Part shown: one piece after another, positions 1 to 41,337 of the stretch
Position numbering within the stretch: position 1 is the stretch's first letter
Layout: the number at the start of each line of letters is the position of its first letter
DNA from: Parcubacteria group bacterium SW_6_46_9
GTDB lineage: Bacteria; Patescibacteriota; Minisyncoccia; Phycocordibacterales; SW-6-46-9
Length of the DNA: 41,337 bases
Reading direction: 5' to 3'
Assembly: GCA_003022255.1 (NCBI GenBank)
Contig: PXPA01000011.1
Location: 1 to 41,337, forward strand
Translations under genes and position numbers: made by a program
Notes under the pieces: model-generated
Told to the model about the DNA's origin: nothing
The model's database searches: none
Seen by the model: only the letters and a program-made list of their open reading frames with translations

Positions 1-271
1 TTTCTACCGTACATTTTTTATGCACAAAAGCCGCCAGCCCGTACGGTTCTTCAATACTGGGACGGAAAAAGTGTTGATAGTCTTTAAGTGTCTGATCAAT
101 ATGACTAAGAATGTCCGGCATACGTTCTGGATCATCTAAACCTGCATCCGGTGAAAAATTGTTTACTTCCTGCAGACAAAATATATCAACCTCTTGCCGA
201 TACTGCTTGAAAAAATCTTTAAGCAAGTCAGGTTTTTTACCACCCCACACATTGAGCGTAAGTAATCTCAT
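1..271 (-). CDS. endonuclease/exonuclease/phosphatase (EEP) family protein, N-terminal part; the gene runs off the left edge
   Basis: Own translation of the minus strand from ATG at 271-269 gives MRLLTLNVWGGKKPDLLKDFFKQYRQEVDIFCLQEVNNF... The LNVWGG ... DIFCLQEV pattern is the N-terminal signature of EEP-fold enzymes. It is absent from the ORF track because the window edge truncates it. Confidence 0.6.
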   Translation of the reverse strand, partial: MRLLTLNVWGGKKPDLLKDFFKQYRQEVDIFCLQEVNNFSPDAGLDDPERMPDILSHIDQTLKDYQHFFRPSIEEPYGLAAFVHKKCTVE

Positions 272-287
272 GCGTCCATAATACCAA

Positions 288-305
288 AGCCGCCAGATGG
301 CGGCT
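288..305. repeat. GC hairpin agccgcc-agat-ggcggct within a duplicated ataccaaagccgcc..ggcggct block; possible weak terminator of the rhodanese gene
   Basis: A 7-bp stem lies just downstream of the rhodanese stop (331) and 17 nt upstream of the EEP start. The same block recurs at 2904-2931, again just 5' of a minus-strand start codon. Confidence 0.45.
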
Positions 306-330
306 CTTGTTAACTGTTATCTCTCGTGTT

Positions 331-615
331 TTAGCTTTCTGCTAAATTCTGCGCGACTGTGTCGGCTTCCTCTCCTTCAAGATCATATCCGGCCTCGGCC
401 CAGGATTTGAGTCCACCTTCATAATCAACTACGTTCATGAATCCGGCTTCCGCCAGATCAGCTGCCGCCTGTGGACTCAGGACGCAGGAATGACTGCCGC
501 AGTAGACAATTACTTCCACCGCCATGTCATCCACCGCTTCTTTGACTCGCTCGATAAACCCGTCTTCCTTGGCGGAAATACTGACCGCCCCGGGAGTATG
601 GGCGCGATCGTACAA
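331..615 (-). CDS. single-domain rhodanese-like sulfurtransferase; N-terminus unclear
   Basis: The ORF track gives a 94-aa protein starting at TTG. It contains AHTPGAVSI and VIVYCGSHSC, matching the GHIPGA and active-site Cys loop layout of rhodanese domains. Rhodanese-like sequence (STQELNSKLESDDHFSLVDTLGDE) continues in frame up to the stop at 721-723, with no ATG, GTG or TTG in that stretch. Confidence 0.7.
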   Translation of the reverse strand: MYDRAHTPGAVSISAKEDGFIERVKEAVDDMAVEVIVYCGSHSCVLSPQAAADLAEAGFMNVVDYEGGLKSWAEAGYDLEGEEADTVAQNLAES

Positions 616-986
616 CTCGTCGCCTAATGTATCAACAAGCGAAAAGTGATCATCACTTTCGAGTTTGGAATTTAGTTCTTGTGTAGAATTGGTAGAAAAT
701 TCCGCCCTGGGTGATTTGTGTTAATGAATAACCACTTGTAGTGGTACAGCATCTGTGGACTGATACCTAATACACAGCCAACTAAACCGCAAGGACGGCC
801 TACTCAGGAGTAAGATGCGGCCGGGAAATCCTGTACCACACCTCATGACCGACAAACAGTAAGTATACACCTGCCAAAACTTCAATGGATTCTTATAAAA
901 TGCACGCCACATTTACATCATAGATAACTAACCGTAAGGGTGGACGCTGTCTGTATTAGCTCATAAATGTAATTAGACAAAATATT

Positions 987-2501
987 TTACAGCACAAGTC
1001 GCCAGACCGGAAAGTACGCCAAAAGAAAGTAGTAAACAATCGGTGCTGTCGCAATCGGCACAAAAAAGGCATAAGAAAGCGGGTTGATGGCTCCAATGAG
1101 CGCTTCGTTGTCGTGAGCATGATAAGCAATCCAACGCCAAAAAATTGGTACCAGCGGTATAAACCAGAGTAAAACCACTGTTCCCCATAACATCAGCATG
1201 CCACACACCGACAAGAGCACATAAAATGCTAAGAACAATTTGTATTTAGAAGATAGGCCGGAAGCAGTGCCGTATACAGCGTTTCCCCACCACCAGAACA
1301 CAGCACCACATACCACAACCAGAATTGAAAACACAAGTAGTGCCCGCGGCCATGCCCCAAATCCATCCGCATACTGCACAGGCCCACCACCTGCCACCCG
1401 CGTTGTATTAGCACCAACGACAACACCGTTTGGTAGGTGGGTGCGACCATTTTGCTCTACTGTTTCTGTATTAGTGGGGATAAACGTGCGATTACCGGTA
1501 ATGTTGGTTTGGCCTGAAATCCCGTCGGATTCGGTGTTATCAGACGTCACCGACGGGAACGTACTGTTTTGTTTGCTCTCCACCTGACCAACACTGTCCG
1601 GAAGCACCAGCAAGTCACTATCACGAGTAATATTGCGCGGCTCGTAGGAAACCTTGCTGAACGTGAGGTGTAAACCACCAGCCTGGCCGACATCGTGTAG
1701 GCCGGGAACACGAAGTAGATCAGACAATGAAACCATGCTTTTGTAATGCATGTCTGCACCGGCCAGCGCGAGAGCGGGCTGTGAAAGCGTATACAGCTCA
1801 AAACTTCGCACCTCATCAGTCGGCGCCTTCATACTATACATCGGAAAGAATGGTGAGTCGGACGCAAATGAGATCGATACCGGATCCGGCGTTGCTTGCT
1901 TAGATGCTGACCCGGACGATATTTTCAGCGCCACGAAGTGAAAGCCGTCTAGGTTGGTGTAATGTGATAGCACATCCTCACCGTCGGAGTTAAGCCGGTA
2001 GTCATTATCAGCCAACCATCCTTCTAAAAGTTGAGCTGAGTTCGCTCTTAGTACAGTAGCCGTATACGAACCCACCTGCTTCTGATTTACCACCTCTACA
2101 AACTCGTCACCCCGTGCGGCAGACCGTGTCCCCAGCGTCCGAAATGATGGCAAGGATGGTAAAGCGGTATCTACAAAGTCTGGCTTTTCGTAGCTAATAA
2201 CATCAGTAATGTGCTCGAAAATATTTTCCGGCCCAGATTGCACTTTTGGTTCAGCCGGAACGGGTATCACAGCGCCGAAGTCTTGCAGTTTTGTATCAAA
2301 CGATGGTTGTACAGTGAGCGTCTCGTGCTGGCCGTTGTACTCAAGTAGCCACTTGTTTGTGCCGTGGGTTATCTGCGATTCGCCTTTTGTCAGGCTTTTC
2401 ACAGCCGCTACTAATTCACCGACCTCGTCGTCACGGCTATCATGTCCGGCAGTAGTGGTGCTGTCCGATGTAGATGAAAATAAGAAAATATTGTGCATCA
2501 A
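987..2501 (-). CDS. large envelope protein: soluble N-terminal region plus a polytopic C-terminal membrane region (possibly DUF2330-like)
   Basis: 504-aa ORF. The last ~130 aa are hydrophobic segments (LLVFSILVVVCGAVFWWW, LFLAFYVLLSVCGMLMLWGTVVLLWFIPLVPIFW, VPIATAPIVYYFLLAYFPVW). The family assignment is from memory only. Confidence 0.6.
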   Translation of the reverse strand: MMHNIFLFSSTSDSTTTAGHDSRDDEVGELVAAVKSLTKGESQITHGTNKWLLEYNGQHETLTVQPSFDTKLQDFGAVIPVPAEPKVQSGPENIFEHITDVISYEKPDFVDTALPSLPSFRTLGTRSAARGDEFVEVVNQKQVGSYTATVLRANSAQLLEGWLADNDYRLNSDGEDVLSHYTNLDGFHFVALKISSGSASKQATPDPVSISFASDSPFFPMYSMKAPTDEVRSFELYTLSQPALALAGADMHYKSMVSLSDLLRVPGLHDVGQAGGLHLTFSKVSYEPRNITRDSDLLVLPDSVGQVESKQNSTFPSVTSDNTESDGISGQTNITGNRTFIPTNTETVEQNGRTHLPNGVVVGANTTRVAGGGPVQYADGFGAWPRALLVFSILVVVCGAVFWWWGNAVYGTASGLSSKYKLFLAFYVLLSVCGMLMLWGTVVLLWFIPLVPIFWRWIAYHAHDNEALIGAINPLSYAFFVPIATAPIVYYFLLAYFPVWRLVL

Positions 2502-2549
2502 TTATATCCAAGGCTATAACAATGTCTAGCTAATTCCAACAAAAAGATT

Positions 2550-2891
2550 TCACCTGTATCTAACTACTGTAAAACGTGCGGTGCAGTGGTTGTAGTAACA
2601 CCATATAATCAACCAGGTCTTCCTTGGCGGAAATACTGACCGCCCCGGGAATATGAGCATGATTGTACGACTCGCGCCCAGTGAATCGGCAGCTGGCTTA
2701 CTTTTGTCAGTAACTTCTTCTCGGGTAAATCCATTAATATCAAGCGCTTCTTGAGCAACCCGTTTCTCATTCTCCATTTGACATTCCAGGTAAAACCGAT
2801 TCTCGGGCTGCTTAAACTCCACCGACCCCCCAGACACAACTGAGTGTTTGTCGGGATCAAGGCCGGTTGCTTCAATATCGAGAACAATCAT
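2550..2891 (-). pseudogene. chimeric remnant: N-terminal ~66 aa of a DnaQ-like DEDD 3'-5' exonuclease joined to a second fragment of a rhodanese gene
   Basis: MIVLDIEATGLDPDKHS matches the ExoI motif DxE. After ~66 aa the reading frame runs into 2621-2672, which is a near copy of rhodanese nucleotides 571-622. A different frame there reads GRESYNHAHIPGAVSISAKED. Confidence 0.65.
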
Positions 2892-2909
2892 GTGACCTCA
2901 TCATACCAA

Positions 2910-2931
2910 AGCCGCCTTTTGGCGGCTTTTT
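2910..2931. repeat. second copy of the ataccaaagccgcc-N4-ggcggct hairpin block, here followed by TTTTT on the plus strand
   Basis: The hairpin is agccgcc-tttt-ggcggct at 2910-2927, followed by T's. It sits just 5' of the exonuclease remnant start, in the same arrangement as at 281-305. Confidence 0.45.
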
Positions 2932-3229
2932 CTAGCGGTACGAGACTCCATCCTAGGGAATGTCACAGCCTGTTGGCAATTAAACTATTGTCCTGTAAGT
3001 TACAGAAGTAGAGCGCGCTCAGGTGAGTGCAGTTCGCGGAAGCACCGAGGAGCGAAATGAGCCCTACTAATCTACAGGTAAGGTGAATGAGAACCGGAGG
3101 TACTGACAAAGAAATGCACCAGCTGACGCGTTCGGAGATACATTTAAAATTGCTTTATCAGGCAGTTAATTAAGTGAACGACTCAAGTCGGCACGTATGT
3201 GCATCAGTTACAAGTTGTTGTAGATATGA

Positions 3230-3814
3230 TTACGGCAGTAGTTTTAATACGTCCCACCACGCATCAATGTATGATCCGCGTTCGTTTTGGTGCTCAAGAT
3301 AATAGGCGTGCTCCCAGACATCCAGACCAATGACCGGCGTGTAACCGTTTAGATACGGCGAATCCTGGTTAGCGGTTGAGTACACTTCAAGCTTATCGTC
3401 GCTGTTGCGAACAAGCCACGCCCATCCGCTTCCAAATACCCCCGAAGCCGCCTGCGCAAACTCGTCTTTAAACGTATCAACCGAGCCAAACTCATCCTCA
3501 ATGTCAGCCACCAAGTCTTCATCTACATCTTTTTCTGGCCCCATAATCTCCCAAAAAAGCCGGTGGTTCACGTAGCCGCCGCCGTTTTGCCGGATTGCTT
3601 TCCGATCCTCTTCGCTTACGTCAAGCGAATTGAGGTTTTCAAGCAGGCTTTCGGCAGACAAACCTTTTAAATCAGCATAACCTTCCACTGCGTTGTTTAG
3701 CTTTTTGGTGTAGCCGGCGTGGTGCTTGTTGTGATGAATGTTCATCGTCTGTTCATCAATTGCCGGCTCGAGGGCGTCATAGTCGTAAGGAACCTTGGGT
3801 AGTTCGTAAGACAT
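3230..3814 (-). CDS. sodA: superoxide dismutase, Mn-type by sequence signatures
   Basis: The 194-aa ORF has YDYDALEP, HHNKHH and DVWEHAYYL. GGGYVNHRLFW and ANQDSP are the Mn-type (rather than Fe-type) signature residues as I recall them. Confidence 0.9.
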   Translation of the reverse strand: MSYELPKVPYDYDALEPAIDEQTMNIHHNKHHAGYTKKLNNAVEGYADLKGLSAESLLENLNSLDVSEEDRKAIRQNGGGYVNHRLFWEIMGPEKDVDEDLVADIEDEFGSVDTFKDEFAQAASGVFGSGWAWLVRNSDDKLEVYSTANQDSPYLNGYTPVIGLDVWEHAYYLEHQNERGSYIDAWWDVLKLLP

Positions 3815-3929
3815 AAAAAAATGTATTAACTACTAATACGAGCCTGTTTTATTATATCGTATACAGCCCTTGAACTTGAAGCAGGGTTTGCTATCTTAAA
3901 GACAAGGATTACTCGTTAAACAATTACGT

Positions 3930-5346
3930 ATGTCAACCGATACCGTAACCCGTTGGCCAAACCGCTGGGTCTTCATTCTTGCTGCCGTTGGTTCGGCGGC
4001 CGGATTAGGAAACATCTGGCGATTTCCCTTTCTTGCCTTCGAGCATGGCGGAGCTGCGTTTGTTCTCGTGCTCATTCTGGCGACACTCATTGTTGGTTTG
4101 CCACTTTTAACCTTAGAAACCGGGCTCGGACAGAAAACAAAAATGGCTGCTCCGGCCGCTTTGGGTAGTATCAAAAAACCGTTACGTCTTGTCGGCTGGA
4201 CCGCGCTTGTGTTTTCCTTTTTTGTGATTGCTTATTACATGTCTGTGCTTGGCTGGGGGGTTGATTATCTGGCCAGCTCATTTGATCTGCTGTGGGCACA
4301 GGAGACCAGCTCGTACTTTTTTGATACTGTCTTGAACATTAGCGAAAGCCCCGGATCAATTACCGGCTTTTCCTGGCCGGTTGTGGCTGGTTTTGTTATC
4401 AGCTGGATTCTTGTCTACTTTTCTGTCTGGAAAGGTGTAGAAAGTGTCAGCAAAGTGGTTATCTGGACGGCAACACTACCGATGGCATTGCTTGTTATCC
4501 TACTTGTTCGCGCCGTGACACTTCCCGGTGCTGGGGCCGGCGCAAGTATTTTTCTCGCTGTCTTTGGCCTTTGGGATTATGATCGCTTACAGCAGCTACA
4601 ACGCGGATACGGCTCCGGTACTGGCAAATACCGTCTGGATTCTTATCGGTAACATTATCGTGAGCCTTCTCGCTGGCGCCGCCGTCTTTGGCACCTTAGG
4701 GTACATGGCAGCAGAGCAGGGAACCCAAATTGCCGAGGTTGTGGCCGGCGGACCATCACTAGTGTTTGTCGTTCTGCCGGAAGCGATATCCTTACTGCCT
4801 GCTTTCTCAAGCCTGTTTGCCGTCGCCTTCTTTGCCACGATTGTCATGCTGGGAATCGACAGCGCCTTCTCAATCCTGGAAGGTATTGCCGCTGGGTTCA
4901 AGGATGCCCTCCCTAATCTTTCCGTAAAAAAAGTTACGCTAACACTCTCTGCTGTTGCTTTTGTTGCCGGCCTGCCTTTCGTCACCGATGGTGGCTTGTA
5001 TCTGCTTGATACACTTGATCACTTTACAATCAACTATGGGTTAGTGGCAATCGGTGCACTGGAGGCCGGGATTGTCGGCTGGCTGTATGAAGATGAGCTC
5101 AAAGCGTATATCAACAAACGTTCAGGCTGGCAGGTGGGAAACCTGTGGAGCATAGCTTTAAAGTATGTGATTCCGCTGTTTTTGGCTGGTTTGTTTATCG
5201 TGAATACGTATCAGGAACTGCAGGCGCCGTATGAAAGCTATCCTGTCTGGCTACTACTTGCTGTCGGAGTTATTCCGGTTGCGCTAGCACCAGGCATTGC
5301 TTATCTTGTCGATTATCTCACATTCCAAAACGCAGAAACTGAGTAG
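3930..5346 (+). pseudogene. sodium:neurotransmitter symporter (SNF/NSS) family transporter, disrupted by a frameshift and a probable small deletion near 4528-4560
   Basis: ORF 3930-4652 has WPNRWVFILAAVGSAAGLGNIWRFPFLA. ORF 4528-5346 has AQVFFSLSLAFGIMIAYSSYN. These are consecutive NSS motifs in two frames. About 20 aa normally lying between TLPGA and QxFFSLS appear to be missing. Confidence 0.7.
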
Positions 5347-5371
5347 GCGTAAGAAAGTATCCAGTTCAATG

Positions 5372-5400
5372 AAAAACCGCCCTGCCCGGGCGGTTTTTTA
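5372..5400. terminator. bidirectional rho-independent terminator between the SNF gene and the 5422-5988 gene
   Basis: The hairpin is aaccgccc-tgcc-cgggcggtt, flanked by an A-run upstream and TTTTTT downstream. Confidence 0.75.
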
Positions 5401-5421
5401 CATGCTGGCTGTCCTTTTAAC

Positions 5422-5988
5422 TTAGGAACGGTCCTTGTCGATATGAGCGCCACTGCCCTGCTCAACCATATTCGGGTGCGCAGCCGGCCCGCGATACTCA
5501 GCGTCACCGAATCCTAAGATCGGCCAAAACACAAACGGCAACACCATCAAGCCAAACGTAAAGCCCATGCCTTTACCGAAAGACCGGGCAACGTCATACA
5601 GCATAACCACGCTCGCCAGCATAATAAGCTGCCAACACGCCACAATTAGTAGCCCAACAAGTATCGCCACGATCCCGCCACCAGCGAGCGCCGAAGTTAG
5701 CTCAATAGAGGATCCGCCAGCACCGGCTGCGTCGTAACCACCAGGCCCCTGCGCATTTGCCGCCCCGCCAAGCAGTAGCGAGAAAAGCCAGGGAAGCAGC
5801 GGCAAAATAAATGCCATCACCCACCAACCAGAGTGCCCACCAATTCGCAACATTATGGCGCTATTGTAGAACGGAATAATCGCTTTCCATCCACTTTCGC
5901 CGGCTTTCGTAAACACCTTCCAGACTCCGGCAACAGAGACAATCAAAACAGCGAAAATGATTCCCACCAAAGAAATGAAAACTTCCAT
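5422..5988 (-). CDS. small polytopic membrane protein (DUF5684-like)
   Basis: 188 aa. The N-terminal WKVFTKAGESGWKAIIPFYNSAIMLRIGGHSGWW resembles the DUF5684 signature as I recall it. It has several TM segments and a Gly/Ala-rich loop. Confidence 0.6.
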   Translation of the reverse strand: MEVFISLVGIIFAVLIVSVAGVWKVFTKAGESGWKAIIPFYNSAIMLRIGGHSGWWVMAFILPLLPWLFSLLLGGAANAQGPGGYDAAGAGGSSIELTSALAGGGIVAILVGLLIVACWQLIMLASVVMLYDVARSFGKGMGFTFGLMVLPFVFWPILGFGDAEYRGPAAHPNMVEQGSGAHIDKDRS

Positions 5989-6167
5989 ACTAACTAATAT
6001 AAGTTAAGAATAATACGTGAACCTCTACATGTAGTATACAGCACAAACTGACAGCATCCGTCTTTTCGGCCCCCTGCTTTCAGCGAGGGTTTAAAAATGA
6101 CAGAAATCCGCGTGGTCCTGCGTTAAAACTAAAAACAGAGGCTTAAATCCGTCTGTACACAACTAAC

Positions 6168-6202
6168 AAGAAAATGGAGGGGTTGGCGTATCCACCCCCT
6201 CC
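6168..6202 (-). terminator. rho-independent terminator of pncB
   Basis: On the minus strand the hairpin ggaggggg-tggatacgccaa-cccctcc is followed by ATTTTCTT, 13 nt after the pncB stop. Confidence 0.65.
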
Positions 6203-6214
6203 ATATACTGCCAT

Positions 6215-7507
6215 TTAGACAGTGAGTTTCTGCTTCGTGCGACCGGACGTGCCAAAAATATCCTTGAACCACTCGGCTCGTTCTCCGCCCTGCGCTTTCT
6301 CGGGGTTGTCAGACAGCTTAACCGTCTTCTTGCCAGCCGCTTCTGTCACTTTGATCACCACCGAAAACGGCTCGTAGCCGGGATCATGCGTCCGTGGCCA
6401 GACACCAGCACAGTTGTTAGTGAGATTCGTGCCGATACCAAACGTGTAAGTACCGACCTTGTGTCCGTGCTGTCTGTACAAGTTATTGACTCGTGTAGGG
6501 GTCAAACCATCACTGGGGATCAGCGTCCTATCCTGAGGATCAACACCGTGATCCTGCCACCAACTGATCACCTCTTCGGTGGCAACATCCGGATCCTTTG
6601 AGTCAAGACGCACTCCTTGGCAGTCTTCGGCCATCCACGCAGGGGCATTCTCAAGGAACTGGCTTGTGCCGAACGTATCCGGAAGCAGTACCGAAAGCTC
6701 TGGATAGATCTCATGCCAGCGTTTTACCACCTCATACTGCGACCGCCGGACCTCTTCGGGGTCATCATGTTCCGTCAGATTTGCTGCGATCATCGGCAGT
6801 TCATGCGCATTGGTCCCAATCGGATTACTGCTTCCCTGCTGTTTAGCCAGATAAACATTCGAGGTTCCGATGTACTGCTTAGGCAATTGCTCAGCCAGAA
6901 TATCCAGCACCTGCCTCTGGTGCTGAAAGCTATGACGGCGCCTAGTGCCGAAGTCGGCAAACGTCAGATCATACAGACGCAACTCCTCTACTGTAGACAA
7001 TGTTCGCTCAAGCATCCGGCCGTACAGACCCACAAACAATGAGTAGTAATACAGCTCCGATATAATCGGTAGCGCAATCGTCTCCCAGTAGGTTACTTCC
7101 TTCCAGGGGCCAGAAAAGGAAAGGTCAAACCGACCGTCATCAGTTACCTCCAGGTCATACTCAGGAAGCCGGAAGTCAGACAAAAAGTCGATATACGCAT
7201 CGCCAAACAAACGACCGCCGTCAAGTGGCAAACCACGCAGGTAAGCAAGCTCCGACGGCTGAAACCGCAAGTCCCGGGCGGCATCAAGCTGTTCGCGAAG
7301 CTGTGCTGGCGGGATAACCTCGGCCAACCGCACGTCATCCGACCGGACAGTCAGCGAGAACGTAGTCTCTGTGTCCGCCCAGTCATCGTACGTGTTGATG
7401 AACTGACCCATCGTGAACTTGTACATATCCGTGTCCAGAAGACTCTGGATAATCGGTTCATCAGAAGCTGGTGCAAATACGTCAGCAATGTTAAACAGAT
7501 TGCTCAT
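6215..7507 (-). CDS. pncB: nicotinate phosphoribosyltransferase
   Basis: The track ORF is 6215-7669. The likely true start is ATG at 7507 (MSNLFNIADVF...IIQSLLDTDMYKFTMGQ, the classic PncB N-terminus). Also present are FADFGTRRRHS and GTSNVYLA...GTNAHE. Confidence 0.85.
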   Translation of the reverse strand: MSNLFNIADVFAPASDEPIIQSLLDTDMYKFTMGQFINTYDDWADTETTFSLTVRSDDVRLAEVIPPAQLREQLDAARDLRFQPSELAYLRGLPLDGGRLFGDAYIDFLSDFRLPEYDLEVTDDGRFDLSFSGPWKEVTYWETIALPIISELYYYSLFVGLYGRMLERTLSTVEELRLYDLTFADFGTRRRHSFQHQRQVLDILAEQLPKQYIGTSNVYLAKQQGSSNPIGTNAHELPMIAANLTEHDDPEEVRRSQYEVVKRWHEIYPELSVLLPDTFGTSQFLENAPAWMAEDCQGVRLDSKDPDVATEEVISWWQDHGVDPQDRTLIPSDGLTPTRVNNLYRQHGHKVGTYTFGIGTNLTNNCAGVWPRTHDPGYEPFSVVIKVTEAAGKKTVKLSDNPEKAQGGERAEWFKDIFGTSGRTKQKLTV

Positions 7508-7697
7508 GGCTAAATGGATCTTGTGAAAAGTTGTGAAGGTGCAGTAAGGTACAAAAGTCTGCTTGGAATGCTTAAGCAAACTCAAGCACTCCAGACAAAC
7601 CCCGGCAGCTGCACGTGTGTCCTTGCAGCCGCCGGGAGAGTGTGAGTGTGTGAAAGTGAAAAAGAACAAACGAATCGCTCAGCACAGACGGAACAGA

Positions 7698-8471
7698 CTA
7701 AACCCCAAAACCGCCGACATCGCCATCAAACTGAGCCGTGCCCTGGCTGGCCTGCACGGCACTCCGAGAGAAGACGCCGAAGGCATCGCGGATCTCACTC
7801 TCGGTATTGCCGGGCGTAAGAATGCGGTCATCGGCGATACCCATATCTCCGAAGACGGTCCGGTAATCAGTTCGGCCGTCATCGATACCCATACCGACGA
7901 CGATAGACATCTCTTTGGCCAGCAGGTCATCGACCCAGTTTTTTACGTCGCCAACACTGTTGACGGACTCATTGTCGTCTCCGTCGGTCACAATTAGTGT
8001 GATGCTTCGCGCCATCACACCTGCGTTGGCGAACTTCTCAATCTGAGCGGCGACCGTTCCCAGCAGGTTGACCGACTCTTCATAGAGTGGTGTCCGGCCG
8101 GAGGGCTTGTAATTCGTCTGGTCCATCCGTAGCGCTTCATCAATCGGGCGGAAGTCATAAAAGACACCGCCGTTAAGATAGCGCGTATGGGCCAACACGG
8201 CATCTCGCTGTTTTGATGCTTGCAGCGCATCTATAACCGTGTTGTAACCAGAGCGGACTGCGTCAGTGTTGTTGTGATGCCGGATTGAACTTGAATCATC
8301 AATCAGCATCGTCACCAACAACACCTGGCTGGCAGTGACATCCTCGGTGCTGACACCTAAGCCCTTCTCAATCTGGTCGCTCAAGTCTGGGACGTTAACT
8401 GACCCAACCGTTTCTGGAGAAACGGTTGTGCCGGCCGCCTGCTTGAGCAGTGCTTCAGCTGAATCAGACAT
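7698..8471 (-). CDS. von Willebrand factor A (vWA) domain protein, TerY-like
   Basis: Likely start is ATG at 8471 (MSDSAEALL). LLVTMLIDDSSSI carries the DxSxS MIDAS motif, and ITLIVTDGDDN is the later vWA strand with Asp. At ~257 aa the size fits stand-alone TerY-type vWA proteins. Confidence 0.75.
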   Translation of the reverse strand: MSDSAEALLKQAAGTTVSPETVGSVNVPDLSDQIEKGLGVSTEDVTASQVLLVTMLIDDSSSIRHHNNTDAVRSGYNTVIDALQASKQRDAVLAHTRYLNGGVFYDFRPIDEALRMDQTNYKPSGRTPLYEESVNLLGTVAAQIEKFANAGVMARSITLIVTDGDDNESVNSVGDVKNWVDDLLAKEMSIVVGMGIDDGRTDYRTVFGDMGIADDRILTPGNTESEIRDAFGVFSRSAVQASQGTAQFDGDVGGFGV

Positions 8472-8526
8472 AACTGGTAGATAGTTAGTGCGACAGAGTG
8501 AATTATGAGCGTGTACGCCGTCCAAC

Positions 8527-9505
8527 CTACACGTCCAGCCAATCCGCCATCGGATCGGTGGACTGCACGACATTCATTCCGGCGTCACGATACCGTTGTA
8601 ACGCCTTCTGCGTTTGCTCGGTGAAGTCGGCACCAGGCACGACGACCGGCGACATGCAGTCCTCAAGGATGTACACCTTGCGTGCAAGCGCCTCGTCTCT
8701 GGCGACAATCTCGCCCAGAAGGTCATCAATCGTGGACTTAACGCAGTGACTGGCTGCCTGTCCGGCAATCAGCACTGCATCATTGTCCATCAGCGACTGA
8801 ATGAAGCTGGCATTCTTCTGGGCAAGCGGCTCTCCGTCGTGGCGAGTTGTAACCTCCGGCCCGAGAACGGAGTAGTTCTCCGTAAGCGGATTACCGCCCT
8901 TTACTTCCGGCCGAAAGTTAACACTGCGTACGTGCGAGTGAAACTCCACTGTCAGCAAGTTTCCGCACGTAGTGGTGTGTATACTGCACAAGCCACGAGT
9001 AATTATCAGTGCCGATTACCGTCTCGGTAATGCTTGGTTTCGGTCGCACACCTTTGTAAATAACCGAACCATCAAGGCTGGTATTCACGAGCGTACCGTT
9101 CTGCTCGACAATCAGTGTGTGCGGATCCAAAACTTCACCATCCGGCCCTTGCCAGAATGGTGCGGAGAAAATTTGAAACGGGACGTGCGTATCCAGCGTC
9201 ATCGTAATCTGACTGATGCCGGCCAGATTGCGGTAGATAAACTCCGCAATCCGCTGGGAATCCCGAATGGCACCATCTCCACTCTGGCCGGCCACATACA
9301 GCGTGCCTTCTCTATTGCAGAAATCACGCTGCACGTCAATGAGCAAAAGCTCAACGCTTTTGTCATCTGCTGCAGCCGGCGATACCGAGTTATTCTCCTT
9401 ATAGCTTCGGGCCGCCGTTTGGATTTCACTGATATCCGGGCTGTAAGCCCAGTCATCAGCGTTGTCAGAATCGTAGAATGAGGGAATGGGGAGTGTGCTG
9501 TTCAT
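8527..9505 (-). pseudogene. long isochorismatase-family hydrolase (PncA/nicotinamidase-like) with a 1-nt frameshift in 8918-8991
   Basis: ORF 8918-9505 has LLLIDVQRDFC. ORF 8527-8991 has LIAGQAASHCVKSTIDDL, the catalytic Cys region. The two frames overlap by 74 nt. This may equally be a sequencing indel. Confidence 0.65.
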
Positions 9506-9517
9506 CGGTCTAGAGAG

Positions 9518-11416
9518 TTACTGTGAAGAGATAGTGAGGTTCCATATACTCCGGCGGTTCACAGCTGTGAGACCACCGTTTCCGGGTAGCAAATGAGTAG
9601 TGCTATCCACAATGTGATCCGTGTCCGAGAACCGCTTGGCCGGAGCCAGTCGGTTCCCGTTCGGTTCGATGCGAACAACACCATCATCAGTTGCAGCCAA
9701 CAAGAAATTACCGGCTGCAAGCGTGCCCGTAATCTTCCCCAGCCAACTACCATCACCGGCAGTTGTCTGGGCTTTCGCCTGTACCGTCCCGTCATCTCCG
9801 ATCAGATAACAGCGATTGCGACGACGCCCCTGCTCGTTTACGGTCTGGAAAAACCAGATCCGATCACGACATATAGACGCCGTAGCATTGATAAGCTGGC
9901 CGGTAATCGGCGGGACGGTTACGTTTTCGTTGATACCGCGATAAGCAGTATCAAACACGAAATACTGCTGGATCTTACCAGCCCGATAGAAGCCGAAACC
10001 GTGCTTATCTCCAACCCAGAATAATGTTCGGTCTTTGAGGGCACTGCCAACAGACTGCGCATAATCCACGCCAAACTTTCCTGCTCGCTTGAGATCACCA
10101 TTGCGAACCCAAAACAGCTTGTCGCTGGTTACATCAAAAACGGGCTGCCGACCGAATGAGTCGACAGAAAGACGATCCTTTGATCTGTCCTTGCCAACCA
10201 AATGCATCGTTCCGTCCACCCCGAAGATCGTGGTATCACCATACAGTCGATACCGCGTAAGTGGGCGAACCGGTGCATCAGCTATCGGTGTGTCGTCTTC
10301 ACGAAAGAAGCGGCCGCCCTTGTGATACAGCCACTGCAGCTTATCGTTTTGGCAATCAGCAAACATAATTCGTCCGCTGGTGCGAAACACACGCGTCGCC
10401 GAAACATCATTTGTGACACGCTCGACTGTTTGGTCGCCACCACCGTCACTGCACTCCGGACACTGACTACGAGCGTGCACAAGACCACAAGACGAGCATG
10501 TCTGCCAATTTATGCCGGCAAGCAACTGTTCAGGAAACGGTTCGCGCCTGTCTTCGGTAAATACCTCCGAAAAGAAGTCAAGCAGATCCGGTGGCAGCAC
10601 ATCTGGAGTTCGAGCCGGTTTCGGGTACTGCACAGCGGAATCAAAAATTGTCACCCGACTGAGGATCCGCTCTGATCGTGACAGTTGATCGTCTCCGTTT
10701 TTGGGTCGATGAATACCGCTGTAAGGACTGGCAAACAACAACGACTGCAGCAAGAGAACACAGAACGCATACCAGTCAGACATCGCGTCATGGGGCTCTG
10801 CCAGTGTTAGCCCGCCGGTCGGATTCTGAATGCCATTCGAGCGGTTACTTGTTGTAAGCTTCGTTGGGTCAGCAAACCGTTGTGTGAATGTTCGGCAAAG
10901 AAAGTTGGCAAACTGATAGCTGTCAACATCAATCAAGCGCGGTGCGGTGCCCTTTACGAACACATTCAGGTCACTGAAGTCACCGATTACAATACCGGAC
11001 TCATGTAGCTCTTTGACTACGTTCCGCAACGCAGAAAACACGCTAACGACGGCATTTTCATCAATACTCGACCGGAATGTTTTGTCGGCGTAGCGAACAA
11101 GCAACTCTGCCCTCGTAACACGCTGCATACTGTAGCCGACAATAGCTCCGCTATCGTCTCTGGCTAGCGATTGCGGTGTTACTAATGCATTCGGGACCTG
11201 TTCGGGAAACTGTGGTAGCTTCTTTTGGTGTTCGGCAAGACGCTTGCGGGCTGCCTGCTTTTGTTCTGGTTGTCCGGCATGGTCCGGGTGGTCAGGTTGT
11301 TTGAATAGCTTCAGCACCCGATTGTTACCTAAGCGGTAAATATCGGCCTCGCCACCACTATCGATTATGTTCTGTGTGTCAAGCGAGTGAGTGCGACCGT
11401 CAACTTGAACCTTCAT
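9518..11416 (-). CDS. Ser/Thr protein kinase-like protein with a central Zn-ribbon and a large C-terminal repeat (beta-propeller-like) region
   Basis: AGGAGGTG-N6-ATG at 11416. Kinase-like elements are VLKLFK, HESGIVIGDFSDLNVFV and LIDVDS. The Zn-ribbon is CSSCGLVHARSQCPEC at nt ~10454-10498. The 300-aa C-terminus has recurring aromatic/Gly-Asp strands. Confidence 0.75.
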   Translation of the reverse strand: MKVQVDGRTHSLDTQNIIDSGGEADIYRLGNNRVLKLFKQPDHPDHAGQPEQKQAARKRLAEHQKKLPQFPEQVPNALVTPQSLARDDSGAIVGYSMQRVTRAELLVRYADKTFRSSIDENAVVSVFSALRNVVKELHESGIVIGDFSDLNVFVKGTAPRLIDVDSYQFANFLCRTFTQRFADPTKLTTSNRSNGIQNPTGGLTLAEPHDAMSDWYAFCVLLLQSLLFASPYSGIHRPKNGDDQLSRSERILSRVTIFDSAVQYPKPARTPDVLPPDLLDFFSEVFTEDRREPFPEQLLAGINWQTCSSCGLVHARSQCPECSDGGGDQTVERVTNDVSATRVFRTSGRIMFADCQNDKLQWLYHKGGRFFREDDTPIADAPVRPLTRYRLYGDTTIFGVDGTMHLVGKDRSKDRLSVDSFGRQPVFDVTSDKLFWVRNGDLKRAGKFGVDYAQSVGSALKDRTLFWVGDKHGFGFYRAGKIQQYFVFDTAYRGINENVTVPPITGQLINATASICRDRIWFFQTVNEQGRRRNRCYLIGDDGTVQAKAQTTAGDGSWLGKITGTLAAGNFLLAATDDGVVRIEPNGNRLAPAKRFSDTDHIVDSTTHLLPGNGGLTAVNRRSIWNLTISSQ

Positions 11417-12272
11417 TGGAATCACCTCCTGAAGAATTTTTGCGCGATAGTAATACGATAGTTGTGTCGTCTTTCAGTGGGCCAGCTGCAATCTGCACCC
11501 CTTTGCTGGATTCAGAAACCGAGGCGCTATTGAAAGCAGCCAGCTTTCGTCGGATTGCGTCCGGATTCTGAGCGTACTGATCGTCCTCAGTGATAGCTAA
11601 CAAAGAGAGACCCTGATCTTCTTGCTTATCGCCATCACAGGTAAGCGGTAAGCTCGCAGCCCCGTCGGTACCCAAGAGAACCGAATCTATCTCCTTTGTT
11701 TTCCGGCTACAAACAGTAAACTGCAGATCACCTTCAGAAAACGACTGCTGGTTAAGCAGTGCATAGGTCATGTACGGCGGCGTGTTGCCGGCAGATGCAG
11801 TAACGTCCTGCAGTTGGTCGTTGACGGCACAAAGGCCATCTCCAACTGCAAAGACATACGTTGTCTCCGGCAAAACGAGTAGGCCAAGCACTGTCGTAAG
11901 AAAGTAATCGTTGATCGTTTGAGAAAAGTTACCTCCCATTCTGTTAGCCAGTACCCGAATTTCCGCCAGTACATTCTCGCGGATCTTCTGCCAGAATCTA
12001 CCCTCAGACTGATCATCTGTTACGTCTTGGTTCGGCAACCTACCGGCCGAGACATTTTCATGTATTTGCTGTGTCATCAGCCGAGCAATCAGGTTAGCGC
12101 CTACCTCACTGTTAGTTCCGCCACTGCAGCCGTCACAGACCACCGCTGTATACAAATTCTCACTACGGTACAAATCGTACGCATCCTGATTATTGTGCCA
12201 GCGCGGTCGGCCCGGAAGCGTATGATACGACCCGGGAACGCTGCCAGCATGAAGCACAAATACGTCTTGCAT
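11400..12272 (-). CDS. PP2C-family protein phosphatase
   Basis: GAGGTG-N6-ATG at 12272. NQDAY, AVVCDGCSGG, VFAVGDGL and LLGTDGA are PP2C metal-binding-type motifs. The 3' end overlaps the kinase start by 17 nt. Confidence 0.75.
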   Translation of the reverse strand: MQDVFVLHAGSVPGSYHTLPGRPRWHNNQDAYDLYRSENLYTAVVCDGCSGGTNSEVGANLIARLMTQQIHENVSAGRLPNQDVTDDQSEGRFWQKIRENVLAEIRVLANRMGGNFSQTINDYFLTTVLGLLVLPETTYVFAVGDGLCAVNDQLQDVTASAGNTPPYMTYALLNQQSFSEGDLQFTVCSRKTKEIDSVLLGTDGAASLPLTCDGDKQEDQGLSLLAITEDDQYAQNPDAIRRKLAAFNSASVSESSKGVQIAAGPLKDDTTIVLLSRKNSSGGDSNEGSS

Positions 12273-12325
12273 AGCAATCACCTCTGTGTGGGGTTAGTCA
12301 ATTCCGTTGTGAAAGAGCACACTTT

Positions 12326-12340
12326 GTGTAATATTTACAC
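12326..12340. promoter_or_regulatory. perfect 15-bp palindrome GTGTAATATTTACAC (GT-N7-AC core); candidate NrtR operator
   Basis: It lies 54 nt upstream of the PP2C ATG, in the 145-nt gap after nrtR. It has a near-identical partner at 12378-12392. Confidence 0.5.
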
Positions 12341-12377
12341 TAAGTAAGTGTAAAAACAAAGTGGACACGAGTACTTC

Positions 12378-12392
12378 GTGTCAATATTACAC
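12378..12392. promoter_or_regulatory. second copy GTGTCAATATTACAC; its reverse complement matches the first site at 14/15 positions
   Basis: The centre-to-centre distance to site 1 is 52 bp. A 7-bp hairpin gacacga-gtact-tcgtgtc overlaps its left edge. Confidence 0.45.
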
Positions 12393-12417
12393 TAACAAAC
12401 TGAGCTTAGTGTGCAAG

Positions 12418-13107
12418 CTACAATAACTCTATAGTACGGATTTCATTATTTGTAAAGCGGTACAGCATAGCCGGTCGATGCGGTCCGTCCGTCTTCTTCT
12501 CGCCCGTTTCCTCTAAAGACAACTTCTTTTTGATTTTCCGGCGGAAGTTACGTTTATCTAGTTGTCGTCCTAAAATTTCCTCATACGTATCCTGCAGTTG
12601 CGTTAATGTAAATTTTTCTGGTAACAGTGTTTTTGTTATATTCGTATACGTTAGTTTTGCCTGCAATCTGTCCACAGCAGTATCAAGAATCTTGTTGTGG
12701 TCATACGCTAGTTTGCCAATATCTGCCACTGGCTTCCAGAATGACCGGCCATCATCGGCAACGGTGAGCTTAGTCGGCGGTGCTAATGCTAAATACGCGA
12801 CTGATACTACTCGACCACGTGGATCTCTGTTAACACCACTAAACGTATATAGTTGCTCTAAATGCGTATGATCAGGATTCATACCCCCCTTCTCTTCAAG
12901 GTGGCGTCGAGCCGAATCTTCGGCGGTCTCGGTTGGGTCAATTAGTCCGCCTGGAAACCCGGCGATATCTGTATAGTGTGGTGGTGTATGTACATCAATT
13001 AGCAGCGTTTGTAGCTTGTCTTCATAGACAGCAAACAGCACCGTGTCCGTAGCCAGTACAGCAAACTGCAAATCTTCCTTGTCGGATGTTTTGTTGTCGT
13101 CGGTCAT
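12418..13107 (-). CDS. nrtR: NrtR-type regulator (Nudix domain plus C-terminal winged helix)
   Basis: It has a degenerate Nudix box (GFPGGLIDPTETAEDSARRHLEEKGG), RDPRGRVVSVAY, LAYDHNKIL, FTLTQLQDTYEEILGRQLDKRNFRRK and HRPAMLYRF. This matches the NrtR family pattern as I remember it. An alternative upstream start exists at 13152. Confidence 0.75.
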   Translation of the reverse strand: MTDDNKTSDKEDLQFAVLATDTVLFAVYEDKLQTLLIDVHTPPHYTDIAGFPGGLIDPTETAEDSARRHLEEKGGMNPDHTHLEQLYTFSGVNRDPRGRVVSVAYLALAPPTKLTVADDGRSFWKPVADIGKLAYDHNKILDTAVDRLQAKLTYTNITKTLLPEKFTLTQLQDTYEEILGRQLDKRNFRRKIKKKLSLEETGEKKTDGPHRPAMLYRFTNNEIRTIELL

Positions 13108-13164
13108 AGCTAATATAGAGTTCGTGTGTTTTTTACAATACATGAGGTGCAAGCAGATGCAAGT

Positions 13165-14811
13165 TTAGTTAATCTGCTTTTCAGCAACAAGCACGATATT
13201 TGTCGGGGGGTAGGCAATTTGTTCTTTGGGCTTGCCGTTTTCATTAACAGCGAAAAGTGTTAGTGCGTCTTCCCAGCGATTTTCTACAATCCAGTCACTT
13301 TGATAAACACGAGTACCGGCCTGATTTGGCGTATCAGCAACCACCGCAAAACCAGCCGCCTCCGCTGCCTTCCGCCAATCAGTGATATCCCAAAAAGCAA
13401 ACTCCTCCTGCAACTCACTATACCAGTTGTCCGTGTAATCTTTTTTGGTCATAAACTCAGTCATATCTTTATACGAGGCAATGATATACTCCTCTCCCTC
13501 ATGCCTTTCTGTTGTATACTCAAACGAATAATCATCTCGCTGATGCAGATACTCACGAGCAAACCGTTCAAATCGTCCGCGTGTAGACAACCCTTTTAGA
13601 TACGCTGCATACTCTTTACGTTCATCTTCTGCAAATACCTTATTCGGATCATTACTTTTGCCGTTGTCTGTGCGCAACTTGGCTGCAATATTTCGACCAC
13701 TATCTTTCGGACCGACAACATCACGGATTACGAGCCGACCACCCGGCTTTAGCTGGTCATACTTCATCTGTAGATACTTATATAATGAATCCTCACCATC
13801 ACCATAGGAGTAGATTTCGTGCGTCGTTGAATTGCACAAAACGGTATCAATCGAGTTATCCTCAAAAACTGGATCCATAATGTTGCGCTGGTACACATCT
13901 ACAAATGTCCCGCCGAACACTCCGGCGCGGATACGCTCTTCGAAACGAGCCTTAAACTCACTGGTAATTTCAATACCAATTAGGTCTGAGTCCGGAAAGT
14001 CGTCAGATACCCGCTCGAGTAACGCACCATCAGCACACCCCTCATCAACGATACGCCCGGATACAACTGCATCTTTAACATCGTTATACTTCATATCCAA
14101 AATATCCGAATTAGCCATTCCACGTAAATAAACTGAGTAAGACCTGGTCTCGGTTATCGACCCCTCTTCAGTTAACAACGGTTCGTTAGCAATTCGGATT
14201 ATCTTATCAGGTACTCGTGGTACCTGTTGCCAAAAATTATAATGAGCTTCGCTGAGGTAATTTTCTCCGCTTTCTTCAAACCACTCCCGGCCGGATTCCA
14301 TAAAATCATCAAGAATATCGCGAGGTGGTTTATTGGTGTATACGCCTTTTTTCGGATCCCATTCTCCACAAGCAATCGCGTATCCACAATCTCGGAATAA
14401 CTCAACCACTGACTCTGTCGAGCTAAATACGATAGTGTTTTCCGGAGTAATTTTATTACCCTCAAGCTGAAGATTGCAGTGGCTGATGACATGTTGTGCA
14501 AATTTGTCCGTTGGTTGGTAATGGGGAATTTCCGCAATGTCATAACTAACATCAAGAAAGTCATAAAATGGGCGCATAAATCGATCAACGCCAATTGCTC
14601 GATCTGCAAGCGAGAGCGGGTTATAGCGTGAGTTTGATTTGTTGGCTGAGGTGATAGCAAAGATGACCTCATCAATCACCTCGCCCTCACTGCCAACAAA
14701 GTCACCATACAAGTCAAGTTGTGAAATTGGTGTTCGGCAAATGTCTTTCAGGTACTCCTCCTGAAATTTGGTTGTAATAATTTGTCGACCAGGCATCAGT
14801 AGATTTGCCAT
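13165..14811 (-). CDS. two-domain protein: N-terminal NadM/NMNAT-like nucleotidyltransferase fold lacking HxGH, fused to a class I SAM-dependent methyltransferase
   Basis: The N-terminus (LLMPGRQIITTKFQEEYL ... EVIFAITSANKSNSRYNPLSLADR ... YTNKPPRD) lines up with archaeal-type NadM (GRxQPFHxGH ... IGSAQxSHxxxDPFTxxER ... YSGTxxR), but H/G/H are replaced. The C-terminal part has IVDEGCADG and LKPGGRLVIRDVVGP, which are SAM-MTase motifs I and post-II. Confidence 0.6.
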   Translation of the reverse strand: MANLLMPGRQIITTKFQEEYLKDICRTPISQLDLYGDFVGSEGEVIDEVIFAITSANKSNSRYNPLSLADRAIGVDRFMRPFYDFLDVSYDIAEIPHYQPTDKFAQHVISHCNLQLEGNKITPENTIVFSSTESVVELFRDCGYAIACGEWDPKKGVYTNKPPRDILDDFMESGREWFEESGENYLSEAHYNFWQQVPRVPDKIIRIANEPLLTEEGSITETRSYSVYLRGMANSDILDMKYNDVKDAVVSGRIVDEGCADGALLERVSDDFPDSDLIGIEITSEFKARFEERIRAGVFGGTFVDVYQRNIMDPVFEDNSIDTVLCNSTTHEIYSYGDGEDSLYKYLQMKYDQLKPGGRLVIRDVVGPKDSGRNIAAKLRTDNGKSNDPNKVFAEDERKEYAAYLKGLSTRGRFERFAREYLHQRDDYSFEYTTERHEGEEYIIASYKDMTEFMTKKDYTDNWYSELQEEFAFWDITDWRKAAEAAGFAVVADTPNQAGTRVYQSDWIVENRWEDALTLFAVNENGKPKEQIAYPPTNIVLVAEKQIN

Positions 14812-14969
14812 ATGACTACATACTACAATATGAGTTATCCATATTAAAAAGGTGCTCGTTTAACTATTACCCCTCTCCCCCATTACTTTTGAAGCAGTGC
14901 TCATATTACGTTCTACTAAGCACTTTTGGGGTTACTCATGTTAAAACCGAAATTAAGTGGGTGCGCTGG

Positions 14970-15033
14970 TAGAGGTTGTTCAAATTAAAATTCGCGAGCC
15001 GAGCATGGTGGGAATGCACGGATTTCAGAATTG
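14970..15033. repeat. conserved ~60-nt intergenic motif, copy 1
   Basis: tagaggttgttcaaattaaaattcgcgagccgagcatggtgggaatgcacggatttcagaattg aligns at ~75% with 16644-16701. Both copies sit between a terminator-like hairpin and the next minus-strand gene. Confidence 0.5.
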
Positions 15034-15047
15034 TAGGTATTAAAGTA

Positions 15048-15081
15048 AGCCACCGCCATGAGCTCATGACGGTGGCTTTTT
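15048..15081. terminator. strong hairpin agccaccg-N14-cggtggct followed by TTTTT on the plus strand; 21 nt downstream of the minus-strand J-domain gene stop
   Basis: The sequence is agccaccgccatgagctcatgacggtggcttttt. The T-run is on the plus strand and the minus-strand side has only tacttta, so the strand it serves is ambiguous. Confidence 0.5.
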
Positions 15082-15102
15082 CTAATGTGCTATCCTCGTG
15101 GC

Positions 15103-15966
15103 TCATGGCCTTTCAGCCTTCTGAATTACACCCTCAACCGCAATCAGTGGTGTTCCGTTCTGAATGCGGAGAGAGCAAAAGTACCCATGCTTGTCAGCGG
15201 TAAACTTGCTGATCGGCAACATTCCCTCACAAAACTCCTTTAAGGGGATGCGCCGCAACCAGTCATCAAATTCACCCTGACGATCTGCTGATGGGTTATA
15301 TTCTCCGTGAACTTCAGAGATTAGCTGTTTCGTTGTTTTTGCTTTCGCTAAGGCTTCTTTATCAGCCAGAGACCTGCTGACTACAGCTATCGGCATCAAA
15401 TCTTGGCTACCCAAGTTTGTGTCTTCAGTGCCGTGAAGCATCAGATCTTCGCCGATACGCAGTTTCAGCAGCTTCTCGTCTAACGAAACAGAACCCGGAA
15501 TGGAGGCGTGGTCTTCTGGTGGAGAAACTGCGAGCATCAAGCCCGGCGAAAAAATAGAATTTTCATCAGCAAACGAGTCACTGGCAATAGGAGCAAACTC
15601 AAGCAACCCAGTAAAGACTCTTCTTAACTGGTCTTTGTGCTGATTACTTCTTGCCGAAAGCAGCCTCTCCAACCGACGAACTCGATCCACCGTATTTTTG
15701 GACTCTCTATCTTTCAGATCATCCCGATGCTTTTTGAAGCTCAGAAAATCGTCTATCTCCGAGAGTGCTTCTTTTACCTCCTGAAATCTCTTTTTTCTTT
15801 TCTCTTTTTTGCCCCTCTTTTTCTTAAACTGATCCGGCATCCTGTCTGGATGAAGGTTTGCTAGCGTTTGCCTGCCAACCTTCTTGGCAACTTCCTGGGC
15901 TTGGCCTGTACCTAACCCTTCTAACATCTGAGCGGTAATGCCGAGAATGACAAGCGGATTATCCAT
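15103..15966 (-). CDS. J-domain (DnaJ-like) protein with a basic linker and an uncharacterised C-terminal domain
   Basis: PLVILGITAQML...AQEVAKKVGRQTLANLHPDR contains the HPD tripeptide at the position expected for a J domain, followed by KKKRGKKEKRKKR. Confidence 0.5.
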   Translation of the reverse strand: MDNPLVILGITAQMLEGLGTGQAQEVAKKVGRQTLANLHPDRMPDQFKKKRGKKEKRKKRFQEVKEALSEIDDFLSFKKHRDDLKDRESKNTVDRVRRLERLLSARSNQHKDQLRRVFTGLLEFAPIASDSFADENSIFSPGLMLAVSPPEDHASIPGSVSLDEKLLKLRIGEDLMLHGTEDTNLGSQDLMPIAVVSRSLADKEALAKAKTTKQLISEVHGEYNPSADRQGEFDDWLRRIPLKEFCEGMLPISKFTADKHGYFCSLRIQNGTPLIAVEGVIQKAERP

Positions 15967-16031
15967 ATTGGTTAATATAACTGTGCACCGCCAGATACAA
16001 TCTGACGGTGCGGGTGAGAATTACAGTGAGC

Positions 16032-16535
16032 CTACTGGTGAAGGCTGTTAAGCCTTTTCAGTGCGAACCGCAGCACCTTGATGTTGCGCCGTCGACCCAA
16101 GTCAACCAGTTCATTCATGATTGAACTGACGTAGTCCCAACTGCAATTAGTTGAGGTTTTGATTTTCTCAATCACAGTAGCAAACTGGTATGGGTCTTTG
16201 GGGACTGAAAAGTGGCGCTGGAAGCGCATCATGGTCGGGAACGAGACGCGCTCATTGATCATGTGTTCTATTTCCGAGCGGGTACGCAAAAGCCGATTCA
16301 CTTCATCAAGCTCATACCCGTCTCGCAGCCACTCCGCTACAGAGGGCAAATTGGTTCCGTGCTTGTGTGCCATTTCCTCAACCTCTACCAGAACTTCCGG
16401 AGTGAGGCCGAGGTTTTCCTCAAGACGTTGAAGATAATGCGAGGTATGACGCTTTTCTACCTCCTCCAGAATCACGAGATCCTGCTCAGAGGCATCTTCT
16501 TTCTTTCGTCGTACCAGAGACCGTTGATTGGCCAT
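16032..16535 (-). CDS. hypothetical protein, 167 aa, predicted helical
   Basis: It is a long ORF co-directional with its neighbours. I recognise no motif. Confidence 0.5.
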   Translation of the reverse strand: MANQRSLVRRKKEDASEQDLVILEEVEKRHTSHYLQRLEENLGLTPEVLVEVEEMAHKHGTNLPSVAEWLRDGYELDEVNRLLRTRSEIEHMINERVSFPTMMRFQRHFSVPKDPYQFATVIEKIKTSTNCSWDYVSSIMNELVDLGRRRNIKVLRFALKRLNSLHQ

Positions 16536-16643
16536 GGTGGCTAAAGCTGGTTGTGAAACTACAGCGCTATTAATTATTATAAAGTACTATAAAATCATGT
16601 CAACATATTTATTTGGTTCTGACTTTTATTTTGAGTACTCTAA

Positions 16644-16701
16644 TAGAGGCTGTTTAAACCAAAATTCGTGATAGCCATAGGCATGTGCAGGTTTCAAAAT
16701 G
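16644..16701. repeat. conserved ~60-nt intergenic motif, copy 2
   Basis: tagaggctgtttaaaccaaaattcgtgatagccataggcatgtgcaggtttcaaaatg shares tagagg, tgtt, aaaattcg, gcatg and tttca with copy 1, in the same order. Confidence 0.5.
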
Positions 16702-16723
16702 AAAAGACCGCCCCGGAGGACGG
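16696..16723 (-). terminator. probable terminator of the 16748-17884 gene
   Basis: On the minus strand ccgtcc-tccg-gggcgg forms 6 bp including one G-U pair, followed by TCTTTTCATTTT. The hairpin is better on the minus strand, because the G-U pair would be a C-A mismatch on the plus strand. Confidence 0.5.
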
Positions 16724-16747
16724 CCTGATCGATTGTGAGAAATTCAA

Positions 16748-17884
16748 TTAAGCATTGCGACGCACTATTTCTGCCGCTTTATGCTTTTTCTCGCCTGTGA
16801 CCTGACGAGTATGCTTATTTAACCCCAAAGGAAGAGCGGGGTCTTCCTCCATGCTAACTAGCTCAACCTCAACATACGCACGCCGAACCGGTTCTTTGAT
16901 TACGTCAATAACAAACCGATACCCTTCAGCGTATAGGTAATACCGGTCTTTTACCATACCAGGGTAAACGGATTCGTTCACCTCATCCCGGAATTCACTT
17001 TTAGTAATATCTTCAGAAGTCTCGCCACGCTCACCAAAATCTTCTGTTGGTCTTTTAGTGGTCTTAATATACTCAACTTCACCAGTCTCCATACCCTTTC
17101 TGCGACGGACGCGTTTTTCCACCTCTGCAGATATTTTCGTATATGCCTGCACCAGCTCGACCCCGGAAAGATTATGCTCATCCACAAATTCTTCTGCGAA
17201 ACCGTAGTCAGTTACCAGGTGTTTTCTTTCTTTTTCACGAGCATTCGGCATATGAAGCACCCGATTAAAAGCACTTATTGCTCGCATGACCTTCTCTGTA
17301 AATCCGGTACTGTTATCGATAACCCTATGGTTGCGGTGGCTTGACCAGGCGCTTTTAGTTGCTTTGTCTAATTGCCTAGCCTCTTCTGGGCTTTCAGTGC
17401 GGGCAGTATTATTTTCAGTCGTATAATGCTCTTTGGCTCCATTTGCGGCTGTTACCATGTGCACCACTAAATCATACCGAGATAGTATGTCGGTATTTGC
17501 AGACACGCCAAGATCAGCCACAATTTCCTCAAAGATCGATCGTTCTACGTAGGCCAGCGAGTCGAAAATAGCACGGTCACAGATTAGTACCCGCTCTTTA
17601 TCTGTATTCATTTTAAGCAACCCACGACAGCGGATGTTCTCTTTTCTGATTTGCTCTCGTATGATTAGCTCTTGGAAGTCATAATCAGTGAGATTTTCCG
17701 GTGTGATATTTGACCGAATGAGCCCGGTCGGCGTCTCTGATAGGGTTGCCACAGCAAAATCATGTCTTTGCAAAAGCGTAACCACCCTATTAATCAATGC
17801 TGTTTTTCCAGCACACGGGCCTCCAGTCACTACAATTACATTGACATCCTTGTTTACATTCGTCTTTATAGCAGTCGGGTTCAT
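16748..17884 (-). CDS. P-loop kinase (NadR C-terminal / AAA_28-like) fused to a CYTH (triphosphate tunnel) domain
   Basis: The Walker A is VVTGGPCAGKTAL. The second half begins REKERKHLV, giving the ExExK signature of CYTH, and ends in beta-strand-like YVEVELV. Confidence 0.6.
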   Translation of the reverse strand: MNPTAIKTNVNKDVNVIVVTGGPCAGKTALINRVVTLLQRHDFAVATLSETPTGLIRSNITPENLTDYDFQELIIREQIRKENIRCRGLLKMNTDKERVLICDRAIFDSLAYVERSIFEEIVADLGVSANTDILSRYDLVVHMVTAANGAKEHYTTENNTARTESPEEARQLDKATKSAWSSHRNHRVIDNSTGFTEKVMRAISAFNRVLHMPNAREKERKHLVTDYGFAEEFVDEHNLSGVELVQAYTKISAEVEKRVRRRKGMETGEVEYIKTTKRPTEDFGERGETSEDITKSEFRDEVNESVYPGMVKDRYYLYAEGYRFVIDVIKEPVRRAYVEVELVSMEEDPALPLGLNKHTRQVTGEKKHKAAEIVRRNA

Positions 17885-18003
17885 CAGCTTTCCTCGCGCA
17901 GGAGGTGGTTGGTGTAAAGAACAAATGCAAGGTTAGTATAACCCTCCCAGTTTCTCGTTGCAACTTACATACAGAAAGCGGTTCGAACTTCTCGTGTGTA
18001 TTG

Positions 18004-18076
18004 GGTGCCTGCCCGGATTTGAACCGGAGCCGCGGCCTCCACAAGGCCGTGTGCTAACCGCTACACCACAGGCACC
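18004..18076 (-). tRNA. tRNA-His (anticodon GTG) with an encoded G-1; CCA not encoded
   Basis: The reverse complement is ggtgcctgtggtgtagcggttagcacacggccttgtggaggccgcggctccggttcaaatccgggcaggcacc. The anticodon stem is cggcc/ggccg and the loop is ttGTGga. An extra 5' G faces C73. Confidence 0.9.
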
Positions 18077-18126
18077 ATAGTTACCACCGCATGCATTGTA
18101 CCGAAAATAACTACTAAGCGTAAGGG

Positions 18127-18537
18127 TTACTTGTTTTCGAAATGTCGGCGCAATATTTTTCTTGCTTGATCCACCGATTCGTACTCAGCGACTTCAAGAT
18201 TATCATTTCCAGCTATCATGGCCGACAAACTATTGCTCGATTGCGTTCTGTATAAACACAGGATTGGTTTTTCGTCTTCGACCTTTCCAATTTCGTAGCC
18301 AACTCCAAGACTTGGATTTGTTACTTCCGCAACCACGTAATCTGCAGACCGCAACCACTCCATGTCACGTTTGTAAATAGAGTTTTCTCGCTTACTTCCA
18401 CCAGAGCTATCCAACCTTTGATTGCCGACATGTTCAGTCAACACATCTCCGTAATTGGTTAGTTCTTGTATAATCTTTTCGTATACCTCCTTGTCATCTC
18501 TTCCGCCACGAATTGAGCCGGCAAAATAAATTTTCAT
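18127..18537 (-). CDS. DNPH1/Rcl-like 2'-deoxynucleoside 5'-phosphate N-hydrolase (nucleoside 2-deoxyribosyltransferase superfamily)
   Basis: MKIYFAGSIRGGRDD...VLTEHVG...DMEWLRSADYVVAEVTNPSLGVGYEIG closely follows the Rcl/DNPH1 pattern (GSIRGGR ... VLTEHV ... VVAEVTxPSLGVGYE). Confidence 0.75.
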   Translation of the reverse strand: MKIYFAGSIRGGRDDKEVYEKIIQELTNYGDVLTEHVGNQRLDSSGGSKRENSIYKRDMEWLRSADYVVAEVTNPSLGVGYEIGKVEDEKPILCLYRTQSSNSLSAMIAGNDNLEVAEYESVDQARKILRRHFENK

Positions 18538-18545
18538 ATCATTGT

Positions 18546-19001
18546 TTAAATTAAGCCGTTCATTGTTAATCGCATGTATGCTTCGGTGAGAATGTCCCGA
18601 GACGATTGATACTCCATCATGTCTTTTGCGGTCTTATAGCTTACCCAACAAGCATCAAGAATTTCCTTAGTTTGGCTTTCCGGTTTCCGCATCTCAGCAA
18701 ACAGCGCCAAGTAGTAAGTGTTGCGCTTCTCGATAAGCTGATCTGCTTTTTTGTACTGATACGACTCCTGAAATATCTCGTCTTTCACAAACTCATCCGG
18801 AAGTAGGCCGGTTTCCTCTTCAAGCTCACGAACTGCTGTATTGACCTCATACTCATACGGTTCTTTATGGCCCTTCGGAAAGCTCCAGTGATCGGGTTTG
18901 CCGTTATCATCAGCATTTTGTACTAGCAAAAACCGTCCGCCTTGCTGTGGGCAAACCGGAACACACCCAAATGCTTTCTCATTGCTTATCTTCTCACTCA
19001 T
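18546..19001 (-). CDS. Nudix hydrolase
   Basis: The Nudix box GHKEPYEYEVNTAVRELEEETGL fits GX5EX7REUXEEXGU. Confidence 0.8.
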   Translation of the reverse strand: MSEKISNEKAFGCVPVCPQQGGRFLLVQNADDNGKPDHWSFPKGHKEPYEYEVNTAVRELEEETGLLPDEFVKDEIFQESYQYKKADQLIEKRNTYYLALFAEMRKPESQTKEILDACWVSYKTAKDMMEYQSSRDILTEAYMRLTMNGLI

Positions 19002-19093
19002 CTTATTTTCACTAAAATAAACTCATTACAGAATGATGACACTAAGTTACATTGTTCACGTTGATTAGTATATCACCCTATAAGAATTCGTCT

Positions 19094-19876
19094 TTACACA
19101 CGAATAGCTATCAGCGAGCGTTCATGCCCAAATTTTTTAGGTTTTTCCTGCGCAATCTTTTGTGAAAAGTCACGAACCTGTTCTTGTAAACCGTCTTCCC
19201 ACTCTGTGAAAAACTGAAGAAATTGTTCGTGGTTAAAATAACGCTCAAAACCATCTGTGAAAAGAAACAGCCTATCACCCGCCTCCGCATTACGCACACC
19301 GCTTTCGGTAAAGTTAACCATTCGGCTCTCACCGTTAATGACAGCGTATGGATCACATCCTCCCGTACTCATAAACTTCTGATTCATTTCGCTATCAAAA
19401 TGGGCGAAAAACGAATCACAAATTGTTGTCCAATACACAGTGTTTCTTTTCTTCACTAAGAAAGCGCCCGTTGCGGCAAATTCACCCGTTGGATTGTTCA
19501 CTAACTCTTTGCGATTGACTGTTTGATTATACTCAGCAACACGTTCATTTGCCTGCGTAAATACATGATCTATGTCAGACTGATCAAAGCTTTCGTATAT
19601 CTCAGCAGAAAACGTTATAACTGATTCACAAAAAATCTCTGCTGTCCGCCCAGACGGAGACGGGTCTGGGTACGACACGCCTTGGTTCACTAACTCCTCT
19701 ACATCCAAGGTAACACCATCAGCGACGGCACATATCGGAAGATCATCTGCCACCGATAGGTAGTCTTCTTGCGGATGCTCATGTGAATCAATAAAATCCT
19801 GTGATAGGTCGTGCTTTTCTCCGGCTATTTGCAGGTACTCATCACTTGCTGGTTGCAGAATTGAAATAGTGTTCAT
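19094..19876 (-). CDS. PP2C/SpoIIE-like phosphatase domain protein (divergent)
   Basis: ICAVADGVT and RLFLFTDGFERYF resemble the first and last metal-binding Asp motifs of PP2C/SpoIIE folds. The remainder is divergent. Confidence 0.5.
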   Translation of the reverse strand: MNTISILQPASDEYLQIAGEKHDLSQDFIDSHEHPQEDYLSVADDLPICAVADGVTLDVEELVNQGVSYPDPSPSGRTAEIFCESVITFSAEIYESFDQSDIDHVFTQANERVAEYNQTVNRKELVNNPTGEFAATGAFLVKKRNTVYWTTICDSFFAHFDSEMNQKFMSTGGCDPYAVINGESRMVNFTESGVRNAEAGDRLFLFTDGFERYFNHEQFLQFFTEWEDGLQEQVRDFSQKIAQEKPKKFGHERSLIAIRV

Positions 19877-19892
19877 ACTATTTTCATAAAAA

Positions 19893-20426
19893 TCATTCTG
19901 GTAGGTGTTTGGCTAGTTTATGTACTGATTCTTTGACTGAAAGCTTGCCGACATCTAATTTGATTTCTTTTTCTGATTGTTCATTCATTACATACTCATG
20001 CAGCTCATCAAACTCATTCTTAGGAACACTATATTCTCGCTGTTGATTGCGTCGCCATAAAATTTCGTAGTCAGCGTAGAGAAGAATCGGGTGTGCCTTA
20101 ACGTTATACCGATCAGATAGAGTTAGAATATCACTCATAGAGCCATGTGGACCATCATCATTCCATGCAAATAACCCTTCAGTAACAATTGTATATCTGC
20201 CGTCATCAAGATAATTTTCTAGCACAGATAAATAATTTTTATATGCTAGCCGATGTTCACTCTTTGTAACTTCAGAAATTTCTCTGTCACAAAGATGAAT
20301 ATTCCAACGAAACATATCCAGCTCCAGATATGCAACTTTACCAGGAGTTTTTGGAATAAATTCTTTCGTAATAGTACCCTTACCACTGGCTGGTGCGCCA
20401 CGAAATATAAAAATCTGTTTGCTCAT
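19893..20426 (-). CDS. P-loop kinase (AAA_33 / zeta-toxin-like small kinase)
   Basis: The Walker A is FRGAPASGKGTITKEF. The size (177 aa) and layout are typical of small nucleotide or metabolite kinases. Confidence 0.6.
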   Translation of the reverse strand: MSKQIFIFRGAPASGKGTITKEFIPKTPGKVAYLELDMFRWNIHLCDREISEVTKSEHRLAYKNYLSVLENYLDDGRYTIVTEGLFAWNDDGPHGSMSDILTLSDRYNVKAHPILLYADYEILWRRNQQREYSVPKNEFDELHEYVMNEQSEKEIKLDVGKLSVKESVHKLAKHLPE

Positions 20427-20458
20427 ACTTAATCCAATGGTAGCAAAACCAAAGGGTG

Positions 20459-20880
20459 TGCTCAGGGTGGGAACCTCACGTAGACATAACTTCTTTTGAA
20501 ACCAGAGTGGGATTCCTCTCCAGTCAGCTGCCTGACGGCAGCTGCTTCCGAGCCGGACCTCGCCGTCTTCGCCTTCTCGCTTCGCCCCTCACATGGATTC
20601 GTTACATAACTTTGATGAAAAACTTTACAGCTTGGTACCCATCAATGGTCCATGCGAGGGGCTTCGATCAAAACTCAGACATGGCTGCGGCCTTCGAATC
20701 CCACAAAAACATGCATAAATGCATGTTTACCTAGCTATATTATAAGCAAGTACCGAGCTAAGGTGCTTAACTTGTAAGTGCCTTAGCTCGGTTCCTCGGA
20801 AAAGAGAGGCAGTGAGCGAGAAATCGCGCGAACGTCAGAAGATGAGTCGACGAAAGGGTTTTTCTCTCCGAGCCCTATTG
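20459..20880 (-). repeat. non-coding island downstream of tRNA-Leu, ending in a degenerate copy of the tRNA-Leu 3' end (20459-20475); contains the f-module of the tRNA-linked repeat family and two long hairpins
   Basis: 20459-20475 tgctcagggtgggaacc compares with tRNA-Leu 20881-20894 tgcccagggcggga (12/14). On the minus strand, gattcgaaggccgca, atgtctgagtttt and gacggcgaggtccggctcggaagcag parallel the Arg- and Val-linked copies. Hairpins lie at 20707-20728 (10-bp palindrome plus T-run on the minus strand) and 20752-20792 (12 bp perfect, extendable to 18 bp). Confidence 0.6.
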
Positions 20881-20965
20881 TGCCCAGGGCGGGACTCGAA
20901 CCCGCATGCGCGTAAGCGCGACGGCCCTCAACCGCCCGTGTATACCAAGATTCCACCACCTGGGC
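20881..20965 (-). tRNA. tRNA-Leu (anticodon GAG), class II with a long variable arm
   Basis: The reverse complement is gcccaggtggtggaatcttggtatacacgggcggttgagggccgtcgcgcttacgcgcatgcgggttcgagtcccgccctgggca. The anticodon stem is ggcgg/ccgtc and the loop is ttGAGgg. Confidence 0.9.
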
Positions 20966-20973
20966 ATCGGCAT

Positions 20974-21639
20974 TCATAGCTGCATATCCACTTTAGCTAA
21001 TGCTTCTTTGATTTTCAACCGCTTTCGTGAAAGGTACGTAATATCATTAGAGTGATACATATTTCTTAACAAATTCATAGACTCATCTTTTGCGTATTTA
21101 AGTTTATAAACCTTACTATTTTTCGATTTACAAATATGTCCACGAATATCAATAAATTTGTTTATATTCTCTCGTAGCCAGTCGATATGGTCTTCACTGG
21201 CTGAATTAAATACGGTATAAAACATATAACTAGATTCCCAGCGCTTATCCCAAAAGCTGTAAAAACAACCATCCCCATCAAAAAGACCGCGTAAAAAATC
21301 AAGAAAATACTTATCGGGAATATCGATTGACCCAATTGTTTTGGACTTGGCAGTTGTCAGCCCAATGTCTTCTAAAAAAGAATAAAACAGCACATCACCA
21401 AACTGAACTCTTCCACATCTTCCACCCCTGCCGTTCTCTTTTTCAGATATTTTTACATGCTCTATATCTAAACATCTCACAAAGTTTTCTAGCTGCTCTT
21501 CATCTTGAGAAGTAAAATCGAGATGCCTGCCATTACTTGAAAGACATCCATCGGCTGTAAAAAGCCCGACTGCATATGCAAAATCAGGAGACCAGGTAAT
21601 ATCAACTACTCCTTTGGGTTTTGGGCCAGGTTTTGCCAC
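20974..21639 (-). CDS. free-standing double-motif LAGLIDADG homing endonuclease
   Basis: There are two LAGLIDADG-type motifs, FAYAVGLFTADGCL and FLRGLFDGDGCF, about 100 aa apart. The stop codon is 8 nt upstream of the tRNA-Leu 5' end on the same strand. Confidence 0.85.
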   Translation of the reverse strand: MAKPGPKPKGVVDITWSPDFAYAVGLFTADGCLSSNGRHLDFTSQDEEQLENFVRCLDIEHVKISEKENGRGGRCGRVQFGDVLFYSFLEDIGLTTAKSKTIGSIDIPDKYFLDFLRGLFDGDGCFYSFWDKRWESSYMFYTVFNSASEDHIDWLRENINKFIDIRGHICKSKNSKVYKLKYAKDESMNLLRNMYHSNDITYLSRKRLKIKEALAKVDMQL

Positions 21640-21680
21640 TATCTATATTATACTGCAAGAAAATTCTTACAACCAGAACA

Positions 21681-21740
21681 GGTGTTACGTAACAGATTGA
21701 AAGTTGTTTTATAACAAAAATTTTGCTGTTATGTAACACC
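21681..21740. repeat. 15-bp inverted repeat ggtgttacgtaacag / ctgttatgtaacacc separated by 30 nt, just downstream of rplS
   Basis: Read directly from the sequence, with one G-T mismatch position. It could be a terminator-like or regulatory hairpin. Confidence 0.4.
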
Positions 21741-21747
21741 ATGCGGC

Positions 21748-22332
21748 TTACTCTTTAACCTCGTTGTCTTCATCGCCGGACTCTTCATCAGAATTTTCAT
21801 CTTCACTGTCAGATTTTTCTTGGCTGGAGTCATCTTGTTCTATTTCTGCGCTATCTTCTGGCGAATCGTCGGCAGATTCGTCAACATTATCAGCATCTTC
21901 ATCTTCTTCGGTGTCTTCATTTTCACCACTCTCTTCACCCTCAGTTTTCGTAGAAATATCAACATTAACCATCCGGCGCATCTGCCGGCGAATCTGGCGA
22001 GCTGCCTTATCCCGGATATGATACAGTTTCGAGCGACGCATTTGCGCGCGGCGAACAATATTAATTTCATCAATACGCGGAGAATACAGCGGAAAGATCT
22101 TTTCGACACCAACACCCTCAACCTCAGATCGAACCGTAAAGGTTCCGCCCGGCTCATCACCGTGTTTTCGACCGAGCACAATACCTTCAAACGGCTCAAG
22201 GCGGTACTCCCCGCCACCATCATCGACTTTCTCGACAACCCGAACCGTGTCACCGGTCTGAATATCAATATCCTGTCGCTTGCCGACATCAACCGGCGAA
22301 ATTACGTTTTGTTGATCTTTTGTGGGAGCCAT
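21748..22332 (-). CDS. rplS: 50S ribosomal protein L19 with a ~75-aa acidic C-terminal extension
   Basis: The L19 core includes GDTVRVV...EG(I)VLGRKHG...TFTVR...GVEKIFPLYSPRIDEI.VVRR. The tail is rich in D, E and S (EDEDADNVDESADDSPEDSAEIEQDDSSQEKSDSEDENSDEESGDEDNE). Confidence 0.9.
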   Translation of the reverse strand: MAPTKDQQNVISPVDVGKRQDIDIQTGDTVRVVEKVDDGGGEYRLEPFEGIVLGRKHGDEPGGTFTVRSEVEGVGVEKIFPLYSPRIDEINIVRRAQMRRSKLYHIRDKAARQIRRQMRRMVNVDISTKTEGEESGENEDTEEDEDADNVDESADDSPEDSAEIEQDDSSQEKSDSEDENSDEESGDEDNEVKE

Positions 22333-22379
22333 AAAAAAAGAATTTTACAGTATTACATTACCACATAAATTCTTGCCTC

Positions 22380-22986
22380 TCAAGAAAATACGGCGTCTTT
22401 TGCCGACTGAAAGTCTGGGGGCAAATCTGTTTCGGCGGCAATGGTTTGACCGTCTGGTGTATTAAAGGTAATTCGGCGCGCATGGAGCGCCTGACGATAT
22501 AATTCACCAAAACACTCTTTGCCGTCTGCATACAAACTGTCACAAACTACCGGATGGTGGATTGATTTCAGATGCACGCGGATCTGGTGGGTGCGTCCCG
22601 TTTTTGGATACGCTTGGCTCATCGATGGTAAATGACGGATTGGTTATTTCGCCGTACACAAGTGTTTGGTACTCTTTTTTAATCGTTCGGTTTTTAAACT
22701 GCTTTTTAATATGCTCGTAGGCTTTTTGGTTTCGTACCACAATCACCACACCGCTCGTTTCTTTATCCAGTCGATGAACAATGCCGGGCCGCGGTATATC
22801 CGGCTTACCCTCCCTTTGGATTGGTTCACCAACTCCATCTGTTTCCGGGTAGTTTTTCTGGATCCACTGAGCCAAATGCGGCCTGCCTGTTCGGCCGTCA
22901 CCATGAACCATCAAGCCGGCCGGCTTGTTTATGACGACCACAAAATCAGTTTCAATCACAACAGACACTTGGTCAAGTAAGCTCAT
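22380..22986 (-). pseudogene. RluA-family pseudouridine synthase, frameshifted and apparently internally deleted
   Basis: ORF 22540-22986 has VVINKPAGLMVH and GIVHRLDKETSGVVIV. ORF 22380-22622 has TGRTHQIRVH in another frame. About 40 aa usually lying between these motifs seem absent. Confidence 0.6.
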
Positions 22987-23258
22987 CGAACGACTTTAAA
23001 GTCAGACATCCGGTCTTGCAACGTATCGCTAATCTGAATATCAGTGTCTCGCACCTCAGCAAAATAAGGACCGGAATTGAGGTGGTCTGCTAACGTCTCC
23101 AGATCATCTTTCGGGCCCTGAGCAACGCACCGAACCGTACCGTCCTCCATATTCTTCACCCACCCGGCCAAATCAAGCTTTTGGGCCTGCTTTTTGGTGT
23201 AGGCACGGAAGCCAACATTCTGTACTTTGCCGTAAATTGTCGCTTCGAGTTCTTTCAT
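22983..23258 (-). CDS. acyP: acylphosphatase
   Basis: 91 aa. It has YGKVQNVGFRAYTKKQA..L.LAGWVKNMEDGTV, the acylphosphatase signature. Confidence 0.85.
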   Translation of the reverse strand: MKELEATIYGKVQNVGFRAYTKKQAQKLDLAGWVKNMEDGTVRCVAQGPKDDLETLADHLNSGPYFAEVRDTDIQISDTLQDRMSDFKVVR

Positions 23259-23305
23259 GTATTACAATGATACCGAATTAGCCATACAAAACAATTATCC
23301 TTATT

Positions 23306-23908
23306 ATGAGTTATAAAACTATCAGTTTAACAGTAGCCGTAATTGTAGTTGCTACAGGAGGCTTTCTGCTGGTAAACCAAAACCGGCCAACAACAAAAGA
23401 CAACAACAGCACAAGCACAGCCACTCAAAGCCAAAACTGCGATACCTATACCGCACAACAAGGTTCAGAGTTCCGACCAGGTTATTTACCACAAATAGAC
23501 AATCGTCAGGCACTCAAACAAGCAATGATTGACTACCATGGCGAGGACATGGAAGGTAAAGATGGCGAATTAGCTGCTGTCGGCTTCAATCTGGCTCTCC
23601 TATATCACGAATATCAAGCCCATCAGTGTAATGGCCCAAACACTGAGTTTGCGTCTGACCAATCTCGACTTGATAACATTGGCGGATCAATAACCATAGA
23701 AGGCTCTGCGCGAGACGGAATGGGAGGAAAGCTTGCTGAAAGACTGCGCAATCTTGGGGCAGATCGTGTCGCTGGATCAAAAAATGCAGTTAGCGGCATA
23801 ATTCCAATCGAGAAAATACCGCAGGTAGCAAAAATTAACGCTGCAAGCTCATTATGGTCTTCACAAGGAACCACCGATTCCGGATCGGCAGGTACAATAA
23901 CTGGTTGA
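23306..23908 (+). CDS. membrane-anchored hypothetical protein
   Basis: 200 aa, with an N-terminal TM segment ISLTVAVIVVATGGFLLV. I recognise no other motif. Confidence 0.5.
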   Translation: MSYKTISLTVAVIVVATGGFLLVNQNRPTTKDNNSTSTATQSQNCDTYTAQQGSEFRPGYLPQIDNRQALKQAMIDYHGEDMEGKDGELAAVGFNLALLYHEYQAHQCNGPNTEFASDQSRLDNIGGSITIEGSARDGMGGKLAERLRNLGADRVAGSKNAVSGIIPIEKIPQVAKINAASSLWSSQGTTDSGSAGTITG

Positions 23909-23948
23909 TTGATTTTTATCAAATAAATAGTAGAATAAGAATGTATTT

Positions 23949-24052
23949 GGGCGGTTAGCTCACCCCAAGAGTACTTCTTCGTCAGTAAACTGACTCAGGG
24001 CGCAGCTGGCAAGTTTGCCAGCTTCGCTAACCACTTTTTAAAATTTAACTAT
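23949..24052 (+). repeat. exact copy of tRNA-Val nt 1-14 (23949-23962), followed by the repeat-family core (b-module, 23961-24006) and a 9-bp hairpin
   Basis: gggcggttagctca is identical to 24053-24066. The core is caccccaagagtacttcttcgtcagtaaactgactcagggcgcagc. The hairpin agctggcaa/ttgccagct lies at 24004-24023. Confidence 0.7.
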
Positions 24053-24125
24053 GGGCGGTTAGCTCAGCTGGTAGAGCGTCTCGTTTACACCGAGAATGTC
24101 GTAGGTTCAAGTCCTACACCGCCCA
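24053..24125 (+). tRNA. tRNA-Val (anticodon TAC)
   Basis: The sequence is gggcggttagctcagctggtagagcgtctcgtttacaccgagaatgtcgtaggttcaagtcctacaccgccca. The anticodon stem is tctcg/cgaga and the loop is ttTACac. Confidence 0.92.
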
Positions 24126-24311
24126 CAACGAACAAAGTGAAAAGTGAGTTGTGGCGGTGAGCAAGCAACTTTCTTTGCTTGCATTCGGGCTTGAAAGCCG
24201 CAACTATATCTGAGTTTGCCAAGCTCTGCTTGGCGGGGCGTAGATAGTGAGGCTCGGCGCGAAGGCAAAACTCGTCAGAGTTTTGACCGAAGAGAAGTCC
24301 TACACCGCCCA
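24126..24311 (+). repeat. hairpin-rich tRNA-Val trailer (e- and f-modules), ending in an exact 20-nt copy of the tRNA-Val 3' end plus flank
   Basis: 24295-24314 aagtcctacaccgcccacaa equals 24109-24128. The trailer start caacgaacaa...gagttgtg parallels the tRNA-Arg trailer caacgagcaa...gagttgtg. atatctgagttt at 24206 is shared with 25594. Confidence 0.7.
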
Positions 24312-24321
24312 CAAATTCAAA

Positions 24322-24348
24322 AACAGCGTCCATTCGGGCGCTGTTTTT
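24322..24348 (+). terminator. rho-independent terminator after the tRNA-Val unit
   Basis: The stem is aacagcg/cgctgtt (7 bp) with a 10-nt loop, followed by TTTTT. Confidence 0.7.
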
Positions 24349-24359
24349 ATATTAGATGT

Positions 24360-24601
24360 TTAGATGTGTAGGACTCGAACATGGAAAGGGGGCGGGAAAA
24401 CTCCAGTTTTCCCGTGTTGGAAAGCAGTCCGCCGCAGGCGGACGTTGAGAACCGTGGGATAAAACAGAACCTTCTTTCTGTTATATCCGATTCTGCTCTT
24501 GGCGGAAATTTCGAATGTCGAATGTAATGAGACAAGAAATAGGAGGCCTCGAAGAGGTTAAAACGCAGGAGCGAAGCGACGAGTGGTGAGGGTCCTACAG
24601 C
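24360..24601 (-). repeat. inverted member of the repeat family, bounded by inverted tgtaggac / gtcctaca ends
   Basis: The left end is tgtgtaggactcgaac, the reverse complement of a T-arm/acceptor-like gttcgagtcctacaca. The right end is gggtcctacagcacaca. 24565-24595 gcaggagcgaagcgacgagtggtgagggtcc matches the type-B core seen at 33455-33493 and 36830-36870. Confidence 0.5.
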
Positions 24602-24696
24602 ACACACAAATTTTGTTTAAACAATCAAAGAAAAAGGCTCTGCCCGAGAGAGCGGACAGAGCCTGTAGTCGTCCCTGAGTGACAGAGACCGAGAGG

Positions 24697-25323
24697 TCAA
24701 AATGTTCGGGCTAACCCGAACTGGAAAAAGAATTCTTCCTGAGTGATCTCGTACTGTGTTCCGACAATCAGCCCGGTTTTGTTGTTGATTGAATGAGTGT
24801 ATTTTACACCCACCTGCTTAATGATGTAATCAACAGGCTTAAAGTCAACCAACGCAGCACTGAGCGTGAACGGACCTGGAGTGTAAAAAGCCACTACACT
24901 CCGAGCAAAAAACTCCGGACTCATTTCAAATCCAGATTCTTGTGTACCGGCTGACCATTCATGCCAGAGCCATACAGTTAAATTGTCGATCGGGTGGAGG
25001 TTAAGCCGAACCCCGCTCCACGGCACACCGGAAAATTGCCCAACGTTACCCGATATTGTCATCCAGCTTGTTACCGGGTATGTGCGGACGAAGTAAGCTC
25101 GCTCAGAATTGCCTTGAAGCGCGAACCAGTTGCCGGGCTGCTCTTTTTGGTACGTCCAGCGCACATCCAGCCCAGACGTGATAACTCCCGTACCGAAAGT
25201 GACTACTCGAGAACTCAATTCAAACCCACCAACCTCCTCCGGAGCTACCTGGGCAATGGTGTTACCAGGAAAGCTGAGGAAAGCGAGTGCGAGAAAGCAG
25301 AACAAAAAGCAACGAGGATTCAT
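24697..25323 (-). CDS. secreted protein with beta-strand periodicity and a C-terminal Phe (outer-membrane beta-barrel-like)
   Basis: Likely start is ATG at 25323. The signal peptide is MNPRCFLFCFLALAFLSFPGNTIAQ. The mature ~185 aa show alternating hydrophobic patterns and end in FFFQFGLARTF. Confidence 0.55.
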   Translation of the reverse strand: MNPRCFLFCFLALAFLSFPGNTIAQVAPEEVGGFELSSRVVTFGTGVITSGLDVRWTYQKEQPGNWFALQGNSERAYFVRTYPVTSWMTISGNVGQFSGVPWSGVRLNLHPIDNLTVWLWHEWSAGTQESGFEMSPEFFARSVVAFYTPGPFTLSAALVDFKPVDYIIKQVGVKYTHSINNKTGLIVGTQYEITQEEFFFQFGLARTF

Positions 25324-25534
25324 TGGAGGGTGCTCAGTTGTGAAGGAAGATAACGAACCCTGAACTATGTAAATATTAATACATATAAGCATAATAGTCA
25401 AACTAAACACGTGTCGCTTTCCGCTGGTTTTACATTACTCTCAACCACTAAAATCGCTCCGATGCAGCACTACATTGGCTAAATCTAGTTAGAATGCTTA
25501 TGCCAAGCGTGCTTTAACCAGATGAGCGTCTCTT

Positions 25535-25694
25535 GGGGGTAGAACTTCACTCTAAGAGTATCTCCTCGTCAGCAAGCTGACTCACAGTACAGCATATCTG
25601 AGTTTCAGCTTTGCTGAAGCCGAGGACGACGGGGTGCAGGCTACGAAATTTCTGCATCGAAAGCATTATTTGCAGTCGAATCCTACACCGCCCA
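25535..25694 (+). repeat. contiguous 160-nt copy of the repeat family (degenerate 5' tRNA-like piece, b-core, f-module), ending in a 15/16 copy of the tRNA-Val 3' end
   Basis: The start is gggggtagaacttca. The core is cactctaagagtatctcctcgtcagcaagctgactcacagtacagc. The middle is atatctgagtttcagctttgctgaa..., and the end is tcgaatcctacaccgccca. Just upstream, gagcgtctc equals tRNA-Val nt 21-29. Confidence 0.65.
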
Positions 25695-25787
25695 CCAATT
25701 AATACTTAAGCATTTTTGTTTGATTATATTAGCGTAATATTACATAATATTTTTGTGTCTGTTCCTTTCATAAGAACTTATTCTGAT

Positions 25788-26087
25788 ATGGATAACATCG
25801 ATGTGAGCGAAGTCGAAATATTCGGAAAGAAAGTTGGGAACAAATATGCCAAATTAGTGGTTACTGGAGTTGTTGTAGCGATTTTGATAATCGCTATTAC
25901 AGTTGCTACTGGGACTACCATGCTGCTTCTCAGTGCAGCGGCAGCCCTGGCAATCGCTCTTATACCAGCCCACTTCCTGTTAAGAGCATTGGGAAGAAAG
26001 GGTTTTTTCTACAAGAGCGTGGATCAGGAAACCGGAAAAATAACTGCCGAGTTTGCCCTCAGCAACGCCTTAGATCACGAAAAGTAG
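25788..26087 (+). CDS. small membrane protein
   Basis: ATG at 25788 (MDNIDVSEVEIF...). Two TM segments are LVVTGVVVAILIIAITVA and MLLLSAAAALAIALIPAHFLL. The track ORF starts at an upstream TTG (25716). Confidence 0.5.
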   Translation: MDNIDVSEVEIFGKKVGNKYAKLVVTGVVVAILIIAITVATGTTMLLLSAAAALAIALIPAHFLLRALGRKGFFYKSVDQETGKITAEFALSNALDHEK

Positions 26088-26117
26088 TACGAAGCACCCC
26101 CCTTCACTACCATAAAG

Positions 26118-26150
26118 AGCCTGCCCGCGGTCCAGCGGTCAGGCTTTTTC
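26118..26150 (+). terminator. rho-independent terminator of the 25788-26087 gene
   Basis: The hairpin agcctg-cccgcggtccagcggt-caggct is followed by TTTTT. Confidence 0.7.
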
Positions 26151-26171
26151 TTTCGGGAAACATATAATATC

Positions 26172-26214
26172 AGTGTGCAACACTTAGTCAGTGTGCAACA
26201 CTTAGTGTTGCACA
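26172..26214. repeat. 18-nt tandem duplication agtgtgcaacacttagt(c/g) x2, overlapping a perfect palindrome tgtgcaacac-tta-gtgttgcaca
   Basis: Read directly: 26172-26189 and 26190-26207 are identical at 17/18. The palindrome arms are 26192-26201 and 26205-26214. Confidence 0.6.
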
Positions 26215-26271
26215 GCCGATAGAGAGGCCCGCGGCCACACACTTAACTACTGTTACTGTTCTGGCTCACGA

Positions 26272-26300
26272 TAAAAAAAGGCCGCCGAACGTCGGCGGCC
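26272..26300 (-). terminator. rho-independent terminator of the 26336-27382 gene
   Basis: On the minus strand ggccgccgacgttcggcggcc is followed by TTTTTTT. Confidence 0.8.
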
Positions 26301-26335
26301 CAGGAGTGGGTGCATCACGTGCCAAAACCCCTTGA

Positions 26336-27382
26336 TTAATCCTCTTTAGTCTCGCTTGCGACAGTCGCAGAAATTTCCACTGATTCTACCGCAACCGCGA
26401 AAAGCTCATTAGACACCTCCAGTTCACGCCTGAGGTGCTTGGCTTGCTTTTGCAAACCCAACGCGCCGACGGCGTTATCGGTTTCCGGAGAGTTTTCTAC
26501 TACCTGACTTACCCGCTTTCGGGTTATTGATGGACTGCCCAACTTCTCAGTATTCACCGTATCGCCTTTCTTCACTTTTGGTGTTAAGTGATATACAACG
26601 GTAATATCTAAGCCGTTTACATCTTCAAAGTTTTTTGAGACAGGGGTATCCTCATCGCCAATCTTATACCAGGCGACTGTCTCATTGAACCCAAAAGCAC
26701 TGAACGCCGCCGGCGTTTCAAGAATCCGGGTTACCTCATGAGTATTCCGGTTGGTGACTACTCCAGCATAGTGAGGTAGAGCATCCTCTGGCCCTGGTGC
26801 AACCGAGAAAACAAGCGTAAACAGTGCAATGAGCCCGACCAGCACGCCGGCAGTAATATTTCGACCTGTCTTCTCGCTGGCGGTCATTATCATCAGACCA
26901 AATGCAGCGATCACTGCTCCAAGTACAAACTGGAAAGTGAGCTTGTGTTCAAACACATACGTGAACATCCAGACAACAGCCAAAATAACTGCCGAATAGG
27001 CAATCACGCCGGTAACCGTTGCCGAATTATCCTTTAGCCAATCCAATACCCCGGCAAACAGACTGCCAATCCAGCTTACAAAACTGCTGATATACGCACC
27101 GGCATCTTCGGCTTTCCAGATGAGCCGTCGCCACCCGGACGGGCCTTCTTGCAAGGTGTCCAGCATTCGAGTGGCTTCAGAGTAGGCAATGACTTCTTCT
27201 GCTTCGGCACGCCCGTTGTCTTTACGCTCATGTTGGTCTTCCAGCTGCTCTAGCTTGGTGCGATGCTTCTCCCAGAGTTTCTCTACGTCCGTAAAGCCTG
27301 CTTCTTTCGCCTCTTTTTCTTTTCGTTTTGCAAATCCGATAGGATCTTTCTGATACTTCTGAAACGTCTGACGGTCGATCAT
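26336..27382 (-). CDS. membrane protein: charged N-terminal coil, four TM segments, C-terminal soluble domain
   Basis: 348-aa ORF. The TM cluster is at ~aa 95-200. I cannot confidently assign a family to the C-terminal region. Confidence 0.55.
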   Translation of the reverse strand: MIDRQTFQKYQKDPIGFAKRKEKEAKEAGFTDVEKLWEKHRTKLEQLEDQHERKDNGRAEAEEVIAYSEATRMLDTLQEGPSGWRRLIWKAEDAGAYISSFVSWIGSLFAGVLDWLKDNSATVTGVIAYSAVILAVVWMFTYVFEHKLTFQFVLGAVIAAFGLMIMTASEKTGRNITAGVLVGLIALFTLVFSVAPGPEDALPHYAGVVTNRNTHEVTRILETPAAFSAFGFNETVAWYKIGDEDTPVSKNFEDVNGLDITVVYHLTPKVKKGDTVNTEKLGSPSITRKRVSQVVENSPETDNAVGALGLQKQAKHLRRELEVSNELFAVAVESVEISATVASETKED

Positions 27383-27636
27383 GAGACTGAAAGTGGCTTT
27401 GGAAAGATTGTGTGAGAGTATGGGAGGTTCAAAATCTAATATTATTGTAATTTAATAAATAAAAATGTCAAGTGTTTACCTTGTAATTAGCTGAGCTTTC
27501 ATACCTAGCATAAGCCAGTACATTAATAATAGTGAGCATACTGGCCACAGAAACAAGTTGTGGTAAAAAAGCAGTATCAATACTAGAAAGTGGAAACATA
27601 TTCTCGTATCAACAAGCCCGGCTAGCGTCCGGCAGA

Positions 27637-28287
27637 TTAACTAATATCTTCTCCAAACAACTCTTTGTAAATCCACCGTGCTGATGCAAACCGCTTTGGG
27701 TGGTTATCGCTTTCCAGCACCGTCATAAGATTTTCGTAATACTCAGGATCTCTGCTTTTAATCCGTGGAAACGCGATATAGAAATTATCCTGCCATTCAT
27801 TCTGCAGAATTTGATACCAGTACCGTGTAGAATACGCAACAAAATCCAGCCGGTAAAGATGTGCTATGTGTTTTGATCGCTCGGCCAGACGGTAGTAGGT
27901 TCGGCGCAAGTTATTCTTTTTGCCGTCTATCTCTTTTTGGGTGGCATTAAACCCATCAACATAAAGGGCTTCTGCCAGTTCGAGAATACTTTTGCCAACT
28001 CCATCTGTGTCATGTAAAACTTCCGCGTGCTTTAGTCGACAACCAAACTGACTTTCTACGTCTTGGGTGGTATTGATGGGTAATTGCTTAGACACAATAT
28101 CCAGTTCAGCACCAAATTTACGACCGGTTTCATTCGGTAATTCTTGCGTATCAAACATAAAAATATCCCAGTCGCTGTTTTCTGTTGCCTGCCCAGCCGC
28201 TCGAGAACCGTGCAGTATTAAAGCCTCCGGATCATATTTATCTTTGAGATAAGTGGCAATTTTATCTTTTTTGCTCATATTTGCCAT
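27637..28287 (-). CDS. Pol-beta superfamily nucleotidyltransferase with a helical C-terminal domain
   Basis: LILHGSRAAGQATENSDWDIFMF fits the GS-X9-12-DxD minimal nucleotidyltransferase motif. Confidence 0.65.
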   Translation of the reverse strand: MANMSKKDKIATYLKDKYDPEALILHGSRAAGQATENSDWDIFMFDTQELPNETGRKFGAELDIVSKQLPINTTQDVESQFGCRLKHAEVLHDTDGVGKSILELAEALYVDGFNATQKEIDGKKNNLRRTYYRLAERSKHIAHLYRLDFVAYSTRYWYQILQNEWQDNFYIAFPRIKSRDPEYYENLMTVLESDNHPKRFASARWIYKELFGEDIS

Positions 28288-28378
28288 TATAACTGACGTG
28301 ATTATTACGATCCCTATACTTATTTTCTAACCTCACACCCCGTTATGAGAAGCTTGGTTTATCTTACTGCACGAATAT

Positions 28379-28669
28379 ATGTATACTAAACATATGGCGC
28401 GATACCACCCGGATACATTTCCCAATCTTCCTGACGACCCCAAAGACGACCCGGATGATGAAACTCTTGATGAATGGTTACAAATATTTATGGATAGTGT
28501 GTGGCCAGATGATCAAGGGAAGTTTATGCAGGAAATCAAAAGTAATTACACTGCTGCAATTGAGCATAACGATCTAGAAAAGCTCCAGGATCTTTATGAA
28601 CGTATTGATAAACGCATCAGTTATCTTCGGCCGAAAATGCGTGATACCAAGAAAAAAAACGATTTATAG
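28379..28669 (+). CDS. hypothetical small acidic protein
   Basis: 96-aa ORF, divergent from the NTase gene. I recognise no motif. Confidence 0.4.
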   Translation: MYTKHMARYHPDTFPNLPDDPKDDPDDETLDEWLQIFMDSVWPDDQGKFMQEIKSNYTAAIEHNDLEKLQDLYERIDKRISYLRPKMRDTKKKNDL

Positions 28670-28974
28670 AAAATCTGAAAGTTTTACAAGACAGATTACT
28701 CGAAAAGATAACACGCCCCGAAGAAAAAGGTGAGAGATAGTAAACAATTTAGTTAGGGCCACTCAGACCACTCACAAACACGGCTCTTCCTTGGCTAAAC
28801 TTAGTTGGAGTAACTGCAGAAGGCAAGCCGACTGATACTGGTGCGTGGTTAGCGGAGTCATTTTCGGCCGAACCGGCAGTAATCTTGGTACAGACGGGGG
28901 CTCCACAGTGATGAAAACGACCACAGTAACTACGATCACACCCCATATGTTCGCTGCTTTTCGTGCCGACCAGG

Positions 28975-29574
28975 CTAATTTAGATACGCTTTGAGTTCAC
29001 GTCTGAACTTCCGGTAGGCCTGATCGGGCGTATCTTTCGTGGTGTCCAAAACAGAGTCGGCGTACTGCTTGGTAGCCAAAAGAAACTGTTTTTCCATCGG
29101 TAAAAGCACTTCGTTTACATATTTACGGTCCAATCCACTGCGTTCTTTGCGGCGCCTGAGACGGACACTTTTTTCAGCGGTAACCCACACGGCATAATCA
29201 GTAAGCTTTCTGATTTCGGAATTATAAAGTGATAAAAACCCCTCGATGAACATAACCGGCTGGGGTGCATGCGTGTCATCTCGTTTAGCGCGCCGGATAG
29301 CGGTATAGTGCTCTGGCACCGTCGGGGGCGTGATCGGCCTGCCCTGGCTGAGTGTGGTCATATCATCAGCCAATTGATCCAGCGCAAGTGCATCAGGGTG
29401 ATCAAAGTTATTGTAGCCAGCGTACGCCGGCACCTGGTCGGCTGTTTTGTAGTAGTGGTCGAGCTGAAGGACGCCACGGTTTTCCGGCTCGGCTTCTATC
29501 GATCGGTTGACCAATAGTGACTTCCCCGCACCGGTTGGACCAGCTACTGTGATAAACGTTGAAGTCAAACTCAT
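28975..29574 (-). CDS. udk: uridine kinase / phosphoribulokinase-family nucleoside kinase
   Basis: The motifs are ITVAGPTGAGKS (P-loop), LQLDHYYK, NFDHPDALALDQL, FIEGFL and VRLRRRKER, in the order seen in Udk. Confidence 0.7.
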   Translation of the reverse strand: MSLTSTFITVAGPTGAGKSLLVNRSIEAEPENRGVLQLDHYYKTADQVPAYAGYNNFDHPDALALDQLADDMTTLSQGRPITPPTVPEHYTAIRRAKRDDTHAPQPVMFIEGFLSLYNSEIRKLTDYAVWVTAEKSVRLRRRKERSGLDRKYVNEVLLPMEKQFLLATKQYADSVLDTTKDTPDQAYRKFRRELKAYLN

Positions 29575-29707
29575 TGTCTACAGTATAGTCTACGAAATTT
29601 TTGTGAGCAGTCTATTTCTATGGGATCTGCGAAAACCGAGCGAGTAGAATCAACTGGGTGAGCACCGTGCCAGAGAACCTGGATCATGAGTTCGCCAGAG
29701 CGAAAAC

Positions 29708-29730
29708 ATGTAAGGGCTAAGCCCTTACAT
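29708..29730. repeat. perfect palindrome atgtaagggc-taa-gcccttacat with a flanking cttacatata direct repeat
   Basis: Read directly. On the minus strand it is followed by GTTTTCG, so it could be the terminator of the 29847-30389 gene. cttacatata recurs at 29724-29733 and 29741-29750. Confidence 0.4.
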
Positions 29731-29846
29731 ATACTTACACCTTACATATATTGCTTACTCACCAGAACTTAAAGTCCGCAGCGTTGTGCGAGTTTTTCTG
29801 CTGCTAGAGTTGTCAGTAATTAATAACTCTAGGGTGGTAATGCACT

Positions 29847-30389
29847 CTAGTAATAGTCTGCAGGATCTCCCCCAGAAGCAAAAACACACCCCCTCCAAGA
29901 ACCAGTTGATTTTTTGAAGTACTTGTCACATATTTTCTTGTCACCTTCCTGTTTTACTAAACTCTCCGCACAAGATGAAAGAGCGGTGGATGAATGGGGA
30001 GTAGCATCAATTTTGTCACAGTGTCTTTCGGCAAACTTTCCCATAGCTTGCTGAACCTCTAAAACACATCTGGCATAAATATCATTTTTGGTAATTTTTT
30101 CACATTGATCTATTTGTTCAGATTCAATAGCAAATTCTCTGTAACAGTTATACTCTGCCTCTTTGGCAGAAATTTTGTTAGTATAGTCACGGGCCTCAAA
30201 AACATAACCTTTAGATTTTTTGCACAGGTCAGGATTACGATTGGACACGCTCCGCTCTATGATATCTTGGTTTTTAGCACTTGCCTGCTTGTGAGACAGG
30301 GTTGATGATTTCCGGTTAATTGCAAAATATACCGAAGCGCCAAGAATAATTAGTAAAACTGAAGTAACAATAAGGACCTTACGAAGCAT
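29847..30389 (-). CDS. membrane-anchored or secreted Cys-rich hypothetical protein
   Basis: The N-terminal TM segment is VLIVTSVLLIILGASVYFAI. Eight Cys residues are spread through the mature part. Confidence 0.5.
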   Translation of the reverse strand: MLRKVLIVTSVLLIILGASVYFAINRKSSTLSHKQASAKNQDIIERSVSNRNPDLCKKSKGYVFEARDYTNKISAKEAEYNCYREFAIESEQIDQCEKITKNDIYARCVLEVQQAMGKFAERHCDKIDATPHSSTALSSCAESLVKQEGDKKICDKYFKKSTGSWRGCVFASGGDPADYY

Positions 30390-30452
30390 AAAAAATTTTA
30401 GTTAATTTCTAACAAATATAATTTATTTAACTTTTCTTGTGTAATTATAATA

Positions 30453-30830
30453 TCAACAAGTTGAATGAATCAGCGCCCCAACCGGCTTACCAGACCGCGC
30501 GAACTTATTATACGTCTCAACCGCCTGGTTTGTCTCCTGCACGTACACACCAATTCCACGTTGCTTGAGATGATCAACGACACCGTCTTTTACTTGCAAC
30601 TGCTGATTTTGGCCGGTCGATAGCACAACAATCTCCGCGCCGTTATCTAGAAGTTCTTGGATATCTGCCAGCTGAATGCCCGGCTGGTGGCTGGTGCCGG
30701 TTTCCTTCCAGTCCCACCCGCGGGCACCGCCGGGCCATAATTTCGCATCTTTGAACTCACCTTCAGTGGTTTGCACGGACCCCCATAATAAGTTTGTTAC
30801 TTCCGGTGACTGTGGTGTTGTGCTAGACAT
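30453..30830 (-). CDS. Mth938-domain (DUF498-like) protein
   Basis: Likely start is the internal ATG at 30830, directly after the upstream stop. WGSVQT.EGEFKDAKLWPGGARGWDW...VVLSTGQNQQLQV...GIGVYVQETNQAVETYN matches the Mth938 family pattern as recalled. Confidence 0.6.
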   Translation of the reverse strand: MSSTTPQSPEVTNLLWGSVQTTEGEFKDAKLWPGGARGWDWKETGTSHQPGIQLADIQELLDNGAEIVVLSTGQNQQLQVKDGVVDHLKQRGIGVYVQETNQAVETYNKFARSGKPVGALIHSTC

Positions 30831-30831
30831 A

Positions 30832-31842
30832 TTAGTTATGGACAAATTCCGGTGCCTGCTTACGGTGCTGGTACCACTCAACAACTTTGTGGCCAGCATA
30901 GGCCAGAATAATGAAAGCAAGATACAGCCCAACGTACTCAAGATACGACAAGGATAGATGTTCAAAGGAGTCGACAAATGTAATCGTTGTCCAGGAGGTT
31001 ATGGAAATAACGCCGGCAAGCCCCGCGATTGTCTCCCACGTCTTAGATAGTCCGTCGCCGTCTGGTTTGATTGCGGCAAGCATTTTACGGACCAACGGAC
31101 CAGAAAGCAGAACACCATTGATAATAAGAATGCCGATCACTGTCTGCATGAAAAGCATTTTTGTTGTCGGCGCAAAGCCGCCGATAATAAACAGTGCACT
31201 CGCAAAATCAAACGCCAACCCAAACCAGACAGCGGCACTAATCGTCGGAAAGACAGCAAATATGTGTTCTTTTAAGATATGAGCTCGTTTGGAAAGCAAA
31301 AACAGATAATCGAGCACAATTACTGAACCGAGCGTAAAGATTGAGTGAAACCCATGGCCGATATAAAAGATCTGCTGGCTGTCAAAAGCTTCGCGCCACC
31401 CCGGAAACGACGAGATAAAAAAGCTAATTAAAAATGTGCCAACATAAAAGTACGTAATACTTTCAGCAAACGTATTTGATTTCTTTCCGGGTGCAAAAAG
31501 TATTATTACCGTTGCTACAAGCAAAAGCAAGAAAAGCGGCGTAAGAATTTCAAACGACCGAACAACTTCCGGATTTGTCGGCACATAGGAGATGCCTTCA
31601 TGGGCCGAGGCCGGCAGTGTCACAAGAAGACCGAAATAAGACAGCGACCCGATACCAACCCCAGACACAAAAAGCGGTAGAAGTTGGACAGCAATCCAAT
31701 CATAAATCACACACGGCTTCTCCGTGCTGCAATGAAAATCCTTCCGACTGAACACAAACCCCCATAAGGCGGCCGCACCGGCTAAAGCTATACCAACCTG
31801 TTTTCCAAACAGTAGTAGTTCTGTCAATTCAATGCCAAACAT
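30832..31842 (-). CDS. polytopic membrane protein (about 9-10 TM segments), unknown function
   Basis: 336-aa ORF that is hydrophobic throughout. Confidence 0.6.
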   Translation of the reverse strand: MFGIELTELLLFGKQVGIALAGAAALWGFVFSRKDFHCSTEKPCVIYDWIAVQLLPLFVSGVGIGSLSYFGLLVTLPASAHEGISYVPTNPEVVRSFEILTPLFLLLLVATVIILFAPGKKSNTFAESITYFYVGTFLISFFISSFPGWREAFDSQQIFYIGHGFHSIFTLGSVIVLDYLFLLSKRAHILKEHIFAVFPTISAAVWFGLAFDFASALFIIGGFAPTTKMLFMQTVIGILIINGVLLSGPLVRKMLAAIKPDGDGLSKTWETIAGLAGVISITSWTTITFVDSFEHLSLSYLEYVGLYLAFIILAYAGHKVVEWYQHRKQAPEFVHN

Positions 31843-31843
31843 A

Positions 31844-32113
31844 CTAATCGTTGATTAGCTCTACTGAAAGTAAAACGATACCAAGCAGATACACCGCTTT
31901 GGCGATGTAGTTAAACAAAAACCCGCCACCAAAAGACACGTAGATTACATTTACAAAAAACAATAGTCCGGAAATAATAAGTGCTTTCTCGAAAAACGTT
32001 AGATCTACTGTGATATTATCTTCTGTCATCATTCGTATTATATCAGCCAGATTATGGTTTTGCGGTCTTCGGTTACTGACGAATGTCGCAAACGCGATAT
32101 TCTCCGCGGGCAC
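31844..32113 (-). CDS. small membrane protein
   Basis: 89-aa ORF with two TM segments, abutting the next gene with a 1-nt gap. Confidence 0.45.
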   Translation of the reverse strand: MPAENIAFATFVSNRRPQNHNLADIIRMMTEDNITVDLTFFEKALIISGLLFFVNVIYVSFGGGFLFNYIAKAVYLLGIVLLSVELIND

Positions 32114-32128
32114 TTATTTATTTTGGTG

Positions 32129-32144
32129 GTGCCTCCGGGAGAAA
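32129..32144 (-). repeat. degenerate copy of the tRNA-Arg 3' end, marking the distal boundary of the Arg-linked island
   Basis: gtgcctccgggagaaa matches 33604-33619 gtgcctccggtaggaa at 14/16. It lies 16 nt upstream of the 31844-32113 gene start. Confidence 0.55.
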
Positions 32145-32403
32145 CTTACATAAAAATAACTTGCTCTGGGTTCCTCAACTTTGAAAGCTGTAGTTTTTCA
32201 AAGTTCAACCCTAAACAATGACACCTTTGCGGTTGGTCGATCGTCAACACAGGAACAAGTGTAAATATCTTTTTAGATTTTTACACAACGATTTTATGCA
32301 AAATTATAAAACTTATCCTAACATGTAGTTTTTTTTAAACTATTTCCACATCACTACACGATAAACTAAACTGCATTTGTTAGTTTAGTAATAACAAACT
32401 TGC

Positions 32404-32931
32404 TTAATTATCTTCCCCTTGCGTTTTTTGCTCAACTTTTTCATTCTTTACTCTTTCTGTTTCTTTCCGTTTTTTATATCTTTTCTTTTTCTGGCTCTTT
32501 TTTATGTTTCTCCAGGCCGCCTTTAGAGCTGGGTAACCACTCTGGAAAGCGCCCACGGTGCCAGCAAAAATAAGTGCACCATGGACTTCTGAATTTTCAA
32601 GCGAAGAGGACATAGCTATAAGCGCCGGTATTGCCCACCTGATCCCCTCACTGATACTCTTACCGGCAAATCGGTCAACGCTTTTCTGCAACTCTTCTAA
32701 CTCTGCCTTTTGTTCCGGTGTCAACTCACCAGCAAGTTCTTCTATTTCATCTCCCCACCCCAGATCATTGGCCAGCTCTCGAATATCTCTCCGAATTTCT
32801 TTAAAATTATCAACAGCTGATTGGAGTTCTTTCTCTAGTTCTTCTTCACTCATTTCTGAGATCACTTTTTCCTCCTCTTTATCAGGCAGGCCCTCATCCG
32901 GATGATTGCTGGGAAAGTTTTCTATAGTCAT
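32404..32931 (-). CDS. hypothetical protein: acidic coiled N-terminal half, hydrophobic centre, basic tail
   Basis: 175-aa ORF inside the Arg-linked island. Its start overlaps the stop of a 50-aa upstream ORF (ATGA). Confidence 0.5.
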   Translation of the reverse strand: MTIENFPSNHPDEGLPDKEEEKVISEMSEEELEKELQSAVDNFKEIRRDIRELANDLGWGDEIEELAGELTPEQKAELEELQKSVDRFAGKSISEGIRWAIPALIAMSSSLENSEVHGALIFAGTVGAFQSGYPALKAAWRNIKKSQKKKRYKKRKETERVKNEKVEQKTQGEDN

Positions 32932-33080
32932 GATTGTTTTGTTTGCTTGACTTCTTGTAACTTTTCTAAGTAAGCTTTGGTATATTCAGCAACACCATTA
33001 AGATGCCGCATTAAGGCAAGCTCTTCTTCCTGTGTTGATTCGTCTTTATTTATTTTTGTTATAAGCTCATCAATGTCCAT
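32928..33080 (-). CDS. 50-aa hypothetical protein, translationally coupled to 32404-32931
   Basis: Own translation gives MDIDELITKINKDESTQEEELALMRHLNGVAEYTKAYLEKLQEVKQTKQS. The stop TGA overlaps the next ATG. It is below the ORF-track length cut-off. Confidence 0.4.
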   Translation of the reverse strand: MDIDELITKINKDESTQEEELALMRHLNGVAEYTKAYLEKLQEVKQTKQS

Positions 33081-33184
33081 ATATTGTTATTATACTCATT
33101 ACACAAAAATAAAGCAAAATAAAAATAACTGCGGATCTCGGTTTCTACCGAATACACTTTCCGGATAAAGACTCTCTGCAACCA

Positions 33185-33604
33185 ACTACCTAACGGGAAC
33201 TGCTTTCGAGTCGGGCCTCGATACCGTCGCCCTGTCCTTCTACAAGCTCATGACAGACTTGGATATACTGTGCTGTGAGTCAGATTACTAACGAGCAAAT
33301 ACTCTTGGGGTGCACCCTTCGATTCCTGACGAATATCGCAGTAAATACTAGCAGGAATCCCTTACGGTAAATCGGCTAACGCCGATTTCCTCCAGACCGA
33401 GCCTCGATATCCTCGCCTTGTGCTCACCAGGCTCGCACAAACCCGGATATATCTGTGCTGGGAGCGAAGTGACCGAATACTCGTGGGGTGCGGCTTTCGA
33501 TTCCTAACGAACATGCAAAACTGTACTAGTAGGAATCCTCTTCGATTCCTACACGAACGCACCAAACGGTGCGTTCTCGGAGTCACAACTCGCGTTGCTC
33601 GTTG
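33185..33604 (-). repeat. tRNA-Arg trailer (e-module) followed by two tandem copies of the repeat family
   Basis: The cores are 33270-33314 (gtgctgtgagtcagattactaacgagcaaatactcttggggtgca) and 33455-33493 (gtgctgggagcgaagtgaccgaatactcgtggggtgcgg). Two 9-bp hairpins are gaacgcacc/ggtgcgttc and gtaggaatc/gattcctac. The orientation is co-directional with tRNA-Arg. Confidence 0.65.
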
Positions 33605-33676
33605 TGCCTCCGGTAGGAATCGAACCCACATCTACGGGTTAGAAACCCGGTGCTCTATCCGTTGAGCTACGGAGGC
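33605..33676 (-). tRNA. tRNA-Arg (anticodon TCT)
   Basis: The reverse complement is gcctccgtagctcaacggatagagcaccgggtttctaacccgtagatgtgggttcgattcctaccggaggca. The anticodon loop is ttTCTaa. Confidence 0.9.
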
Positions 33677-33865
33677 AGTACTTCGCCCCTCACCCAGACT
33701 GTAATCTAACATACAAAATTTTGAATTCGTAACAAGACAACGATAACAATCTGGGTGAGGGGCTGCTTTCCTTCACCAAACCACGGAAAGCAAAACAATA
33801 GCGCACAACCTACTTGCCCTCCCGTAGCTTGAATAAAATGAAAGCGAAGGTGGGCTACGGAGGCA
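33677..33865 (-). repeat. tRNA-Arg leader: exact copy of tRNA-Arg nt 1-11 plus its 1-nt 5' flank (33854-33865), its complementary partner, and a 13-bp long-range hairpin
   Basis: gctacggaggca at 33854-33865 equals 33666-33677. The partner gccctcccgtagc lies at 33816-33828. The hairpin cccctcacccaga (33686-33698) pairs with tctgggtgagggg (33750-33762). Confidence 0.6.
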
Positions 33866-33915
33866 TAGATGCTCTGACAGTATAAATAATACTAAGTAAA
33901 GTAAGTTATGTAAAA

Positions 33916-34248
33916 CTATCTAGAGGGGTTCGGTATTTTCGGCTGACGATCACGCAGCAAATCAAAGGTGGCACGTCGTTTTTGTAAATCACTTACAGCC
34001 TCATTTAGCTCCTGACGGTCTAGGGTAACAGTCTCGTTTGTGTTATTAGCACTGCTTCTGGAGGCAAAGTTGCCTGCCTGAACTTGTGAAAATATAACAA
34101 TACAAAATACAGAGATAGTTACCAGCAAGACCAAGGCAGTAACAACAAGCAGCCCCCACGCCCGGCTACTAGCAGCCGGATCACCAAAATCAGTAACCCA
34201 AGAAAAAGTCTTCCGCATGTGCTTTGTATCAAAACCAAAAATTTCCAT
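33916..34248 (-). CDS. small single-TM protein, last gene of the pilMNO cluster
   Basis: 110 aa with one TM segment (LLVVTALVLLVTISVFCIVIF). It is separated by 2 nt from pilO. Confidence 0.5.
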   Translation of the reverse strand: MEIFGFDTKHMRKTFSWVTDFGDPAASSRAWGLLVVTALVLLVTISVFCIVIFSQVQAGNFASRSSANNTNETVTLDRQELNEAVSDLQKRRATFDLLRDRQPKIPNPSR

Positions 34249-34250
34249 AA

Positions 34251-34823
34251 CTACTGAGATGTAAGCTTTTGGGCTTCAATTGTTGCCGTGACCGACCACA
34301 AAGACTGACTGCTTTCTTGAGCCTGCCTACCGTTCTGACTGAAAGATACATTGCTGATACTCGTTTTTTGCGGTAGCAACTCAATCGCGCGCACAAAATG
34401 GACGACCCGATCCCAGCTTCCTGATGCCTGTACCTCCATAGTAAGCAACTCTATTGGATTTGTTTGGTCTTGGCTGTTATCTACCGTGTCGGCAGAATCA
34501 ATTGACACATTACCAATTTGCAGATCAACACGAGTATCATCAGCAATACTCTCTATAAGCGTTATAAACTCAGCAGACGCGTTGGCGCCGATAAAGTAAT
34601 CATTCAACTCAGAGCGGGTTTCGGCTGTCTGGTCGACAAGATTTTGTAAAGCTTTTTCGCGCTGTTTTTGGTTGCTGACCCGCTCCACTTTAGCAGACAG
34701 CCGGTTTGCTGCTTGTGCCCGGTTATCCAGAAAGTAATAGAGGCCAGCAAAGCCACCAACAAGTAATACATTAACAATGATTAAGCCGGCAAGTATTTGC
34801 TTTGTGCGAGTTAGCGGAAGCAT
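34251..34823 (-). CDS. pilO: type IV pilus assembly protein PilO-like
   Basis: It has an N-terminal TM segment followed by a coiled coil, and it sits after pilN with a 2-nt gap. Confidence 0.55.
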   Translation of the reverse strand: MLPLTRTKQILAGLIIVNVLLVGGFAGLYYFLDNRAQAANRLSAKVERVSNQKQREKALQNLVDQTAETRSELNDYFIGANASAEFITLIESIADDTRVDLQIGNVSIDSADTVDNSQDQTNPIELLTMEVQASGSWDRVVHFVRAIELLPQKTSISNVSFSQNGRQAQESSQSLWSVTATIEAQKLTSQ

Positions 34824-34825
34824 AA

Positions 34826-35386
34826 TTACAACGACTGCACTGTTACAGTCATATTAAAAGCCGTGTTTTCCTGGCTTGCTAATGCCCCAATCGGTAAATC
34901 AACCGCCAATACCTGCGCTCTATTTTCCAGACTGTCCTCAAAACCAAGCAAATTATCGCGAGTATCAGCAACCCCATCTATGGAAACACGAGACACTCCT
35001 TCATTTGTGCTTTCACCATCTTCGGCGTTAATACTAATATTGTTTATTGCAATACCATCAGACCGTGTCTCTGCTAAAAGTTTCAGAATCCGGGTTGGTT
35101 GCAGCTGATTTGTTTCGGTGGAGTTAACGATTTCAAGCCGTGTGTTGGTTTGTTTGATTATCTGTTTTGCCGCCTCTGTGCTTGTTGCCACGGCAGTTTC
35201 TTCAACTGAATTCAGCTGTGATTGGTGCTGGCTGTGGCGAGCCTCTGTAAGCACAAACGACGGAACCAGCAACGCAATACCGGCAATAAACACAACCGCA
35301 AGCAACCCGAGGCCACCAGACCCGAGGCGTAATCTATACTCGCTAAAAATGCCTTGTTTGTGCTTTTGGGGAAGCAGGTTGGCCAT
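34826..35386 (-). CDS. pilN: type IV pilus assembly protein PilN-like
   Basis: It has the N-terminal ANLLP motif followed by a TM segment, and it is immediately downstream of pilM. Confidence 0.65.
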   Translation of the reverse strand: MANLLPQKHKQGIFSEYRLRLGSGGLGLLAVVFIAGIALLVPSFVLTEARHSQHQSQLNSVEETAVATSTEAAKQIIKQTNTRLEIVNSTETNQLQPTRILKLLAETRSDGIAINNISINAEDGESTNEGVSRVSIDGVADTRDNLLGFEDSLENRAQVLAVDLPIGALASQENTAFNMTVTVQSL

Positions 35387-35387
35387 A

Positions 35388-36476
35388 TTAGAATTCGTTA
35401 CTTAATGCCAAACCAATAGCAGAAGTGTGGGTTAGCGAGTGACGAAAATCAATGTCGGGAATGTACTCGTTAATATCAAACGCCCGCTTCCAAACATCAC
35501 CAATCCGCACCGACACATCAAGCTGAGCAGATATATGATCAGCCAACCCGGGTACGCTGGCATTTCCTCCACAGAGCAAGACACGCGTGATATCGCGATT
35601 CTCCCGGACGGTCTCCGTCGGATCAGAGTACCAGTAGCGAAACCGCCGAACCGCCTCATCCACAAAATCTTCGGCTCCACGACTCAATGCCGCAAACTCC
35701 TGCTTGTTAGCGTTGTTTTTGATAAACCCCTGCTCTTGCTTGTACGTTTCCGCTTCAGCAACAGATCGGCCGGTTGCCTCAGCGACGGCTTCAGTGAGCT
35801 GGTCACCGCCGATCTGAATCGTTGATGTATACTCCACCGTACCGGCATTAACAATTGAAATCCCTGTTCGGCTTTTGCCGATGTCAATAACCATCACTGC
35901 CTCATCATGGTCCCTAGAGACGACCGCCCGTGCGATTGTTTGTGCTTCTATTTCAAATGATAATGGCGATAGGTTTGCCTCCCGGCATATCTGCATGTAC
36001 TCACCGACAATATCCGCCGGCAGTGCTGATACAGTTATATAGCGGGTGCCATCATCCGTGCGGTTGGTGACATCAAAATCAAACACCGCCTCTTCGGTTG
36101 TAATGGGTATTTTTTCATCAAGCCGTAGGGATACCGCCTCGCGCAATTTATTCTCTTTAACCGAGGGAACTTCCAAGTTAAAAATATAGCCGTTTTCTTC
36201 CGGTATCGAAAACCGCGCGAATGATAAGTTGTGCTTGCTTTGCAGTTGTGACAACACGTCACTTACCACTTCCCGATCCTTGATATCACCGGAAACAACC
36301 GCACCATCCGGGATATCAAGCGCATCAAAACGTGCGGGAACACGCTTATCACCTTCCGGCCGTAAATCCATCATCTTTACTGAGTGGTCGGAAATATTCA
36401 GCCCAACCGCCGGAAAGCGTAGAAAATTGGGAGTGCTTATCCACTGCGGTATGGAAATGTCGGAAGCTAATGCCAT
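35388..36476 (-). CDS. pilM: type IV pilus assembly ATPase-fold protein PilM
   Basis: Actin-like fold motifs are VGLNISDHSVKMMDL, VIDIGKSRTGISIV and LLCGGNASVPGLADHI. Confidence 0.8.
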   Translation of the reverse strand: MALASDISIPQWISTPNFLRFPAVGLNISDHSVKMMDLRPEGDKRVPARFDALDIPDGAVVSGDIKDREVVSDVLSQLQSKHNLSFARFSIPEENGYIFNLEVPSVKENKLREAVSLRLDEKIPITTEEAVFDFDVTNRTDDGTRYITVSALPADIVGEYMQICREANLSPLSFEIEAQTIARAVVSRDHDEAVMVIDIGKSRTGISIVNAGTVEYTSTIQIGGDQLTEAVAEATGRSVAEAETYKQEQGFIKNNANKQEFAALSRGAEDFVDEAVRRFRYWYSDPTETVRENRDITRVLLCGGNASVPGLADHISAQLDVSVRIGDVWKRAFDINEYIPDIDFRHSLTHTSAIGLALSNEF

Positions 36477-36739
36477 ATCTAATTATCAGTATAACGCATT
36501 ATTAGATAACGTATTATCAGATAGTATTAGCTGCTAAACTCATACTAGCCAAAATATGAAGAGTTGAGGGGGGTGAGGCCGAGATTGAGAAAGTCTCGCC
36601 ACAAGCGGGTTTTTTGCACCGAAACATCGCACGGGCTTAACTGTAAACCATCCCGGGCTAAAGCCTGGAGCTTTCAAATAGTCAAGATATAGCACCTTTC
36701 TTGCGAAATCAATCTATGTTACTGAGCGCCAGGCATGTC

Positions 36740-36900
36740 CGAAACGAACGAGCACCCCTTTTCTGAAGAGGCTCCGCAGCCGACAATGCATGGTCTACGA
36801 TTGTCGGTGAGGACTGAACCAAAATCGACGTGCTGTGAGCGAAGCGAGGGAATACTCTTAGGGGTGCTGGCGATTTTGGTGTACTCTTCAGAAAACGGGG
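36740..36900 (-). repeat. orphan copy of the repeat-family core, not next to a tRNA, enclosed by a 9-bp stem
   Basis: The core is 36830-36870 gtgctgtgagcgaagcgagggaatactcttaggggtgctgg. It is enclosed by ccaaaatcg (36819-36827) and cgattttgg (36871-36879). An outer pair is ctgaagag (36763-36770) with ctcttcag (36884-36891). Confidence 0.55.
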
Positions 36901-36912
36901 TGCGAGAGAGCG

Positions 36913-37236
36913 TTACGAAACAACTGTGCCGTCCGCAACCGATTGTCGTGGAGCAACCAGTACTGCACCGCTGTCTCCGCGAGCAGCCAGAATCATCCCC
37001 TGGCTTTCGTGGCCAAACATCTCTTTTGGCTTGAGGTTTGTAACCATAACCACCTGCTGGCCAACAAGATCATCCAGATAGTCAACATCATTTTTAATGC
37101 CGGCAACAACCTGACGGGTTTCGTCAGCAAGCGATACTTGCAAGAGGATTAATTTGTTAGCATCAGTTATATCCTCTACCTCTTTTATTGTACCTACCTT
37201 AAGGTCTAATTTTTGGAAGTCTTCAAAGGAAATCAT
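36913..37236 (-). CDS. tRNA-binding domain protein (Trbp111/CsaA-like, OB fold)
   Basis: Likely start is ATG at 37236 (MISFEDFQKLDLKVGTIKEVE...). LQVSLADETRQVVAGI...LVGQQVVMVTNLKPKEMFGHESQGMILAA is the classic EMAP/Trbp111 pattern. Confidence 0.8.
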   Translation of the reverse strand: MISFEDFQKLDLKVGTIKEVEDITDANKLILLQVSLADETRQVVAGIKNDVDYLDDLVGQQVVMVTNLKPKEMFGHESQGMILAARGDSGAVLVAPRQSVADGTVVS

Positions 37237-37248
37237 TGTTTTTGTTAA

Positions 37249-37986
37249 GGCTCTTGAGTAGAACAGCACTTCTAAGTGCTAACATATCCCTATATGGAGC
37301 CGAAAAACAAGTATGCATACCGTTCAAAGCTTTCCGAGTACCAAGTACGCCGAATTATGAAGCTCTTTGCGCTGGATCTGACCGCTACACAGATGGCAGA
37401 ACTAATGGATGTCGGCCGGAAGACGATAAACCGGTACCTTAAGGCAGTTCGGGGGCGGATGGCGCAAGCCTGCACGCAAGAAGCCAAGCTGGTTGGTGAC
37501 GTAGAGGTGGACGAAAGCTACTTTGGCCCAACCCGAGTCCGGGGCAAACGTGGACGCGGAGCAGCAGACAAAACACTCGTATTCGGCATGTTCAAACGTG
37601 ACGGGAATGTCTACACAGAGATCGTACCGGACGCTAAAAAACCGACGTTGCAAGGCGTAATTCGGGGTAACGTTGACCAAGACAGCGTAATTCACTCGGA
37701 TGGCTGGCGTGGCTATGACGGCCTAGCGGATGTTGGCTACGAAGAGCATGTTAGAATTACTCACAGTGAGGATAACTTCTCGGATGAAGACGGCACGCAC
37801 ATCAACGGTATTGAAGCCTTCTGGGGTACGGTAAAGACACGACTGACCGCTCGCCGTGGTATTCGTGATGAATACTTGCACCTGCACTTGAAAGAATGCG
37901 AGTTTCGATTCAACCACAGAGACGAAGATCTATACAAAACATTACTAGAATTAGTTCGAGAAAATCCGCTGTTCTACTCTTGAGCC
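37249..37986 (+). mobile_element. IS1595-family insertion sequence (738 bp) with 19-bp imperfect terminal inverted repeats and a 7-bp target-site duplication
   Basis: IRL at 37249-37267 is ggctcttgagtagaacagc. The reverse complement of IRR at 37968-37986 is ggctcaagagtagaacagc (17/19). The flanking direct repeat TTGTTAA lies at 37242-37248 and 37987-37993. Confidence 0.85.
37276..37983 (+). CDS. IS1595-family (ISXO2-like DDE) transposase
   Basis: 235-aa ORF with an N-terminal HTH (TATQMAELMDVGRKTINRYL). VEVDESYFG...RGRG...K..VFG...R.G.V...IV.D......L...I......VIHSDGWRGYDGL...GY.H..I.H is the ISXO2-like transposase pattern. Confidence 0.85.
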   Translation: MLTYPYMEPKNKYAYRSKLSEYQVRRIMKLFALDLTATQMAELMDVGRKTINRYLKAVRGRMAQACTQEAKLVGDVEVDESYFGPTRVRGKRGRGAADKTLVFGMFKRDGNVYTEIVPDAKKPTLQGVIRGNVDQDSVIHSDGWRGYDGLADVGYEEHVRITHSEDNFSDEDGTHINGIEAFWGTVKTRLTARRGIRDEYLHLHLKECEFRFNHRDEDLYKTLLELVRENPLFYS

Positions 37987-38013
37987 TTGTTAATTATGGA
38001 TAAAAACCAAACC

Positions 38014-39273
38014 TTAGTTATCTTCTGGTGGTTGCTTTGTCTCGTCATTCTCTTGTGAATTTTCCACGACCGAATCACCAAACTTACTTGTGTTCGCATG
38101 GTCTAACACCGGCGAATCAAACACATAAGAGAGCTCAGTTTTTTGTTGGTGCGTTTGTTTTGCTGAACGAATCAAGGTCCGCAACAACTGTGAGAAGGAA
38201 GTGCCACTTTCTTCCCATAAGTGTTTATACAAGGTTCCCGGCATGGTATTAATCTCGTTGGCATAAATCTGGCGGGTTTCCCGATCAAGCAGAAAATCAA
38301 CCCGAGCGATACCGGAAAGTTCGAAGTTGGTAAACACCTCAACAGCCGTCTGACGAACTGCTTTGCGTTCGCCTTTTTCAATGTCAGCAGGAATAATGAC
38401 TTGTTTATCCGCACCACCAATTTGGGCGCCGCCATCCGCAATGTATTTTTCATCGTAGGAAAAGAGGTCGCTCTCAAATCGAGACTCTTGTACTTTGCTT
38501 ACCTCTGGATTTTCGTTACCAGCTAACGCTACGGTTAGATCAGCAACATCATCAACTCCTTCTTCAACAACTACCTTGTCATCATAATTGAAAGCCTCCT
38601 CAATTGCTTCCGGTAAATTATCCTCGTCTTCAACCCGGCTGATACCAATTGAGGAGCCGGCTCGGGCTGGTTTTACAAACAAGGGGAAAGAAAAGTACTT
38701 AAGATCTTCCTGAATTTTTTCGGCAAACGTGTCCCACTCACTGCTTGTGAAGTAAATAAATTCAGTCGTGGGAATATCAAACTGCTGATACAAAAGCTTG
38801 GTGAGTGCCTTATCCATCGCCACCGTACTAGCCGCCTGCCCGCAACCGACAACAGGAATATCAGCAAGATCAAACAGTCCGTGTAACGCTCCGTCCTCAC
38901 CGTGCGGACCGTGGAAACAGGGAAAGGCAATATCAATATCAACAGTTGTGGTAGTCAACATTGTTTCCGCTTGGAAAGTCAGGCCAGAATCAAGCTCTTG
39001 GGTTAAAAGCTGATACTCCGAGAGTTGGGTAAGATTTTCTTGGCGGTTGTCACGAAAGTAGGGAACCGTTGCCAGCGTTTCACTTTCGGGATCGTCTGTG
39101 TCCGGCCCAAGATAAAACGAACCTTCCGAGCTAACATATACCGGCACAACCGAGAAATCCATCGCTCGTAGGGCCTGGATAACTTGCGTTGCTGTGATTA
39201 TGGAAACGTCATGCTCCGGGCTTTTGGAGCCAAAAAAGACACCGATTGTTGATTTGTCGTCGGTCATACACAA
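38014..39273 (-). CDS. ddl: D-alanine--D-alanine ligase with a short acidic C-terminal extension
   Basis: The motifs are IGVFFGSKSPEHDVSI, FPCFHGPHGEDGALHGLFDL, LFVKPARAGSSIGI and ARVDFLL...IYANEINTMPG. Confidence 0.9.
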   Translation of the reverse strand: MCMTDDKSTIGVFFGSKSPEHDVSIITATQVIQALRAMDFSVVPVYVSSEGSFYLGPDTDDPESETLATVPYFRDNRQENLTQLSEYQLLTQELDSGLTFQAETMLTTTTVDIDIAFPCFHGPHGEDGALHGLFDLADIPVVGCGQAASTVAMDKALTKLLYQQFDIPTTEFIYFTSSEWDTFAEKIQEDLKYFSFPLFVKPARAGSSIGISRVEDEDNLPEAIEEAFNYDDKVVVEEGVDDVADLTVALAGNENPEVSKVQESRFESDLFSYDEKYIADGGAQIGGADKQVIIPADIEKGERKAVRQTAVEVFTNFELSGIARVDFLLDRETRQIYANEINTMPGTLYKHLWEESGTSFSQLLRTLIRSAKQTHQQKTELSYVFDSPVLDHANTSKFGDSVVENSQENDETKQPPEDN

Positions 39274-39392
39274 CTTTTATTGTAACAGAATCAGGGTGAA
39301 TGTAAGAGGTAAGATTTAGGATTTATGATTCAGGAATAAAGGGGGCATGATTCAGGAGACGTGAGTCACGAGTGAAATATTTTTGAGTGAAT

Positions 39393-39425
39393 AAAAAAGA
39401 ACCAGGCGGTGGGCTTTCCGCCTGG
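39393..39425 (-). terminator. rho-independent terminator of the 39463-40038 gene
   Basis: On the minus strand ccaggcgg-aaagccca-ccgcctgg is followed by TTCTTTTTT. Confidence 0.75.
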
Positions 39426-39462
39426 CTTAAGGTGCTTAGTTGTTGCTTCGTTAAAAGAAGCA

Positions 39463-40038
39463 CTATGAAGTTTTGGGCTTTATTCTATAGGAATCAGTAC
39501 CACCAACAATCTCTCCTAGATTTCTAAATTCCTGGTTAAATTGCTCCATCCAATCCGCTTGATCATGATCGCCAATGATTTCCAATAAAATTCCATCATT
39601 AACATGATCAACGTGATGCAGAGGATGGGGTGATAGCTTTTTCTCATACCAGCGCACCAAGATTCTGGAAGGATGGTTATCCTGAAAACTCACCGTGAGG
39701 TAAAATTTATGGAATAGTTTTGAGGCATTCCGACCAGAAGGAGTGCGGGCTGAAAAATAGATACTGGGAATGCTAACAGGCCGGTACAGAAACACCCACA
39801 AAAGATCAGTCACTGTCTTTACTTTTTTTCTTAAAGACAGACTTCTCATGGCAGTGCTGACATTAACCTCATCAACTGAGCCTGCCTCTGAATCAATGTG
39901 TCTAGCTTTGACACTGCTCTCTTTCCAGTTTACCCGAAGTTGATTCTTGTTGTTTTCGTTTTCCCTTGAGAACTTGAACAATTTTTCTGCTAGCTCTGAC
40001 GGTTCCGGTCGTGCAGGTGAAGCTGTGGTTTCAGGCAT
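39463..40038 (-). CDS. hypothetical protein
   Basis: 191-aa ORF between murF and ddl on the same strand. I recognise no motif. Confidence 0.45.
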   Translation of the reverse strand: MPETTASPARPEPSELAEKLFKFSRENENNKNQLRVNWKESSVKARHIDSEAGSVDEVNVSTAMRSLSLRKKVKTVTDLLWVFLYRPVSIPSIYFSARTPSGRNASKLFHKFYLTVSFQDNHPSRILVRWYEKKLSPHPLHHVDHVNDGILLEIIGDHDQADWMEQFNQEFRNLGEIVGGTDSYRIKPKTS

Positions 40039-40174
40039 TTGCTTACGTATAGGCTATTCACATTGTGACGAACATTCATGCAAATATTACTCTACATATA
40101 AATTCGTGTCAACCCAGTTTCAATTCTTGATTCGTGAATCTTAAATCGTGATTCGCTACCAATAAACGTAACGT

Positions 40175-41337
40175 TTATTGGTAGTTTTGGGGCCAATCAT
40201 TCTGAAACAACACAACGTCACCGGAAACGGTAAGATTAGATATTTGCTCACGCATTATATTATTACCCTCAAACGTATGTAGCTCACCCGCAAAGTCCGC
40301 GTCGTCTAATCCGTCTTTAATCCAGTCGGTCACACTGGACTCAACCAGCACCACCACATCTGCCACATCGGCAAGTTGGCGCCCAATGTCATTATGGATT
40401 TCTCTGCTTTGATCACCGACCTCAACCAACCCGGTCGTGACACACACCTTCCGGCGGCCAACAAACTTACCCAGGGTTTCAATCGCTGCCTGTACCCCGT
40501 CGGACGTGCCGTTGTAACTATCATCAATAACCAAAATGTCTGAAGACGTCCGCTGTACCGGCTGCAGCCGGCGTTCGACCGGAATAATTTTTTGTGCTTG
40601 GGTAAGAATTTCCTCCGGATCAATGCCAAGTTGTCGGCCAACCAGCACACCGGCAATAACATTGCCAACAATGTAGTCTCCCAGGTGCGGAACTTTTGTG
40701 TAACCAATCTCATCGTCATCCTGATACAGCCGAAAGCTAATTCCCGACCCGTCGGTGTGAAAGCGTTTGTCTTTAACAGAAAAGTCACACAACTTGTGGT
40801 TCTCTGCTGAGAAAAAGGATATGTTGTGATCACCCACAAAATCGTCGTAGTTTTGCATTACGCGTTTGTCATCCGCATTCCCAATCAGCGGTGCTTGGTC
40901 TTTTGCTTCGGTGATAATCTCAAACTTACTTTCTATTGTGTTTTGCATTGAGCCGAAACGCTCAAGATGAGCTTCATTAATTCCTGTAAGTACGCTAATA
41001 TCCGGCGGCGTCATCGCACACAAGTCAGCAATATCTCCTTTTTGGTATGCTCCCATTTCCACAATTACCACGTCAGTGCTTTCGGTTACTGAAGATAAAA
41101 TAAACCGCCCGACGCTTATCGGCTTGTTAAAGCTTGCGGGTGTAGCAACAACGTTAAGTTGCTCAGAAAGTAGAGTCTTGAGCGTCTGTTTCATTGTTGT
41201 CTTTCCGTAACTGCCGGTGACACCAATTACTGTCAGGTCATCGAGTCGAGCTATTTTCTGGTGGGCGCGCTGTCGTAGATACCCACGCACAAGTCGGTCT
41301 ATCGGCCGCACCAAAAGCGTGGCAACCGAAAGCGGAA
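40175..41337 (-). CDS. murF: UDP-N-acetylmuramoyl-tripeptide--D-alanyl-D-alanine ligase, C-terminal ~385 aa; the N-terminus lies beyond the right edge
   Basis: VIGVTGSYGKTTMKQ is the Mur ligase P-loop. Also present are EMGA...GDI, DDSYNG and the C-terminal domain. The frame stays open to the window end. Confidence 0.85.
   Translation of the reverse strand, partial: PLSVATLLVRPIDRLVRGYLRQRAHQKIARLDDLTVIGVTGSYGKTTMKQTLKTLLSEQLNVVATPASFNKPISVGRFILSSVTESTDVVIVEMGAYQKGDIADLCAMTPPDISVLTGINEAHLERFGSMQNTIESKFEIITEAKDQAPLIGNADDKRVMQNYDDFVGDHNISFFSAENHKLCDFSVKDKRFHTDGSGISFRLYQDDDEIGYTKVPHLGDYIVGNVIAGVLVGRQLGIDPEEILTQAQKIIPVERRLQPVQRTSSDILVIDDSYNGTSDGVQAAIETLGKFVGRRKVCVTTGLVEVGDQSREIHNDIGRQLADVADVVVLVESSVTDWIKDGLDDADFAGELHTFEGNNIMREQISNLTVSGDVVLFQNDWPQNYQ

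Follow-up and report, generated by a model that had tools for sequence, protein, structure and literature searches.

The window, i.e., the whole stretch of DNA analyzed here (41,337 nucleotides), is one whole contig (C11) of a 66-contig, 625,840-bp assembly (46% G+C, ~61% complete). The genes surrounding the sites described below are all on the minus strand, in the order methyltransferase fusion (548 aa), nrtR, a 136-bp gap, a PP2C phosphatase gene, a kinase gene, an isochorismatase-fold gene (2 frames), a vWA-like gene and pncB. Their coordinates and main features are as follows.

13165-14811, minus strand: methyltransferase fusion, 548 aa, upstream of nrtR
12418-13152, minus strand: nrtR, 244 aa; stop codon at 12418-12420, likely true start ATG 13107
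11400-12281, minus strand: PP2C phosphatase gene; ATG 12272 (ORF from GTG 12281), Shine-Dalgarno GAGGTG 12285-12280, Pfam PP2C_2 2.1e-16
9518-11425, minus strand: Ser/Thr-kinase-like protein; CxxC...CxxC zinc ribbon, C-terminal domain of ~300 aa
8527-9505, minus strand: long nicotinamidase-like (isochorismatase-fold) gene; two overlapping frames, 8918-9505 and 8527-8991
7698-8573, minus strand: vWA-like protein; DxSxS...T...D MIDAS pattern invariant in the alignment
6215-7669, minus strand: pncB, nicotinate phosphoribosyltransferase; Pfam NAPRTase 2.7e-38, likely start ATG 7507

The nrtR product contains a NUDIX domain (Pfam, 2.2e-10) and the winged-helix DNA-binding domain NrtR_WHD (1.3e-27), and its homologs in the PDB include the arabinose regulator BtAraR (5bs6, 9e-29) and the Shewanella NrtR (3gz5, 9e-28). 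The Nudix box reads G-x5-E-x7-R-H-L-E-E-K-G-G-M, with two catalytic glutamates replaced; the domain is degenerate and presumably non-catalytic. Two other genomes (L051, 2807-4498; L059, 3713-5401) also encode homologs of the methyltransferase fusion (43-45% identity) no more than a few kb from nrtR/NAD genes, a recurrence which suggests that the fusion is connected to the NAD locus. Further upstream of nrtR, at a distance of ~3.6 kb and three genes, a 378-aa AAA_28 (ribosylnicotinamide-kinase-like) protein with a C-terminal extension is encoded at 16748-17884 (minus strand); no NrtR site was found near this gene. In another genome, a 539-aa protein (L048 7948-9567, G103:C6) is a fusion of an AAA_28 (NadR ribosylnicotinamide-kinase-like) P-loop domain, a Nudix domain and a truncated NrtR winged helix. 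It adjoins a 1176-aa protein with AMP-binding, PP-binding, reductase and AAA_28 domains, and no operator of at least 15 bits was found near the fusion.

Downstream of nrtR, the PP2C gene is the first gene in the putatively controlled operon. The kinase-like protein that follows it has a weak Pfam Pkinase match (0.008) and weak Pkinase/RIO matches, with orthologs at 36-44% identity in L015, L052, L057 and L059. Both halves of the split nicotinamidase-like gene align to an intact 361-aa ortholog (G087), and the split is explained either by a frameshift/pseudogene or by misassembly. In the cassette, the protein labeled ‘isochorismatase’ (L015 12275-13360 and 12 homologs) belongs to a 275-410-aa family for which Pfam gives no match. 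The profile of this long isochorismatase-fold family matches PDB nicotinamidases specifically (29iv, 2h0r, 3pl1; E 2e-6 to 8e-6) and its D/K/C and D-x-H residues are invariant; the protein is read as a putative long PncA variant with inserts. For the vWA-like protein there are only weak PDB vWA matches (E 0.05) and none in Pfam, and a search with the PADLOC defense models gave no significant match for the operon proteins.

The ~190-bp gap before pncB contains no operator. It contains a GC-rich inverted repeat (7600-7640, minus strand; GGCTGCA...TGCAGCTGCC, then GTTTGT), which may be a terminator that parts pncB from the operon. Co-transcription of pncB with the PP2C operon is uncertain, and several relatives have a separate operator for pncB. 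In one related locus (L058 8427-9735, G165:C4) pncB is present as two overlapping ORFs, another possible frameshift in a NAD-salvage gene.

Palindromic sites in the gap between nrtR and the PP2C gene

A previous, sequence-only reading of this DNA placed two palindromic sites directly after nrtR and ahead of the PP2C start, and both do occupy the gap between the nrtR stop codon (12418-12420) and the PP2C ATG (12272). The first, GTGTAATATTTACAC at 12326-12340, is the perfect palindrome that had been described (6-3-6, no mismatch), and the reverse complement of the second, GTGTCAATATTACAC at 12378-12392, differs from it at one position (14/15), again as claimed. The symmetry of each site extends beyond the 15-bp core and reaches 21-25 bp (12323-12343 and 12375-12395), with TTnGTGTAA-N3-TTACACnAA as the 21-bp form common to both. 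The GT-N7-AC core attributed to the two sites is present in each of them, centered within the 21-bp palindrome, and in each 21-mer GT occupies positions 6-7 and AC positions 15-16, in agreement with the published register. Rodionov et al. 2008 (PMC2330246), to which that attribution refers, give a GT-N7-AC core and 21-bp palindrome symmetry for most NrtR motifs.

The sites of the locus, scored with the matrix described in the next section, are listed below; the palindromes are unstranded.

12323-12343: predicted operator O1; TTTGTGTAATATTTACACTAA, minus strand TTAGTGTAAATATTACACAAA; perfect 15-bp core; 27.4 bits, rank 1 in 626 kb
12375-12395: predicted operator O2; TTCGTGTCAATATTACACTAA, minus strand TTAGTGTAATATTGACACGAA; 24.0 bits, genome rank 2; core with 1 mismatch relative to O1
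12406-12426: candidate weak operator O3; TTAGTGTGCAAGCTACAATAA; 16.5 bits, genome rank 3; refound by the pattern scan
13121-13141: possible weak autoregulatory site; minus strand GTATTGTAAAAAACACACGAA; 12.6 bits, which is at noise level; 14-34 bp upstream of ATG 13107

O1 and O2 are centered 61 and 113 bp upstream of the PP2C ATG, respectively, and the right half of O2 includes TTGACA. Their centers, at 12333 and 12385, have the 52-bp spacing that had been reported. The description of this spacing as about five helical turns is correct for the window but does not hold as a feature of the family: the tandem sites of relatives are anywhere from 24 to 100 bp apart, and helical phasing is therefore not a conserved requirement. 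O3 overlaps the nrtR stop codon and is 31 bp from O2; in L051 a similar TTAGTGTGCAAcc... site is located ~40 bp downstream of the nrtR stop. The weak 13121-13141 site shares its position with sites just upstream of nrtR in L013, L014, L015, L039, L040, L047 and L053. The methyltransferase-fusion gene is preceded by a weak match at 14858-14872, which was rejected (no GT core, score <8).

Occurrence of the motif in the assembly and in related genomes

Within the window there are 6 matches with ≤3 mismatches, versus 1.06 expected, and 0 of 100 shuffles reached 6. The whole-genome scan with the 15-mer that the sequence-only reading had suggested bears out its expectation of a confined motif: with ≤1 mismatch, only the two window sites are recovered from the 625,840-bp assembly (~61% complete). 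The matches in the assembly with 2 mismatches or lower scores are at noise level and were dismissed as operators (C39:6107, 16.3 bits, inside a transketolase ORF; C53:15854, 12.9 bits, at the infC/rpmI junction).

For scoring we constructed a symmetric 21-bp matrix from 34 sites, taken from other genomes only (consensus TTAGTGTATAATATACACTAA; 23.5 bits of information). Ranks 1-3 for the ~61%-complete, 626-kb assembly are all within the nrtR-PP2C gap region. Among 20 simulated genomes, scores of ≥23 bits were reached only twice anywhere in 626 kb. Extrapolating from these simulated rates, the chance of finding two ≥23-bit matches and a third match inside one 136-bp gap would be of the order of 1e-10. 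The training sites of the matrix were seeded with the pattern first seen in the window; most of this circularity is removed by a palindrome enumeration that is independent of the window.

That enumeration used the relatives of the host. nrtR was found in 26 of 401 genomes of the same order, ~18 kb was fetched around each copy, and neighboring ORFs in the nrtR loci were classified by BLAST against reference proteins. Every combination of 4-mer, gap and reverse complement was then enumerated in 24 nrtR loci from which the window was excluded, so the motif emerges without input from the window. The top motif was GTGT-N7-ACAC, with 34 occurrences within 300 bp of nrtR in 18 of the 24 loci (0.67 expected, p 2e-45), and the next-ranked patterns (AGTG-N9-CACT, TGTA-N5-TACA, TAGT-N11-ACTA and TTAG-N13-CTAA) are nested registers. 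The lineage-specific operator consensus is TTAGTGTA-N5-TACACTAA. In 7 genomes, one of them a complete single contig, all matches to TAGTGTA-N5-TACACTA with ≤1 mismatch are in the nrtR/NAD locus; at 2 mismatches the count in the same 7 genomes equals that of a reversed-pattern control, with 18 of 31 matches in the fetched nrtR/NAD loci. Conservation, the second check put forward by the earlier reading, was thus found: among the 24 related genomes examined, the palindrome flanks nrtR and precedes NAD-salvage genes, including all of the orthologous PP2C-kinase-nicotinamidase-vWA operons examined. A search of genome contigs for related loci yielded only Bacteroidota homologs and one from Bacilli, at 30-40% identity and without the motif.

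Across ~430 kb of loci, sites of ≥15 bits are almost exclusively positioned just upstream or downstream of nrtR or upstream of NAD-salvage and cassette genes, and many of them are outside the regions used for training the matrix. Genes that carry sites are nadM, nadV, pncA, pncB, pnuC-nadR, the PP2C gene and the gene for the long isochorismatase-fold protein. Cassettes on contigs with nrtR have upstream sites in 5/5 cases for the order PP2C-kinase-isochorismatase-vWA (window, L015, L052, L057, L059) and in 5/5 for the order isochorismatase-vWA-PP2C-kinase (L039, L045, L046, L049, L050). In G125, where cassette and nrtR are on separate contigs, a weaker palindrome (15.5 bits) is present 53-73 bp upstream of the cassette. 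Two genomes without nrtR were informative as well: no site was found at the isolated nicotinamidase-like gene copy of G256 or at the full cassette of G370. Cassette and nrtR co-occur over the 401 genomes (13 have both and 373 have neither, 2 have just the cassette and 13 just nrtR; Fisher p 1e-15).

The second gene order (long nicotinamidase-vWA-PP2C-kinase) was observed in L039, L045, L046, L049, L050, L062 and L065. Its kinase is 22-28% identical to that of the window, and pncA, pncB or nadE is often the next gene. Our literature search found no paper that links NrtR with Patescibacteria, and none that links NrtR with PP2C, TerY or vWA.

Candidate promoter, hairpin and predicted regulation

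Two further features of the gap bear on how the sites might act.

12364-12382, minus strand: stem-loop GACACGA-AGUAC-UCGUGUC, then CACUUUGUUUUU / CACTTTGTTTTT, a T-rich tract; terminator-like match
12325-12354, minus strand: best candidate promoter of the PP2C operon; -35 TTTACA (12354-12349), -10 TATTAC (12333-12328) or TACACA (12330-12325) inside O1

The hairpin had been noticed before, and its 7-bp stem (GACACGA/TCGTGTC, 12382-12364 on the minus strand) does overlap the second site, O2. With its T-run it is the probable intrinsic terminator of the methyltransferase-nrtR transcript. A strict sigma-70 scan of 12150-12550 found no promoter, and a relaxed hexamer scan of the gap gave only weak candidates, the best being TTTACA-N15/18-TATTAC/TACACA across O1, in which TTTACA is just downstream of the hairpin and T-run. 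The TTGACA in O2 was dropped as a -35 element (no -10 partner at 16-18 bp), and the combination TTGCAC(O3)-N16-TAGTGT(O2) was not adopted because transcription from it would run directly into the hairpin.

Operators in relatives also coincide with sigma-70-like elements. In L057, TTGCAA-N17-TATAAT has its TATAAT at the operator center, and at pncB of L049, TTGACA-N16-TATAAT overlaps the operator. In L059, L047 and L014 the right half of the upstream operator has TTGACA, and the next operator, at a distance of 34-35 bp, has TATAGT or TATACT on its left edge. Such overlaps would fit repression by promoter occlusion. The architecture is not fixed, since relatives differ widely in how far the operator is from the start codon and in how the sites are spaced.

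The proposal that the palindromes are candidate NrtR operators is supported by the adjacent gene with NUDIX and NrtR_WHD domains, the published format of the sites, the genome scan and the conservation in relatives. We consider it very likely that O1 and O2 are operators of the NrtR encoded immediately upstream, and the weaker O3 probably is as well. That NrtR binds, in which direction it acts, which effector it senses and where the promoter lies are inferences; by analogy with known members of the family, NrtR would be a repressor and ADP-ribose its inducer.

According to the model that we favor, one NrtR dimer would bind per site. O1, which overlaps the likeliest promoter of the PP2C-kinase-long nicotinamidase-vWA operon, would be the primary operator, and O2 and O3 would be auxiliary upstream sites around the terminator-like hairpin that probably ends the nrtR transcript. 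NrtR on O1 would block RNA polymerase, aided by the upstream sites, until a product of NAD breakdown, for which ADP-ribose is the precedent, binds the degenerate Nudix domain and NrtR leaves the DNA. Consumption of NAD could in this way turn on nicotinamide salvage along with the associated phospho-switch.

NrtR could also use these operators in another mode, either activating the operon or responding to a different ligand (NAD, NaAD, nicotinamide or a signal from the triad that depends on phosphorylation). The window’s promoter candidate is weak, O1 is centered 61 bp from the ATG, and control varies within the family, with arabinose as the effector of BtAraR and acetylation as an additional control on the NrtR of Mycobacterium smegmatis (MsNrtR; PMC6800001). 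However, the characterized NAD-type NrtRs are all repressors that are released by ADP-ribose, the operators of relatives are on -10 or -35 elements, and the regulon consists of NAD-salvage genes, all of which make a different mode unlikely.

The palindromes might instead act mainly at the RNA level, as hairpins that form a terminator or attenuator in the nrtR-PP2C gap, and not as protein-binding DNA. Each palindrome can fold as a hairpin, and the 7-bp, GC-containing stem followed by a T-run gives a 56-nt fold of -13.3 kcal/mol (z = -2.6). The fold of the whole intergenic gap, however, is unexceptional (z = -1.27), and Rfam has no match in the gap, with only three tRNAs across the window. Moreover, conservation concerns the half-site sequence (TTAGTGTA/TACACTAA) with a free center and not pairing, and the motif also precedes unlinked genes and occurs within divergent promoter regions irrespective of orientation. 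The hairpin itself uses only half of O2 plus flanking sequence and may be a true terminator that exists besides the operators. We regard a mainly RNA-level role as very improbable. Least credible of all is that the palindromes arose by chance or are targets of an unrelated protein (another regulator, or a mobile-element end): single ≥23-bit matches do appear in ~1/10 simulated genomes and 2-mismatch counts equal the reversed-pattern control, but here the two top matches and a third are in one 136-bp gap adjoining nrtR, a de novo search around nrtR recovered the motif in 18/24 other genomes, and the motif is absent at cassette genes of nrtR-less genomes and has no further copies in the assembly.

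With O1, O2 and probably O3 taken as NrtR operators, the kind of element is ordinary; what is new is the lineage, the consensus and the content of the regulon (a phospho-signaling triad and a long nicotinamidase). The sites give a first regulatory handle on an uncharacterized PP2C/kinase/vWA/long-nicotinamidase cassette, which, if control by NrtR and ADP-ribose holds, belongs to NAD homeostasis and not to generic signaling or defense. More tentatively, the operators would bring two things under control of NAD/ADP-ribose status, a phospho-switch like that of TerY-P (PP2C, zinc-ribbon kinase, vWA) and a long nicotinamidase; this arrangement recurs in the small-genome order, where 13 of the 15 cassette-carrying genomes among 401 also have nrtR. 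The triad might then serve as a post-translational gate on nicotinamide salvage or as a sensor of NAD depletion (e.g., during phage attack or host interaction). We consider this less likely than not; if true, such a role is undescribed for both TerY-P modules and NrtR regulons.

We know of almost no transcriptional regulons in the candidate phyla radiation. These reduced genomes, many of them unable to make NAD de novo, would retain a dedicated sensor of NAD turnover. The full set of regulator, operators and targets can be read from the sequence and is testable with a single purified protein, and the consensus TTAGTGTA-N5-TACACTAA can be used for annotation of NAD regulons throughout the order.

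Comparison with known NrtR and TerY-P systems

The predicted operators resemble those of the NrtR NAD regulons (tandem prs-nadV sites of Shewanella oneidensis; nadM-nadV, nadE and nadA of Synechocystis; PMC2330246) in being 21-bp palindromes with a GT-N7-AC core. The likeness to these systems extends to the position near nrtR and upstream of NAD-salvage genes, the tandem sites, and a regulator composed of Nudix and winged-helix domains with a degenerate Nudix box. Tandem sites have been confirmed by EMSA in both Shewanella (PMC2330246) and Bacteroides (PMC4666351); in Shewanella, they gave two shifted complexes, and ADP-ribose suppressed NrtR binding (PMC2330246). Unlike the operators in that study, those of the window follow a lineage-specific consensus, and the host is a member of the Parcubacteria (candidate phyla radiation). 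The predicted regulon also differs from those described there in that its first genes encode a PP2C phosphatase and a kinase instead of a NAD enzyme.

The best structural homolog of the window’s NrtR is AraR of Bacteroides thetaiotaomicron (PDB 5bs6, 5dd4; PMC4666351). AraR likewise has 21-bp semi-palindromic operators, which occur as two tandem sites separated by 3 or 42 nt, and is a repressor released by a small ligand (PMC4666351). It senses L-arabinose and controls sugar genes, whereas the regulon of the window is one of NAD salvage, so a NAD-derived ligand would be expected, unlike in AraR. Because BtAraR senses arabinose, ADP-ribose is not guaranteed as the effector of the window’s NrtR. 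MsNrtR (PMC6800001) is an auto-repressor with a palindrome between nrtR and the target operon, and ADP-ribose releases it. In MsNrtR and the window’s NrtR, the same two Glu residues of the Nudix box are replaced (RQ..EK in the catalytically inactive MsNrtR, RH..EK in the window; PMC6800001). MsNrtR differs in its motif (GTTTTCGA-N7-TCGAAAAC) and in controlling de novo nadABC rather than salvage (PMC6800001).

PMC11090510 describes the TerY-P triad, after Anantharaman et al. 2012, as a set of three proteins: vWA, PP2C and a Ser/Thr kinase that carries a zinc ribbon. The operon of the window may be similar, with its PP2C phosphatase, its kinase-like protein bearing a CxxC..CxxC ribbon and its vWA-like protein in which the MIDAS pattern is present. 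It differs from the triad as presented there in that the three genes are joined to a long nicotinamidase and belong to a predicted NrtR regulon, and in that the kinase has an additional C-terminal domain of ~300 aa.

Follow-up and report, generated by a model that had tools for sequence, protein, structure and literature searches.

Does a LAGLIDADG endonuclease gene that lies against a tRNA gene move the non-coding elements found behind that tRNA, or do the two have separate histories? The question is raised by an uncultured Parcubacteria genome in which a tRNA-Leu(GAG) gene has two add-ons, unrelated to each other: an endonuclease gene on its 5' side and decayed structured-RNA elements on its 3' side. 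In the explanation we favour, and regard as reasonably probable when taken as a whole, two independent insertional layers flank the conserved tRNA-Leu(GAG) of this Paceibacteria (Parcubacteria) genome, the 405-nt island behind the tRNA is a stack of at least two decayed tRNA-tail units, and the endonuclease does not move these elements. The features of the locus, within the 41,337-nt stretch of DNA analysed here (the window), are as follows, with L081 denoting a close relative.

21748..22332, minus strand: rplS (ribosomal protein L19), the conserved upstream neighbour (Pfam Ribosomal_L19, 4.8e-26)
21640..21747, minus strand: fast-evolving spacer between rplS and the endonuclease gene (55% identity to L081)
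20974..21639, minus strand: predicted LAGLIDADG homing endonuclease gene, free-standing and single-chain (221 aa, GTG start)
20990..21018, minus strand: promoter-like site TTGAAA-17-TAAAGT within the 3' end of the endonuclease ORF (consensus scan)
20966..20973, minus strand: 8-nt spacer atgccgat, from the endonuclease stop to tRNA position +1 (read directly)
20880..20965, minus strand: tRNA-Leu(GAG) (ARAGORN; Rfam tRNA 43.1 bits, E = 1e-7)
20729..20879, minus strand: proximal island, with a degenerate hairpin at 20836-20869 and a 16-bp hairpin at 20753-20791 (fold; 94.5% identity to L081)
20707..20728, minus strand: terminator-like hairpin formed by a 10+10 palindrome, with a U run after it (fold and sequence)
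20498..20705, minus strand: one tRNA-tail element unit, comprising an antisense T-arm GTGGGATTCGAA, a core and a closing helix (HMM, alignment and fold)
20498..20515, minus strand: first degenerate copy of the tRNA-Leu 3' end (gaatcccactctggtttc), terminating the unit (alignment with Val and Arg units)
20457..20474, minus strand: second degenerate copy of the tRNA-Leu 3' end (gttcccaccctgagcaca), containing the 14-mer picked out in an earlier, sequence-only reading

That reading had described an endonuclease with two LAGLIDADG motifs whose gene stops 8 nt before the tRNA, and both statements hold, with the TGA stop codon read directly at 20976-20974 (minus strand) and Pfam matching LAGLIDADG_3 (5.3e-9, residues 20-70) and LAGLIDADG_1 (9e-4, residues 116-198) over the motifs AVGLFTADG and LRGLFDGDG. 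The motif aspartates D30 and D123 are invariant among 26 homologues. An AF2 model of the protein (pLDDT 92.1, pTM 0.89) adopts a pseudo-dimeric alpha-beta-beta-alpha-beta-beta-alpha fold, with Foldseek placing the homing endonuclease I-Tsp061I (PDB 2dch) as the top PDB structural match (TM 0.70/0.76, E = 3.6e-11), followed by matches to I-AniI, I-SceI, and I-DmoI. The sequence itself matches I-Tsp061I in the PDB (E = 1.1e-6), and the structure is also similar to WhiA and the bI3 maturase; the 221-aa protein lacks any added domain, HTH included. By its modelled fold and its motifs, the ORF is thus a genuine single-chain LAGLIDADG endonuclease. It is encoded by neither an intron nor an intein: Rfam identifies no intron family in the window or at the locus, in agreement with the earlier view that the gene is not within a group I intron, and the ORF has rplS on one side and a complete tRNA on the other, without a host-protein extein.

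Relatives of this endonuclease are encoded in 401 GTDB species genomes, with a same-strand tRNA-Leu(GAG) directly 3' of the gene in all 73 evaluable homologous loci and the L19 gene upstream in 74/80. In most loci 0-9 nt separate the gene from the tRNA (full range -36 to +52), and ORF and tRNA overlap in 11 loci. A survey of this kind had been proposed to ask whether homologues always accompany tRNAs or the repeat; adjacency to the tRNA is constant, and the repeat is mostly absent, an element being present at tRNA-Leu in only about 6-8 of the 73 loci. The site is not always occupied. In eight of nine loci sampled through L19, rplS and tRNA-Leu(GAG) are separated by a spacer of 64-229 nt and the endonuclease gene is absent, giving a frequency of 1/9 for the gene in what is a small sample, and tblastn at E values up to 10 found no endonuclease remnant in the seven empty loci with DNA. 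One of the endonuclease-free loci encodes an L19 76% identical to that of the window.

Nor does the gene follow its hosts. In a distance-based comparison, pairwise identities of the endonuclease correlate poorly with those of L19 (r = 0.06) and RluA (r = 0.30), compared with r = 0.70 between L19 and RluA, and hosts with 95% identical L19 carry endonucleases that are just 61-66% identical. At the locus itself, the flanking genes are 89-93% identical to those of L081, compared with only 55% for the rplS-endonuclease spacer. Codon differences between the endonuclease and its L081 copy comprise 28 synonymous and 15 nonsynonymous changes, indicating purifying selection. A fixed site, empty alleles, and divergence decoupled from the host fit, on these sequence comparisons, a putative homing endonuclease gene that is free-standing and homes to one fixed site.

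The mean pairwise identity of the endonuclease is 0.596, compared with 0.551 for L19, so that the protein is as conserved as a ribosomal protein, and every one of the 80 copies inspected is intact; both observations could also stem from a host function. The endonuclease may be a domesticated host factor co-expressed with tRNA-Leu(GAG), for example a DNA-binding regulator or an RNA maturase, which is inherited vertically and repeatedly lost. The tight or overlapping junction with the tRNA and the structural likeness to WhiA and the bI3 maturase are in keeping with such a role, and the many rRNA insertions in CPR genomes could need a maturase (PMC11270868). We nonetheless consider domestication unlikely, as the gene is missing from nearly all of the sampled related loci, with no remnant in the seven with DNA, its divergence does not track two host markers, even between very close hosts, both catalytic aspartates are invariant, unlike in WhiA or in maturases which have lost catalysis, and no extra HTH domain is present. 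An early reading of the gene as universally conserved and domesticated was overturned by the L19-anchored sample and the host-marker control.

The earlier reading further held that there is no room for a promoter between the endonuclease gene and the tRNA. This is doubtful, with a sigma-70-like site found inside the 3' end of the endonuclease ORF in 35/74 loci, compared with 0-7/74 in control windows. The site at 20990..21018 is a candidate tRNA promoter, its function being suggested by sequence and position. In the upstream layer as we propose it, the free-standing endonuclease gene occupies the ancestral spacer between rplS and tRNA-Leu(GAG), directly 5' of the tRNA. The enzyme would cut the empty rplS/tRNA-Leu junction of genomes without the gene, at a site which probably takes in the conserved 5' part of the tRNA gene, and the gene would be copied in during repair of the cut, amounting to intronless homing, with the tRNA still served by a promoter lying within the ORF's 3' end.

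The Seg and Mob proteins of T-even phages are free-standing homing endonucleases of the GIY-YIG or HNH type, with SegB encoded in the tRNA gene cluster of T4. Like these, the Leu-linked endonuclease gene lies outside any intron or intein, beside a tRNA, and occurs sporadically at a fixed intergenic site, and it would likewise spread by cutting the allele that lacks it. Unlike the phage enzymes, it encodes a single-chain LAGLIDADG protein, resides on a cellular (CPR) chromosome, and occupies one site across hundreds of species. Fold, motifs, and a CPR host range are shared with LAGLIDADG enzymes of rRNA introns or insertion sequences, such as I-Tsp061I and those of the CPR rRNA insertions (PMC11270868), however the Leu-linked gene lies outside any rRNA gene, intron, or intein, and the paper describing the CPR rRNA insertions does not mention tRNA.

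The 405-nt island on the other side of the tRNA contains, as its only ORFs of at least 40 aa, a 92-aa GTG ORF on the plus strand and a 64-aa ORF overlapping the tRNA, neither of them credible, and it can therefore be treated as non-coding, as had been stated. No recombinase was found, with the ORFs neighbouring the island giving no recombinase match in Pfam or PHROGs and the island itself without a credible ORF. Searching 20300-21100 against Rfam 15 families at E values up to 10 returned only tRNA matches (a default-filter Rfam scan did not pick up tRNA-Leu(GAG)). Folding of the entire island gives -167.8 kcal/mol (z = -6.4 relative to shuffles). Both of the stable hairpins described earlier are real; the one at 20707-20728, which had been called a perfect 22-nt palindrome, consists of 10+10 nt around a 2-nt centre and is imperfect over its full length, and the stem at 20753-20791 has 12+4 pairs. 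The proximal island is 94.5% identical to that of L081, in which its first hairpin is intact.

Membership of the island in the repeat family, suggested earlier from the letters, was confirmed by an HMM built from the Val- and Arg-linked units alone, leaving the Leu unit out, which matches 20503-20577(-) with E = 2.1e-9, in the same orientation behind the tRNA, and gives a colinear weak match at 20683-20702. The closing helix of the Leu unit pairs 20696-20704 with 20507-20516 and is present in the MFE fold; the unit carries an extra 90-nt insert (20580-20669), and the 20707-20728 hairpin sits where units at other loci have a hairpin or terminator preceding the antisense arm. The degenerate tRNA-Leu 3' end said to close the island likewise stands: lengthened to 16 nt, as TCCCACCCTGAGCACA (20457-20472), it agrees with the tRNA 3' end at 14/16 positions and is the sole other match with three or fewer mismatches on either strand of the 41-kb window, with 0.27 such matches expected per window from shuffles. 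A further copy at 20498-20515 is more degenerate, and aligns with the tRNA 3'-end copies that terminate the Val and Arg units. The covariance model R1, built on the type-A core, matches the Val unit of the window weakly (24182-24308, E = 0.1) and the Leu unit not at all, and reaches E = 0.0039 on the L081 island; the units of the window share the architecture of the elements but differ in core type from type-A.

These units belong to a widespread family found behind tRNA and tmRNA genes. Each is 130-210 nt long and combines a structured core with an arm antisense to the 3' half of the tRNA and with a copy of the tRNA 3' end that has been displaced. In related loci, 20 of 165 tRNAs are followed by a copy of their own 3' end, usually at a spacing of 130-210 nt, compared with one that is preceded by such a copy. 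The type-A core follows the pattern GAA-AGACGGAG-hairpin-GAGUCGGGGUCG-hairpin-GUGACC, which in its strict form occurs at no fewer than 120 metagenome loci; of 122 strict-pattern instances, 80 follow a tRNA on the same strand, with 31 isoacceptor types represented, and other core instances lie behind tmRNA or intron-containing tRNAs. The core covaries strongly, with 96.4% of cells paired, compensatory changes in all 18 pairs, and a score of 0.551 compared with 0.156 for shuffles and at most 0.094 for slid controls, and conserved G.U pairs put the structure on the tRNA strand. Distal tRNA-end copies are identical at 17/17 positions in 35 of 87 cases and decayed in the remainder. Tandem units occur, with copies progressively decayed within the stacks, and element presence varies at orthologous tRNAs. 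In the downstream layer, then, small non-coding elements would insert at the T-loop and 3' end of tRNA and tmRNA genes. Each unit would bring a fresh 3' end for the tRNA together with a hairpin, a structured RNA core, and an arm that is antisense to this 3' half; the old 3' end, pushed downstream, would decay.

Neither the rplS/tRNA-Leu endonuclease nor the tRNA-tail elements were found described in the literature searched, and the elements appear to be undescribed. Six related loci gave no credible Rfam match at the elements, and no recombinase, transposase, or reverse transcriptase lies inside or consistently beside them. Neither Pfam nor PHROGs matches any of the ORFs (237, 175, 348, and 123 aa) located in the larger Val and Arg units or next to them, and the proteins that recur around 120 type-A loci do so weakly (YraN/UPF0102 at 13, an HTH+LAGLIDADG-like ORF at 6, and L19 at 5). 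Several candidates were rejected. Hammerhead, twister, pistol, HDV-like, and K-turn motifs do not fit the core by eye, with which Rfam agrees, and a primer-binding-site role of the antisense arm fails at L071, where the arm pairs with the gene trailer and not with CCA. A loose version of the core pattern gave 120 IMG/VR matches attributable to chance, mostly in high-GC contigs, with none behind a tRNA and GTGACC following in three.

A bolder possibility, which we regard as rather unlikely, is that the elements form an undescribed class of programmable mobile elements specific to tRNA and tmRNA 3' ends, in which the conserved structured core and the target-matched arms would direct insertion of the element itself, or replacement of the tRNA 3' end, through nucleic-acid pairing. 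Such pairing could be either RNA-guided or made through a folded single strand. Integron attC sites and the attP of CTX phage are folded single-strand recombination sites, and nucleic-acid-guided homing to tRNA genes is known from the short crRNAs of type V-K CAST and from IS110 bridge RNAs. As in attC and CTX-phage attP, the element hairpin rebuilds a duplex copy of the target; as in V-K CAST, IS110, and TIGR systems, target-matched guide segments flank a conserved scaffold; and the order of antisense arm, core, and sense 3' part is the layout of engineered trans-splicing ribozymes that replace 3' ends. In contrast to the guided systems, no associated protein was identified at the elements, and unlike known ribozymes, the core contains no recognised catalytic motif and has no Rfam match. 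Guide lengths and geometry do not fit IS110 or TIGR, and TIGR-Tas arrays, considered since they occur in CPR, were ruled out, being made of 36-nt units with 9-nt spacers beside tas genes (PMC12045711).

Where the distal copy has drifted, complementarity between the antisense arm and the live tRNA has been kept in 11 of 12 cases, hinting at ongoing function and not mere decay. This would also be expected if the elements were cis-acting 3' trailers that regulate tRNA maturation, with the arm sequestering the 3' half, the downstream sense copy competing for the arm, and the core acting as a sensor. In MFE folds, the arm and the 3' half of the tRNA do form hairpins of 30-45 bp, the G.U pairs place the structure on the strand required, and the proximal island is more conserved than the neighbouring genes. 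However, variable presence at orthologous tRNAs, stacks of progressively decayed copies, and the use of one core at 31 isoacceptors and tmRNA are difficult to reconcile with a trailer, and a terminator-like hairpin separates the tRNA from the arm in many units; we regard this account as quite improbable.

The tRNA 3' end and T-loop are a classic target of integrases, and Williams in 2002 reportedly described sublocation classes of integrase-mediated islands and prophages at tRNA and tmRNA 3' ends. The tRNA-tail elements resemble such islands in targeting the T-loop to the 3' end, restoring the tRNA, displacing the old end as a direct repeat, using tmRNA, and forming tandem arrays. The island could accordingly be an att-site scar left at the tRNA-Leu 3' end by larger integrase-borne islands or prophages that were later deleted, an origin to which the large serine recombinase genes that overlap a tRNA 3' end in L325 (tRNA-Leu(GAG)) and in L322 (tRNA-His), together with the many contigs that break right after tRNA-Leu, lend some weight. 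It is about as improbable as the trailer. The units have a discrete size and a conserved, covarying core, unlike random deletion remnants, and carry an inverted target copy and no integrase; a single core family is used at no fewer than 31 different tRNAs; IMG/VR viral contigs contain no instance of the strict core pattern; and the available sequence of the L322 and L325 recombinase elements, which ended early, shows no link to the core.

Least credible, and already largely refuted, is the proposal of the sequence-only reading that the LAGLIDADG enzyme is the present or past engine of the tRNA-linked elements, cutting tRNA genes at sites such as the octamer TCCTACAC so that elements are copied in during repair: the strict tRNA linkage of the endonuclease family, the occurrence of both in Paceibacteria, and the different, HTH-bearing LAGLIDADG-like ORF near 6/120 type-A elements speak for it, however the endonuclease lies 5' of one tRNA and the elements 3' of at least 31 isoacceptors and tmRNA, without such a gene nearby at many of them; few endonuclease loci carry an element, and L323 carries elements with no endonuclease gene in its rplS-tRNA-Leu spacer; homing disrupts its target without duplication, whereas every element insertion restores the tRNA sequence and leaves behind a direct copy of 17-20 nt, a footprint unlike that of endonuclease homing; 31 different matched arms cannot be accounted for by the protein-DNA recognition of a single LAGLIDADG enzyme; and TCCTACAC is simply part of the T-stem and acceptor 3' strand of tRNA-Val, recurring because the tRNA-Val 3' end is copied in sense or antisense.

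With the two layers kept apart, each bears on the biology of these bacteria in its own way. If it homes, the endonuclease would be a cellular, free-standing LAGLIDADG enzyme whose one homing site, at a tRNA gene, is deeply shared. Its hundreds of natural variants at the same site would let the dynamics of the homing cycle in CPR bacteria be followed as a natural experiment, and would also provide a panel of related meganucleases. The tRNA-tail elements are abundant, with at least 120 metagenome loci on one strict pattern, and would explain why assemblies are often broken just after tRNA genes; partial tRNA 3' ends in such genomes would be insertion scars and not gene fragments. As the arms match whichever tRNA precedes them, guide-based targeting that leaves essential genes undamaged is a possibility, and if the programmable reading is true, these elements would be a new kind of guided element or ribozyme, and not passive integrase cargo.

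The rplS-tRNA-Leu(GAG) locus lies on the minus strand, in the following order.

Features of the locus and its non-coding stretch
First in order, minus strand: acylphosphatase gene
22380-22986, minus strand: RluA-type pseudouridine synthase, as two overlapping ORFs (22540..22986 and 22380..22622)
21748-22332, minus strand: rplS
108 nt, minus strand: spacer between rplS and the LAGLIDADG ORF
20974-21639, minus strand: LAGLIDADG ORF
8 nt, minus strand: spacer between the LAGLIDADG ORF and tRNA-Leu(GAG)
20880-20965, minus strand: tRNA-Leu(GAG), called by ARAGORN
To about 20427, minus strand: non-coding stretch after tRNA-Leu(GAG), here termed the island
20498-20705: unit of a tRNA-tail element family within the island (the Leu unit)
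19893-20426, minus strand: AAA-type kinase gene

Every element described in the sequence-only reading is present. Pfam finds both LAGLIDADG motifs in the ORF, whose TGA (20976-20974) falls just before the tRNA start at 20965, and the tRNA-Leu call is supported by ARAGORN and by Rfam (43.1 bits), with default Rfam filters dropping the gene and permissive filters recovering it. The island holds no credible ORF, as proposed, and folds far better than its shuffles (-167.8 kcal/mol, z = -6.4). The 22-nt palindrome said to be perfect exists, but is really 10 + 10 nt flanking a 2-nt centre, and the second stable hairpin has 16 pairs. The 14-mer read as a degenerate tRNA-Leu 3' end extends to 14/16, the sole other match in the window at ≤3 mismatches, where chance expects 0.27; another copy, at 20498-20515, has degenerated more. 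In relatives the RluA-type synthase is a single gene of 237-252 aa; the two ORFs here result from a frameshift, represent a pseudogene or stem from misassembly. L19, the rplS product, is 100% identical to BRC25_00605 and carries an Asp/Glu/Ser-rich C-terminal tail of ~75 aa (21748-21975, minus strand) missing from shorter homologues (141-152 aa). Elsewhere in the window, a pair of direct repeats at 277-619 and 2617-2939 (58 nt, 90% identical, and 41 nt, 78% identical), ~2.1-2.6 kb apart, points to duplication of small genes or of terminators; a GC-rich hairpin accompanies each.

The LAGLIDADG product gives a confident AlphaFold model (pLDDT 92, pTM 0.89), with the intron-encoded homing endonuclease I-Tsp061I as the closest solved structure, also recovered by PDB sequence search (E = 1.1e-6), followed by I-AniI, I-SceI, I-DmoI, inteins, WhiA, and the bI3 maturase. 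The final aspartates of the two motifs, D30 and D123, are invariant in an alignment of 26 sequences, in which the basic N-terminal tail MGKRGPKPKG is also conserved. Close homologues number more than 1,000, all in Patescibacteria/Paceibacteria MAGs, with lengths of 215-240 aa and identities of about 55-65%, bar one at 93%; an exhaustive search yields 98 clusters (50% identity) at E up to 1e-30, shading into generic LAGLIDADG proteins. The window protein itself is missing from a collection of 5.8 billion proteins (best match 93%), in which the neighbouring L19 is found at 100%, and the GTG-start ORF is probably without annotation in the deposited MAG.

A scan of GTDB, at one genome per species, found a relative of the endonuclease encoded in 401 genomes, from which 80 loci were fetched. 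The association with tRNA genes that such a survey was proposed to look for is complete, with tRNA-Leu(GAG) next and on the same strand in 73 of the 73 loci having more than 90 nt of sequence past the gene. The gap from stop codon to tRNA is mostly 0-9 nt, the ORF extending 15-36 nt into the tRNA in 11 loci, and rplS lies upstream in 74/80. A first impression that the gene is universally conserved was overturned by an unbiased sample of nine loci anchored on L19 homologues, only one of which (L324) carries it. The eight empty loci keep the synteny acylphosphatase-RluA-rplS-tRNA-Leu(GAG), often followed by tRNA-His, with an rplS-tRNA spacer of 64-229 nt containing a terminator for rplS as well as a sigma-70-like promoter; tblastn at E up to 10 detects no trace of the endonuclease in the seven of them represented by DNA, and in one empty locus, L326, L19 is 76% identical to that of the window.

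Where both occur in a genome, the endonuclease is as conserved as L19, with mean pairwise identities of 0.596 and 0.551, respectively. In the host-marker control, L19 and RluA have pairwise identities that correlate at r = 0.70; for the endonuclease the corresponding values are r = 0.06 against L19 and r = 0.30 against RluA, and pairs of hosts with L19 at 95% and RluA at 79-89% identity have endonucleases only 61-66% identical. These distance-based comparisons show a gene history decoupled from that of the hosts. Comparison with L081, the closest relative (93% amino-acid identity), reveals 28 synonymous and 15 nonsynonymous codon differences in the gene, giving an estimated dN/dS of roughly 0.17. 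The fixed site, intact empty alleles, discordant phylogeny, maintained active site, and purifying selection together form a signature that fits a free-standing homing endonuclease gene, whose predicted cut site would cover the empty junction together with the conserved 5' portion of the tRNA gene. Literature searches gave no description of a free-standing LAGLIDADG endonuclease at tRNA-Leu.

Co-transcription of endonuclease and tRNA, argued from the lack of room for a promoter, is possible but not required, as a TTGAAA-17-TAAAGT site lies within the final 45 nt of the window ORF. Promoter-like sites ending 4-40 nt ahead of the tRNA occur in 35/74 loci, compared with 0-7/74 in control windows deeper in the ORF, and overlap the coding sequence for the conserved C-terminal peptide LKIEKAL. 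The tRNA therefore probably has its own candidate promoter inside the endonuclease coding sequence.

The island does carry repeat-family sequence, with a profile built solely from the window's four units behind tRNA-Val and tRNA-Arg matching 20503-20577 in the same orientation (E = 2.1e-9) and, weakly but colinearly, 20683-20702. The Leu unit is closed by a 9-bp helix (GUGGGAUUC paired with GGAAUCCCAC), contains a private insert of 90 nt, and terminates in the first degenerate tRNA 3'-end copy; the 14-mer belongs to a second, ~25 nt beyond. The proximal 190 nt of the island are about 95% identical to L081, divergence beginning inside the core. Units also lie behind tRNA-Leu(GAG) in L008, L060, L066, L071, and L072, and others behind Val, Arg, His, and Leu(TAA) tRNAs, with a common architecture.

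Order of parts in a unit
1. tRNA 3' end
2. Hairpin, often terminator-like
3. Segment antisense to the acceptor 3' strand
4. Small hairpin
5. Segment antisense to the T-stem and T-loop, terminating ..TCGAA
6. Structured core
7. Direct copy of tRNA positions ~57-73

The window and the endonuclease-anchored loci together contain 165 tRNAs. A copy of the tRNA's own 3' end lies downstream of 20, usually 130-210 nt away, and upstream of only one; antisense matches occur downstream of 40 and upstream of 21. The cores fall into three or more types, of which type A (GAA-AGACGGAG-hairpin-GAGUCGGGGUCG-hairpin-GUGACC) is the best defined; it occurs 17 times in these sequences, always 30-310 nt behind a same-strand tRNA. 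Its strict pattern has no match in IMG/VR and is found at no fewer than 120 metagenomic loci, with 80 of the 122 instances listed lying behind a tRNA, usually 26-90 nt off, and representing 31 isoacceptor types. Several of those lacking an ARAGORN tRNA follow tmRNA or group I intron-interrupted tRNA genes (directly so in L235, L245, L273, and L298, and in L231 and L243). A covariance model recovered 135 copies, of which 129 distinct sequences show 96.4% of cells paired, compensatory changes at 18/18 pairs, 459 cells changed on both sides (114 in shuffles), and a covariation score of 0.551 (0.156 in shuffles, ≤0.094 in slid controls). The structure is assigned to the same strand as the tRNA by a G.U pair that is almost invariant and by frequent alternation between GC and GU. 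The elements match no family in Rfam, and literature searches gave no description of them.

Around tRNA-Val(TAC) (23949-25697, plus strand), a 14-nt copy of the tRNA 5' end lies ~100 nt upstream, adjoining a repeat-family module at 23958-24018 (E = 6e-8), and at least three stacked units follow, with 3'-end copies at 24295, ~24585, and 25678; a 237-aa ORF in the last (24697..25410, minus strand) has no Pfam or PHROG match. Three tandem units behind tRNA-Arg(TCT) (33129-33603, minus strand) each have GGAATCGAA antisense T-arm segments and GATTCCT(A/G)C copies, and weak family matches lie away from called tRNAs at 36562-36632 (plus strand, E = 1.3) and 36830-36863 (minus strand, E = 0.0066). A small YraN/UPF0102-like nuclease, in either orientation, recurs more often than any other protein within 2.5-3 kb of type-A elements (13/120 loci, L202-L321).

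Distal copies of the tRNA 3' end are perfect (17/17) in 35 of 87 cases and decayed in the rest, and where copy and tRNA differ it is the live tRNA that the antisense arm matches, in 11/12. Units occur in stacks, with decay of the copies increasing with distance, a pattern expected from successive insertions at the T-loop/3' end: each incoming unit would supply a working tRNA 3' end, and the old end, once displaced, would decay. No recombinase, transposase or reverse transcriptase is found inside or consistently beside the elements. Large serine recombinase genes lie on the opposite strand over the 3' ends of tRNA-Leu(GAG) in L325 (3111-4619) and tRNA-His in L322 (3188-4836), so that tRNA sequence read in antisense encodes the recombinase C-termini. 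These further integrative elements use the same tRNA ends, which makes mobilisation of the units in trans, by integrases acting on the T-loop, plausible, although no link between recombinase genes and units appeared in the sequence covered. A long hairpin formed between the tRNA 3' half and the arm might mimic the target as a folded single strand, and the order of antisense arm, core, and sense 3' part is reminiscent of trans-splicing ribozymes that replace 3' ends. Priming by mature tRNA is ruled out, since the arm pairs with the gene trailer rather than CCA (L071).

The proposal that the endonuclease drives the tRNA-linked elements is not borne out. Elements sit 3' of many tRNAs and of tmRNA without such a gene nearby, accompany tRNA-Leu in only about 6-8 of 73 endonuclease loci, and lie behind tRNA-Leu(GAG) and tRNA-Arg in L323, whose spacer lacks the gene. 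Each insertion restores its putative target and leaves a 17-20-nt repeat, unlike the footprint of homing, and a single protein recognition surface cannot explain 31 sets of matched arms. The octamer TCCTACAC, suggested as a cleavage site (window positions 24112, 24298, and 25681; antisense at 24366 and 33547), is really tRNA-Val 3'-end sequence, or its complement in the arms.

The observations of the sequence-only reading are confirmed, and the mechanistic link between endonuclease and elements is not. The locus combines a probable homing endonuclease gene with decayed tRNA/tmRNA-tail elements. The endonuclease belongs to a new and well-populated lineage of putative homing genes, free-standing LAGLIDADG ORFs that share one predicted homing site next to a tRNA, and the tail elements appear to be an abundant, undescribed family carrying structured RNA.

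Follow-up and report, generated by a model that had tools for sequence, protein, structure and literature searches.

An intact tRNA-Val gene flanked by copies of its own ends

The window analysed here is a stretch of 41,337 nucleotides of contig PXPA01000011.1 from Parcubacteria group bacterium SW_6_46_9. At positions 24053–24126 of its forward strand lies a tRNA-Val(TAC) gene that is intact and canonical (ARAGORN; 72.8 bits against the Rfam tRNA model), with a G3-C70 pair in the acceptor and no encoded CCA, A73 being followed by CAA. An earlier note on this DNA had described the gene as nested between exact copies of its own first 14 and last 20 nucleotides, and both repeats were borne out. 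The 5' repeat (GGGCGGTTAGCTCA at 23949–23962, equal to tRNA nt 1–14) in fact extends over 15 nt, since a T at position -1 is common to both copies (23948–23962 and 24052–24066, exact), giving two exact matches where 0.1 would be expected by chance. The 3' repeat (AAGTCCTACACCGCCCACAA) is exact over 20 nt (24295–24314 and 24109–24128), for which the chance expectation is zero matches, and a third copy of the 3' end with three mismatches is found at 25678–25697. As the note had also stated, the outer pieces are not a second tRNA, as they lack nt 15–56; the inner tRNA-Val is complete and canonical, which rules out a split, permuted or intron-containing gene. The hairpins that it named are present (for example 24000–24012/24015–24027, and hairpin H0 at 24161–24182), as is the terminator placed after the outer 3' fragment, a terminator-like inverted repeat and T-run at 24319–24348 that did not appear in the output of a simple terminator scan. 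We conclude that tRNA-Val is the resident, intact gene and that each of the two 'fragments' beside it is the end, derived from the tRNA, of a small insertion of its own.

The upstream insertion comprises 89 nt at D-loop position 14/15, with the start of the tRNA duplicated over 15 nt, and contains, besides tRNA nt -1 to 14, a module (M) of 44 nt, a hairpin and a promoter of its own. A promoter-like site (TTGATT-16-TAGAAT, 23909–23936) lies 12 nt before the upstream fragment, which is also the spacing between native promoter and gene for tRNA-Val in a relative, L022, that has no insertion. The direct copy of tRNA-Val nt -1 to 14 (TGGGCGGTTAGCTCA, 23948–23962) forms the outer end of the insertion, and its nt 5–11 (GGTTAGC) can pair with GCTAACC at 24030–24036. 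This copy is kept in relatives, being exact in L024, with one mismatch in L003 and L004 and two in L005, where it follows the G6->C change of L005's own tRNA. Module M (CCCCAAGAGTA...GTCAG-nnnn-CTGAC...CAGGGCGCAGC) occupies 23963–24006; it recurs within long-type elements of the window (25550–25593 and, on the reverse strand, 33267–33310) and in reverse orientation in other genomes, and a strict 31-nt pattern of it gave no match in metagenomes. At the same loci, homing-endonuclease genes and modules of about 44 nt also move around tRNA genes. The 13-bp hairpin (GCGCAGCTGGCAA/TTGCCAGCTTCGC, then ...CTTTTT; 24000–24027) may act on the upstream transcript as attenuator or terminator, and its 3' arm contains the -35 box of a second promoter-like site (TTGCCA-18-TAAAAT, 10/12; 24015–24044), which ends 8 nt before the intact tRNA-Val and is kept in L003, L004 and L024. 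The segment 24007–24052 was also considered as the decayed remainder of a duplicated tRNA-Val and rejected, 440 of 500 shuffles aligning as well.

Downstream of the gene is a structured, non-coding element of 186 nt, wA (24129–24314), which matches covariance model R1 of a family that we call type A with 124 bits. It was assigned to type A by its R1 match and fold, its position on the same strand just 3' of the tRNA and its tRNA-copying tail. The element begins with a conserved linker start (CGAACAAAGTGA..., family consensus (A)ACGAACGAAGTGAG; 24129–24147) and an 'anti-acceptor' (GTTGTGGCGGTG, 24148–24159) that is complementary both to the tRNA 3' strand with its trailer (CACCGCCCACAAC) and to the tail of wA; the anti-acceptor duplex has an energy of -20.8 kcal/mol with its own tRNA versus a mean of -12.2 kcal/mol with other tRNAs. 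H0 follows (24161–24182), an 8-bp hairpin in which 8/8 pairs covary across the family. The core (24187–24294) contains the P1 5' strand GGGCTT, GAAAGCCGCA, P3/P4 (ATATCTGAGTTT plus a hairpin), GAGGCTCGG and the P6 hairpin with its CGTCAG loop, and folds as a three-way junction closed by P1 (z = -4.6). The tail (24295–24314) is an exact copy of tRNA-Val nt 57–73 plus CAA, and its first 6 nt are the P1 3' strand. In L003 the sequence of the terminator-like hairpin at 24319–24348 comes straight after the tRNA, which identifies this hairpin as the native terminator of tRNA-Val, moved away from the gene by wA. An empty site lacking wA would read tRNA joined directly to ATTCAAAAACAGCG.

Further elements in the window

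Behind wA lies a type-B ('E3') element (24366–24609, forward strand), which belongs to a second family of the same design; its 5' strand GTGTAGGACTCGAAC repeats the T loop and T stem in inverted form, its tail is GGGTCCTACAGCACACACAA, its conserved core differs from that of type A, and it carries an extra insert of about 95 nt relative to L003. A 237-aa ORF with no Pfam match (24697–25410, reverse strand) is bracketed by a tRNA-Val tail copy on either side. L003, L004 and L005 lack this ORF, its arrangement together with the next element, E2, between tail copies was seen in this genome only, and it may be the cargo of a larger cassette. At 25535–25694 the earlier note had seen a contiguous 160-nt copy of the nested unit without its inner tRNA. 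A likeness exists and is partial, amounting to 47 nt at 77% (25547–25593 versus 23960–24006), an exactly matching block of 12 nt and 17/20 tail positions, and the covariance model scores the segment weakly (28.7 bits, E ~1e-5). It is a degenerate, long-type member of type A containing module M (E2, 25535–25697, forward strand), not an empty form of a 363-nt unit, and it ends in GAATCCTACACCGCCCACCA, the tRNA-Val 3' end with an encoded CCA.

On the reverse strand, the type-A element wE5 (20497–20879; 86 bits) sits behind tRNA-Leu(GAG) and has a long linker and a large P4 insert; its tail GAATCCCAC is a better match to the tRNA-Leu of L005 than to that of the window itself. Also on the reverse strand, an array behind tRNA-Arg(TCT) (33126–33603) consists of a linker and anti-acceptor (GTTGTGACTCCG, 33578–33589), an H0 (33556–33575), a core-less unit (33529–33554), a long-type unit E4b (33346–33508) and a tail-less long-type unit E4c running from 33330 downward. 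This tRNA-Arg provides the second case of a 5' insertion, with an upstream copy of its nt -1 to 11 (TGCCTCCGTAGC, 33854–33865, reverse strand) that is followed after 25 nt by an inverted copy (GCTACGGGAGGGCA). The only transposase of the window is of the IS1595 type and unrelated; no recombinase, reverse transcriptase or HUH protein was found by Pfam among the scanned ORFs of at least 150 aa.

The downstream element belongs to a family with a covarying fold

The sample is small: the 20 or so elements represent about 17 non-redundant loci, with many coming from related genomes, and were drawn from Parcubacteria, Paceibacterota and Saccharibacteria-type MAGs. Type-A elements are roughly 150–190 nt long (inserts 150–300 nt) and mostly non-coding, and members were found behind Val, Leu, Arg, Ser, Tyr, Ile, His and Pro tRNA genes, with looser look-alikes behind Asp and Gly. 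Each has a conserved linker starting just after the tRNA, segments complementary to the 3' end of the local tRNA, and a tail that reproduces this tRNA almost exactly, beginning at T-loop nt 57 and reaching its 3' end. In the common design the tRNA end (S) is followed by a conserved linker and by inverted copies of S (S'; first the anti-acceptor, then the P1 5' strand); next comes the conserved, Y-shaped core, and last S again in direct orientation, which extends from T-loop nt 57 to 2–5 nt beyond the discriminator. In 11/14 elements the tail is the end of its own tRNA, matching over 13–21 nt compared with about 6 for other tRNAs, and the linker pairs better with the 3' end and trailer of its own tRNA than with those of others (p = 8e-5). 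Between the end of the tRNA and H0 lie 11 to 36 nt.

The earlier note had proposed testing the whole 363-nt unit for covariation. The downstream element proved to covary strongly, and the nested unit was not upheld. For 7 copies in a plain MAFFT alignment, RNAalifold predicted 44 pairs, of which 25 show compensatory changes; in a model-based alignment of 17 copies 93% of cells are paired and double changes occur in 35/43 pairs. The covariation score of 0.51, compared with 0.06–0.08 when the partners were slid, was reached by 0/500 shuffles. That it is the tRNA-sense strand which folds is indicated by conserved G-U pairs.

An Infernal search of Rfam had also been suggested, with the outcome that no described family covers the elements: cmscan against Rfam 15 matched only the tRNA, and the elements gave nothing beyond chance-level matches at E <= 10. 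No description of such tRNA-end-copying elements was found in literature searches, the phage database search returned tRNA-Val matches only, and a search of species genomes with neighbouring proteins found no relatives. The core pattern had four matches in viral contigs, 0 of which were confirmed by the covariance model, and three of four genome pattern matches (L008, L010, L011) were due to chance, lying inside ORFs or unrelated spacer. The downstream element belongs to what is apparently an undescribed family of folded non-coding elements behind many tRNA genes of the candidate phyla radiation (CPR).

Strong covariation in distant CPR lineages and stable folds speak for a host-functional non-coding RNA, produced by transcription running on from the promoter of the tRNA, which is the main rival to the reading that we prefer below and which we regard as possible, if rather unlikely. 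The closing helices (anti-acceptor/tail and P1) might imitate the coaxial helix of acceptor and T arm, so that RNase P, RNase Z and the CCA enzyme would cut out and stabilise the RNA, or the antisense segments and sense tail might compete with tRNA acceptor pairing and affect maturation; in either case the Y-shaped core would carry the actual function, for example protein binding. The usual layout, with a terminator after the tail and none between tRNA and element, is consistent with this, as are the abundance of the elements in very small genomes and the P1 of wE5, which is perfectly paired despite a tail that differs from the present tRNA-Leu. Against it, several unrelated cores share the same S-S'-core-S design, which suggests that they have a common mode of origin and not a common function.

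The same S-S'-S pattern, seen at both tRNA ends and around several unrelated cores, could be a by-product of replication errors, in which snap-back and template switching at the quasi-palindromes of tRNA genes would generate direct-inverted-direct triplications whose intervening material is incidental and drifting. Type-B and L007-Gly elements do contain perfect inverted T-arm copies of 14–16 nt. However, the same core, linker and H0 recur, with compensatory changes, at no fewer than nine tRNA types in distant lineages, and drifting incidental sequence would not retain 93% pairing, and we hold this explanation to be improbable.

A census of tRNA genes showed a copy of the gene's own 3' end downstream of 15/41 and upstream of 0/41, and a copy of its own 5' end upstream of 6/41 and downstream of 0/41; the duplications vary in length from about 12 to 45 nt. 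Such variation, together with one precise junction (T loop, 56/57) and one variable junction, would suit a SINE-like retroelement, for which a bottom-strand nick at 56/57 would prime reverse transcription and an imprecise second nick past the tRNA end would leave nt 57 to the end duplicated. The polarity of the 3' elements fits target-primed reverse transcription, and the tail is always the local tRNA's sequence. Nevertheless, the 5' insertions, being in sense orientation, have the wrong polarity, the elements lack a 3' tail, A-rich or otherwise, the mechanism leaves the tRNA-specific inverted copies unexplained, and no reverse transcriptase was present among the scanned ORFs of the window. 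Nor is there a post-transcriptional CCA, the triplet occurring only where the relatives' genes encode it; retro-origin from mature tRNA is ruled out by the lack of an added CCA. A mechanism of this kind thus appears improbable.

The two insertions occur independently in relatives

Related genomes separate the two halves of the locus. L024 has the upstream insertion without any downstream element, L025, L027 and L030 have downstream elements without the upstream insertion, and L022 has neither, indicating that the two flanking insertions are independent and that the single nested 363-nt unit of the earlier note has to be given up. Its suggestion that a cassette had carried a replacement tRNA loses its support for the same reason. 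According to that suggestion, the original tRNA-Val was disrupted by a single cassette bringing a new tRNA-Val, the outer fragments being its remains, and the 5' fragment does lie at native promoter distance and the native terminator does follow the 3' fragment. However, besides the separate occurrence of the flanks, the downstream cassettes are reordered independently of the upstream part, and the inner tRNA is the orthologue of the syntenic tRNA-Val in the fragment-free genome L022, all of which makes replacement very improbable. Scars of repeated insertion, which the note had offered as its first alternative, come closest: the fragments are terminal repeats and the 3' flank of tRNA-Val is a variable array in relatives, whereas the premise of one unit does not stand. 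As to its third alternative, alternative acceptor pairings, L003 and L004 have a G3->A change that degrades pairing of the outer 5' fragment with the outer 3' fragment. Since parts of the element are complementary to the 3' end of the tRNA, some form of alternative pairing may occur. In L005 both outer fragments follow the switch of the tRNA's 6:67 pair and the anti-acceptor does not, an observation that fits a functional RNA.

Other comparisons speak for cassettes and against a function in the host. The cassette order is tRNA-A-E3 in the window, tRNA-E3-A in L003 and tRNA-A only in L004, with each cassette retaining its own tail variant across the three. Genomes differ at the rplS-tRNA-Leu locus in whether the element is present, truncated or reduced to a remnant, and this one site is occupied by different subtypes. 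Filled and empty orthologous sites were seen, in different genomes only. Presence and absence at the same tRNA among close relatives, truncated, core-less and tail-less copies, tails interrupted by 14–45-nt inserts (L027-Ser, L022-Leu, L005-Leu) and an occasional terminator between tRNA and element (L027-Arg, L007-Pro, type B) would all be awkward for a functional RNA. The Ser and Arg copies of L027 are near-identical along one tract. The elements are, in sum, gained, lost, reordered, arrayed and gene-converted.

Comparison with known systems

In tRNA-targeting integrative elements (phages, genomic islands and cis-mobilisable elements) the block from T loop to 3' end is the att identity segment. 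The elements described here are similar in that a direct repeat of this segment brackets the insert (20 nt exact; 15/41 tRNA genes), the tRNA is left intact, tandem arrays and variable content accumulate behind it, and the outermost copy carries the ancestral CCA. They differ in that no integrase was found among the window ORFs (Pfam) and inserts of 150–300 nt are too short to encode one, in their extra inverted target copies and conserved covarying fold, and in using one homologous core for many tRNAs, with mirror-image insertions at the 5' end (D loop).

Integron attC and CTX-phage attP(+) sites are folded from one strand, imperfect pairing of inverted segments rebuilding a duplex site for an enzyme supplied in trans; their structure is more conserved than their sequence, and they occur in cassette arrays, sometimes with an ORF. 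The elements, too, form cassette arrays that sometimes include an ORF, and their structure is likewise more conserved than their sequence. Their S/S' complementarity is specific to their own tRNA and G-U pairs mark one strand; a comparable single-strand fold, in DNA or in RNA, may form. Unlike an integron, there is no intI, attI or Pc, the integrase being absent from the window; R''/L''/L'/R' boxes and a GTTRRRY core are lacking, and the counterpart of attI would be the tRNA end. Reading the element 5' strands from the sequence (GTGTAGG, GTTAGGA, GTCAGGA, GTGGGAT), the junctions are not RYYYAAC/GTTRRRY. The core fold is also far larger than the S/S' site.

As in MITEs and SINEs, the elements are short, non-coding and multi-copy, with decayed and nested copies and flanking duplications of variable length, and module M, at roughly 44 nt and in both orientations, is itself MITE-like. 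In contrast to those elements, the inverted repeats copy the target instead of forming the ends of the element, and the targets are exclusively tRNA loops and ends; we know of no partner transposase or reverse transcriptase for tRNA-end elements. A miniature element of the IS200/IS605 type, or an omega-RNA, was rejected because H0 stands at no fixed distance from the tRNA end (11 to 36 nt), the insertion goes with a long duplication, and Y1 and TnpB domains are absent from the window ORFs. A TnpB/Cas12-type guide RNA (scaffold plus 3' guide, with GGTT as PAM) was likewise rejected: such a guide would be directed against the very locus that encodes it, pairing in P1 ties up its first nucleotides, and the effector is absent.

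GOLLD and ROOL are large structured RNAs of 500–800 nt, often beside tRNA genes and mostly in prophages. The elements share with them a structured RNA of unknown function and association with tRNA genes, GOLLD and ROOL sometimes having nested tRNAs; those RNAs do not, however, copy tRNA ends, and their Rfam models have no match here. The tRNA-like non-coding RNAs include tmRNA, bacterial Y RNA (YrlA; PMC4201824) and mascRNA. With these the elements share an acceptor-like helix made from 5' and 3' parts, a 3' strand derived from the T arm and a large non-tRNA domain between, and processing by tRNA enzymes would be plausible. They differ in having no Rfam or ARAGORN match, in being present in many copies per genome and in that each copy takes the acceptor sequence of the neighbouring tRNA. 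A tmRNA was rejected, since ARAGORN finds none in the window and there is no complete T arm, tag ORF or G3-U70; a Y RNA, a group I intron and self-cleaving ribozymes were rejected for want of a match in Rfam or ARAGORN. The internal loops of the elements are symmetric tandem G-A loops, which excluded a C/D-box or kink-turn reading.

Proposed recombination of cassettes at tRNA ends

The best reading is that these elements are trans-mobilised cassettes recombining at tRNA ends, to which we give a probability of about 45%. Cassettes would enter and leave the ends of tRNA genes by recombination of the element's S copy with the tRNA end, so that the tRNA stays whole. On the tRNA-sense strand S would pair with its inverted copies to form a duplex image of the target, resembling folded single-strand sites such as integron attC or CTX-phage attP, and the enzyme would be encoded elsewhere in the genome and act in trans. 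Inserted elements would be transcribed together with the tRNA, and would go on to evolve by duplicating in tandem, by losing sequence between S repeats and by gene conversion among copies.

Some findings argue against mobility, among them the lack of a recombinase, reverse transcriptase or HUH gene among the scanned ORFs of the window; nor was an excised or circular form seen. To acquire a new tRNA type, three segments of the element need to change together, for which this model gives no explanation. The covariation of the core away from the S/S' region exceeds what a recombination site needs and, as a pattern in sequence, fits an RNA with a function of its own. In addition, the patterns of gain and loss could arise by loss, unequal crossing-over and gene conversion of ancient elements, without dedicated mobility. 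A new class of tRNA-coupled RNA tailored to each tRNA, with an antisense image and a sense copy of its 3' third, or an RNA that guides its own insertion, is on balance doubtful. A tRNA-coupled RNA would have two states, one of normal tRNA and closed element and another in which the tRNA T loop, at elbow 56/57, bears a folded domain of about 190 nt. Switching or self-guidance by such an RNA, if true, would be a mechanism without described bacterial precedent.

If cassette recombination at tRNA ends is correct, the tRNA genes of very small CPR genomes would be docking sites for many miniature folded cassettes, each copying the end of its target tRNA and leaving the gene intact. The family would then be a new kind of small mobile element or, if the RNA readings hold, a new tRNA-coupled RNA in bacteria. 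Either would account for many of the stray tRNA fragments in CPR assemblies, and would counsel caution against annotating them as pseudogenes or assembly errors. Covariance model R1 can be applied across all CPR genomes, where the partner enzyme may be findable by co-occurrence.

An intact tRNA-Val gene is flanked by two independent insertions

The window is a piece of the chromosome of a candidate-phyla-radiation (CPR) bacterium carrying the housekeeping genes rplS, ddl, pilM, sodA and a Mur ligase gene, together with four tRNA genes identified by ARAGORN: tRNA-His (18003–18075, −), tRNA-Leu(GAG) (20880–20965, −), tRNA-Val(TAC) (24053–24126, +) and tRNA-Arg(TCT) (33604–33676, −). The sole transposase detected in it is an IS1595-family (ISXO2-like) DDE transposase ORF at 37276–37983 (+). 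A sodium:neurotransmitter symporter (SNF) gene at 3930–5346 (+), which is a single 499-aa gene in the genome L024 (L numbers denote contigs or genomes of other bacteria), is split into two overlapping ORFs (3930–4652 and 4528–5346) and may be frameshifted, a pseudogene or wrongly sequenced.

The resident tRNA-Val is intact, and the repeats that the earlier note placed around it are exact. Fifteen nucleotides at 23948–23962 equal 24052–24066 (tRNA nt −1 to 14; two matches against 0.1 expected) and 20 nt at 24109–24128 recur at 24295–24314 (none expected by chance); the hairpins it listed, and a hairpin with a T-run 3′ of the outer 3′ copy, are also present. The ‘160-nt copy’ of the locus, at 25535–25697, was confirmed in part: common blocks of 47 nt at 77% identity and 12 exact nt, and a tail matching at 17 of 20 positions, are real, and nothing is shared beyond them. 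Local BLAST placed a further copy of the 5′ block at 33262–33312 (−), behind tRNA-Arg, and reading of three tRNA flanks revealed related units behind tRNA-Val, tRNA-Arg and tRNA-Leu. The proposal that the gene and its flanks form a single nested 363-nt unit had to be abandoned, since the flanks are a separate 5′ insertion and members of an element family, and each is found alone in relatives.

The upstream insertion comprises tRNA nt −1 to 14, a 44-nt insertion module (module M, 23963–24006), a 13-bp hairpin and a promoter-like site (TTGCCA-18-TAAAAT, 24015–24044, 10/12) immediately 5′ of the real tRNA-Val, and a second promoter-like site (23909–23936) lies at the native distance 5′ of the tRNA fragment. 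Fragment nt 5–11 (GGTTAGC) can pair with GCTAACC at 24030–24036; the partner in L024 is GCTAATC, which preserves the pairing as G-U. Three close relatives (L003, L004 and L005), whose contigs were retrieved via a neighbouring 200-aa protein, have the upstream insertion and share with the window the promoter, 5′ fragment, module M, hairpin and tRNA-Val. In the distant L024 the fragment is exact and there is no downstream element, and the upstream insertion is absent from L022, L025, L027 and L030, of which L025, L027 and L030 have downstream elements. As each flank occurs without the other, the two are independent events; the upstream one is the older, and its design is a mirror image. The window tRNA-Arg has a copy of its 5′ end at 33854–33865 (−) with an inverted copy 25 nt further on, and tRNA-Ser(TGA) of L027 has a 29-nt 5′ duplication extending into the promoter, with a piece resembling the core of the downstream (type-A) elements in the insert. 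In L005, tRNA-Val is separated from the upstream insertion by a run of N (2945–2954) and a duplicated acylphosphatase/promoter piece, probably an artefact that the repeats introduced during scaffolding, and L005 calls for care.

The close relatives diverge from the window 3′ of tRNA-Val. In the window the gene is followed by a type-A element (wA, 24129–24314), a terminator and a type-B element (E3, 24366–24609); the order in L003 is tRNA(CCA), terminator, E3′, A′, and tRNA-Val is followed by A′′ in L004 and A in L005. Because the terminator (ATTCAAAAACAGCG...) directly abuts tRNA-Val in L003, the window A lies between tRNA-Val and its native terminator. The tail sequence is CCTACACC in A-type and CCTACAGC in E3-type elements, and the variant is constant per cassette in both genomes, indicating that the tail moves together with the cassette. 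The L004 Val element is closer to the Leu element of L016 than to the window Val element. In L005, pair 6:67 of tRNA-Val is switched from G:C to C:G, as are the 5′ fragment and the tail; the anti-acceptor is not. Further on (24610–25697), a 237-aa ORF (−) without a Pfam match is enclosed by two copies of the tRNA-Val tail, with the type-A unit E2 after it. The ORF has promoter-like and terminator-like sites of its own, and its product begins with a hydrophobic N-terminal stretch; it is absent in the three closest relatives and may be an ORF-carrying cassette. At 26170–26214, between two ORFs, an 18-nt sequence (TCAGTGTGCAACACTTAG) occurs twice in exact tandem and overlaps a 15-nt palindrome, which looks like an operator.

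Type-A elements form a conserved, folded family matched to the local tRNA

The downstream insertion belongs to a multi-copy family, conserved and folded, whose members are tied to tRNA ends. In wA a linker (24129–24147, consensus (A)ACGAACGAAGTGAG), beginning 2–5 nt past the discriminator, is followed by an anti-acceptor (24148–24159, GTTGTGGCGGTG) that is complementary to the 3′ strand of the tRNA and its trailer, the 8-bp hairpin H0 (24161–24182) and the 5′ strand of helix P1 (24187–24192), complementary to T-loop nt 57–60 and the start of the T stem. The core, extending to 24294, contains GAAAGCCGCA and then arms P3/P4 (tandem G-A loops) and P5/P6 (CGTCAG loop), and the tail (24295–24314) copies tRNA nt 57–73 plus CAA. 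Long-type copies (E2, E4b, E4c) have module M inserted between GCA and ATATC. The tRNA-Leu element has a linker of ~150 nt with two long hairpins (20729–20879, −) and an ~80-nt insert in the P4 hairpin (inside 20560–20660, −); L025 has a similar long spacer 3′ of tRNA-Leu.

RNAalifold, applied to seven copies aligned with MAFFT alone, predicted 44 pairs, with compensatory changes in 25. In a model-based alignment of 17 copies, which is biased towards structure by its fitting to the model and agrees in direction with the independent MAFFT result, 93% of cells pair, against 33–44% with partners slid by 1–3 columns; both sides change in 35 of 43 pairs, the covariation score is 0.51 (0.06–0.08 for slid partners), and none of 500 shuffles reached the observed pairing and covariation values. 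The same alignment has conserved U-G pairs (12/13 at one position), which identify the folded strand as the tRNA-sense strand. The predicted wA fold, with the anti-acceptor/tail helix formed, has an energy of −74.2 kcal/mol (z = −4.6). No Rfam family matched wA or the L009 and L027 copies.

A 24-nt stretch of the conserved core, used as a search pattern, located the element at three loci in other CPR bacteria, behind tRNA-Ser(GCT) in L006, tRNA-Ile in L007 and tRNA-Tyr in L009, a Candidatus Saccharibacteria MAG; each time its terminal segment copies the 3′ end of the respective tRNA. A covariance model of seven copies, run on loci obtained via L19 homologues, found members behind tRNA-Leu (L005, L016, L023), tRNA-Arg(TCT) (L024, L027), tRNA-Ser(TGA) (L027) and tRNA-Val (L025), as well as a variant at tRNA-His of L024 and a divergent element at tRNA-Pro of L007. 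Window copies scored 124 bits (wA), 86 bits (wE5, behind tRNA-Leu), 46 bits (E4b, behind tRNA-Arg) and 28.7 bits (E2).

Of 14 elements, 11 have a tail that reproduces their own tRNA exactly or nearly so over 13–21 nt (scores against other tRNAs were ~6); the other three have tails with inserts or a shifted model end. Linkers pair better with the 3′ end and trailer of their own tRNA than with other tRNAs (n = 16, Wilcoxon p = 8e-5), and P1 and the local T arm covary (GATGACT/AGTCATC in L024-Arg, GGAATC/GATTCC in the window Arg array, AGAGTTG/CGACTCT in L016-Leu). In a census of 41 tRNA genes at 17 non-redundant loci, scoring own-end copies of at least 11 nt within 450 nt, copies of the 3′ end lay downstream in 15 cases and upstream, the control side, in none; for the 5′ end, six lay upstream and none downstream. 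Tail inserts comprise 14 nt (GCCTGCCCGCAGGC) with a short hairpin in L027-Ser (1407–1450, −) and 35–45 module-M-like nt in Leu tails (L005 ~212–260, −; L022 ~6850–6900). With tails broken by such hairpin inserts, not all can serve as tRNA 3′ parts.

Different cores share one design

Type-B elements lie behind tRNA-Val in the window (24366–24609), L003 (922–1063) and L030 (644–781), and behind tRNA-His in L025 (13352–13495). Their 5′ strand repeats the local T loop and T stem in inverted form over 14–16 nt, their tail is a tRNA-end copy and their conserved core reads GAAAGGGTCGGAAAAC...GTTGAGAACCGTGGGTTC...; the window copy has an extra insert of ~95 nt (~24465–24560). Further distinct cores occur at tRNA-Gly of L007 and tRNA-Asp of L006. 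In the general layout, a tRNA end (S) is followed by its inverted copy (S′), the core and finally S again in direct orientation.

Element copies turn over

The state of the element at the syntenic rplS-tRNA-Leu locus differs among genomes: L016 has a subtype ending ...GTGACC with a 19–21-nt exact tail, L023 another ending ...GCTGACGCC with a 20-nt exact tail, L022 a 5′-truncated copy and L024 a remnant of the linker only, and L027 and L030 have none. The Ser and Arg elements of L027 share a near-identical tract, bounded by the H0 loop and GAGCCGGGGT, and diverge outside it, which points to gene conversion. Arrays include core-less and tail-less units, and the wE5 tail (GAATCCCAC) matches tRNA-Leu of the relative L005 and not the window's present tRNA-Leu.

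A free-standing LAGLIDADG homing-endonuclease gene (20974–21639, −) lies between rplS and the window tRNA-Leu, ending 9 nt from the tRNA; it also occurs in a Paceibacterota MAG (L025, 10703–11368) and L026, and is absent from L005, L016, L022–L024, L027 and L030. The T arm of the window tRNA-Leu is unlike that of the closest relative, and we infer that this tRNA may have been co-converted when the adjacent gene arrived. The near-identical strains L027 and L028 differ directly 3′ of tRNA-Leu (L027 10901–11730, L028 10899–12500): L027 has a folD-like gene, and L028 two unknown ORFs and then a type-A element (12364–12494) adjoining no tRNA.

Module M is ~44 nt long, with ends CCCCnnGAGT...ACTCnnGGG, a central hairpin and (T)GCA flanks. 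Copies lie at 23963–24006, 25550–25593 and 33267–33310 (−) in the window and at ~600–645 in L024, ~6860–6895 in L022 and ~8730–8775 in L027. They occur in both orientations at unrelated positions (a tRNA D loop, type-A cores, element tails and the loop of a hairpin in another element), and the behaviour of module M resembles that of a very small mobile insertion.

Two possible readings: cassettes or tRNA-coupled RNAs

We favour, at a probability of roughly 45%, the reading that the elements are cassettes recombining at tRNA ends. Recombination would proceed through the cassette's copy of S; on the sense strand, S together with S′ would recreate the target in duplex form, in the manner of attC or CTX attP, and the enzyme would be supplied in trans. 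Counting against this, the scanned window ORFs include no recombinase, reverse transcriptase or HUH enzyme, no excised form was seen, and the model leaves retargeting to a new tRNA type unexplained. Core conservation also exceeds the needs of a recombination site. The main rival, which is compatible with cassettes but which we consider rather unlikely, sees in the element a functional RNA that is transcribed together with the tRNA and whose tRNA-like closing helix would either offer a handle for processing or compete for the acceptor pairing.

Integrative elements that target tRNA genes have as their hallmark a duplicated segment running from the T loop to the 3′ end. The elements described here share this duplication, but differ in size, in having no integrase, in their inverted target copies and in their covarying fold. 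With integron attC and CTX attP they share the logic of a single-stranded folded site, but have none of the defining boxes or genes; with tmRNA and YrlA they share tRNA mimicry, but do not match them. A literature search found no description of such elements. We classify them with the known tRNA-end-duplicating insertions, as a variant not described before, and there is a real chance that they constitute a new class of tRNA-coupled RNA.

Follow-up and report, generated by a model that had tools for sequence, protein, structure and literature searches.

The 3' flank of the tRNA-Val(TAC) gene studied here, which belongs to a member of the Paceibacterota (CPR; genome of 626 kb, GC 0.463, 61% complete), is probably a stack of small, non-coding and strongly folded tRNA-tail elements belonging to two families related by their design. 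These units apparently represent an undescribed kind of element; a literature search retrieved no description of such tRNA-tail elements. The window, i.e. the whole stretch of DNA that was analysed, spans 41,337 nucleotides, and the features of the locus are the following:

23949-24009, + strand: split 5' (head) copy of tRNA-Val, nt 1-14 at 23949-23962 and nt 15-19 at 24005-24009
23963-24004, + strand: 42-nt mini-element splitting the head copy, CCCCAAGAGTA...CTCAGGGCGCA, from the mini-element family listing
24015-24044, + strand: putative sigma-70-like promoter TTGCCA-18-TAAAAT, consensus scan only
24053-24126, + strand: tRNA-Val(TAC), ARAGORN and Rfam (72.8 bits), CCA not encoded
24127-24314, + strand: E1, intact family-1 tRNA-tail element (model R1 129.7 bits, covariation, exact 20-nt repeat)
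24315-24605, + strand: E2, family-2 tRNA-tail element (homologous units of equal layout, antisense arm)
24635-24664, - strand: intrinsic terminator of the ORF, 12-bp stem and T-run, conserved in L014
24697-25323, - strand: ORF of 208 aa with a signal peptide, a predicted 12-stranded beta-barrel and a C-terminal Phe (AlphaFold2, Foldseek)
25373-25401, - strand: promoter-like site TTGACT-17-TAATAT upstream of the ORF, consensus scan only
25538-25697, + strand: E3, decayed family-1 unit (sequence likeness to a tRNA-Arg unit, R1 11.8 bits, tail copy)

As originally predicted, the 3' end of tRNA-Val is found three times in direct orientation. Indeed, a repeat finder gives an exact repeat of the tail (24109-24128 and 24295-24314, 20/20) and a third copy at 25678-25697 (17/20). 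With up to 3 mismatches, the 17-mer AGTCCTACACCGCCCAC has 3 occurrences in the window versus 0.04 expected, and none of 100 shuffled windows contains 3 copies of it. Furthermore, a decayed fourth tail, GGTCCTACAGCACACACA, closes E2 at 24588-24605 and the tail is also present in antisense at 24359-24379; past 25697, no tail copy of tRNA-Val was found in the window. The identity of the tails to tRNA-Val (20/20 for E1, 15/20 for E2, 17/20 for E3) declines with distance from the gene in part only. The items previously noticed between the second and third copies, namely a terminator, an inverted-repeat element, one ORF and a 160-nt repeat, were all recovered.

E1 comprises, from 5' to 3', a conserved spacer, the antisense acceptor arm GTGGCGGTG (24151-24159), a hairpin H1 (24161-24182), the 5' strand GGGCTT of the closing stem (24187-24192), a three-helix core and the 20-nt tail (24295-24314). 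It is closed by an acceptor-like stem, and its fold z-score is -4.93. E2 includes a terminator-like hairpin with a T-run (24319-24349), followed by a part flanked by the arms (24359-24605), which holds the core GGAAAGCAG-hairpin-CGTTGAGAACC (24419-24453), a nested insert of about 100 nt and then the decayed tail; the sequence directly 3' of this unit (24606) starts with AAATTTTG. Family 2 has five copies in this genome, and homologues with the layout of E2 are found behind tRNA-Val in the genome G005 and behind tRNA-Asp in G001, a genome of the same genus as the host. E3 is devoid of spacer, antisense acceptor arm and H1. It retains a T-stem-like GGTAGAAC, a nested mini-element (25550-25591), ATATCTGAGTTT with a hairpin, a degraded last helix and a tail (25678-25697) that shows 1 mismatch in 17 and is directly followed by CCA. 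As model R1 recognises it weakly (11.8 bits), its assignment to family 1 is based on direct sequence similarity to a unit located behind tRNA-Arg at 33257-33312, with which its 56-nt core shares 80% identity.

The same design recurs throughout the genome. Family 1 amounts to 29 copies (model R1), at least 26 of which lie directly behind the 3' end of a tRNA or tmRNA gene or behind another unit. Units of equal layout follow tRNA-Met, Asp, Ser, Pro, Gln, Thr, Arg and Val(GAC), and also tRNA-Ala, Lys, Ile, Cys, Glu, Leu, Gly and the tmRNA; one core family serves more than 20 different tRNAs and the tmRNA. Each unit starts immediately 3' of the tRNA or of the preceding unit. It contains one or two arms that are antisense to the T-arm and to the acceptor 3' strand, then a conserved multi-helix core and finally a sense copy of the last 17-20 nt of the tRNA, from T-loop to discriminator; many family-1 units close with the tail of their own neighbouring tRNA or tmRNA gene. 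The pairing between arm and tail closes the unit as a tRNA-like acceptor/T minihelix in which the core replaces the T-loop. The units (about 185-290 nt) encode no genes, are all co-oriented with the tRNA and placed between it and a terminator, and are found stacked, decayed and interrupted by nested mini-elements. The Pro, Gln, Thr and tmRNA units have near-identical cores, yet the arms on either side are tRNA-specific; what looks like a recent spread of the units could result from gene conversion between cores.

The original prediction regarded the repeats as att-like and proposed two successive insertions at tRNA-Val. T-loop-type integrases leave direct repeats extending from the T-loop to the 3' end, and an insert is flanked here by copies of the tRNA 3' segment in direct orientation (20/20 and 17/20). 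Nevertheless, a classical tRNA-gene island, in which these repeats would be attL/attR scars of serial tyrosine-integrase elements, one of them having brought the ORF and the integrase having since been lost, seems improbable. The tails are the 3' ends of gene-less structured units found behind more than 20 tRNAs and the tmRNA within one genome, a range that no integrase is known to cover with one design, and they are therefore not att scars of integrases. Furthermore, no integrase ORF was found within 24127-25697, and no dedicated integrase was detected elsewhere: PF00589 gives a single Xer-like match per genome, whether element-rich or element-free, this genome being 61% complete and the element-rich G004 95% complete in two contigs. 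Like tRNA/tmRNA genomic islands, prophages and the CIMEs that derive from them by loss of the integrase, the units are located at the 3' end of the gene, display repeats from T-loop to 3' end, leave the gene intact and can be stacked. However, they differ from all of these by the lack of integrase and att core, by a size of only 185-290 nt, by an antisense tail copy, by a covarying RNA-like core and by the use of more than 20 tails by one design. Thus, the successive character of the insertions stands, with at least three of them downstream and one upstream of tRNA-Val, but their attribution to integrase islands does not. More largely, tRNA-linked direct repeats in CPR genomes cannot serve as evidence for such islands.

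Local duplication followed by decay, in which tandem tRNA-Val genes would have left the tails and the head copy behind and the other repeats would be unrelated later insertions, would be very surprising. It could account for the 19-nt 5' copy located upstream of tRNA-Val (offset -104) and for two tRNA-like pieces ahead of E3, GAGCGTCTC and GGTAGAAC-TTCA. The first of these was previously reported as tRNA-Val debris at 25526-25534; this 9-mer does exist, but its true position is 25524-25532, and with another occurrence at 2316 and 0.28 expected per window, it is at chance level and its presence there may be fortuitous. Against this explanation, the association of tail, antisense copy and homologous core recurs behind more than 20 other genes, and H1 and the spacer are homologous among units of different tRNAs, which indicates that they do not derive from decayed tRNA bodies. 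The upstream head copy and its mini-element are missing in the near relative L014; the putative sigma-70-like promoter lies between the head copy and tRNA-Val and ends 8 nt before the tRNA.

The comparison of family-1 copies supports a conserved fold of the units. Both sides of the helices have changed in a compensatory manner at 33 of the 46 pairs, and standard pairs occupy 88.8% of the cells, versus 67% after shuffling and 35-50% when partners are slid, the copies being paralogues from one genome whose relatedness inflates the shuffle control but not the slide control. In this family, invariant U.G pairs occur at two positions (12/12 and 11/12) and G.U is commoner than A.C, which points to a fold belonging to the tRNA-sense strand. 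The small family-2 alignment (7 units) contains 9 consensus pairs, of which 4 are compensatory. Searches of Rfam over 23850-25750 and 33050-33800 yielded only tRNAs at the gathering score and nothing credible at E <= 10, and the models of HDV-like, hammerhead and twister ribozymes, tRNA-like families, ROOL and GOLLD gave no match.

The units could also be host-useful RNA modules, i.e. co-transcribed tRNA-like RNAs kept for their function, transmitted mostly vertically and often lost. Their role could be to signal processing by RNase P, RNase Z or the CCA-adding enzyme, to work as terminators or insulators, or to provide a stable ncRNA with a factor-binding core. This hypothesis, which is compatible with mobility, is considered rather unlikely, although several features argue for it: the constant orientation of the units between tRNA and terminator, the sense-strand fold with its invariant U.G pairs, the closing helix that imitates an acceptor/T minihelix, and the presence of CCA after 9 of 46 tails (own count on the printed sequences) versus about 6% expected given the first C, in a genome where 25 of the 26 tRNA genes do not encode CCA. 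Furthermore, tRNA-like processing signals do exist, as exemplified by plant-mitochondrial t-elements and by mascRNA. Like t-elements, the mascRNA of MALAT1 and the HDV-like theta ribozymes found 3' of phage tRNAs (PMC10879173), the units would be structured RNAs transcribed together with a tRNA or located immediately behind it, with an acceptor/T-arm mimic or a processing role. However, they differ from all of these by the absence of any match to the HDV or other ribozyme models of Rfam, by the copying of the neighbouring tRNA's own sequence and by a spacer of about 25 nt between tRNA and unit.

The distribution of the units among relatives argues against such a host function. Within the order, R1 has matches in 31 of the 41 genomes (0-27 copies per genome, none in two genomes of the same family); among other members of the phylum, 14 out of 300 sampled genomes contain matches, and some distant scores equal local ones. 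The region is not invariant, in keeping with the original prediction: tRNA-Val is bare on both sides in the congeneric G001 and bare in G002, and has only an upstream element in G003, whereas it is associated with a homologue of E2 in G005, another type of unit in G004 and L013, and two family-1 units in L014. In the same way, tRNA-Asp is followed by family 1 in this genome versus family 2 in G001. The differences in occupancy of tRNA-Val among close relatives imply that the elements come and go. Together with this range of copy numbers, the replacement of one family by another at the same tRNA in congeners, the stacking and decay of the units and their interruption by nested mini-elements are typical of selfish DNA rather than of a host-useful RNA. 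No clean pair of empty and filled sites with an identical right flank was found when tRNA-Met, tRNA-Asp and tRNA-Val of G001 were compared, the first two being associated with other elements and the right flank of the bare tRNA-Val being a different gene; the target duplication is therefore inferred rather than demonstrated.

The ORF located between E2 and E3 probably belongs, as an accessory gene, to the variable region linked to this tRNA and lies outside E1, E2 and E3. Several data could suggest that it is the cargo of an island: it is rare in the phylum (0/250 sampled genomes), it is missing from tRNA-Val in G001-G005, and tail-like copies are found on either side of it in three lineages (the window, L014 and L013). 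However, the composition of 24606-25525, a comparison advocated by the original prediction, reveals nothing foreign (GC 0.471 versus 0.463 for the genome, 3-mer distance at the 17th percentile), and no mobility gene adjoins the ORF. The ORF holds the same position in two related contigs. Moreover, the window and L014 share orthologous versions of the tail next to its terminator and of the flank of this tail, but have different units between tail and tRNA, which indicates that the ORF was beside tRNA-Val before E1 and E2. The idea that the second insertion delivered this gene is therefore not supported for these two elements. In L013, the tRNA-Val flank contains a small membrane-protein gene.

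If the flank of tRNA-Val is indeed a stack of tRNA-tail elements, a unit would insert at the T-loop/3' end of the tRNA and duplicate its tail, the newest unit landing beside the tRNA and displacing older ones outward. The order of arrival would then be E3, the ORF segment, E2 and E1, the exact repeats of E1 designating it as the youngest. This rule of the oldest unit being the farthest is not strict, since E3 lacks its left half and yet has a better preserved tail than E2. As the units encode nothing, they are presumably mobilised in trans. The preferred guess is that the antisense arms guide the recognition of the tRNA tail, either on single-stranded DNA or on co-transcribed RNA.

REP/REPIN sequences (RAYT) and IS200/IS605 elements are likewise small, gene-less, hairpin-rich and strand-specific, and are mobilised in trans. 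The Y1 HUH transposases of these systems find their cleavage sites by base pairing with an internal guide; in IS608, a guide located inside the element reads the target through DNA-DNA pairing. By contrast, the guide-like arms found here have 6-10 nt each instead of 4 nt, and the target is a tRNA tail, which is probably duplicated. The resident IS200-like copy has hairpins that bear no relation to the units. Y1 transposases (PF01797) have four matches in this genome, one of which adjoins a tRNA-Arg stack; resident copies include C25:7186-7551 and C43:6547-6906, the latter with an in-frame TAG. Across 17 genomes, they occur in 5 of the 7 that are element-rich and in 5 of the 10 that are element-free, and thus show no clear correlation with the elements. 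Two other candidates were rejected. An element of the IS200/IS605-TnpB guide-RNA type was discarded because TnpB (PF07282) was found in none of 17 genomes. A retroelement, SINE-like or using target-primed reverse transcription, was discarded because reverse transcriptase is lacking in element-rich genomes: PF00078 was not found in this genome (G000) or in G001, G004, G026, G035 and G039, and was found in the element-free G002, G003 and G012.

A bolder scheme, which is speculative and judged doubtful, is that the units are programmable nucleic-acid-guided insertion modules whose antisense arms designate the terminal ~20 nt of whichever tRNA or tmRNA gene as landing site, and that the same machinery occasionally captures genes. 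The flank of tRNA-Val would then be a cassette array, the porin-like gene being one tail-delimited cassette and the membrane-protein gene of L013 another, and the CCA found after tails would reflect a mature-tRNA-like RNA stage. If the units are mobile, they constitute a type of bacterial element that is absent from the literature searched, gene-less, RNA-like and addressed to tRNA/tmRNA tails by antisense arms. The genomes in which they abound are the smallest known among bacteria, where pressure is assumed to bear on each base, and the mechanism of their movement could reveal a new chemistry of guided insertion or a new RNA-processing signal.

The product of the ORF has no sequence match in Pfam or PDB, and the 34 members of its family also lack any Pfam match. 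Its AlphaFold2 model (34-sequence alignment, pLDDT 92.9) displays 12 strands, and its best Foldseek matches, 4pr7, 4fqe and 2wjr (TM 0.52-0.65, KdgM and NanC ranking at the top), suggest a porin-like protein with a KdgM/NanC fold. KdgM and NanC are 12-stranded monomeric outer-membrane porins, which the predicted protein resembles by its signal peptide, its 12 antiparallel strands, its length of about 200 aa and its C-terminal aromatic residue; it differs from them by an identity of 11-13%, by the absence of a Pfam match and by its Paceibacterota (CPR) host. Descriptions are available for few CPR organisms, and these are reported to be monoderm (PMC8871954). A 12-stranded barrel in such a lineage, if the model is correct, would imply either an outer-membrane-like layer or a pore exported by this organism into the membrane of a host cell. 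Scans of JGI metagenomes found neither the terminator nor relatives of the ORF; a scan of GTDB contigs with a narrow ORF alignment retrieved a single homologue, in G005.

The 3′ end of tRNA-Val(TAC) had been predicted to recur in direct orientation downstream of its gene, and it does. Indeed, AAGTCCTACACCGCCCACAA, the last 20 nt of this tRNA including two trailer bases, recurs exactly at 24295-24314 and as a 17/20 copy at 25678-25697, and a 17-mer of this tail gives 3 matches with at most three mismatches, against 0.04 expected. All the items described between the second and third copies (terminator, repeats and ORF) were also found. The supposed tRNA-Val debris GAGCGTCTC lies at 25524-25532 and its frequency is at chance level. 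As no tail copy was found past 25697, the tRNA-linked region corresponds to 24127-25697. The main features are:

23949-24009, upstream of the tRNA: 19-nt copy of the tRNA-Val 5′ end, split by a 42-nt mini-element
24053-24126: tRNA-Val(TAC)
24315-24605: E2, unit of a second family following the same logic as the first
24359-24379: antisense tail copy
24588-24605: fourth tail copy, decayed
24697-25323, minus strand: porin-like ORF of 208 aa, with a signal peptide and a C-terminal Phe
25538-25697: E3, decayed family-1 unit, 56 nt of which are 80% like a tRNA-Arg unit

Inspection of the sequences around each of the 26 tRNA genes and the tmRNA gene in this CPR/Parcubacteria-type genome (626 kb, 61% complete) revealed a single unit design 3′ of most of them, and 14 genes have a copy of their tail 117-250 nt downstream. 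The unit starts with a conserved spacer (AAyTTGArCrmAGTGAAAA-like), followed by a short arm that resembles the tRNA 5′ acceptor strand and is thus antisense to the tRNA 3′ strand, by a hairpin (H1), by a strand pairing with the T-loop and the 3′ half of the T-stem, and by GAARG. Then come a conserved three-helix core, whose last helix has a CGTCAG loop, and a copy of the adjoining tRNA's own segment from T-loop to discriminator (the tail). E1 (24127-24314), immediately 3′ of tRNA-Val, is a textbook member of this design, hereafter family 1. Fourteen units of the related genome G004 have the same tRNA-specific arms and tails. The cores of the Pro, Gln, Thr and tmRNA units are near-identical, yet their tRNA-specific arms are entirely different, which requires that target sequence be captured during insertion or that cores undergo gene conversion with one another.

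At 33567-33544 (minus strand), GTAGGAATC-GAAGAG-GATTCCTAC follows a normal spacer and H1 hairpin and resembles a family-1 unit in which a hexaloop stands on the closing stem in place of the ~110-nt core. This "pad without core" is either a unit that lost its core by deletion or an empty scaffold.

The family-1 fold is real. Twelve units, all from this genome, align well, and RNAalifold finds 39 pairs in this alignment, 32 of them with compensatory changes. When the closing stem is included, 88.8% of the cells are paired, versus 67% after shuffling and 35-50% with slid partners, and both sides have changed in 33 of 46 pairs. Two of the U.G pairs never vary, and G.U is commoner than A.C; therefore, it is the tRNA-sense strand that folds, whether as top-strand ssDNA or as an RNA transcribed together with the tRNA. 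Taken by itself, E1, closed by GUGGCGGUG/CACCGCC-CAC, reaches -72.7 kcal/mol (z-score -4.93). The units match no Rfam family.

The second family, of which the genome carries five copies, consists of a hairpin resembling a terminator, an uninterrupted antisense tail arm, the core GGAAAGCAG-hairpin-CGTTGARAACC and, at its end, a tail. In E2, a further insert of ~100 nt is nested. Homologues with an identical layout lie behind tRNA-Val in G005, with an exact tail copy, and behind tRNA-Asp in G001, two related genomes; the alignment of this family is small and its covariation limited. As for E3, it is devoid of spacer, acceptor arm and H1, harbours a nested mini-element and scores weakly with the family-1 model.

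This model detects 29 copies in the genome, at least 26 of which come straight after another unit or the 3′ end of a tRNA or tmRNA. Units are stacked and are co-oriented with the tRNA. Matches were found in 31 of the 41 genomes of the order (0-27 copies per genome; 17 in G004, zero in two genomes of the same family) and in 14 of 300 other genomes sampled evenly across the phylum. Some genomes of other classes give scores of 100-119 bits, as high as those of the local copies.

The units turn over between close relatives, where the surroundings of tRNA-Val(TAC) are as follows (L013, a Logan contig, and L014 being related contigs that carry the ORF):

G001, same genus: bare on both sides, with a different gene next
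G002: bare
G003: upstream head-copy element only
G005: terminator and E2 homologue after the tRNA
G004 and L013: a different unit type
L014: tRNA-Val, two family-1 units, the ORF (91% protein identity), then a tail-like copy

When the window is aligned with L014, identity is high through the ORF, the units between tail and tRNA differ, and homology restarts within the tail adjoining the ORF terminator (GTCCTACAGCACACACAAATTTTG in the window, GTCCTACAGCGCCCACAAATTTTA in L014). In the simplest reading, the own 3′ end of tRNA-Val would have adjoined the ORF terminator in the common ancestor; E2 then E1 would have inserted later at the tRNA in the lineage of the window, and two family-1 units in that of L014, every insertion duplicating the tail and pushing the older copy outward. 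This comparison supports successive insertion and places E1 and E2 later than the ORF. The original prediction, two successive tRNA-Val insertions between att-like repeats, the second delivering a beta-barrel cargo, thus holds for the serial insertions, given L014 and the states of tRNA-Val in relatives, but not for integrase att sites; nor did E1 or E2 deliver the ORF, which predates both.

In L013, a small gene that has a terminator of its own (5700-6180) separates the porin gene from the tRNA-Val units; this block ends in the tail-like TTCACACCACACCGCCCAC, and in L014 it is found beyond the porin gene.

The structure model of the ORF, built from an alignment of 34 sequences from a small family (37 cluster representatives), has a pLDDT of 92.9 and 12 antiparallel strands. 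Its best Foldseek matches in the PDB are the 12-stranded porins KdgM and NanC; sequence searches of Pfam and PDB with the ORF gave no match. The family profile gave no match in a sample of 250 other genomes from across the phylum, and among 40 relatives the only homologue, in G005, is 30% identical and away from tRNAs. In L014 and L013, the ORF occupies the same place and orientation beside tRNA-Val and is bracketed by tail-like sequences. Foreign composition was looked for in the ORF segment, which proved ordinary for the genome. Given its rarity, kept place and ordinary composition, the ORF is a rare accessory gene of a tRNA-Val-linked variable region; its arrival as cargo is possible. The few CPR organisms described to date have been reported to be monoderm (PMC8871954). 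A confidently modelled 12-stranded porin-type barrel with a signal peptide is here encoded by a Paceibacterota genome. The protein could be an exported pore aimed at a host membrane or the sign of an unusual envelope.

The units would enter at the T-loop/3′ end, duplicating the tail, and would be mobilised in trans; the antisense arms might guide insertion, a guess whose nearest precedent is guide-sequence pairing in IS200/IS605. Among candidate enzymes, RT is encoded by some element-free genomes but is lacking in element-rich ones, almost all genomes checked have a single Xer-like tyrosine recombinase, and TnpB is absent from the genomes checked. Y1 HUH transposase genes occur in this genome; their presence (5/7 element-rich versus 5/10 element-free genomes) does not track the units. 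An IS200-like element (contig C43, 6480-7010), whose Y1 transposase gene has an in-frame TAG and whose end hairpins are CCCAGGCTTTAGCCTGGG and CCCGGGCTTTAGCCCGGG, immediately follows the unit stack behind tRNA-Arg(GCG).

In their location and repeats, the units are like tRNA-gene islands, but they have neither the integrase nor the single target of these. REPIN and IS200-type elements are similarly small and also have strand-specific hairpins, but no link between the units and a transposase was shown. With tRNA-like processing signals and with the theta ribozymes of phages (PMC10879173), the resemblance is one of position only. No description of such tRNA-tail elements was found in the literature, and the underlying family appears to be undescribed.

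CCA, often CCAC, follows 9 of 46 tails (hand count in this genome, G004 and other relatives), versus ~6% expected given the first C, e.g. at 25695-25697 and in the C52 Pro, C53 Ile and C43 Lys units. The matching tRNA genes are devoid of CCA and read C-A-A or C-A-G there. These CCA ends may reflect an RNA stage resembling mature tRNA, or selection for a 3′ end like that of a tRNA.

Other repeats occur nearby. The mini-element (consensus CCCCAAGAGTAyTTCnTCG...CTCAGGGCRCA) is always preceded by ...(G/T)CA and has ...GCA at its end; this (G/T)CA...GCA context is shared by about 14 of the 17 motif matches in the genome. It is nested in tRNA-tail units, in the upstream tRNA-Val 5′ copy and in other repeats. 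Furthermore, eight tRNA genes have their first 12-14 nt repeated at a distance of 104-413 nt upstream. The positions of both kinds of repeat are:

23963-24004; 25550-25591; 33488-33453, 33310-33270 and 36863-36830 (minus strand): mini-elements, 34-42 nt
23949-24052: head-repeat region upstream of tRNA-Val
33677-33865, minus strand: head-repeat region upstream of tRNA-Arg
other contigs: upstream head repeats of six other tRNAs

The head repeats are the mirror image of the tails and suggest a second class of elements, entering at the D-loop. A promoter-like site (24015-24044) lies between the head copy and tRNA-Val. Finally, a free-standing LAGLIDADG-type ORF with two LAGLIDADG-like motifs (20974-21639, minus strand) ends 8 nt before tRNA-Leu.

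Follow-up and report, generated by a model that had tools for sequence, protein, structure and literature searches.

The 1.55 kb of DNA lying behind the tRNA-Arg(TCT) gene in the window (the whole stretch analyzed here, 41,337 nt from Parcubacteria group bacterium SW_6_46_9) is probably a nested tandem array, decayed in part, of small non-coding elements that we name tRNA-tail units. The comparisons below establish the anatomy of the units, their membership in a family conserved at the RNA level, their presence/absence polymorphism among strains, their nesting, and a recent exchange between lineages of the cargo-bearing unit. The family is apparently undescribed and widespread in two phyla of uncultured bacteria.

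Read outward from the tRNA, a unit opens with a duplicate of the tRNA 3' end that starts at T-loop nt 57 and stops at the discriminator or CCA. A short trailer leads to a strand complementary to the 3' strand of the acceptor, then to a near-perfect hairpin (H1) and to a second antisense strand, which complements the T-loop and the 3' strand of the T-stem. Next comes a conserved RNA core of ~100 nt, folded as an aptamer-sized three-way junction with invariant junction nucleotides; cargo may follow. The 3'-end copy of the newest unit serves as the working 3' end of the tRNA gene.

In the window the tRNA-Arg array occupies the minus strand, and its outward order follows falling coordinates (Table 1): unit 0, which has lost its core, unit D, unit E with its two open reading frames (ORFs), a relic tRNA 3' end and an older unit. 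The sequence features that a first-pass annotation had listed here are all in place and exceed chance expectation. Upstream of the tRNA, the displaced 5' fragment gcctccgtagc occurs exactly twice in the window, where 0.04 occurrences would be expected; it is kept in the related locus L004 (96% identity) and absent from L005. The arms of the long-range hairpin (33762-33750 with 33698-33686, predicted by folding) belong to a ~190-nt block upstream of the tRNA (33677-33870), which is likewise missing in L005.

Table 1. Positions of the tRNA-Arg array, its flanks and other family members in the window
Feature	Position	Strand	Basis or remark
Displaced 5' fragment gcctccgtagc	33854-33864	-	Exact copy of tRNA-Arg nt 1-11
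Complement of the 5' fragment, gctacgggagggc	33828-33816	-	25 nt downstream of fragment; 11-bp helix (fold)
Long-range hairpin, 13+ bp stem, AT-rich loop	33686-33762	-	Directly upstream of tRNA (fold)
Intact tRNA-Arg, anticodon TCT	33604-33676	-	ARAGORN; Rfam, 70.3 bits
Unit 0, remnant	33529-33603	-	Sequence; comparison with L004 and L001
Unit D: antisense-T gttaggaatcgaa, type-1 RNA core, sense-T ggattcctgc	33351-33508	-	Covariance model
Unit E, RNA part	33125-33340	-	R1 match 33162-33288, E = 0.02
ORF50, first cargo gene of unit E, 50 aa	32928-33080	-	ORF call
ORF175, second cargo gene of unit E, 175 aa	32404-32931	-	ORF call
Unit E tail, AT-rich, non-coding	32145-32403	-	GC about 0.30-0.37
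Relic tRNA-Arg 3' end, tctcccggaggcaCCA, encoded CCA	32126-32144	-	Match to tRNA 3' end; L012 homology
Oldest unit, truncated	32047-32125	-	Sequence; L012 comparison
Small membrane ORF, 62 aa	31844-32032	-	Gene calls in L001, L004 (62 aa) and L012 (61 aa)
Distal type-1 unit, tRNA-Val array	25520-25697	+	R1 match 25566-25690, E = 0.035
ORF237, between distal and proximal tRNA-Val units	24697-25410	-	ORF call
Type-1 unit at tRNA-Val (24053-24126)	24127-24316	+	R1 match 24181-24307, E = 4e-23; family D6
Type-1 unit at tRNA-Leu(GAG) (20965-20880)	20458-20707	-	R1 match 20503-20707, E = 2e-23

The tRNA-Arg gene itself encodes no CCA, and the trailer that follows it begins CAA. In unit 0 this trailer, caacgagcaacgcgagtt, leads into the acceptor-5'-like strand gtgactccgag and then into two 9-bp hairpins, H1 (33576-33555) and a second one (33552-33529; gtaggaatc-gaagag-gattcctac), in which the antisense-T strand is fused to the sense-T strand. 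The 90-nt core of unit 0 (647-736 in L004) is retained in L004 and deleted in the window, where a weak covariance-model match persists at 33525-33556. We considered a XerCD/dif-type site at this 9-6-9 palindrome and rejected it, since L004 identifies the palindrome as the deletion product of a full unit. Unit D is matched by our covariance model R1 at 33361-33459 (E = 1e-12) and contains a 35-nt module X (33454-33488) that the orthologous unit in L012 lacks; in L001, unit D directly follows the tRNA and has a perfect acceptor-5' strand, GTGCCTCCGG. Unit E begins with the 3' half of H1 and an antisense-T strand (33340-33317, direct repeat 1), holds a 42-nt module X (33269-33310) within its type-1 core and ends its RNA part in a decayed sense-T/acceptor copy (about 33150-33172). 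Its RNA part is 71% identical to unit D. The tandem repeat-family copies reported earlier at this position (family D5; 178 nt from start to start, 82% identity over a 44-nt core) do exist, not as filler but as the conserved structured RNA that forms the functional heart of the elements.

Beyond the tail of unit E lies the degenerate repeat gtgcctccgggagaaa (32129-32144), which shares 14 of its 16 positions with the tRNA 3' end. At two or fewer mismatches the tRNA 3' end matches only the tRNA itself and this repeat in the window, and none of 100 shuffled sequences gave any match. Moreover, window positions 32144-32061 are 87% identical to positions 51-134 of L012, a stretch comprising an intact tRNA 3' end and what follows it, so the repeat is a genuine tRNA relic, as had been proposed. 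The relic (32144-32129) is still attached to the first 60 nt of the older unit, whose trailer ccaaaataaataa, acceptor-5'-like strand gtgcccgcgg (32113-32104), H1 (32103-32081) and antisense-T strand gtcagtaaccgaag (32080-32067) are followed by just ~20 nt of core. The H1 half and antisense-T strand of this oldest unit constitute direct repeat 2 (32090-32067). Where the first-pass annotation had placed the next operon 16 nt past the repeat, with a GTG start at 32113, the membrane ORF starts instead at 32032, and the intervening 96 nt contain the 5' part of this further unit; homology with L005 resumes at 32046. Judged from the gene calls, the downstream operon truly begins with the small membrane ORF, which therefore marks the chromosomal boundary of the array. 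Base composition across the island shows no sharp break, only the AT-rich tail behind ORF175, so that composition neither supports nor refutes a foreign origin.

Comparison with related loci shows that the array is inserted, variable DNA, as the earlier reading had held. The empty site sought in relatives was found in L005 (flanking 336-aa protein 81% identical), where the tRNA is followed by 105 nt and then the operon, the 105 nt replacing 1554 nt. Unit 0 is complete in L004 (flanking protein 96% identical) and unit D is present there too, with unit E, the ORFs and the relic missing. In L001 (97.8% nucleotide identity) the whole of unit 0 is missing. In L012 the tRNA body and the old 3' end are separated by two additional units, and that old end remains joined to the very trailer found behind the window's intact tRNA. 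The window, L001, L004 and L012 thus represent four structural alleles in strains that are about 92-100% identical. Between the window and L004, the segment that is present or absent spans 1224 nt and is flanked by a 24-nt repeat (33340-33317, 32090-32067), which corresponds to a unit's own start and not to tRNA. New units bring tRNA 3' ends with variants of their own (CCA versus CAA; ccgggggc versus ccggaggc). Turnover extends to other tRNA genes: tRNA-Ser carries a type-2 unit in L003, the one relative returned by a genome-contig scan with PilM, and a type-1 unit in L005; tRNA-His has no unit in the window, a type-2 unit in L008 and, in L006, a type-1-like unit recognized by eye and by a partial BLAST match only, which R1 missed.

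The same kind of element occurs at two further tRNA genes of the window, tRNA-Val and tRNA-Leu, as had been suggested and as R1 matches now indicate. At its end the proximal tRNA-Val unit repeats the tRNA 3' end (24109-24128) perfectly over 20 nt (24295-24314); the distal one contains module X at 25550-25591 and ends in gaatcctacaccgcccaCCA. At tRNA-Leu, the unit is followed by a relic matching 12 of 14 positions of the tRNA 3' end (20471-20458).

Beyond the window, a strict 25-nt pattern matched 58 metagenome loci, eight of which (five distinct sequences) we discarded as chance. For 36 oriented matches, a tRNA on the same strand (Val, Arg, Leu, Gln, Ser or Met) ends about 60-90 nt upstream, and in 25 of these a copy of that tRNA's last 15 nt (three or fewer mismatches) lies about 140-195 nt downstream. 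R1 detected 79 copies at 57 loci in 437 kb of related sequence; copies whose upstream flank is part of that sequence are almost always situated just 3' of tRNA genes, of many specificities. Hosts with names belong to Patescibacteria and Elusimicrobiota, and record names place the samples in rumen and human gut, among other metagenomes. In these small genomes, most of the tRNA genes that we examined bear a unit.

Covariation across the family is strong. In the R1 alignment 93.2% of cells are paired, compared with 69.6% in shuffles (none of 500 as high), double-change cells number 484 versus 157, and the covariation score is 0.527 against 0.174 for shuffles and about 0.07 for slid partners. G-U outnumber A-C pairs 200 to 52, which favors an RNA on the tRNA strand, although the bias is modest (80 to 49) once one invariant helix is removed. 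When anchored on H1, the acceptor-5'-like strand forms at least five of seven pairs in 22 of 31 cognate comparisons, versus 31% of non-cognate ones; a scan of the whole spacer does not discriminate (5.76 versus 5.60 pairs). Set beside a tRNA, the units have an acceptor-like helix, often imperfect, and copies of the T-stem 3' strand and CCA, with the core in place of the T-loop. The 3' copies carry CCA where the tRNA gene encodes it. At several Elusimicrobiota-type loci a terminator-like hairpin stands between tRNA and unit, and transcription of the unit is therefore not assured.

Searches for enzymes and for known relatives of the units were negative. The roughly 40 ORFs of the window that were scanned contain no recombinase family, no mobility enzyme was found in the 41-kb window or in any unit, and, in keeping with the earlier observation that a recombinase is absent, the searches of island and window turned up no integrase, transposase or reverse transcriptase. 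Rfam 15 at gathering threshold detected only tRNA in the window and ten related loci, and permissive thresholds over the units gave chance-level matches only. Three patterns run against 2.9 million IMG/VR viral contigs yielded two chance matches in coding regions and nothing else; the consensus unit had no match in GenBank phages or PLSDB plasmids. Our literature search returned general background on tRNA islands and tRNA fragments, and no account of the family. Tests against known element types were also negative. For IS110-type elements, there is no recombinase beside the units, and the consensus is a three-way junction closed by a helix. For MITEs, copies are 65-72% identical, the inverted repeats are target-derived and differ between tRNAs, and repeat length ranges from 17 to >49 nt. 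For riboswitches or cis-regulatory leaders, units lie 3' of tRNA genes and the genes downstream are unrelated. By eye, the CUGAGUU of the unit is unlike the conserved CUGANGA core of hammerhead ribozymes, and group I introns, group II domain V and T-boxes have the wrong architecture; a retroviral-type primer-binding site was rejected, there being no CCA complement and the antisense being interrupted by H1.

The cargo of unit E consists of two genes, ORF50 and ORF175, that overlap by ATGA. A TATAAT box upstream of ORF50 (33089-33094) is a candidate promoter by its sequence and is not among the sites listed by a consensus promoter scan. The N-terminal half of ORF175 is acidic and coiled-coil, its middle is weakly hydrophobic and its tail is very basic. 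Word-indexed and full HMMER searches mark this protein as an ORFan, with P0121, a strain variant with 93% identity, as its sole relative; beyond one strain variant, neither cargo gene has homologues. ORF50, ORF175, ORF237 and neighboring ORFs gave nothing significant in Pfam, PHROGs or PADLOC. ORF50 is intact in L012 (8 of 153 nt differ). At third codon positions the window and L012 are identical at 96% of sites in ORF175, 86% in ORF50 and 72% in the adjacent 336-aa core gene, a divergence ~7-fold lower for the cargo (ORF175 versus the core gene). Because the cargo is less diverged at these positions than the core gene, unit E has evidently moved between lineages, in a recent exchange; L004, a closer strain than L012, lacks the cargo.

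The nesting suggests how arrays might grow. A new unit would enter the tRNA gene between nt 56 and 57, bringing a fresh 3' end and pushing the old 3' end and all older units outward; the relic at 32126-32144 would have been displaced on the arrival of unit E. Both antisense strands could pair with the displaced 3' end, closing the core in a helix that would mimic the acceptor/T-arm stack of a tRNA. Decay may proceed by recombination between the repeated pairing strands and by loss of the palindrome made up of the acceptor 3' strand, trailer and acceptor-5'-like strand, the two together giving fused, truncated or deleted units. On this scheme the units would be mobile elements that are not autonomous, their movement depending on a factor encoded at another site or, alternatively, on homologous recombination along the tRNA-derived arms, and their tRNA-complementary strands and 3' tRNA copy may guide or prime insertion. 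The mutual identity of units within one genome (~65-72%) is unlike that of an actively transposing family, and long residence or a host function fits it equally well. In L027 and L061 the direct repeat runs on through the tRNA trailer and terminator, an outcome that unequal crossing-over would also yield.

Several accounts other than a nested array must be weighed against these data. It is very improbable that the region is one 1.5-kb non-autonomous island from 33604 to 32129 carrying a two-ORF cargo, as the first-pass annotation proposed. Its outer limits do agree with the empty site of L005 and it contains no integrase, but L001, L004 and L012 differ by single units within those limits, the ORF segment is bounded by the unit-start repeat rather than by tRNA, and three separate RNA-model matches plus a relic unit past the repeat resolve it into a nested array of at least four units; the strain comparison thus already contradicts it. 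The ORF module is indeed cargo, of the third unit (about 33330-32129) only and not of the whole 1.5 kb. Scars of integrase-bearing phages or integrative elements, with the core as an att-site arm region left after repeated integration and imprecise excision, are a quite improbable source. A tRNA followed by foreign DNA and a partial 3' repeat is their classical footprint, and an integrase-like ORF island occupies the same tRNA-Val gene as a unit in L052 and L054. That island, which is in another phylum than the window's, lies upstream of the unit, separate from and not joined to it. The core, moreover, shows compensatory base-pair changes and not conserved protein-binding repeats, recurs beside many different tRNAs with no integrase nearby, is absent from the viral, phage and plasmid collections searched, and is not accompanied by a T-stem 5' strand or T-loop, which would be the integrase core site, before the displaced 3' ends.

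A host function for the units would take one of two forms. Each could be a tRNA-linked small RNA gene that is not mobile, with ends mimicking the acceptor/T-arm minihelix of the neighboring tRNA, an RNA matured and stabilized by RNase P, RNase Z or exonucleases and the CCA-adding enzyme, and arrays and relics arising by local duplication, gene conversion with the neighboring tRNA and decay. The strong conservation of RNA structure across two phyla, the minihelix geometry of the closing helix and acceptor-like strand, with H1 where the D and anticodon arms would be, the conditional presence of CCA in the 3' copies, the age of the units within a genome and their presence at most tRNA genes examined all speak for this. 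We nevertheless consider it unlikely, because orthologous tRNAs may have no unit, other core types or other unit numbers, near-identical strains carry four structural alleles, each new unit's tRNA 3' end has its own sequence variants, divergence is far lower in the cargo unit than in the chromosomal gene beside it, and decay is visible in many copies. A switch acting in cis on tRNA maturation, with the core as a sensor and the antisense either blocking the 3' half of the upstream tRNA or pairing with the decoy copy to release the tRNA, is highly unlikely. It would account for the position of the unit directly behind the tRNA and on its strand, for the match of both sense and antisense copies to that particular tRNA and for the aptamer-like junction, but not for a patchy, fast-changing distribution among orthologous tRNAs or for arrays holding several units, decayed copies and cargo genes. 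Terminator-like hairpins also intervene between tRNA and unit at many loci, and the tRNA would fold before the antisense strands were transcribed.

As nested elements, tRNA-tail units share traits with several known systems. The classical attL/attR footprint is a tRNA gene with foreign DNA behind it and, beyond that, an incomplete copy of the gene's 3' end; integrase-less derivatives of tRNA-gene islands include CIMEs in tandem with ICEs and "captured" archaeal integrated elements. Tandem islands at tRNA genes have been described (e.g., PMC4891358). Like such islands and CIMEs, units sit at the 3' end of an intact tRNA, each have a direct repeat of that end behind them, stack on arrival with older repeats more degenerate, contain no internal recombinase and vary among strains; the tRNA-Arg array thus has the abutting tRNA, distal repeat and empty site of a genomic island and no integrase of its own. 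They differ in measuring 130-190 nt instead of kilobases, in being built on a conserved structured RNA with strands antisense to the tRNA 3' end, in using one core for many tRNAs in two phyla, and in having neither a detected integrase-bearing parent nor an integrase-type core site before the displaced repeat.

Parallels with RNA-based systems are also partial. tRNA-like 3' "genomic tags" are found in the Mauriceville retroplasmid and in plant-virus tRNA-like structures. As in genomic tags and SINE/LINE-type retroposition, the units are small, non-coding and tRNA-related; their 3' junction is fixed at T-loop nt 56/57, whereas the other junction and the repeat length (17 to >49 nt) vary, and annealing of their 3' tRNA-like sequence to a nicked target could provide a primer site. 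A fixed 3' junction with variable repeat length is compatible with a non-LTR retroposon, though not specific to one. In contrast to retroposons, the units have bacterial hosts, no reverse transcriptase was found, A-rich tails and a clear 5'-truncated series are absent, and what is duplicated is the functional 3' end of the target itself. The IS110 bridge RNA and group II introns, through EBS/IBS pairing, are guide-bearing RNAs of mobile elements; the units resemble them in a conserved scaffold with short variable target-matching segments, placed around a constant hairpin. Unlike those systems, units lie beside neither a recombinase nor an intron-encoded protein, their two guide-like segments both complement one and the same DNA strand and are paired in cis with the target copy, and the scaffold resembles neither and matched no Rfam family. 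With tmRNA, YrlA (Y-RNA-like) RNAs and viral tRNA-like structures the units share an acceptor-like helix stacked on a T-stem-like helix and an NCCA-type 3' end, and, as in tmRNA and other tRNA mimics, a large foreign domain lies within a tRNA frame. They depart from these mimics in that the core replaces the T-loop, the sequence copies the upstream tRNA, copies are many per genome and ARAGORN and Rfam detect nothing in them.

We speculate, tentatively and against the odds, that tRNA-tail units are undescribed protein-less mobile elements whose ~110-nt RNA guides or primes its own insertion at T-loop 56/57. It is a similarly long shot that programmable strands and a 3' copy would replace the tRNA 3' end and duplicate the target, amounting to RNA-guided or RNA-primed homing to tRNA genes in Patescibacteria and Elusimicrobiota. 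The family is a large and apparently unrecognized group of structured RNAs physically tied to tRNA genes, with 79 copies in <0.5 Mb from two phyla whose members are mostly uncultured and have small genomes. One core recurs with strands re-tailored to each tRNA, as in guide-bearing mobile RNAs, and the family is therefore a candidate for a new targeting mechanism. Whatever becomes of the targeting idea, the units account for many "partial tRNA" fragments in these genomes, show that the last arrival can swap the working 3' end of a tRNA gene, including an encoded CCA, and provide a route of gene flow, taken here by two ORFans, in lineages regarded as having few classical mobile elements.

The ~1.55 kb behind tRNA-Arg(TCT) in the window is a stack of inserted, strain-variable elements arranged outward from the tRNA. 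We refer to each as a tRNA-tail unit: a small element 3' of a tRNA gene, comprising a structured RNA core and a copy of the tRNA 3' end. Relatives of the locus were collected through contigs encoding either the flanking protein, a 336-aa membrane protein specified by the adjacent core gene, or ORF175, a cargo protein of the array; five alleles were informative. The window derives from a CPR (Patescibacteria) bacterium. The sole species-level match in the genome collection is labeled Candidatus Saccharibacteria, and relatives of the flanking protein carry the label Paceibacterota. In L005 (flanking protein 81% identical), a tRNA of identical type is followed by 105 nt with a terminator-like hairpin and then the operon, where the window has 1554 nt; the upstream block bearing a tRNA 5' fragment is missing as well. 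This is the empty site that the first-pass annotation had proposed to look for. L004 (flanking protein 96% identical; core gene 91.7% identical in nucleotides) contains the upstream block and, in place of the lone hairpin that the window keeps at 33552-33529, a short unit that is complete; unit D comes next, with the operon directly after. Missing from L004 is window segment 33316-32093 (1224 nt), with copies of a 24-nt direct repeat, 21/24 identical, on either side (33340-33317 and 32090-32067). L001, with an identical core gene (100%) and 97.8% nucleotide identity across the locus, lacks the first unit; behind its tRNA come caagcgaagtgca and GTGCCTCCGG, the latter perfectly complementary to the acceptor 3' strand, then an intact hairpin and, last, unit D. 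L012 (core gene 88% identical in nucleotides) carries two extra units between the tRNA body and an old 3' end, gagattcctaccgaaggcacaa, which keeps the same trailer found behind the intact tRNA of the window, and L003 (flanking protein 71% identical) has two small units and zero ORFs. This comparison contradicts the initial reading of the array as a single 1.5-kb integrase-less island, which we now regard as barely tenable, as units differ singly among strains; what stands is the lack of an integrase, with no mobility enzyme encoded in the 41-kb window.

The individual features listed in the first-pass annotation were all found where it had placed them, with one error: the next operon does not start 16 nt after the distal repeat (GTG at 32113). 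Its first gene in the window occupies 32032-31844 (the called product has 61 aa in L012 and 62 aa in both L001 and L004), and 96 nt therefore intervene. The repeat itself, taken at the outset for a degenerate tRNA end, is a real displaced tRNA 3' end, because window 32144-32061 (the repeat plus the next 68 nt) is 87% identical to L012 51-134, an intact tRNA 3' end with its downstream flank. Nor is a chance origin borne out: with up to two mismatches allowed, neither the rest of the window nor 100 shuffles gave a further match to the tRNA 3' end. The repeat is still attached to the beginning of an old unit.

Read outward from the tRNA, the array consists of unit 0, unit D, unit E, a relic tRNA 3' end and the oldest unit. 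The core of unit 0 was lost between two TCGAAG repeats, both still visible in L004. In unit E, the core is followed by a decayed sense copy (near 33172-33150), and the cargo genes ORF50 and ORF175 lie between a TATAAT box and an AT-rich tail extending to 32145. The acceptor 3' strand, the trailer and the acceptor-5' strand together form a palindrome, which L001 retains intact; at the 0/D and D/E junctions it has been deleted, leaving ..cctRc-tagta... Each unit brings a tRNA 3' end of its own, with variants in the trailing triplet (CAA or CCA), the T-stem 3' strand (cctac or cctgc) and the acceptor 3' strand (ccggaggc or ccgggggc).

Features of the Arg array and related units in the window (R1, covariance model of the type-1 core)
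Feature	Position	R1 E	Remark
tRNA-Leu unit	20503-20707	2e-23	
Proximal tRNA-Val unit	24181-24307	4e-23	
Distal tRNA-Val unit	25566-25690	0.035	
Upstream copy of tRNA-Arg nt 1-11	33864-33854		exact; 2 copies vs 0.04 expected
Complement of nt 1-11 copy	33828-33816		25 nt downstream of copy
Long hairpin	33762-33750 paired with 33698-33686		
tRNA-Arg(TCT)	33676-33604		minus strand
Two 9-bp trailer hairpins	33576-33555 and 33552-33529		
Unit 0	33603-33529		core gone
Hairpin of unit 0	33525-33556	0.2	
Two tandem repeat copies			spacing 178 nt
Unit D	33508-33351		
Unit D core	33361-33459	1e-12	
Unit E start	33340-33317		
Unit E core	33162-33288	0.02	
ORF50	33080-32928		ATGA overlap with ORF175
ORF175	32931-32404		
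tRNA 3' end copy	32129-32144		14/16 match
Relic tRNA 3' end	32144-32126		CCA encoded, unlike present gene
Oldest unit	32125-32047		first 60 nt and ~20 nt of core left

Units share a common anatomy. Among 23 tRNA genes whose flanks we compared across the window and five relatives, most have behind them 130-190 nt of same-strand sequence terminating in a copy of the gene's own 3' end, often perfect over at least 14 nt. From 5' to 3', a unit opens with a short trailer. Next comes a near-perfect hairpin (H1) set between two antisense strands, the one before it complementary to the acceptor 3' strand and the one after it to T-loop nt 57-60 and the T-stem 3' strand. The conserved core and a sense tRNA copy, which runs from nt 57 as far as the discriminator or CCA, complete the unit. 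Six units folded by minimum free energy took the same general shape: both antisense strands pair with the 3' copy, giving an acceptor-like helix and a 7-10-bp helix, P1, that closes a three-way junction, with H1 protruding between the two. The acceptor-5'-like strand directly 5' of H1 forms at least five of seven pairs in 22/31 cognate comparisons versus 31% of non-cognate ones. The copied segment always has one boundary at T-loop nt 56/57 or 57/58, and its opposite end lies anywhere between the discriminator and a point past the terminator.

The core is under RNA-level selection. Ten hand-trimmed cores contain 22 pairs with compensatory changes. A strict 25-nt core pattern retrieved 58 metagenome loci, from which eight chance matches were discarded. 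At 36 oriented matches, a same-strand tRNA (Val-GAC, Arg-TCG, Arg-CCT, four Leu, Gln, three Ser and Met) ends ~60-90 nt upstream; 25 of these also have a copy of the last 15 nt of the tRNA (three or fewer mismatches) ~140-195 nt downstream, which includes CCA where the gene encodes it. Nearly all other genuine matches lie at contig ends, behind another unit or behind a displaced tRNA fragment. R1, built from a 33-sequence alignment and consensus fold, recovers 79 copies (E < 0.001) in 57 sources totalling 437 kb, and it matches the units at tRNA-Val and tRNA-Leu, bearing out the original suggestion that the same architecture recurs there. Across the 79-copy alignment, standard pairs fill 93.2% of cells compared with 69.6% after shuffling (0/500 as high) and 37-44% for slid partners, both-side changes occupy 484 cells (157 shuffled, 57-88 slid), and the covariation score is 0.527 (0.174 shuffled, ~0.07 slid); covariation extends to all six helices. 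G-U pairs outnumber A-C pairs 200 to 52, or 80 to 49 without one invariant helix, which favors selection at the level of an RNA transcribed the same way as the tRNA. Named hosts belong to Elusimicrobiota (Candidatus Avelusimicrobium; L052, L054) and Patescibacteria (L037, L048 and the window clade). The units match no Rfam 15 family, and the family was not found in the open-access literature; an earlier description under another name is possible.

A second core type occurs at CPR loci only, behind tRNA-Val, Ser, Arg and His (window 24367-24612 [+], L003 ~4750-4925 [-], L012 263-560, L008 ~17130-17295). Its flanks resemble those of type 1, with the antisense-T strand first and the tRNA 3' copy last; its conserved block comprises TTYCCGTGKWGGARAGCAG, a hairpin and GTTGARAACCRWGGG, and it has no Rfam match. 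A further element, module Z (..ggatRRaacagaa..ttctgtt..atccgattct..gaaatttc..acaagaaatagg; window 24440-24560 [+], L012 ~430-510, L022, L053, L061 ~230-270), is common to type-2 and some type-1 units, and the cores therefore look modular. Module X, a 35-42-nt insert with consensus CYCYAAGAGTAYYY...CTCMSRGYRCA, was detected in the window at 33488-33454(-), 33310-33269(-), 23963-24004(+), 25550-25591(+) and ~36853-36822(-), and in L003, L004 and L012. The nine copies detected by regular expression are preceded by ..CA and followed by G; in the extra copy, at 36853-36822, the next base is C. The module resides in type-1 cores, one type-2 core, an unrelated hairpin and the D-loop of a pseudo-tRNA, and it can point either way with respect to the tRNA. 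Orthologous units differ in carrying it: in unit D it is present in the window and L004 and missing from L012. Module X behaves like an independent tiny insertion or portable RNA module. The large hairpin caccccgttttctgaagag ... ctcttcagaaaaggggtg at window 36760-36905 (-), between a tRNA-binding-domain gene and pilM, has a module X copy in an inner loop, may represent a further structured RNA and lies in a region conserved in L002. Upstream of a type-1 unit in L071 (~5200-5350, minus-strand orientation), a duplicated tRNA copy is interrupted immediately before the 3' half of its T-loop by a third kind of insert, gttgaaagtgtgatgctttcaac...gggctaggc.

Elsewhere in the window, a sodium:neurotransmitter symporter (SNF) gene is split into overlapping ORFs (3930-4652 and 4528-5346 [+]; profile positions 3-122 and 256-499) and is probably a frameshift or pseudogene; L006 has one 499-aa gene. 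A pseudouridine synthase ORF at 22380-22986 (-) encodes 148 aa versus 244 aa in L006 and L008 and overlaps an 80-aa ORF, possibly reflecting a frameshift. Direct repeats around a DUF2330 gene (277-317 with 2899-2939, 78% identity; 562-619 with 2617-2674, 90%), containing part of two small ORFs as well as a terminator-like hairpin, suggest local duplication.

One unit moved horizontally. ORF50 and ORF175 are intact and frameshift-free in L012 (8/153 and 20/528 nt differ), the strain variant there being the only detectable homologue of either, and neither has a detectable family. ORF175 is 96.2% identical between the window and L012 (96.0% at third codon positions) and ORF50 94.8% (86.3%), compared with 88.2% (71.8%) for the core gene. 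Because the cargo is less diverged than the core gene and is missing from the closer strain, L004, the cargo unit must have passed between lineages long after their chromosomes had diverged.

Several other explanations deserve consideration. The units could represent a host small RNA that borrows tRNA processing signals, as their conservation, minihelix geometry and the age of copies within one genome would allow; this is unlikely, since units turn over at orthologous tRNAs, strains carry different alleles, 3' ends are imported and the cargo unit has diverged little. Scars of ordinary integrase elements are a still poorer candidate, as the RNA covaries, no unit matches were found in viral and plasmid collections (GenBank phages, PLSDB and IMG/VR) and displaced ends lack a preceding integrase core site. 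A switch acting on tRNA maturation would account for the matched sense and antisense copies but leaves arrays, decay and cargo without explanation, and we find it highly improbable.

Among known systems, tandem integrase-less att-flanked elements at tRNA genes resemble the array in their accretion, but the units differ from them in size, structured RNA center and target-antisense strands. We file the units as a variant of tRNA-targeting integrative elements, although an encoded integrase defines that class and the array has none. They share a fixed 3' junction and variable duplication with SINE-like retroposition, a constant scaffold and target-matched segments beside a hairpin with guide-bearing mobile RNAs, and a single feature with tRNA mimics, although the defining features of these systems were not evident. 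That they constitute a categorically new RNA-guided or RNA-primed system seems doubtful.

Most likely, a unit enters at nt 56/57 of the gene and supplies a fresh 3' end, so that the former end is displaced. Entry would need either homologous recombination acting on the tRNA-derived arms or a factor whose gene lies elsewhere, and the antisense strands and 3' copy would serve in target recognition or priming. A free-standing LAGLIDADG-type homing-endonuclease ORF (window 20974-21639 [-]) lies a few bases short of tRNA-Leu(GAG) and is kept at the same place in L008 (14497-15162; flanking protein 63% identical); this nuclease is a candidate trans-acting factor worth testing. In Candidatus Avelusimicrobium, a conventional island (L052 8768-11106, L054 2349-5498) occupies the same tRNA-Val as a type-1 unit and is separate from it. 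The island encodes a 334-aa ORF, integrase-like by eye, and an ORF judged Fic-like on its N-terminal sequence alone; it terminates in a displaced tRNA 3' part, with a terminator and the type-1 unit directly after.

Working genes and displaced copies differ in CCA encoding (33604-33606 versus 32126-32128; 24126-24128 versus 25695-25697; L012 64-66), with CAA in the working genes of the window and CCA in the relics and the L012 gene. Displaced tRNA 5' fragments lie upstream of intact genes (window 23949-24035 [+], L006 2791-2897, L008 ~9520-9560): tRNA-Val nt 1-14 followed by module X in the window and L006, and 22 nt of another, L006-like tRNA-Arg allele upstream of the present gene in L008. 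The 3' terminus of a tRNA gene seems to be set by the latest unit to arrive, and whole tRNA genes or their 5' parts also appear to be replaced.
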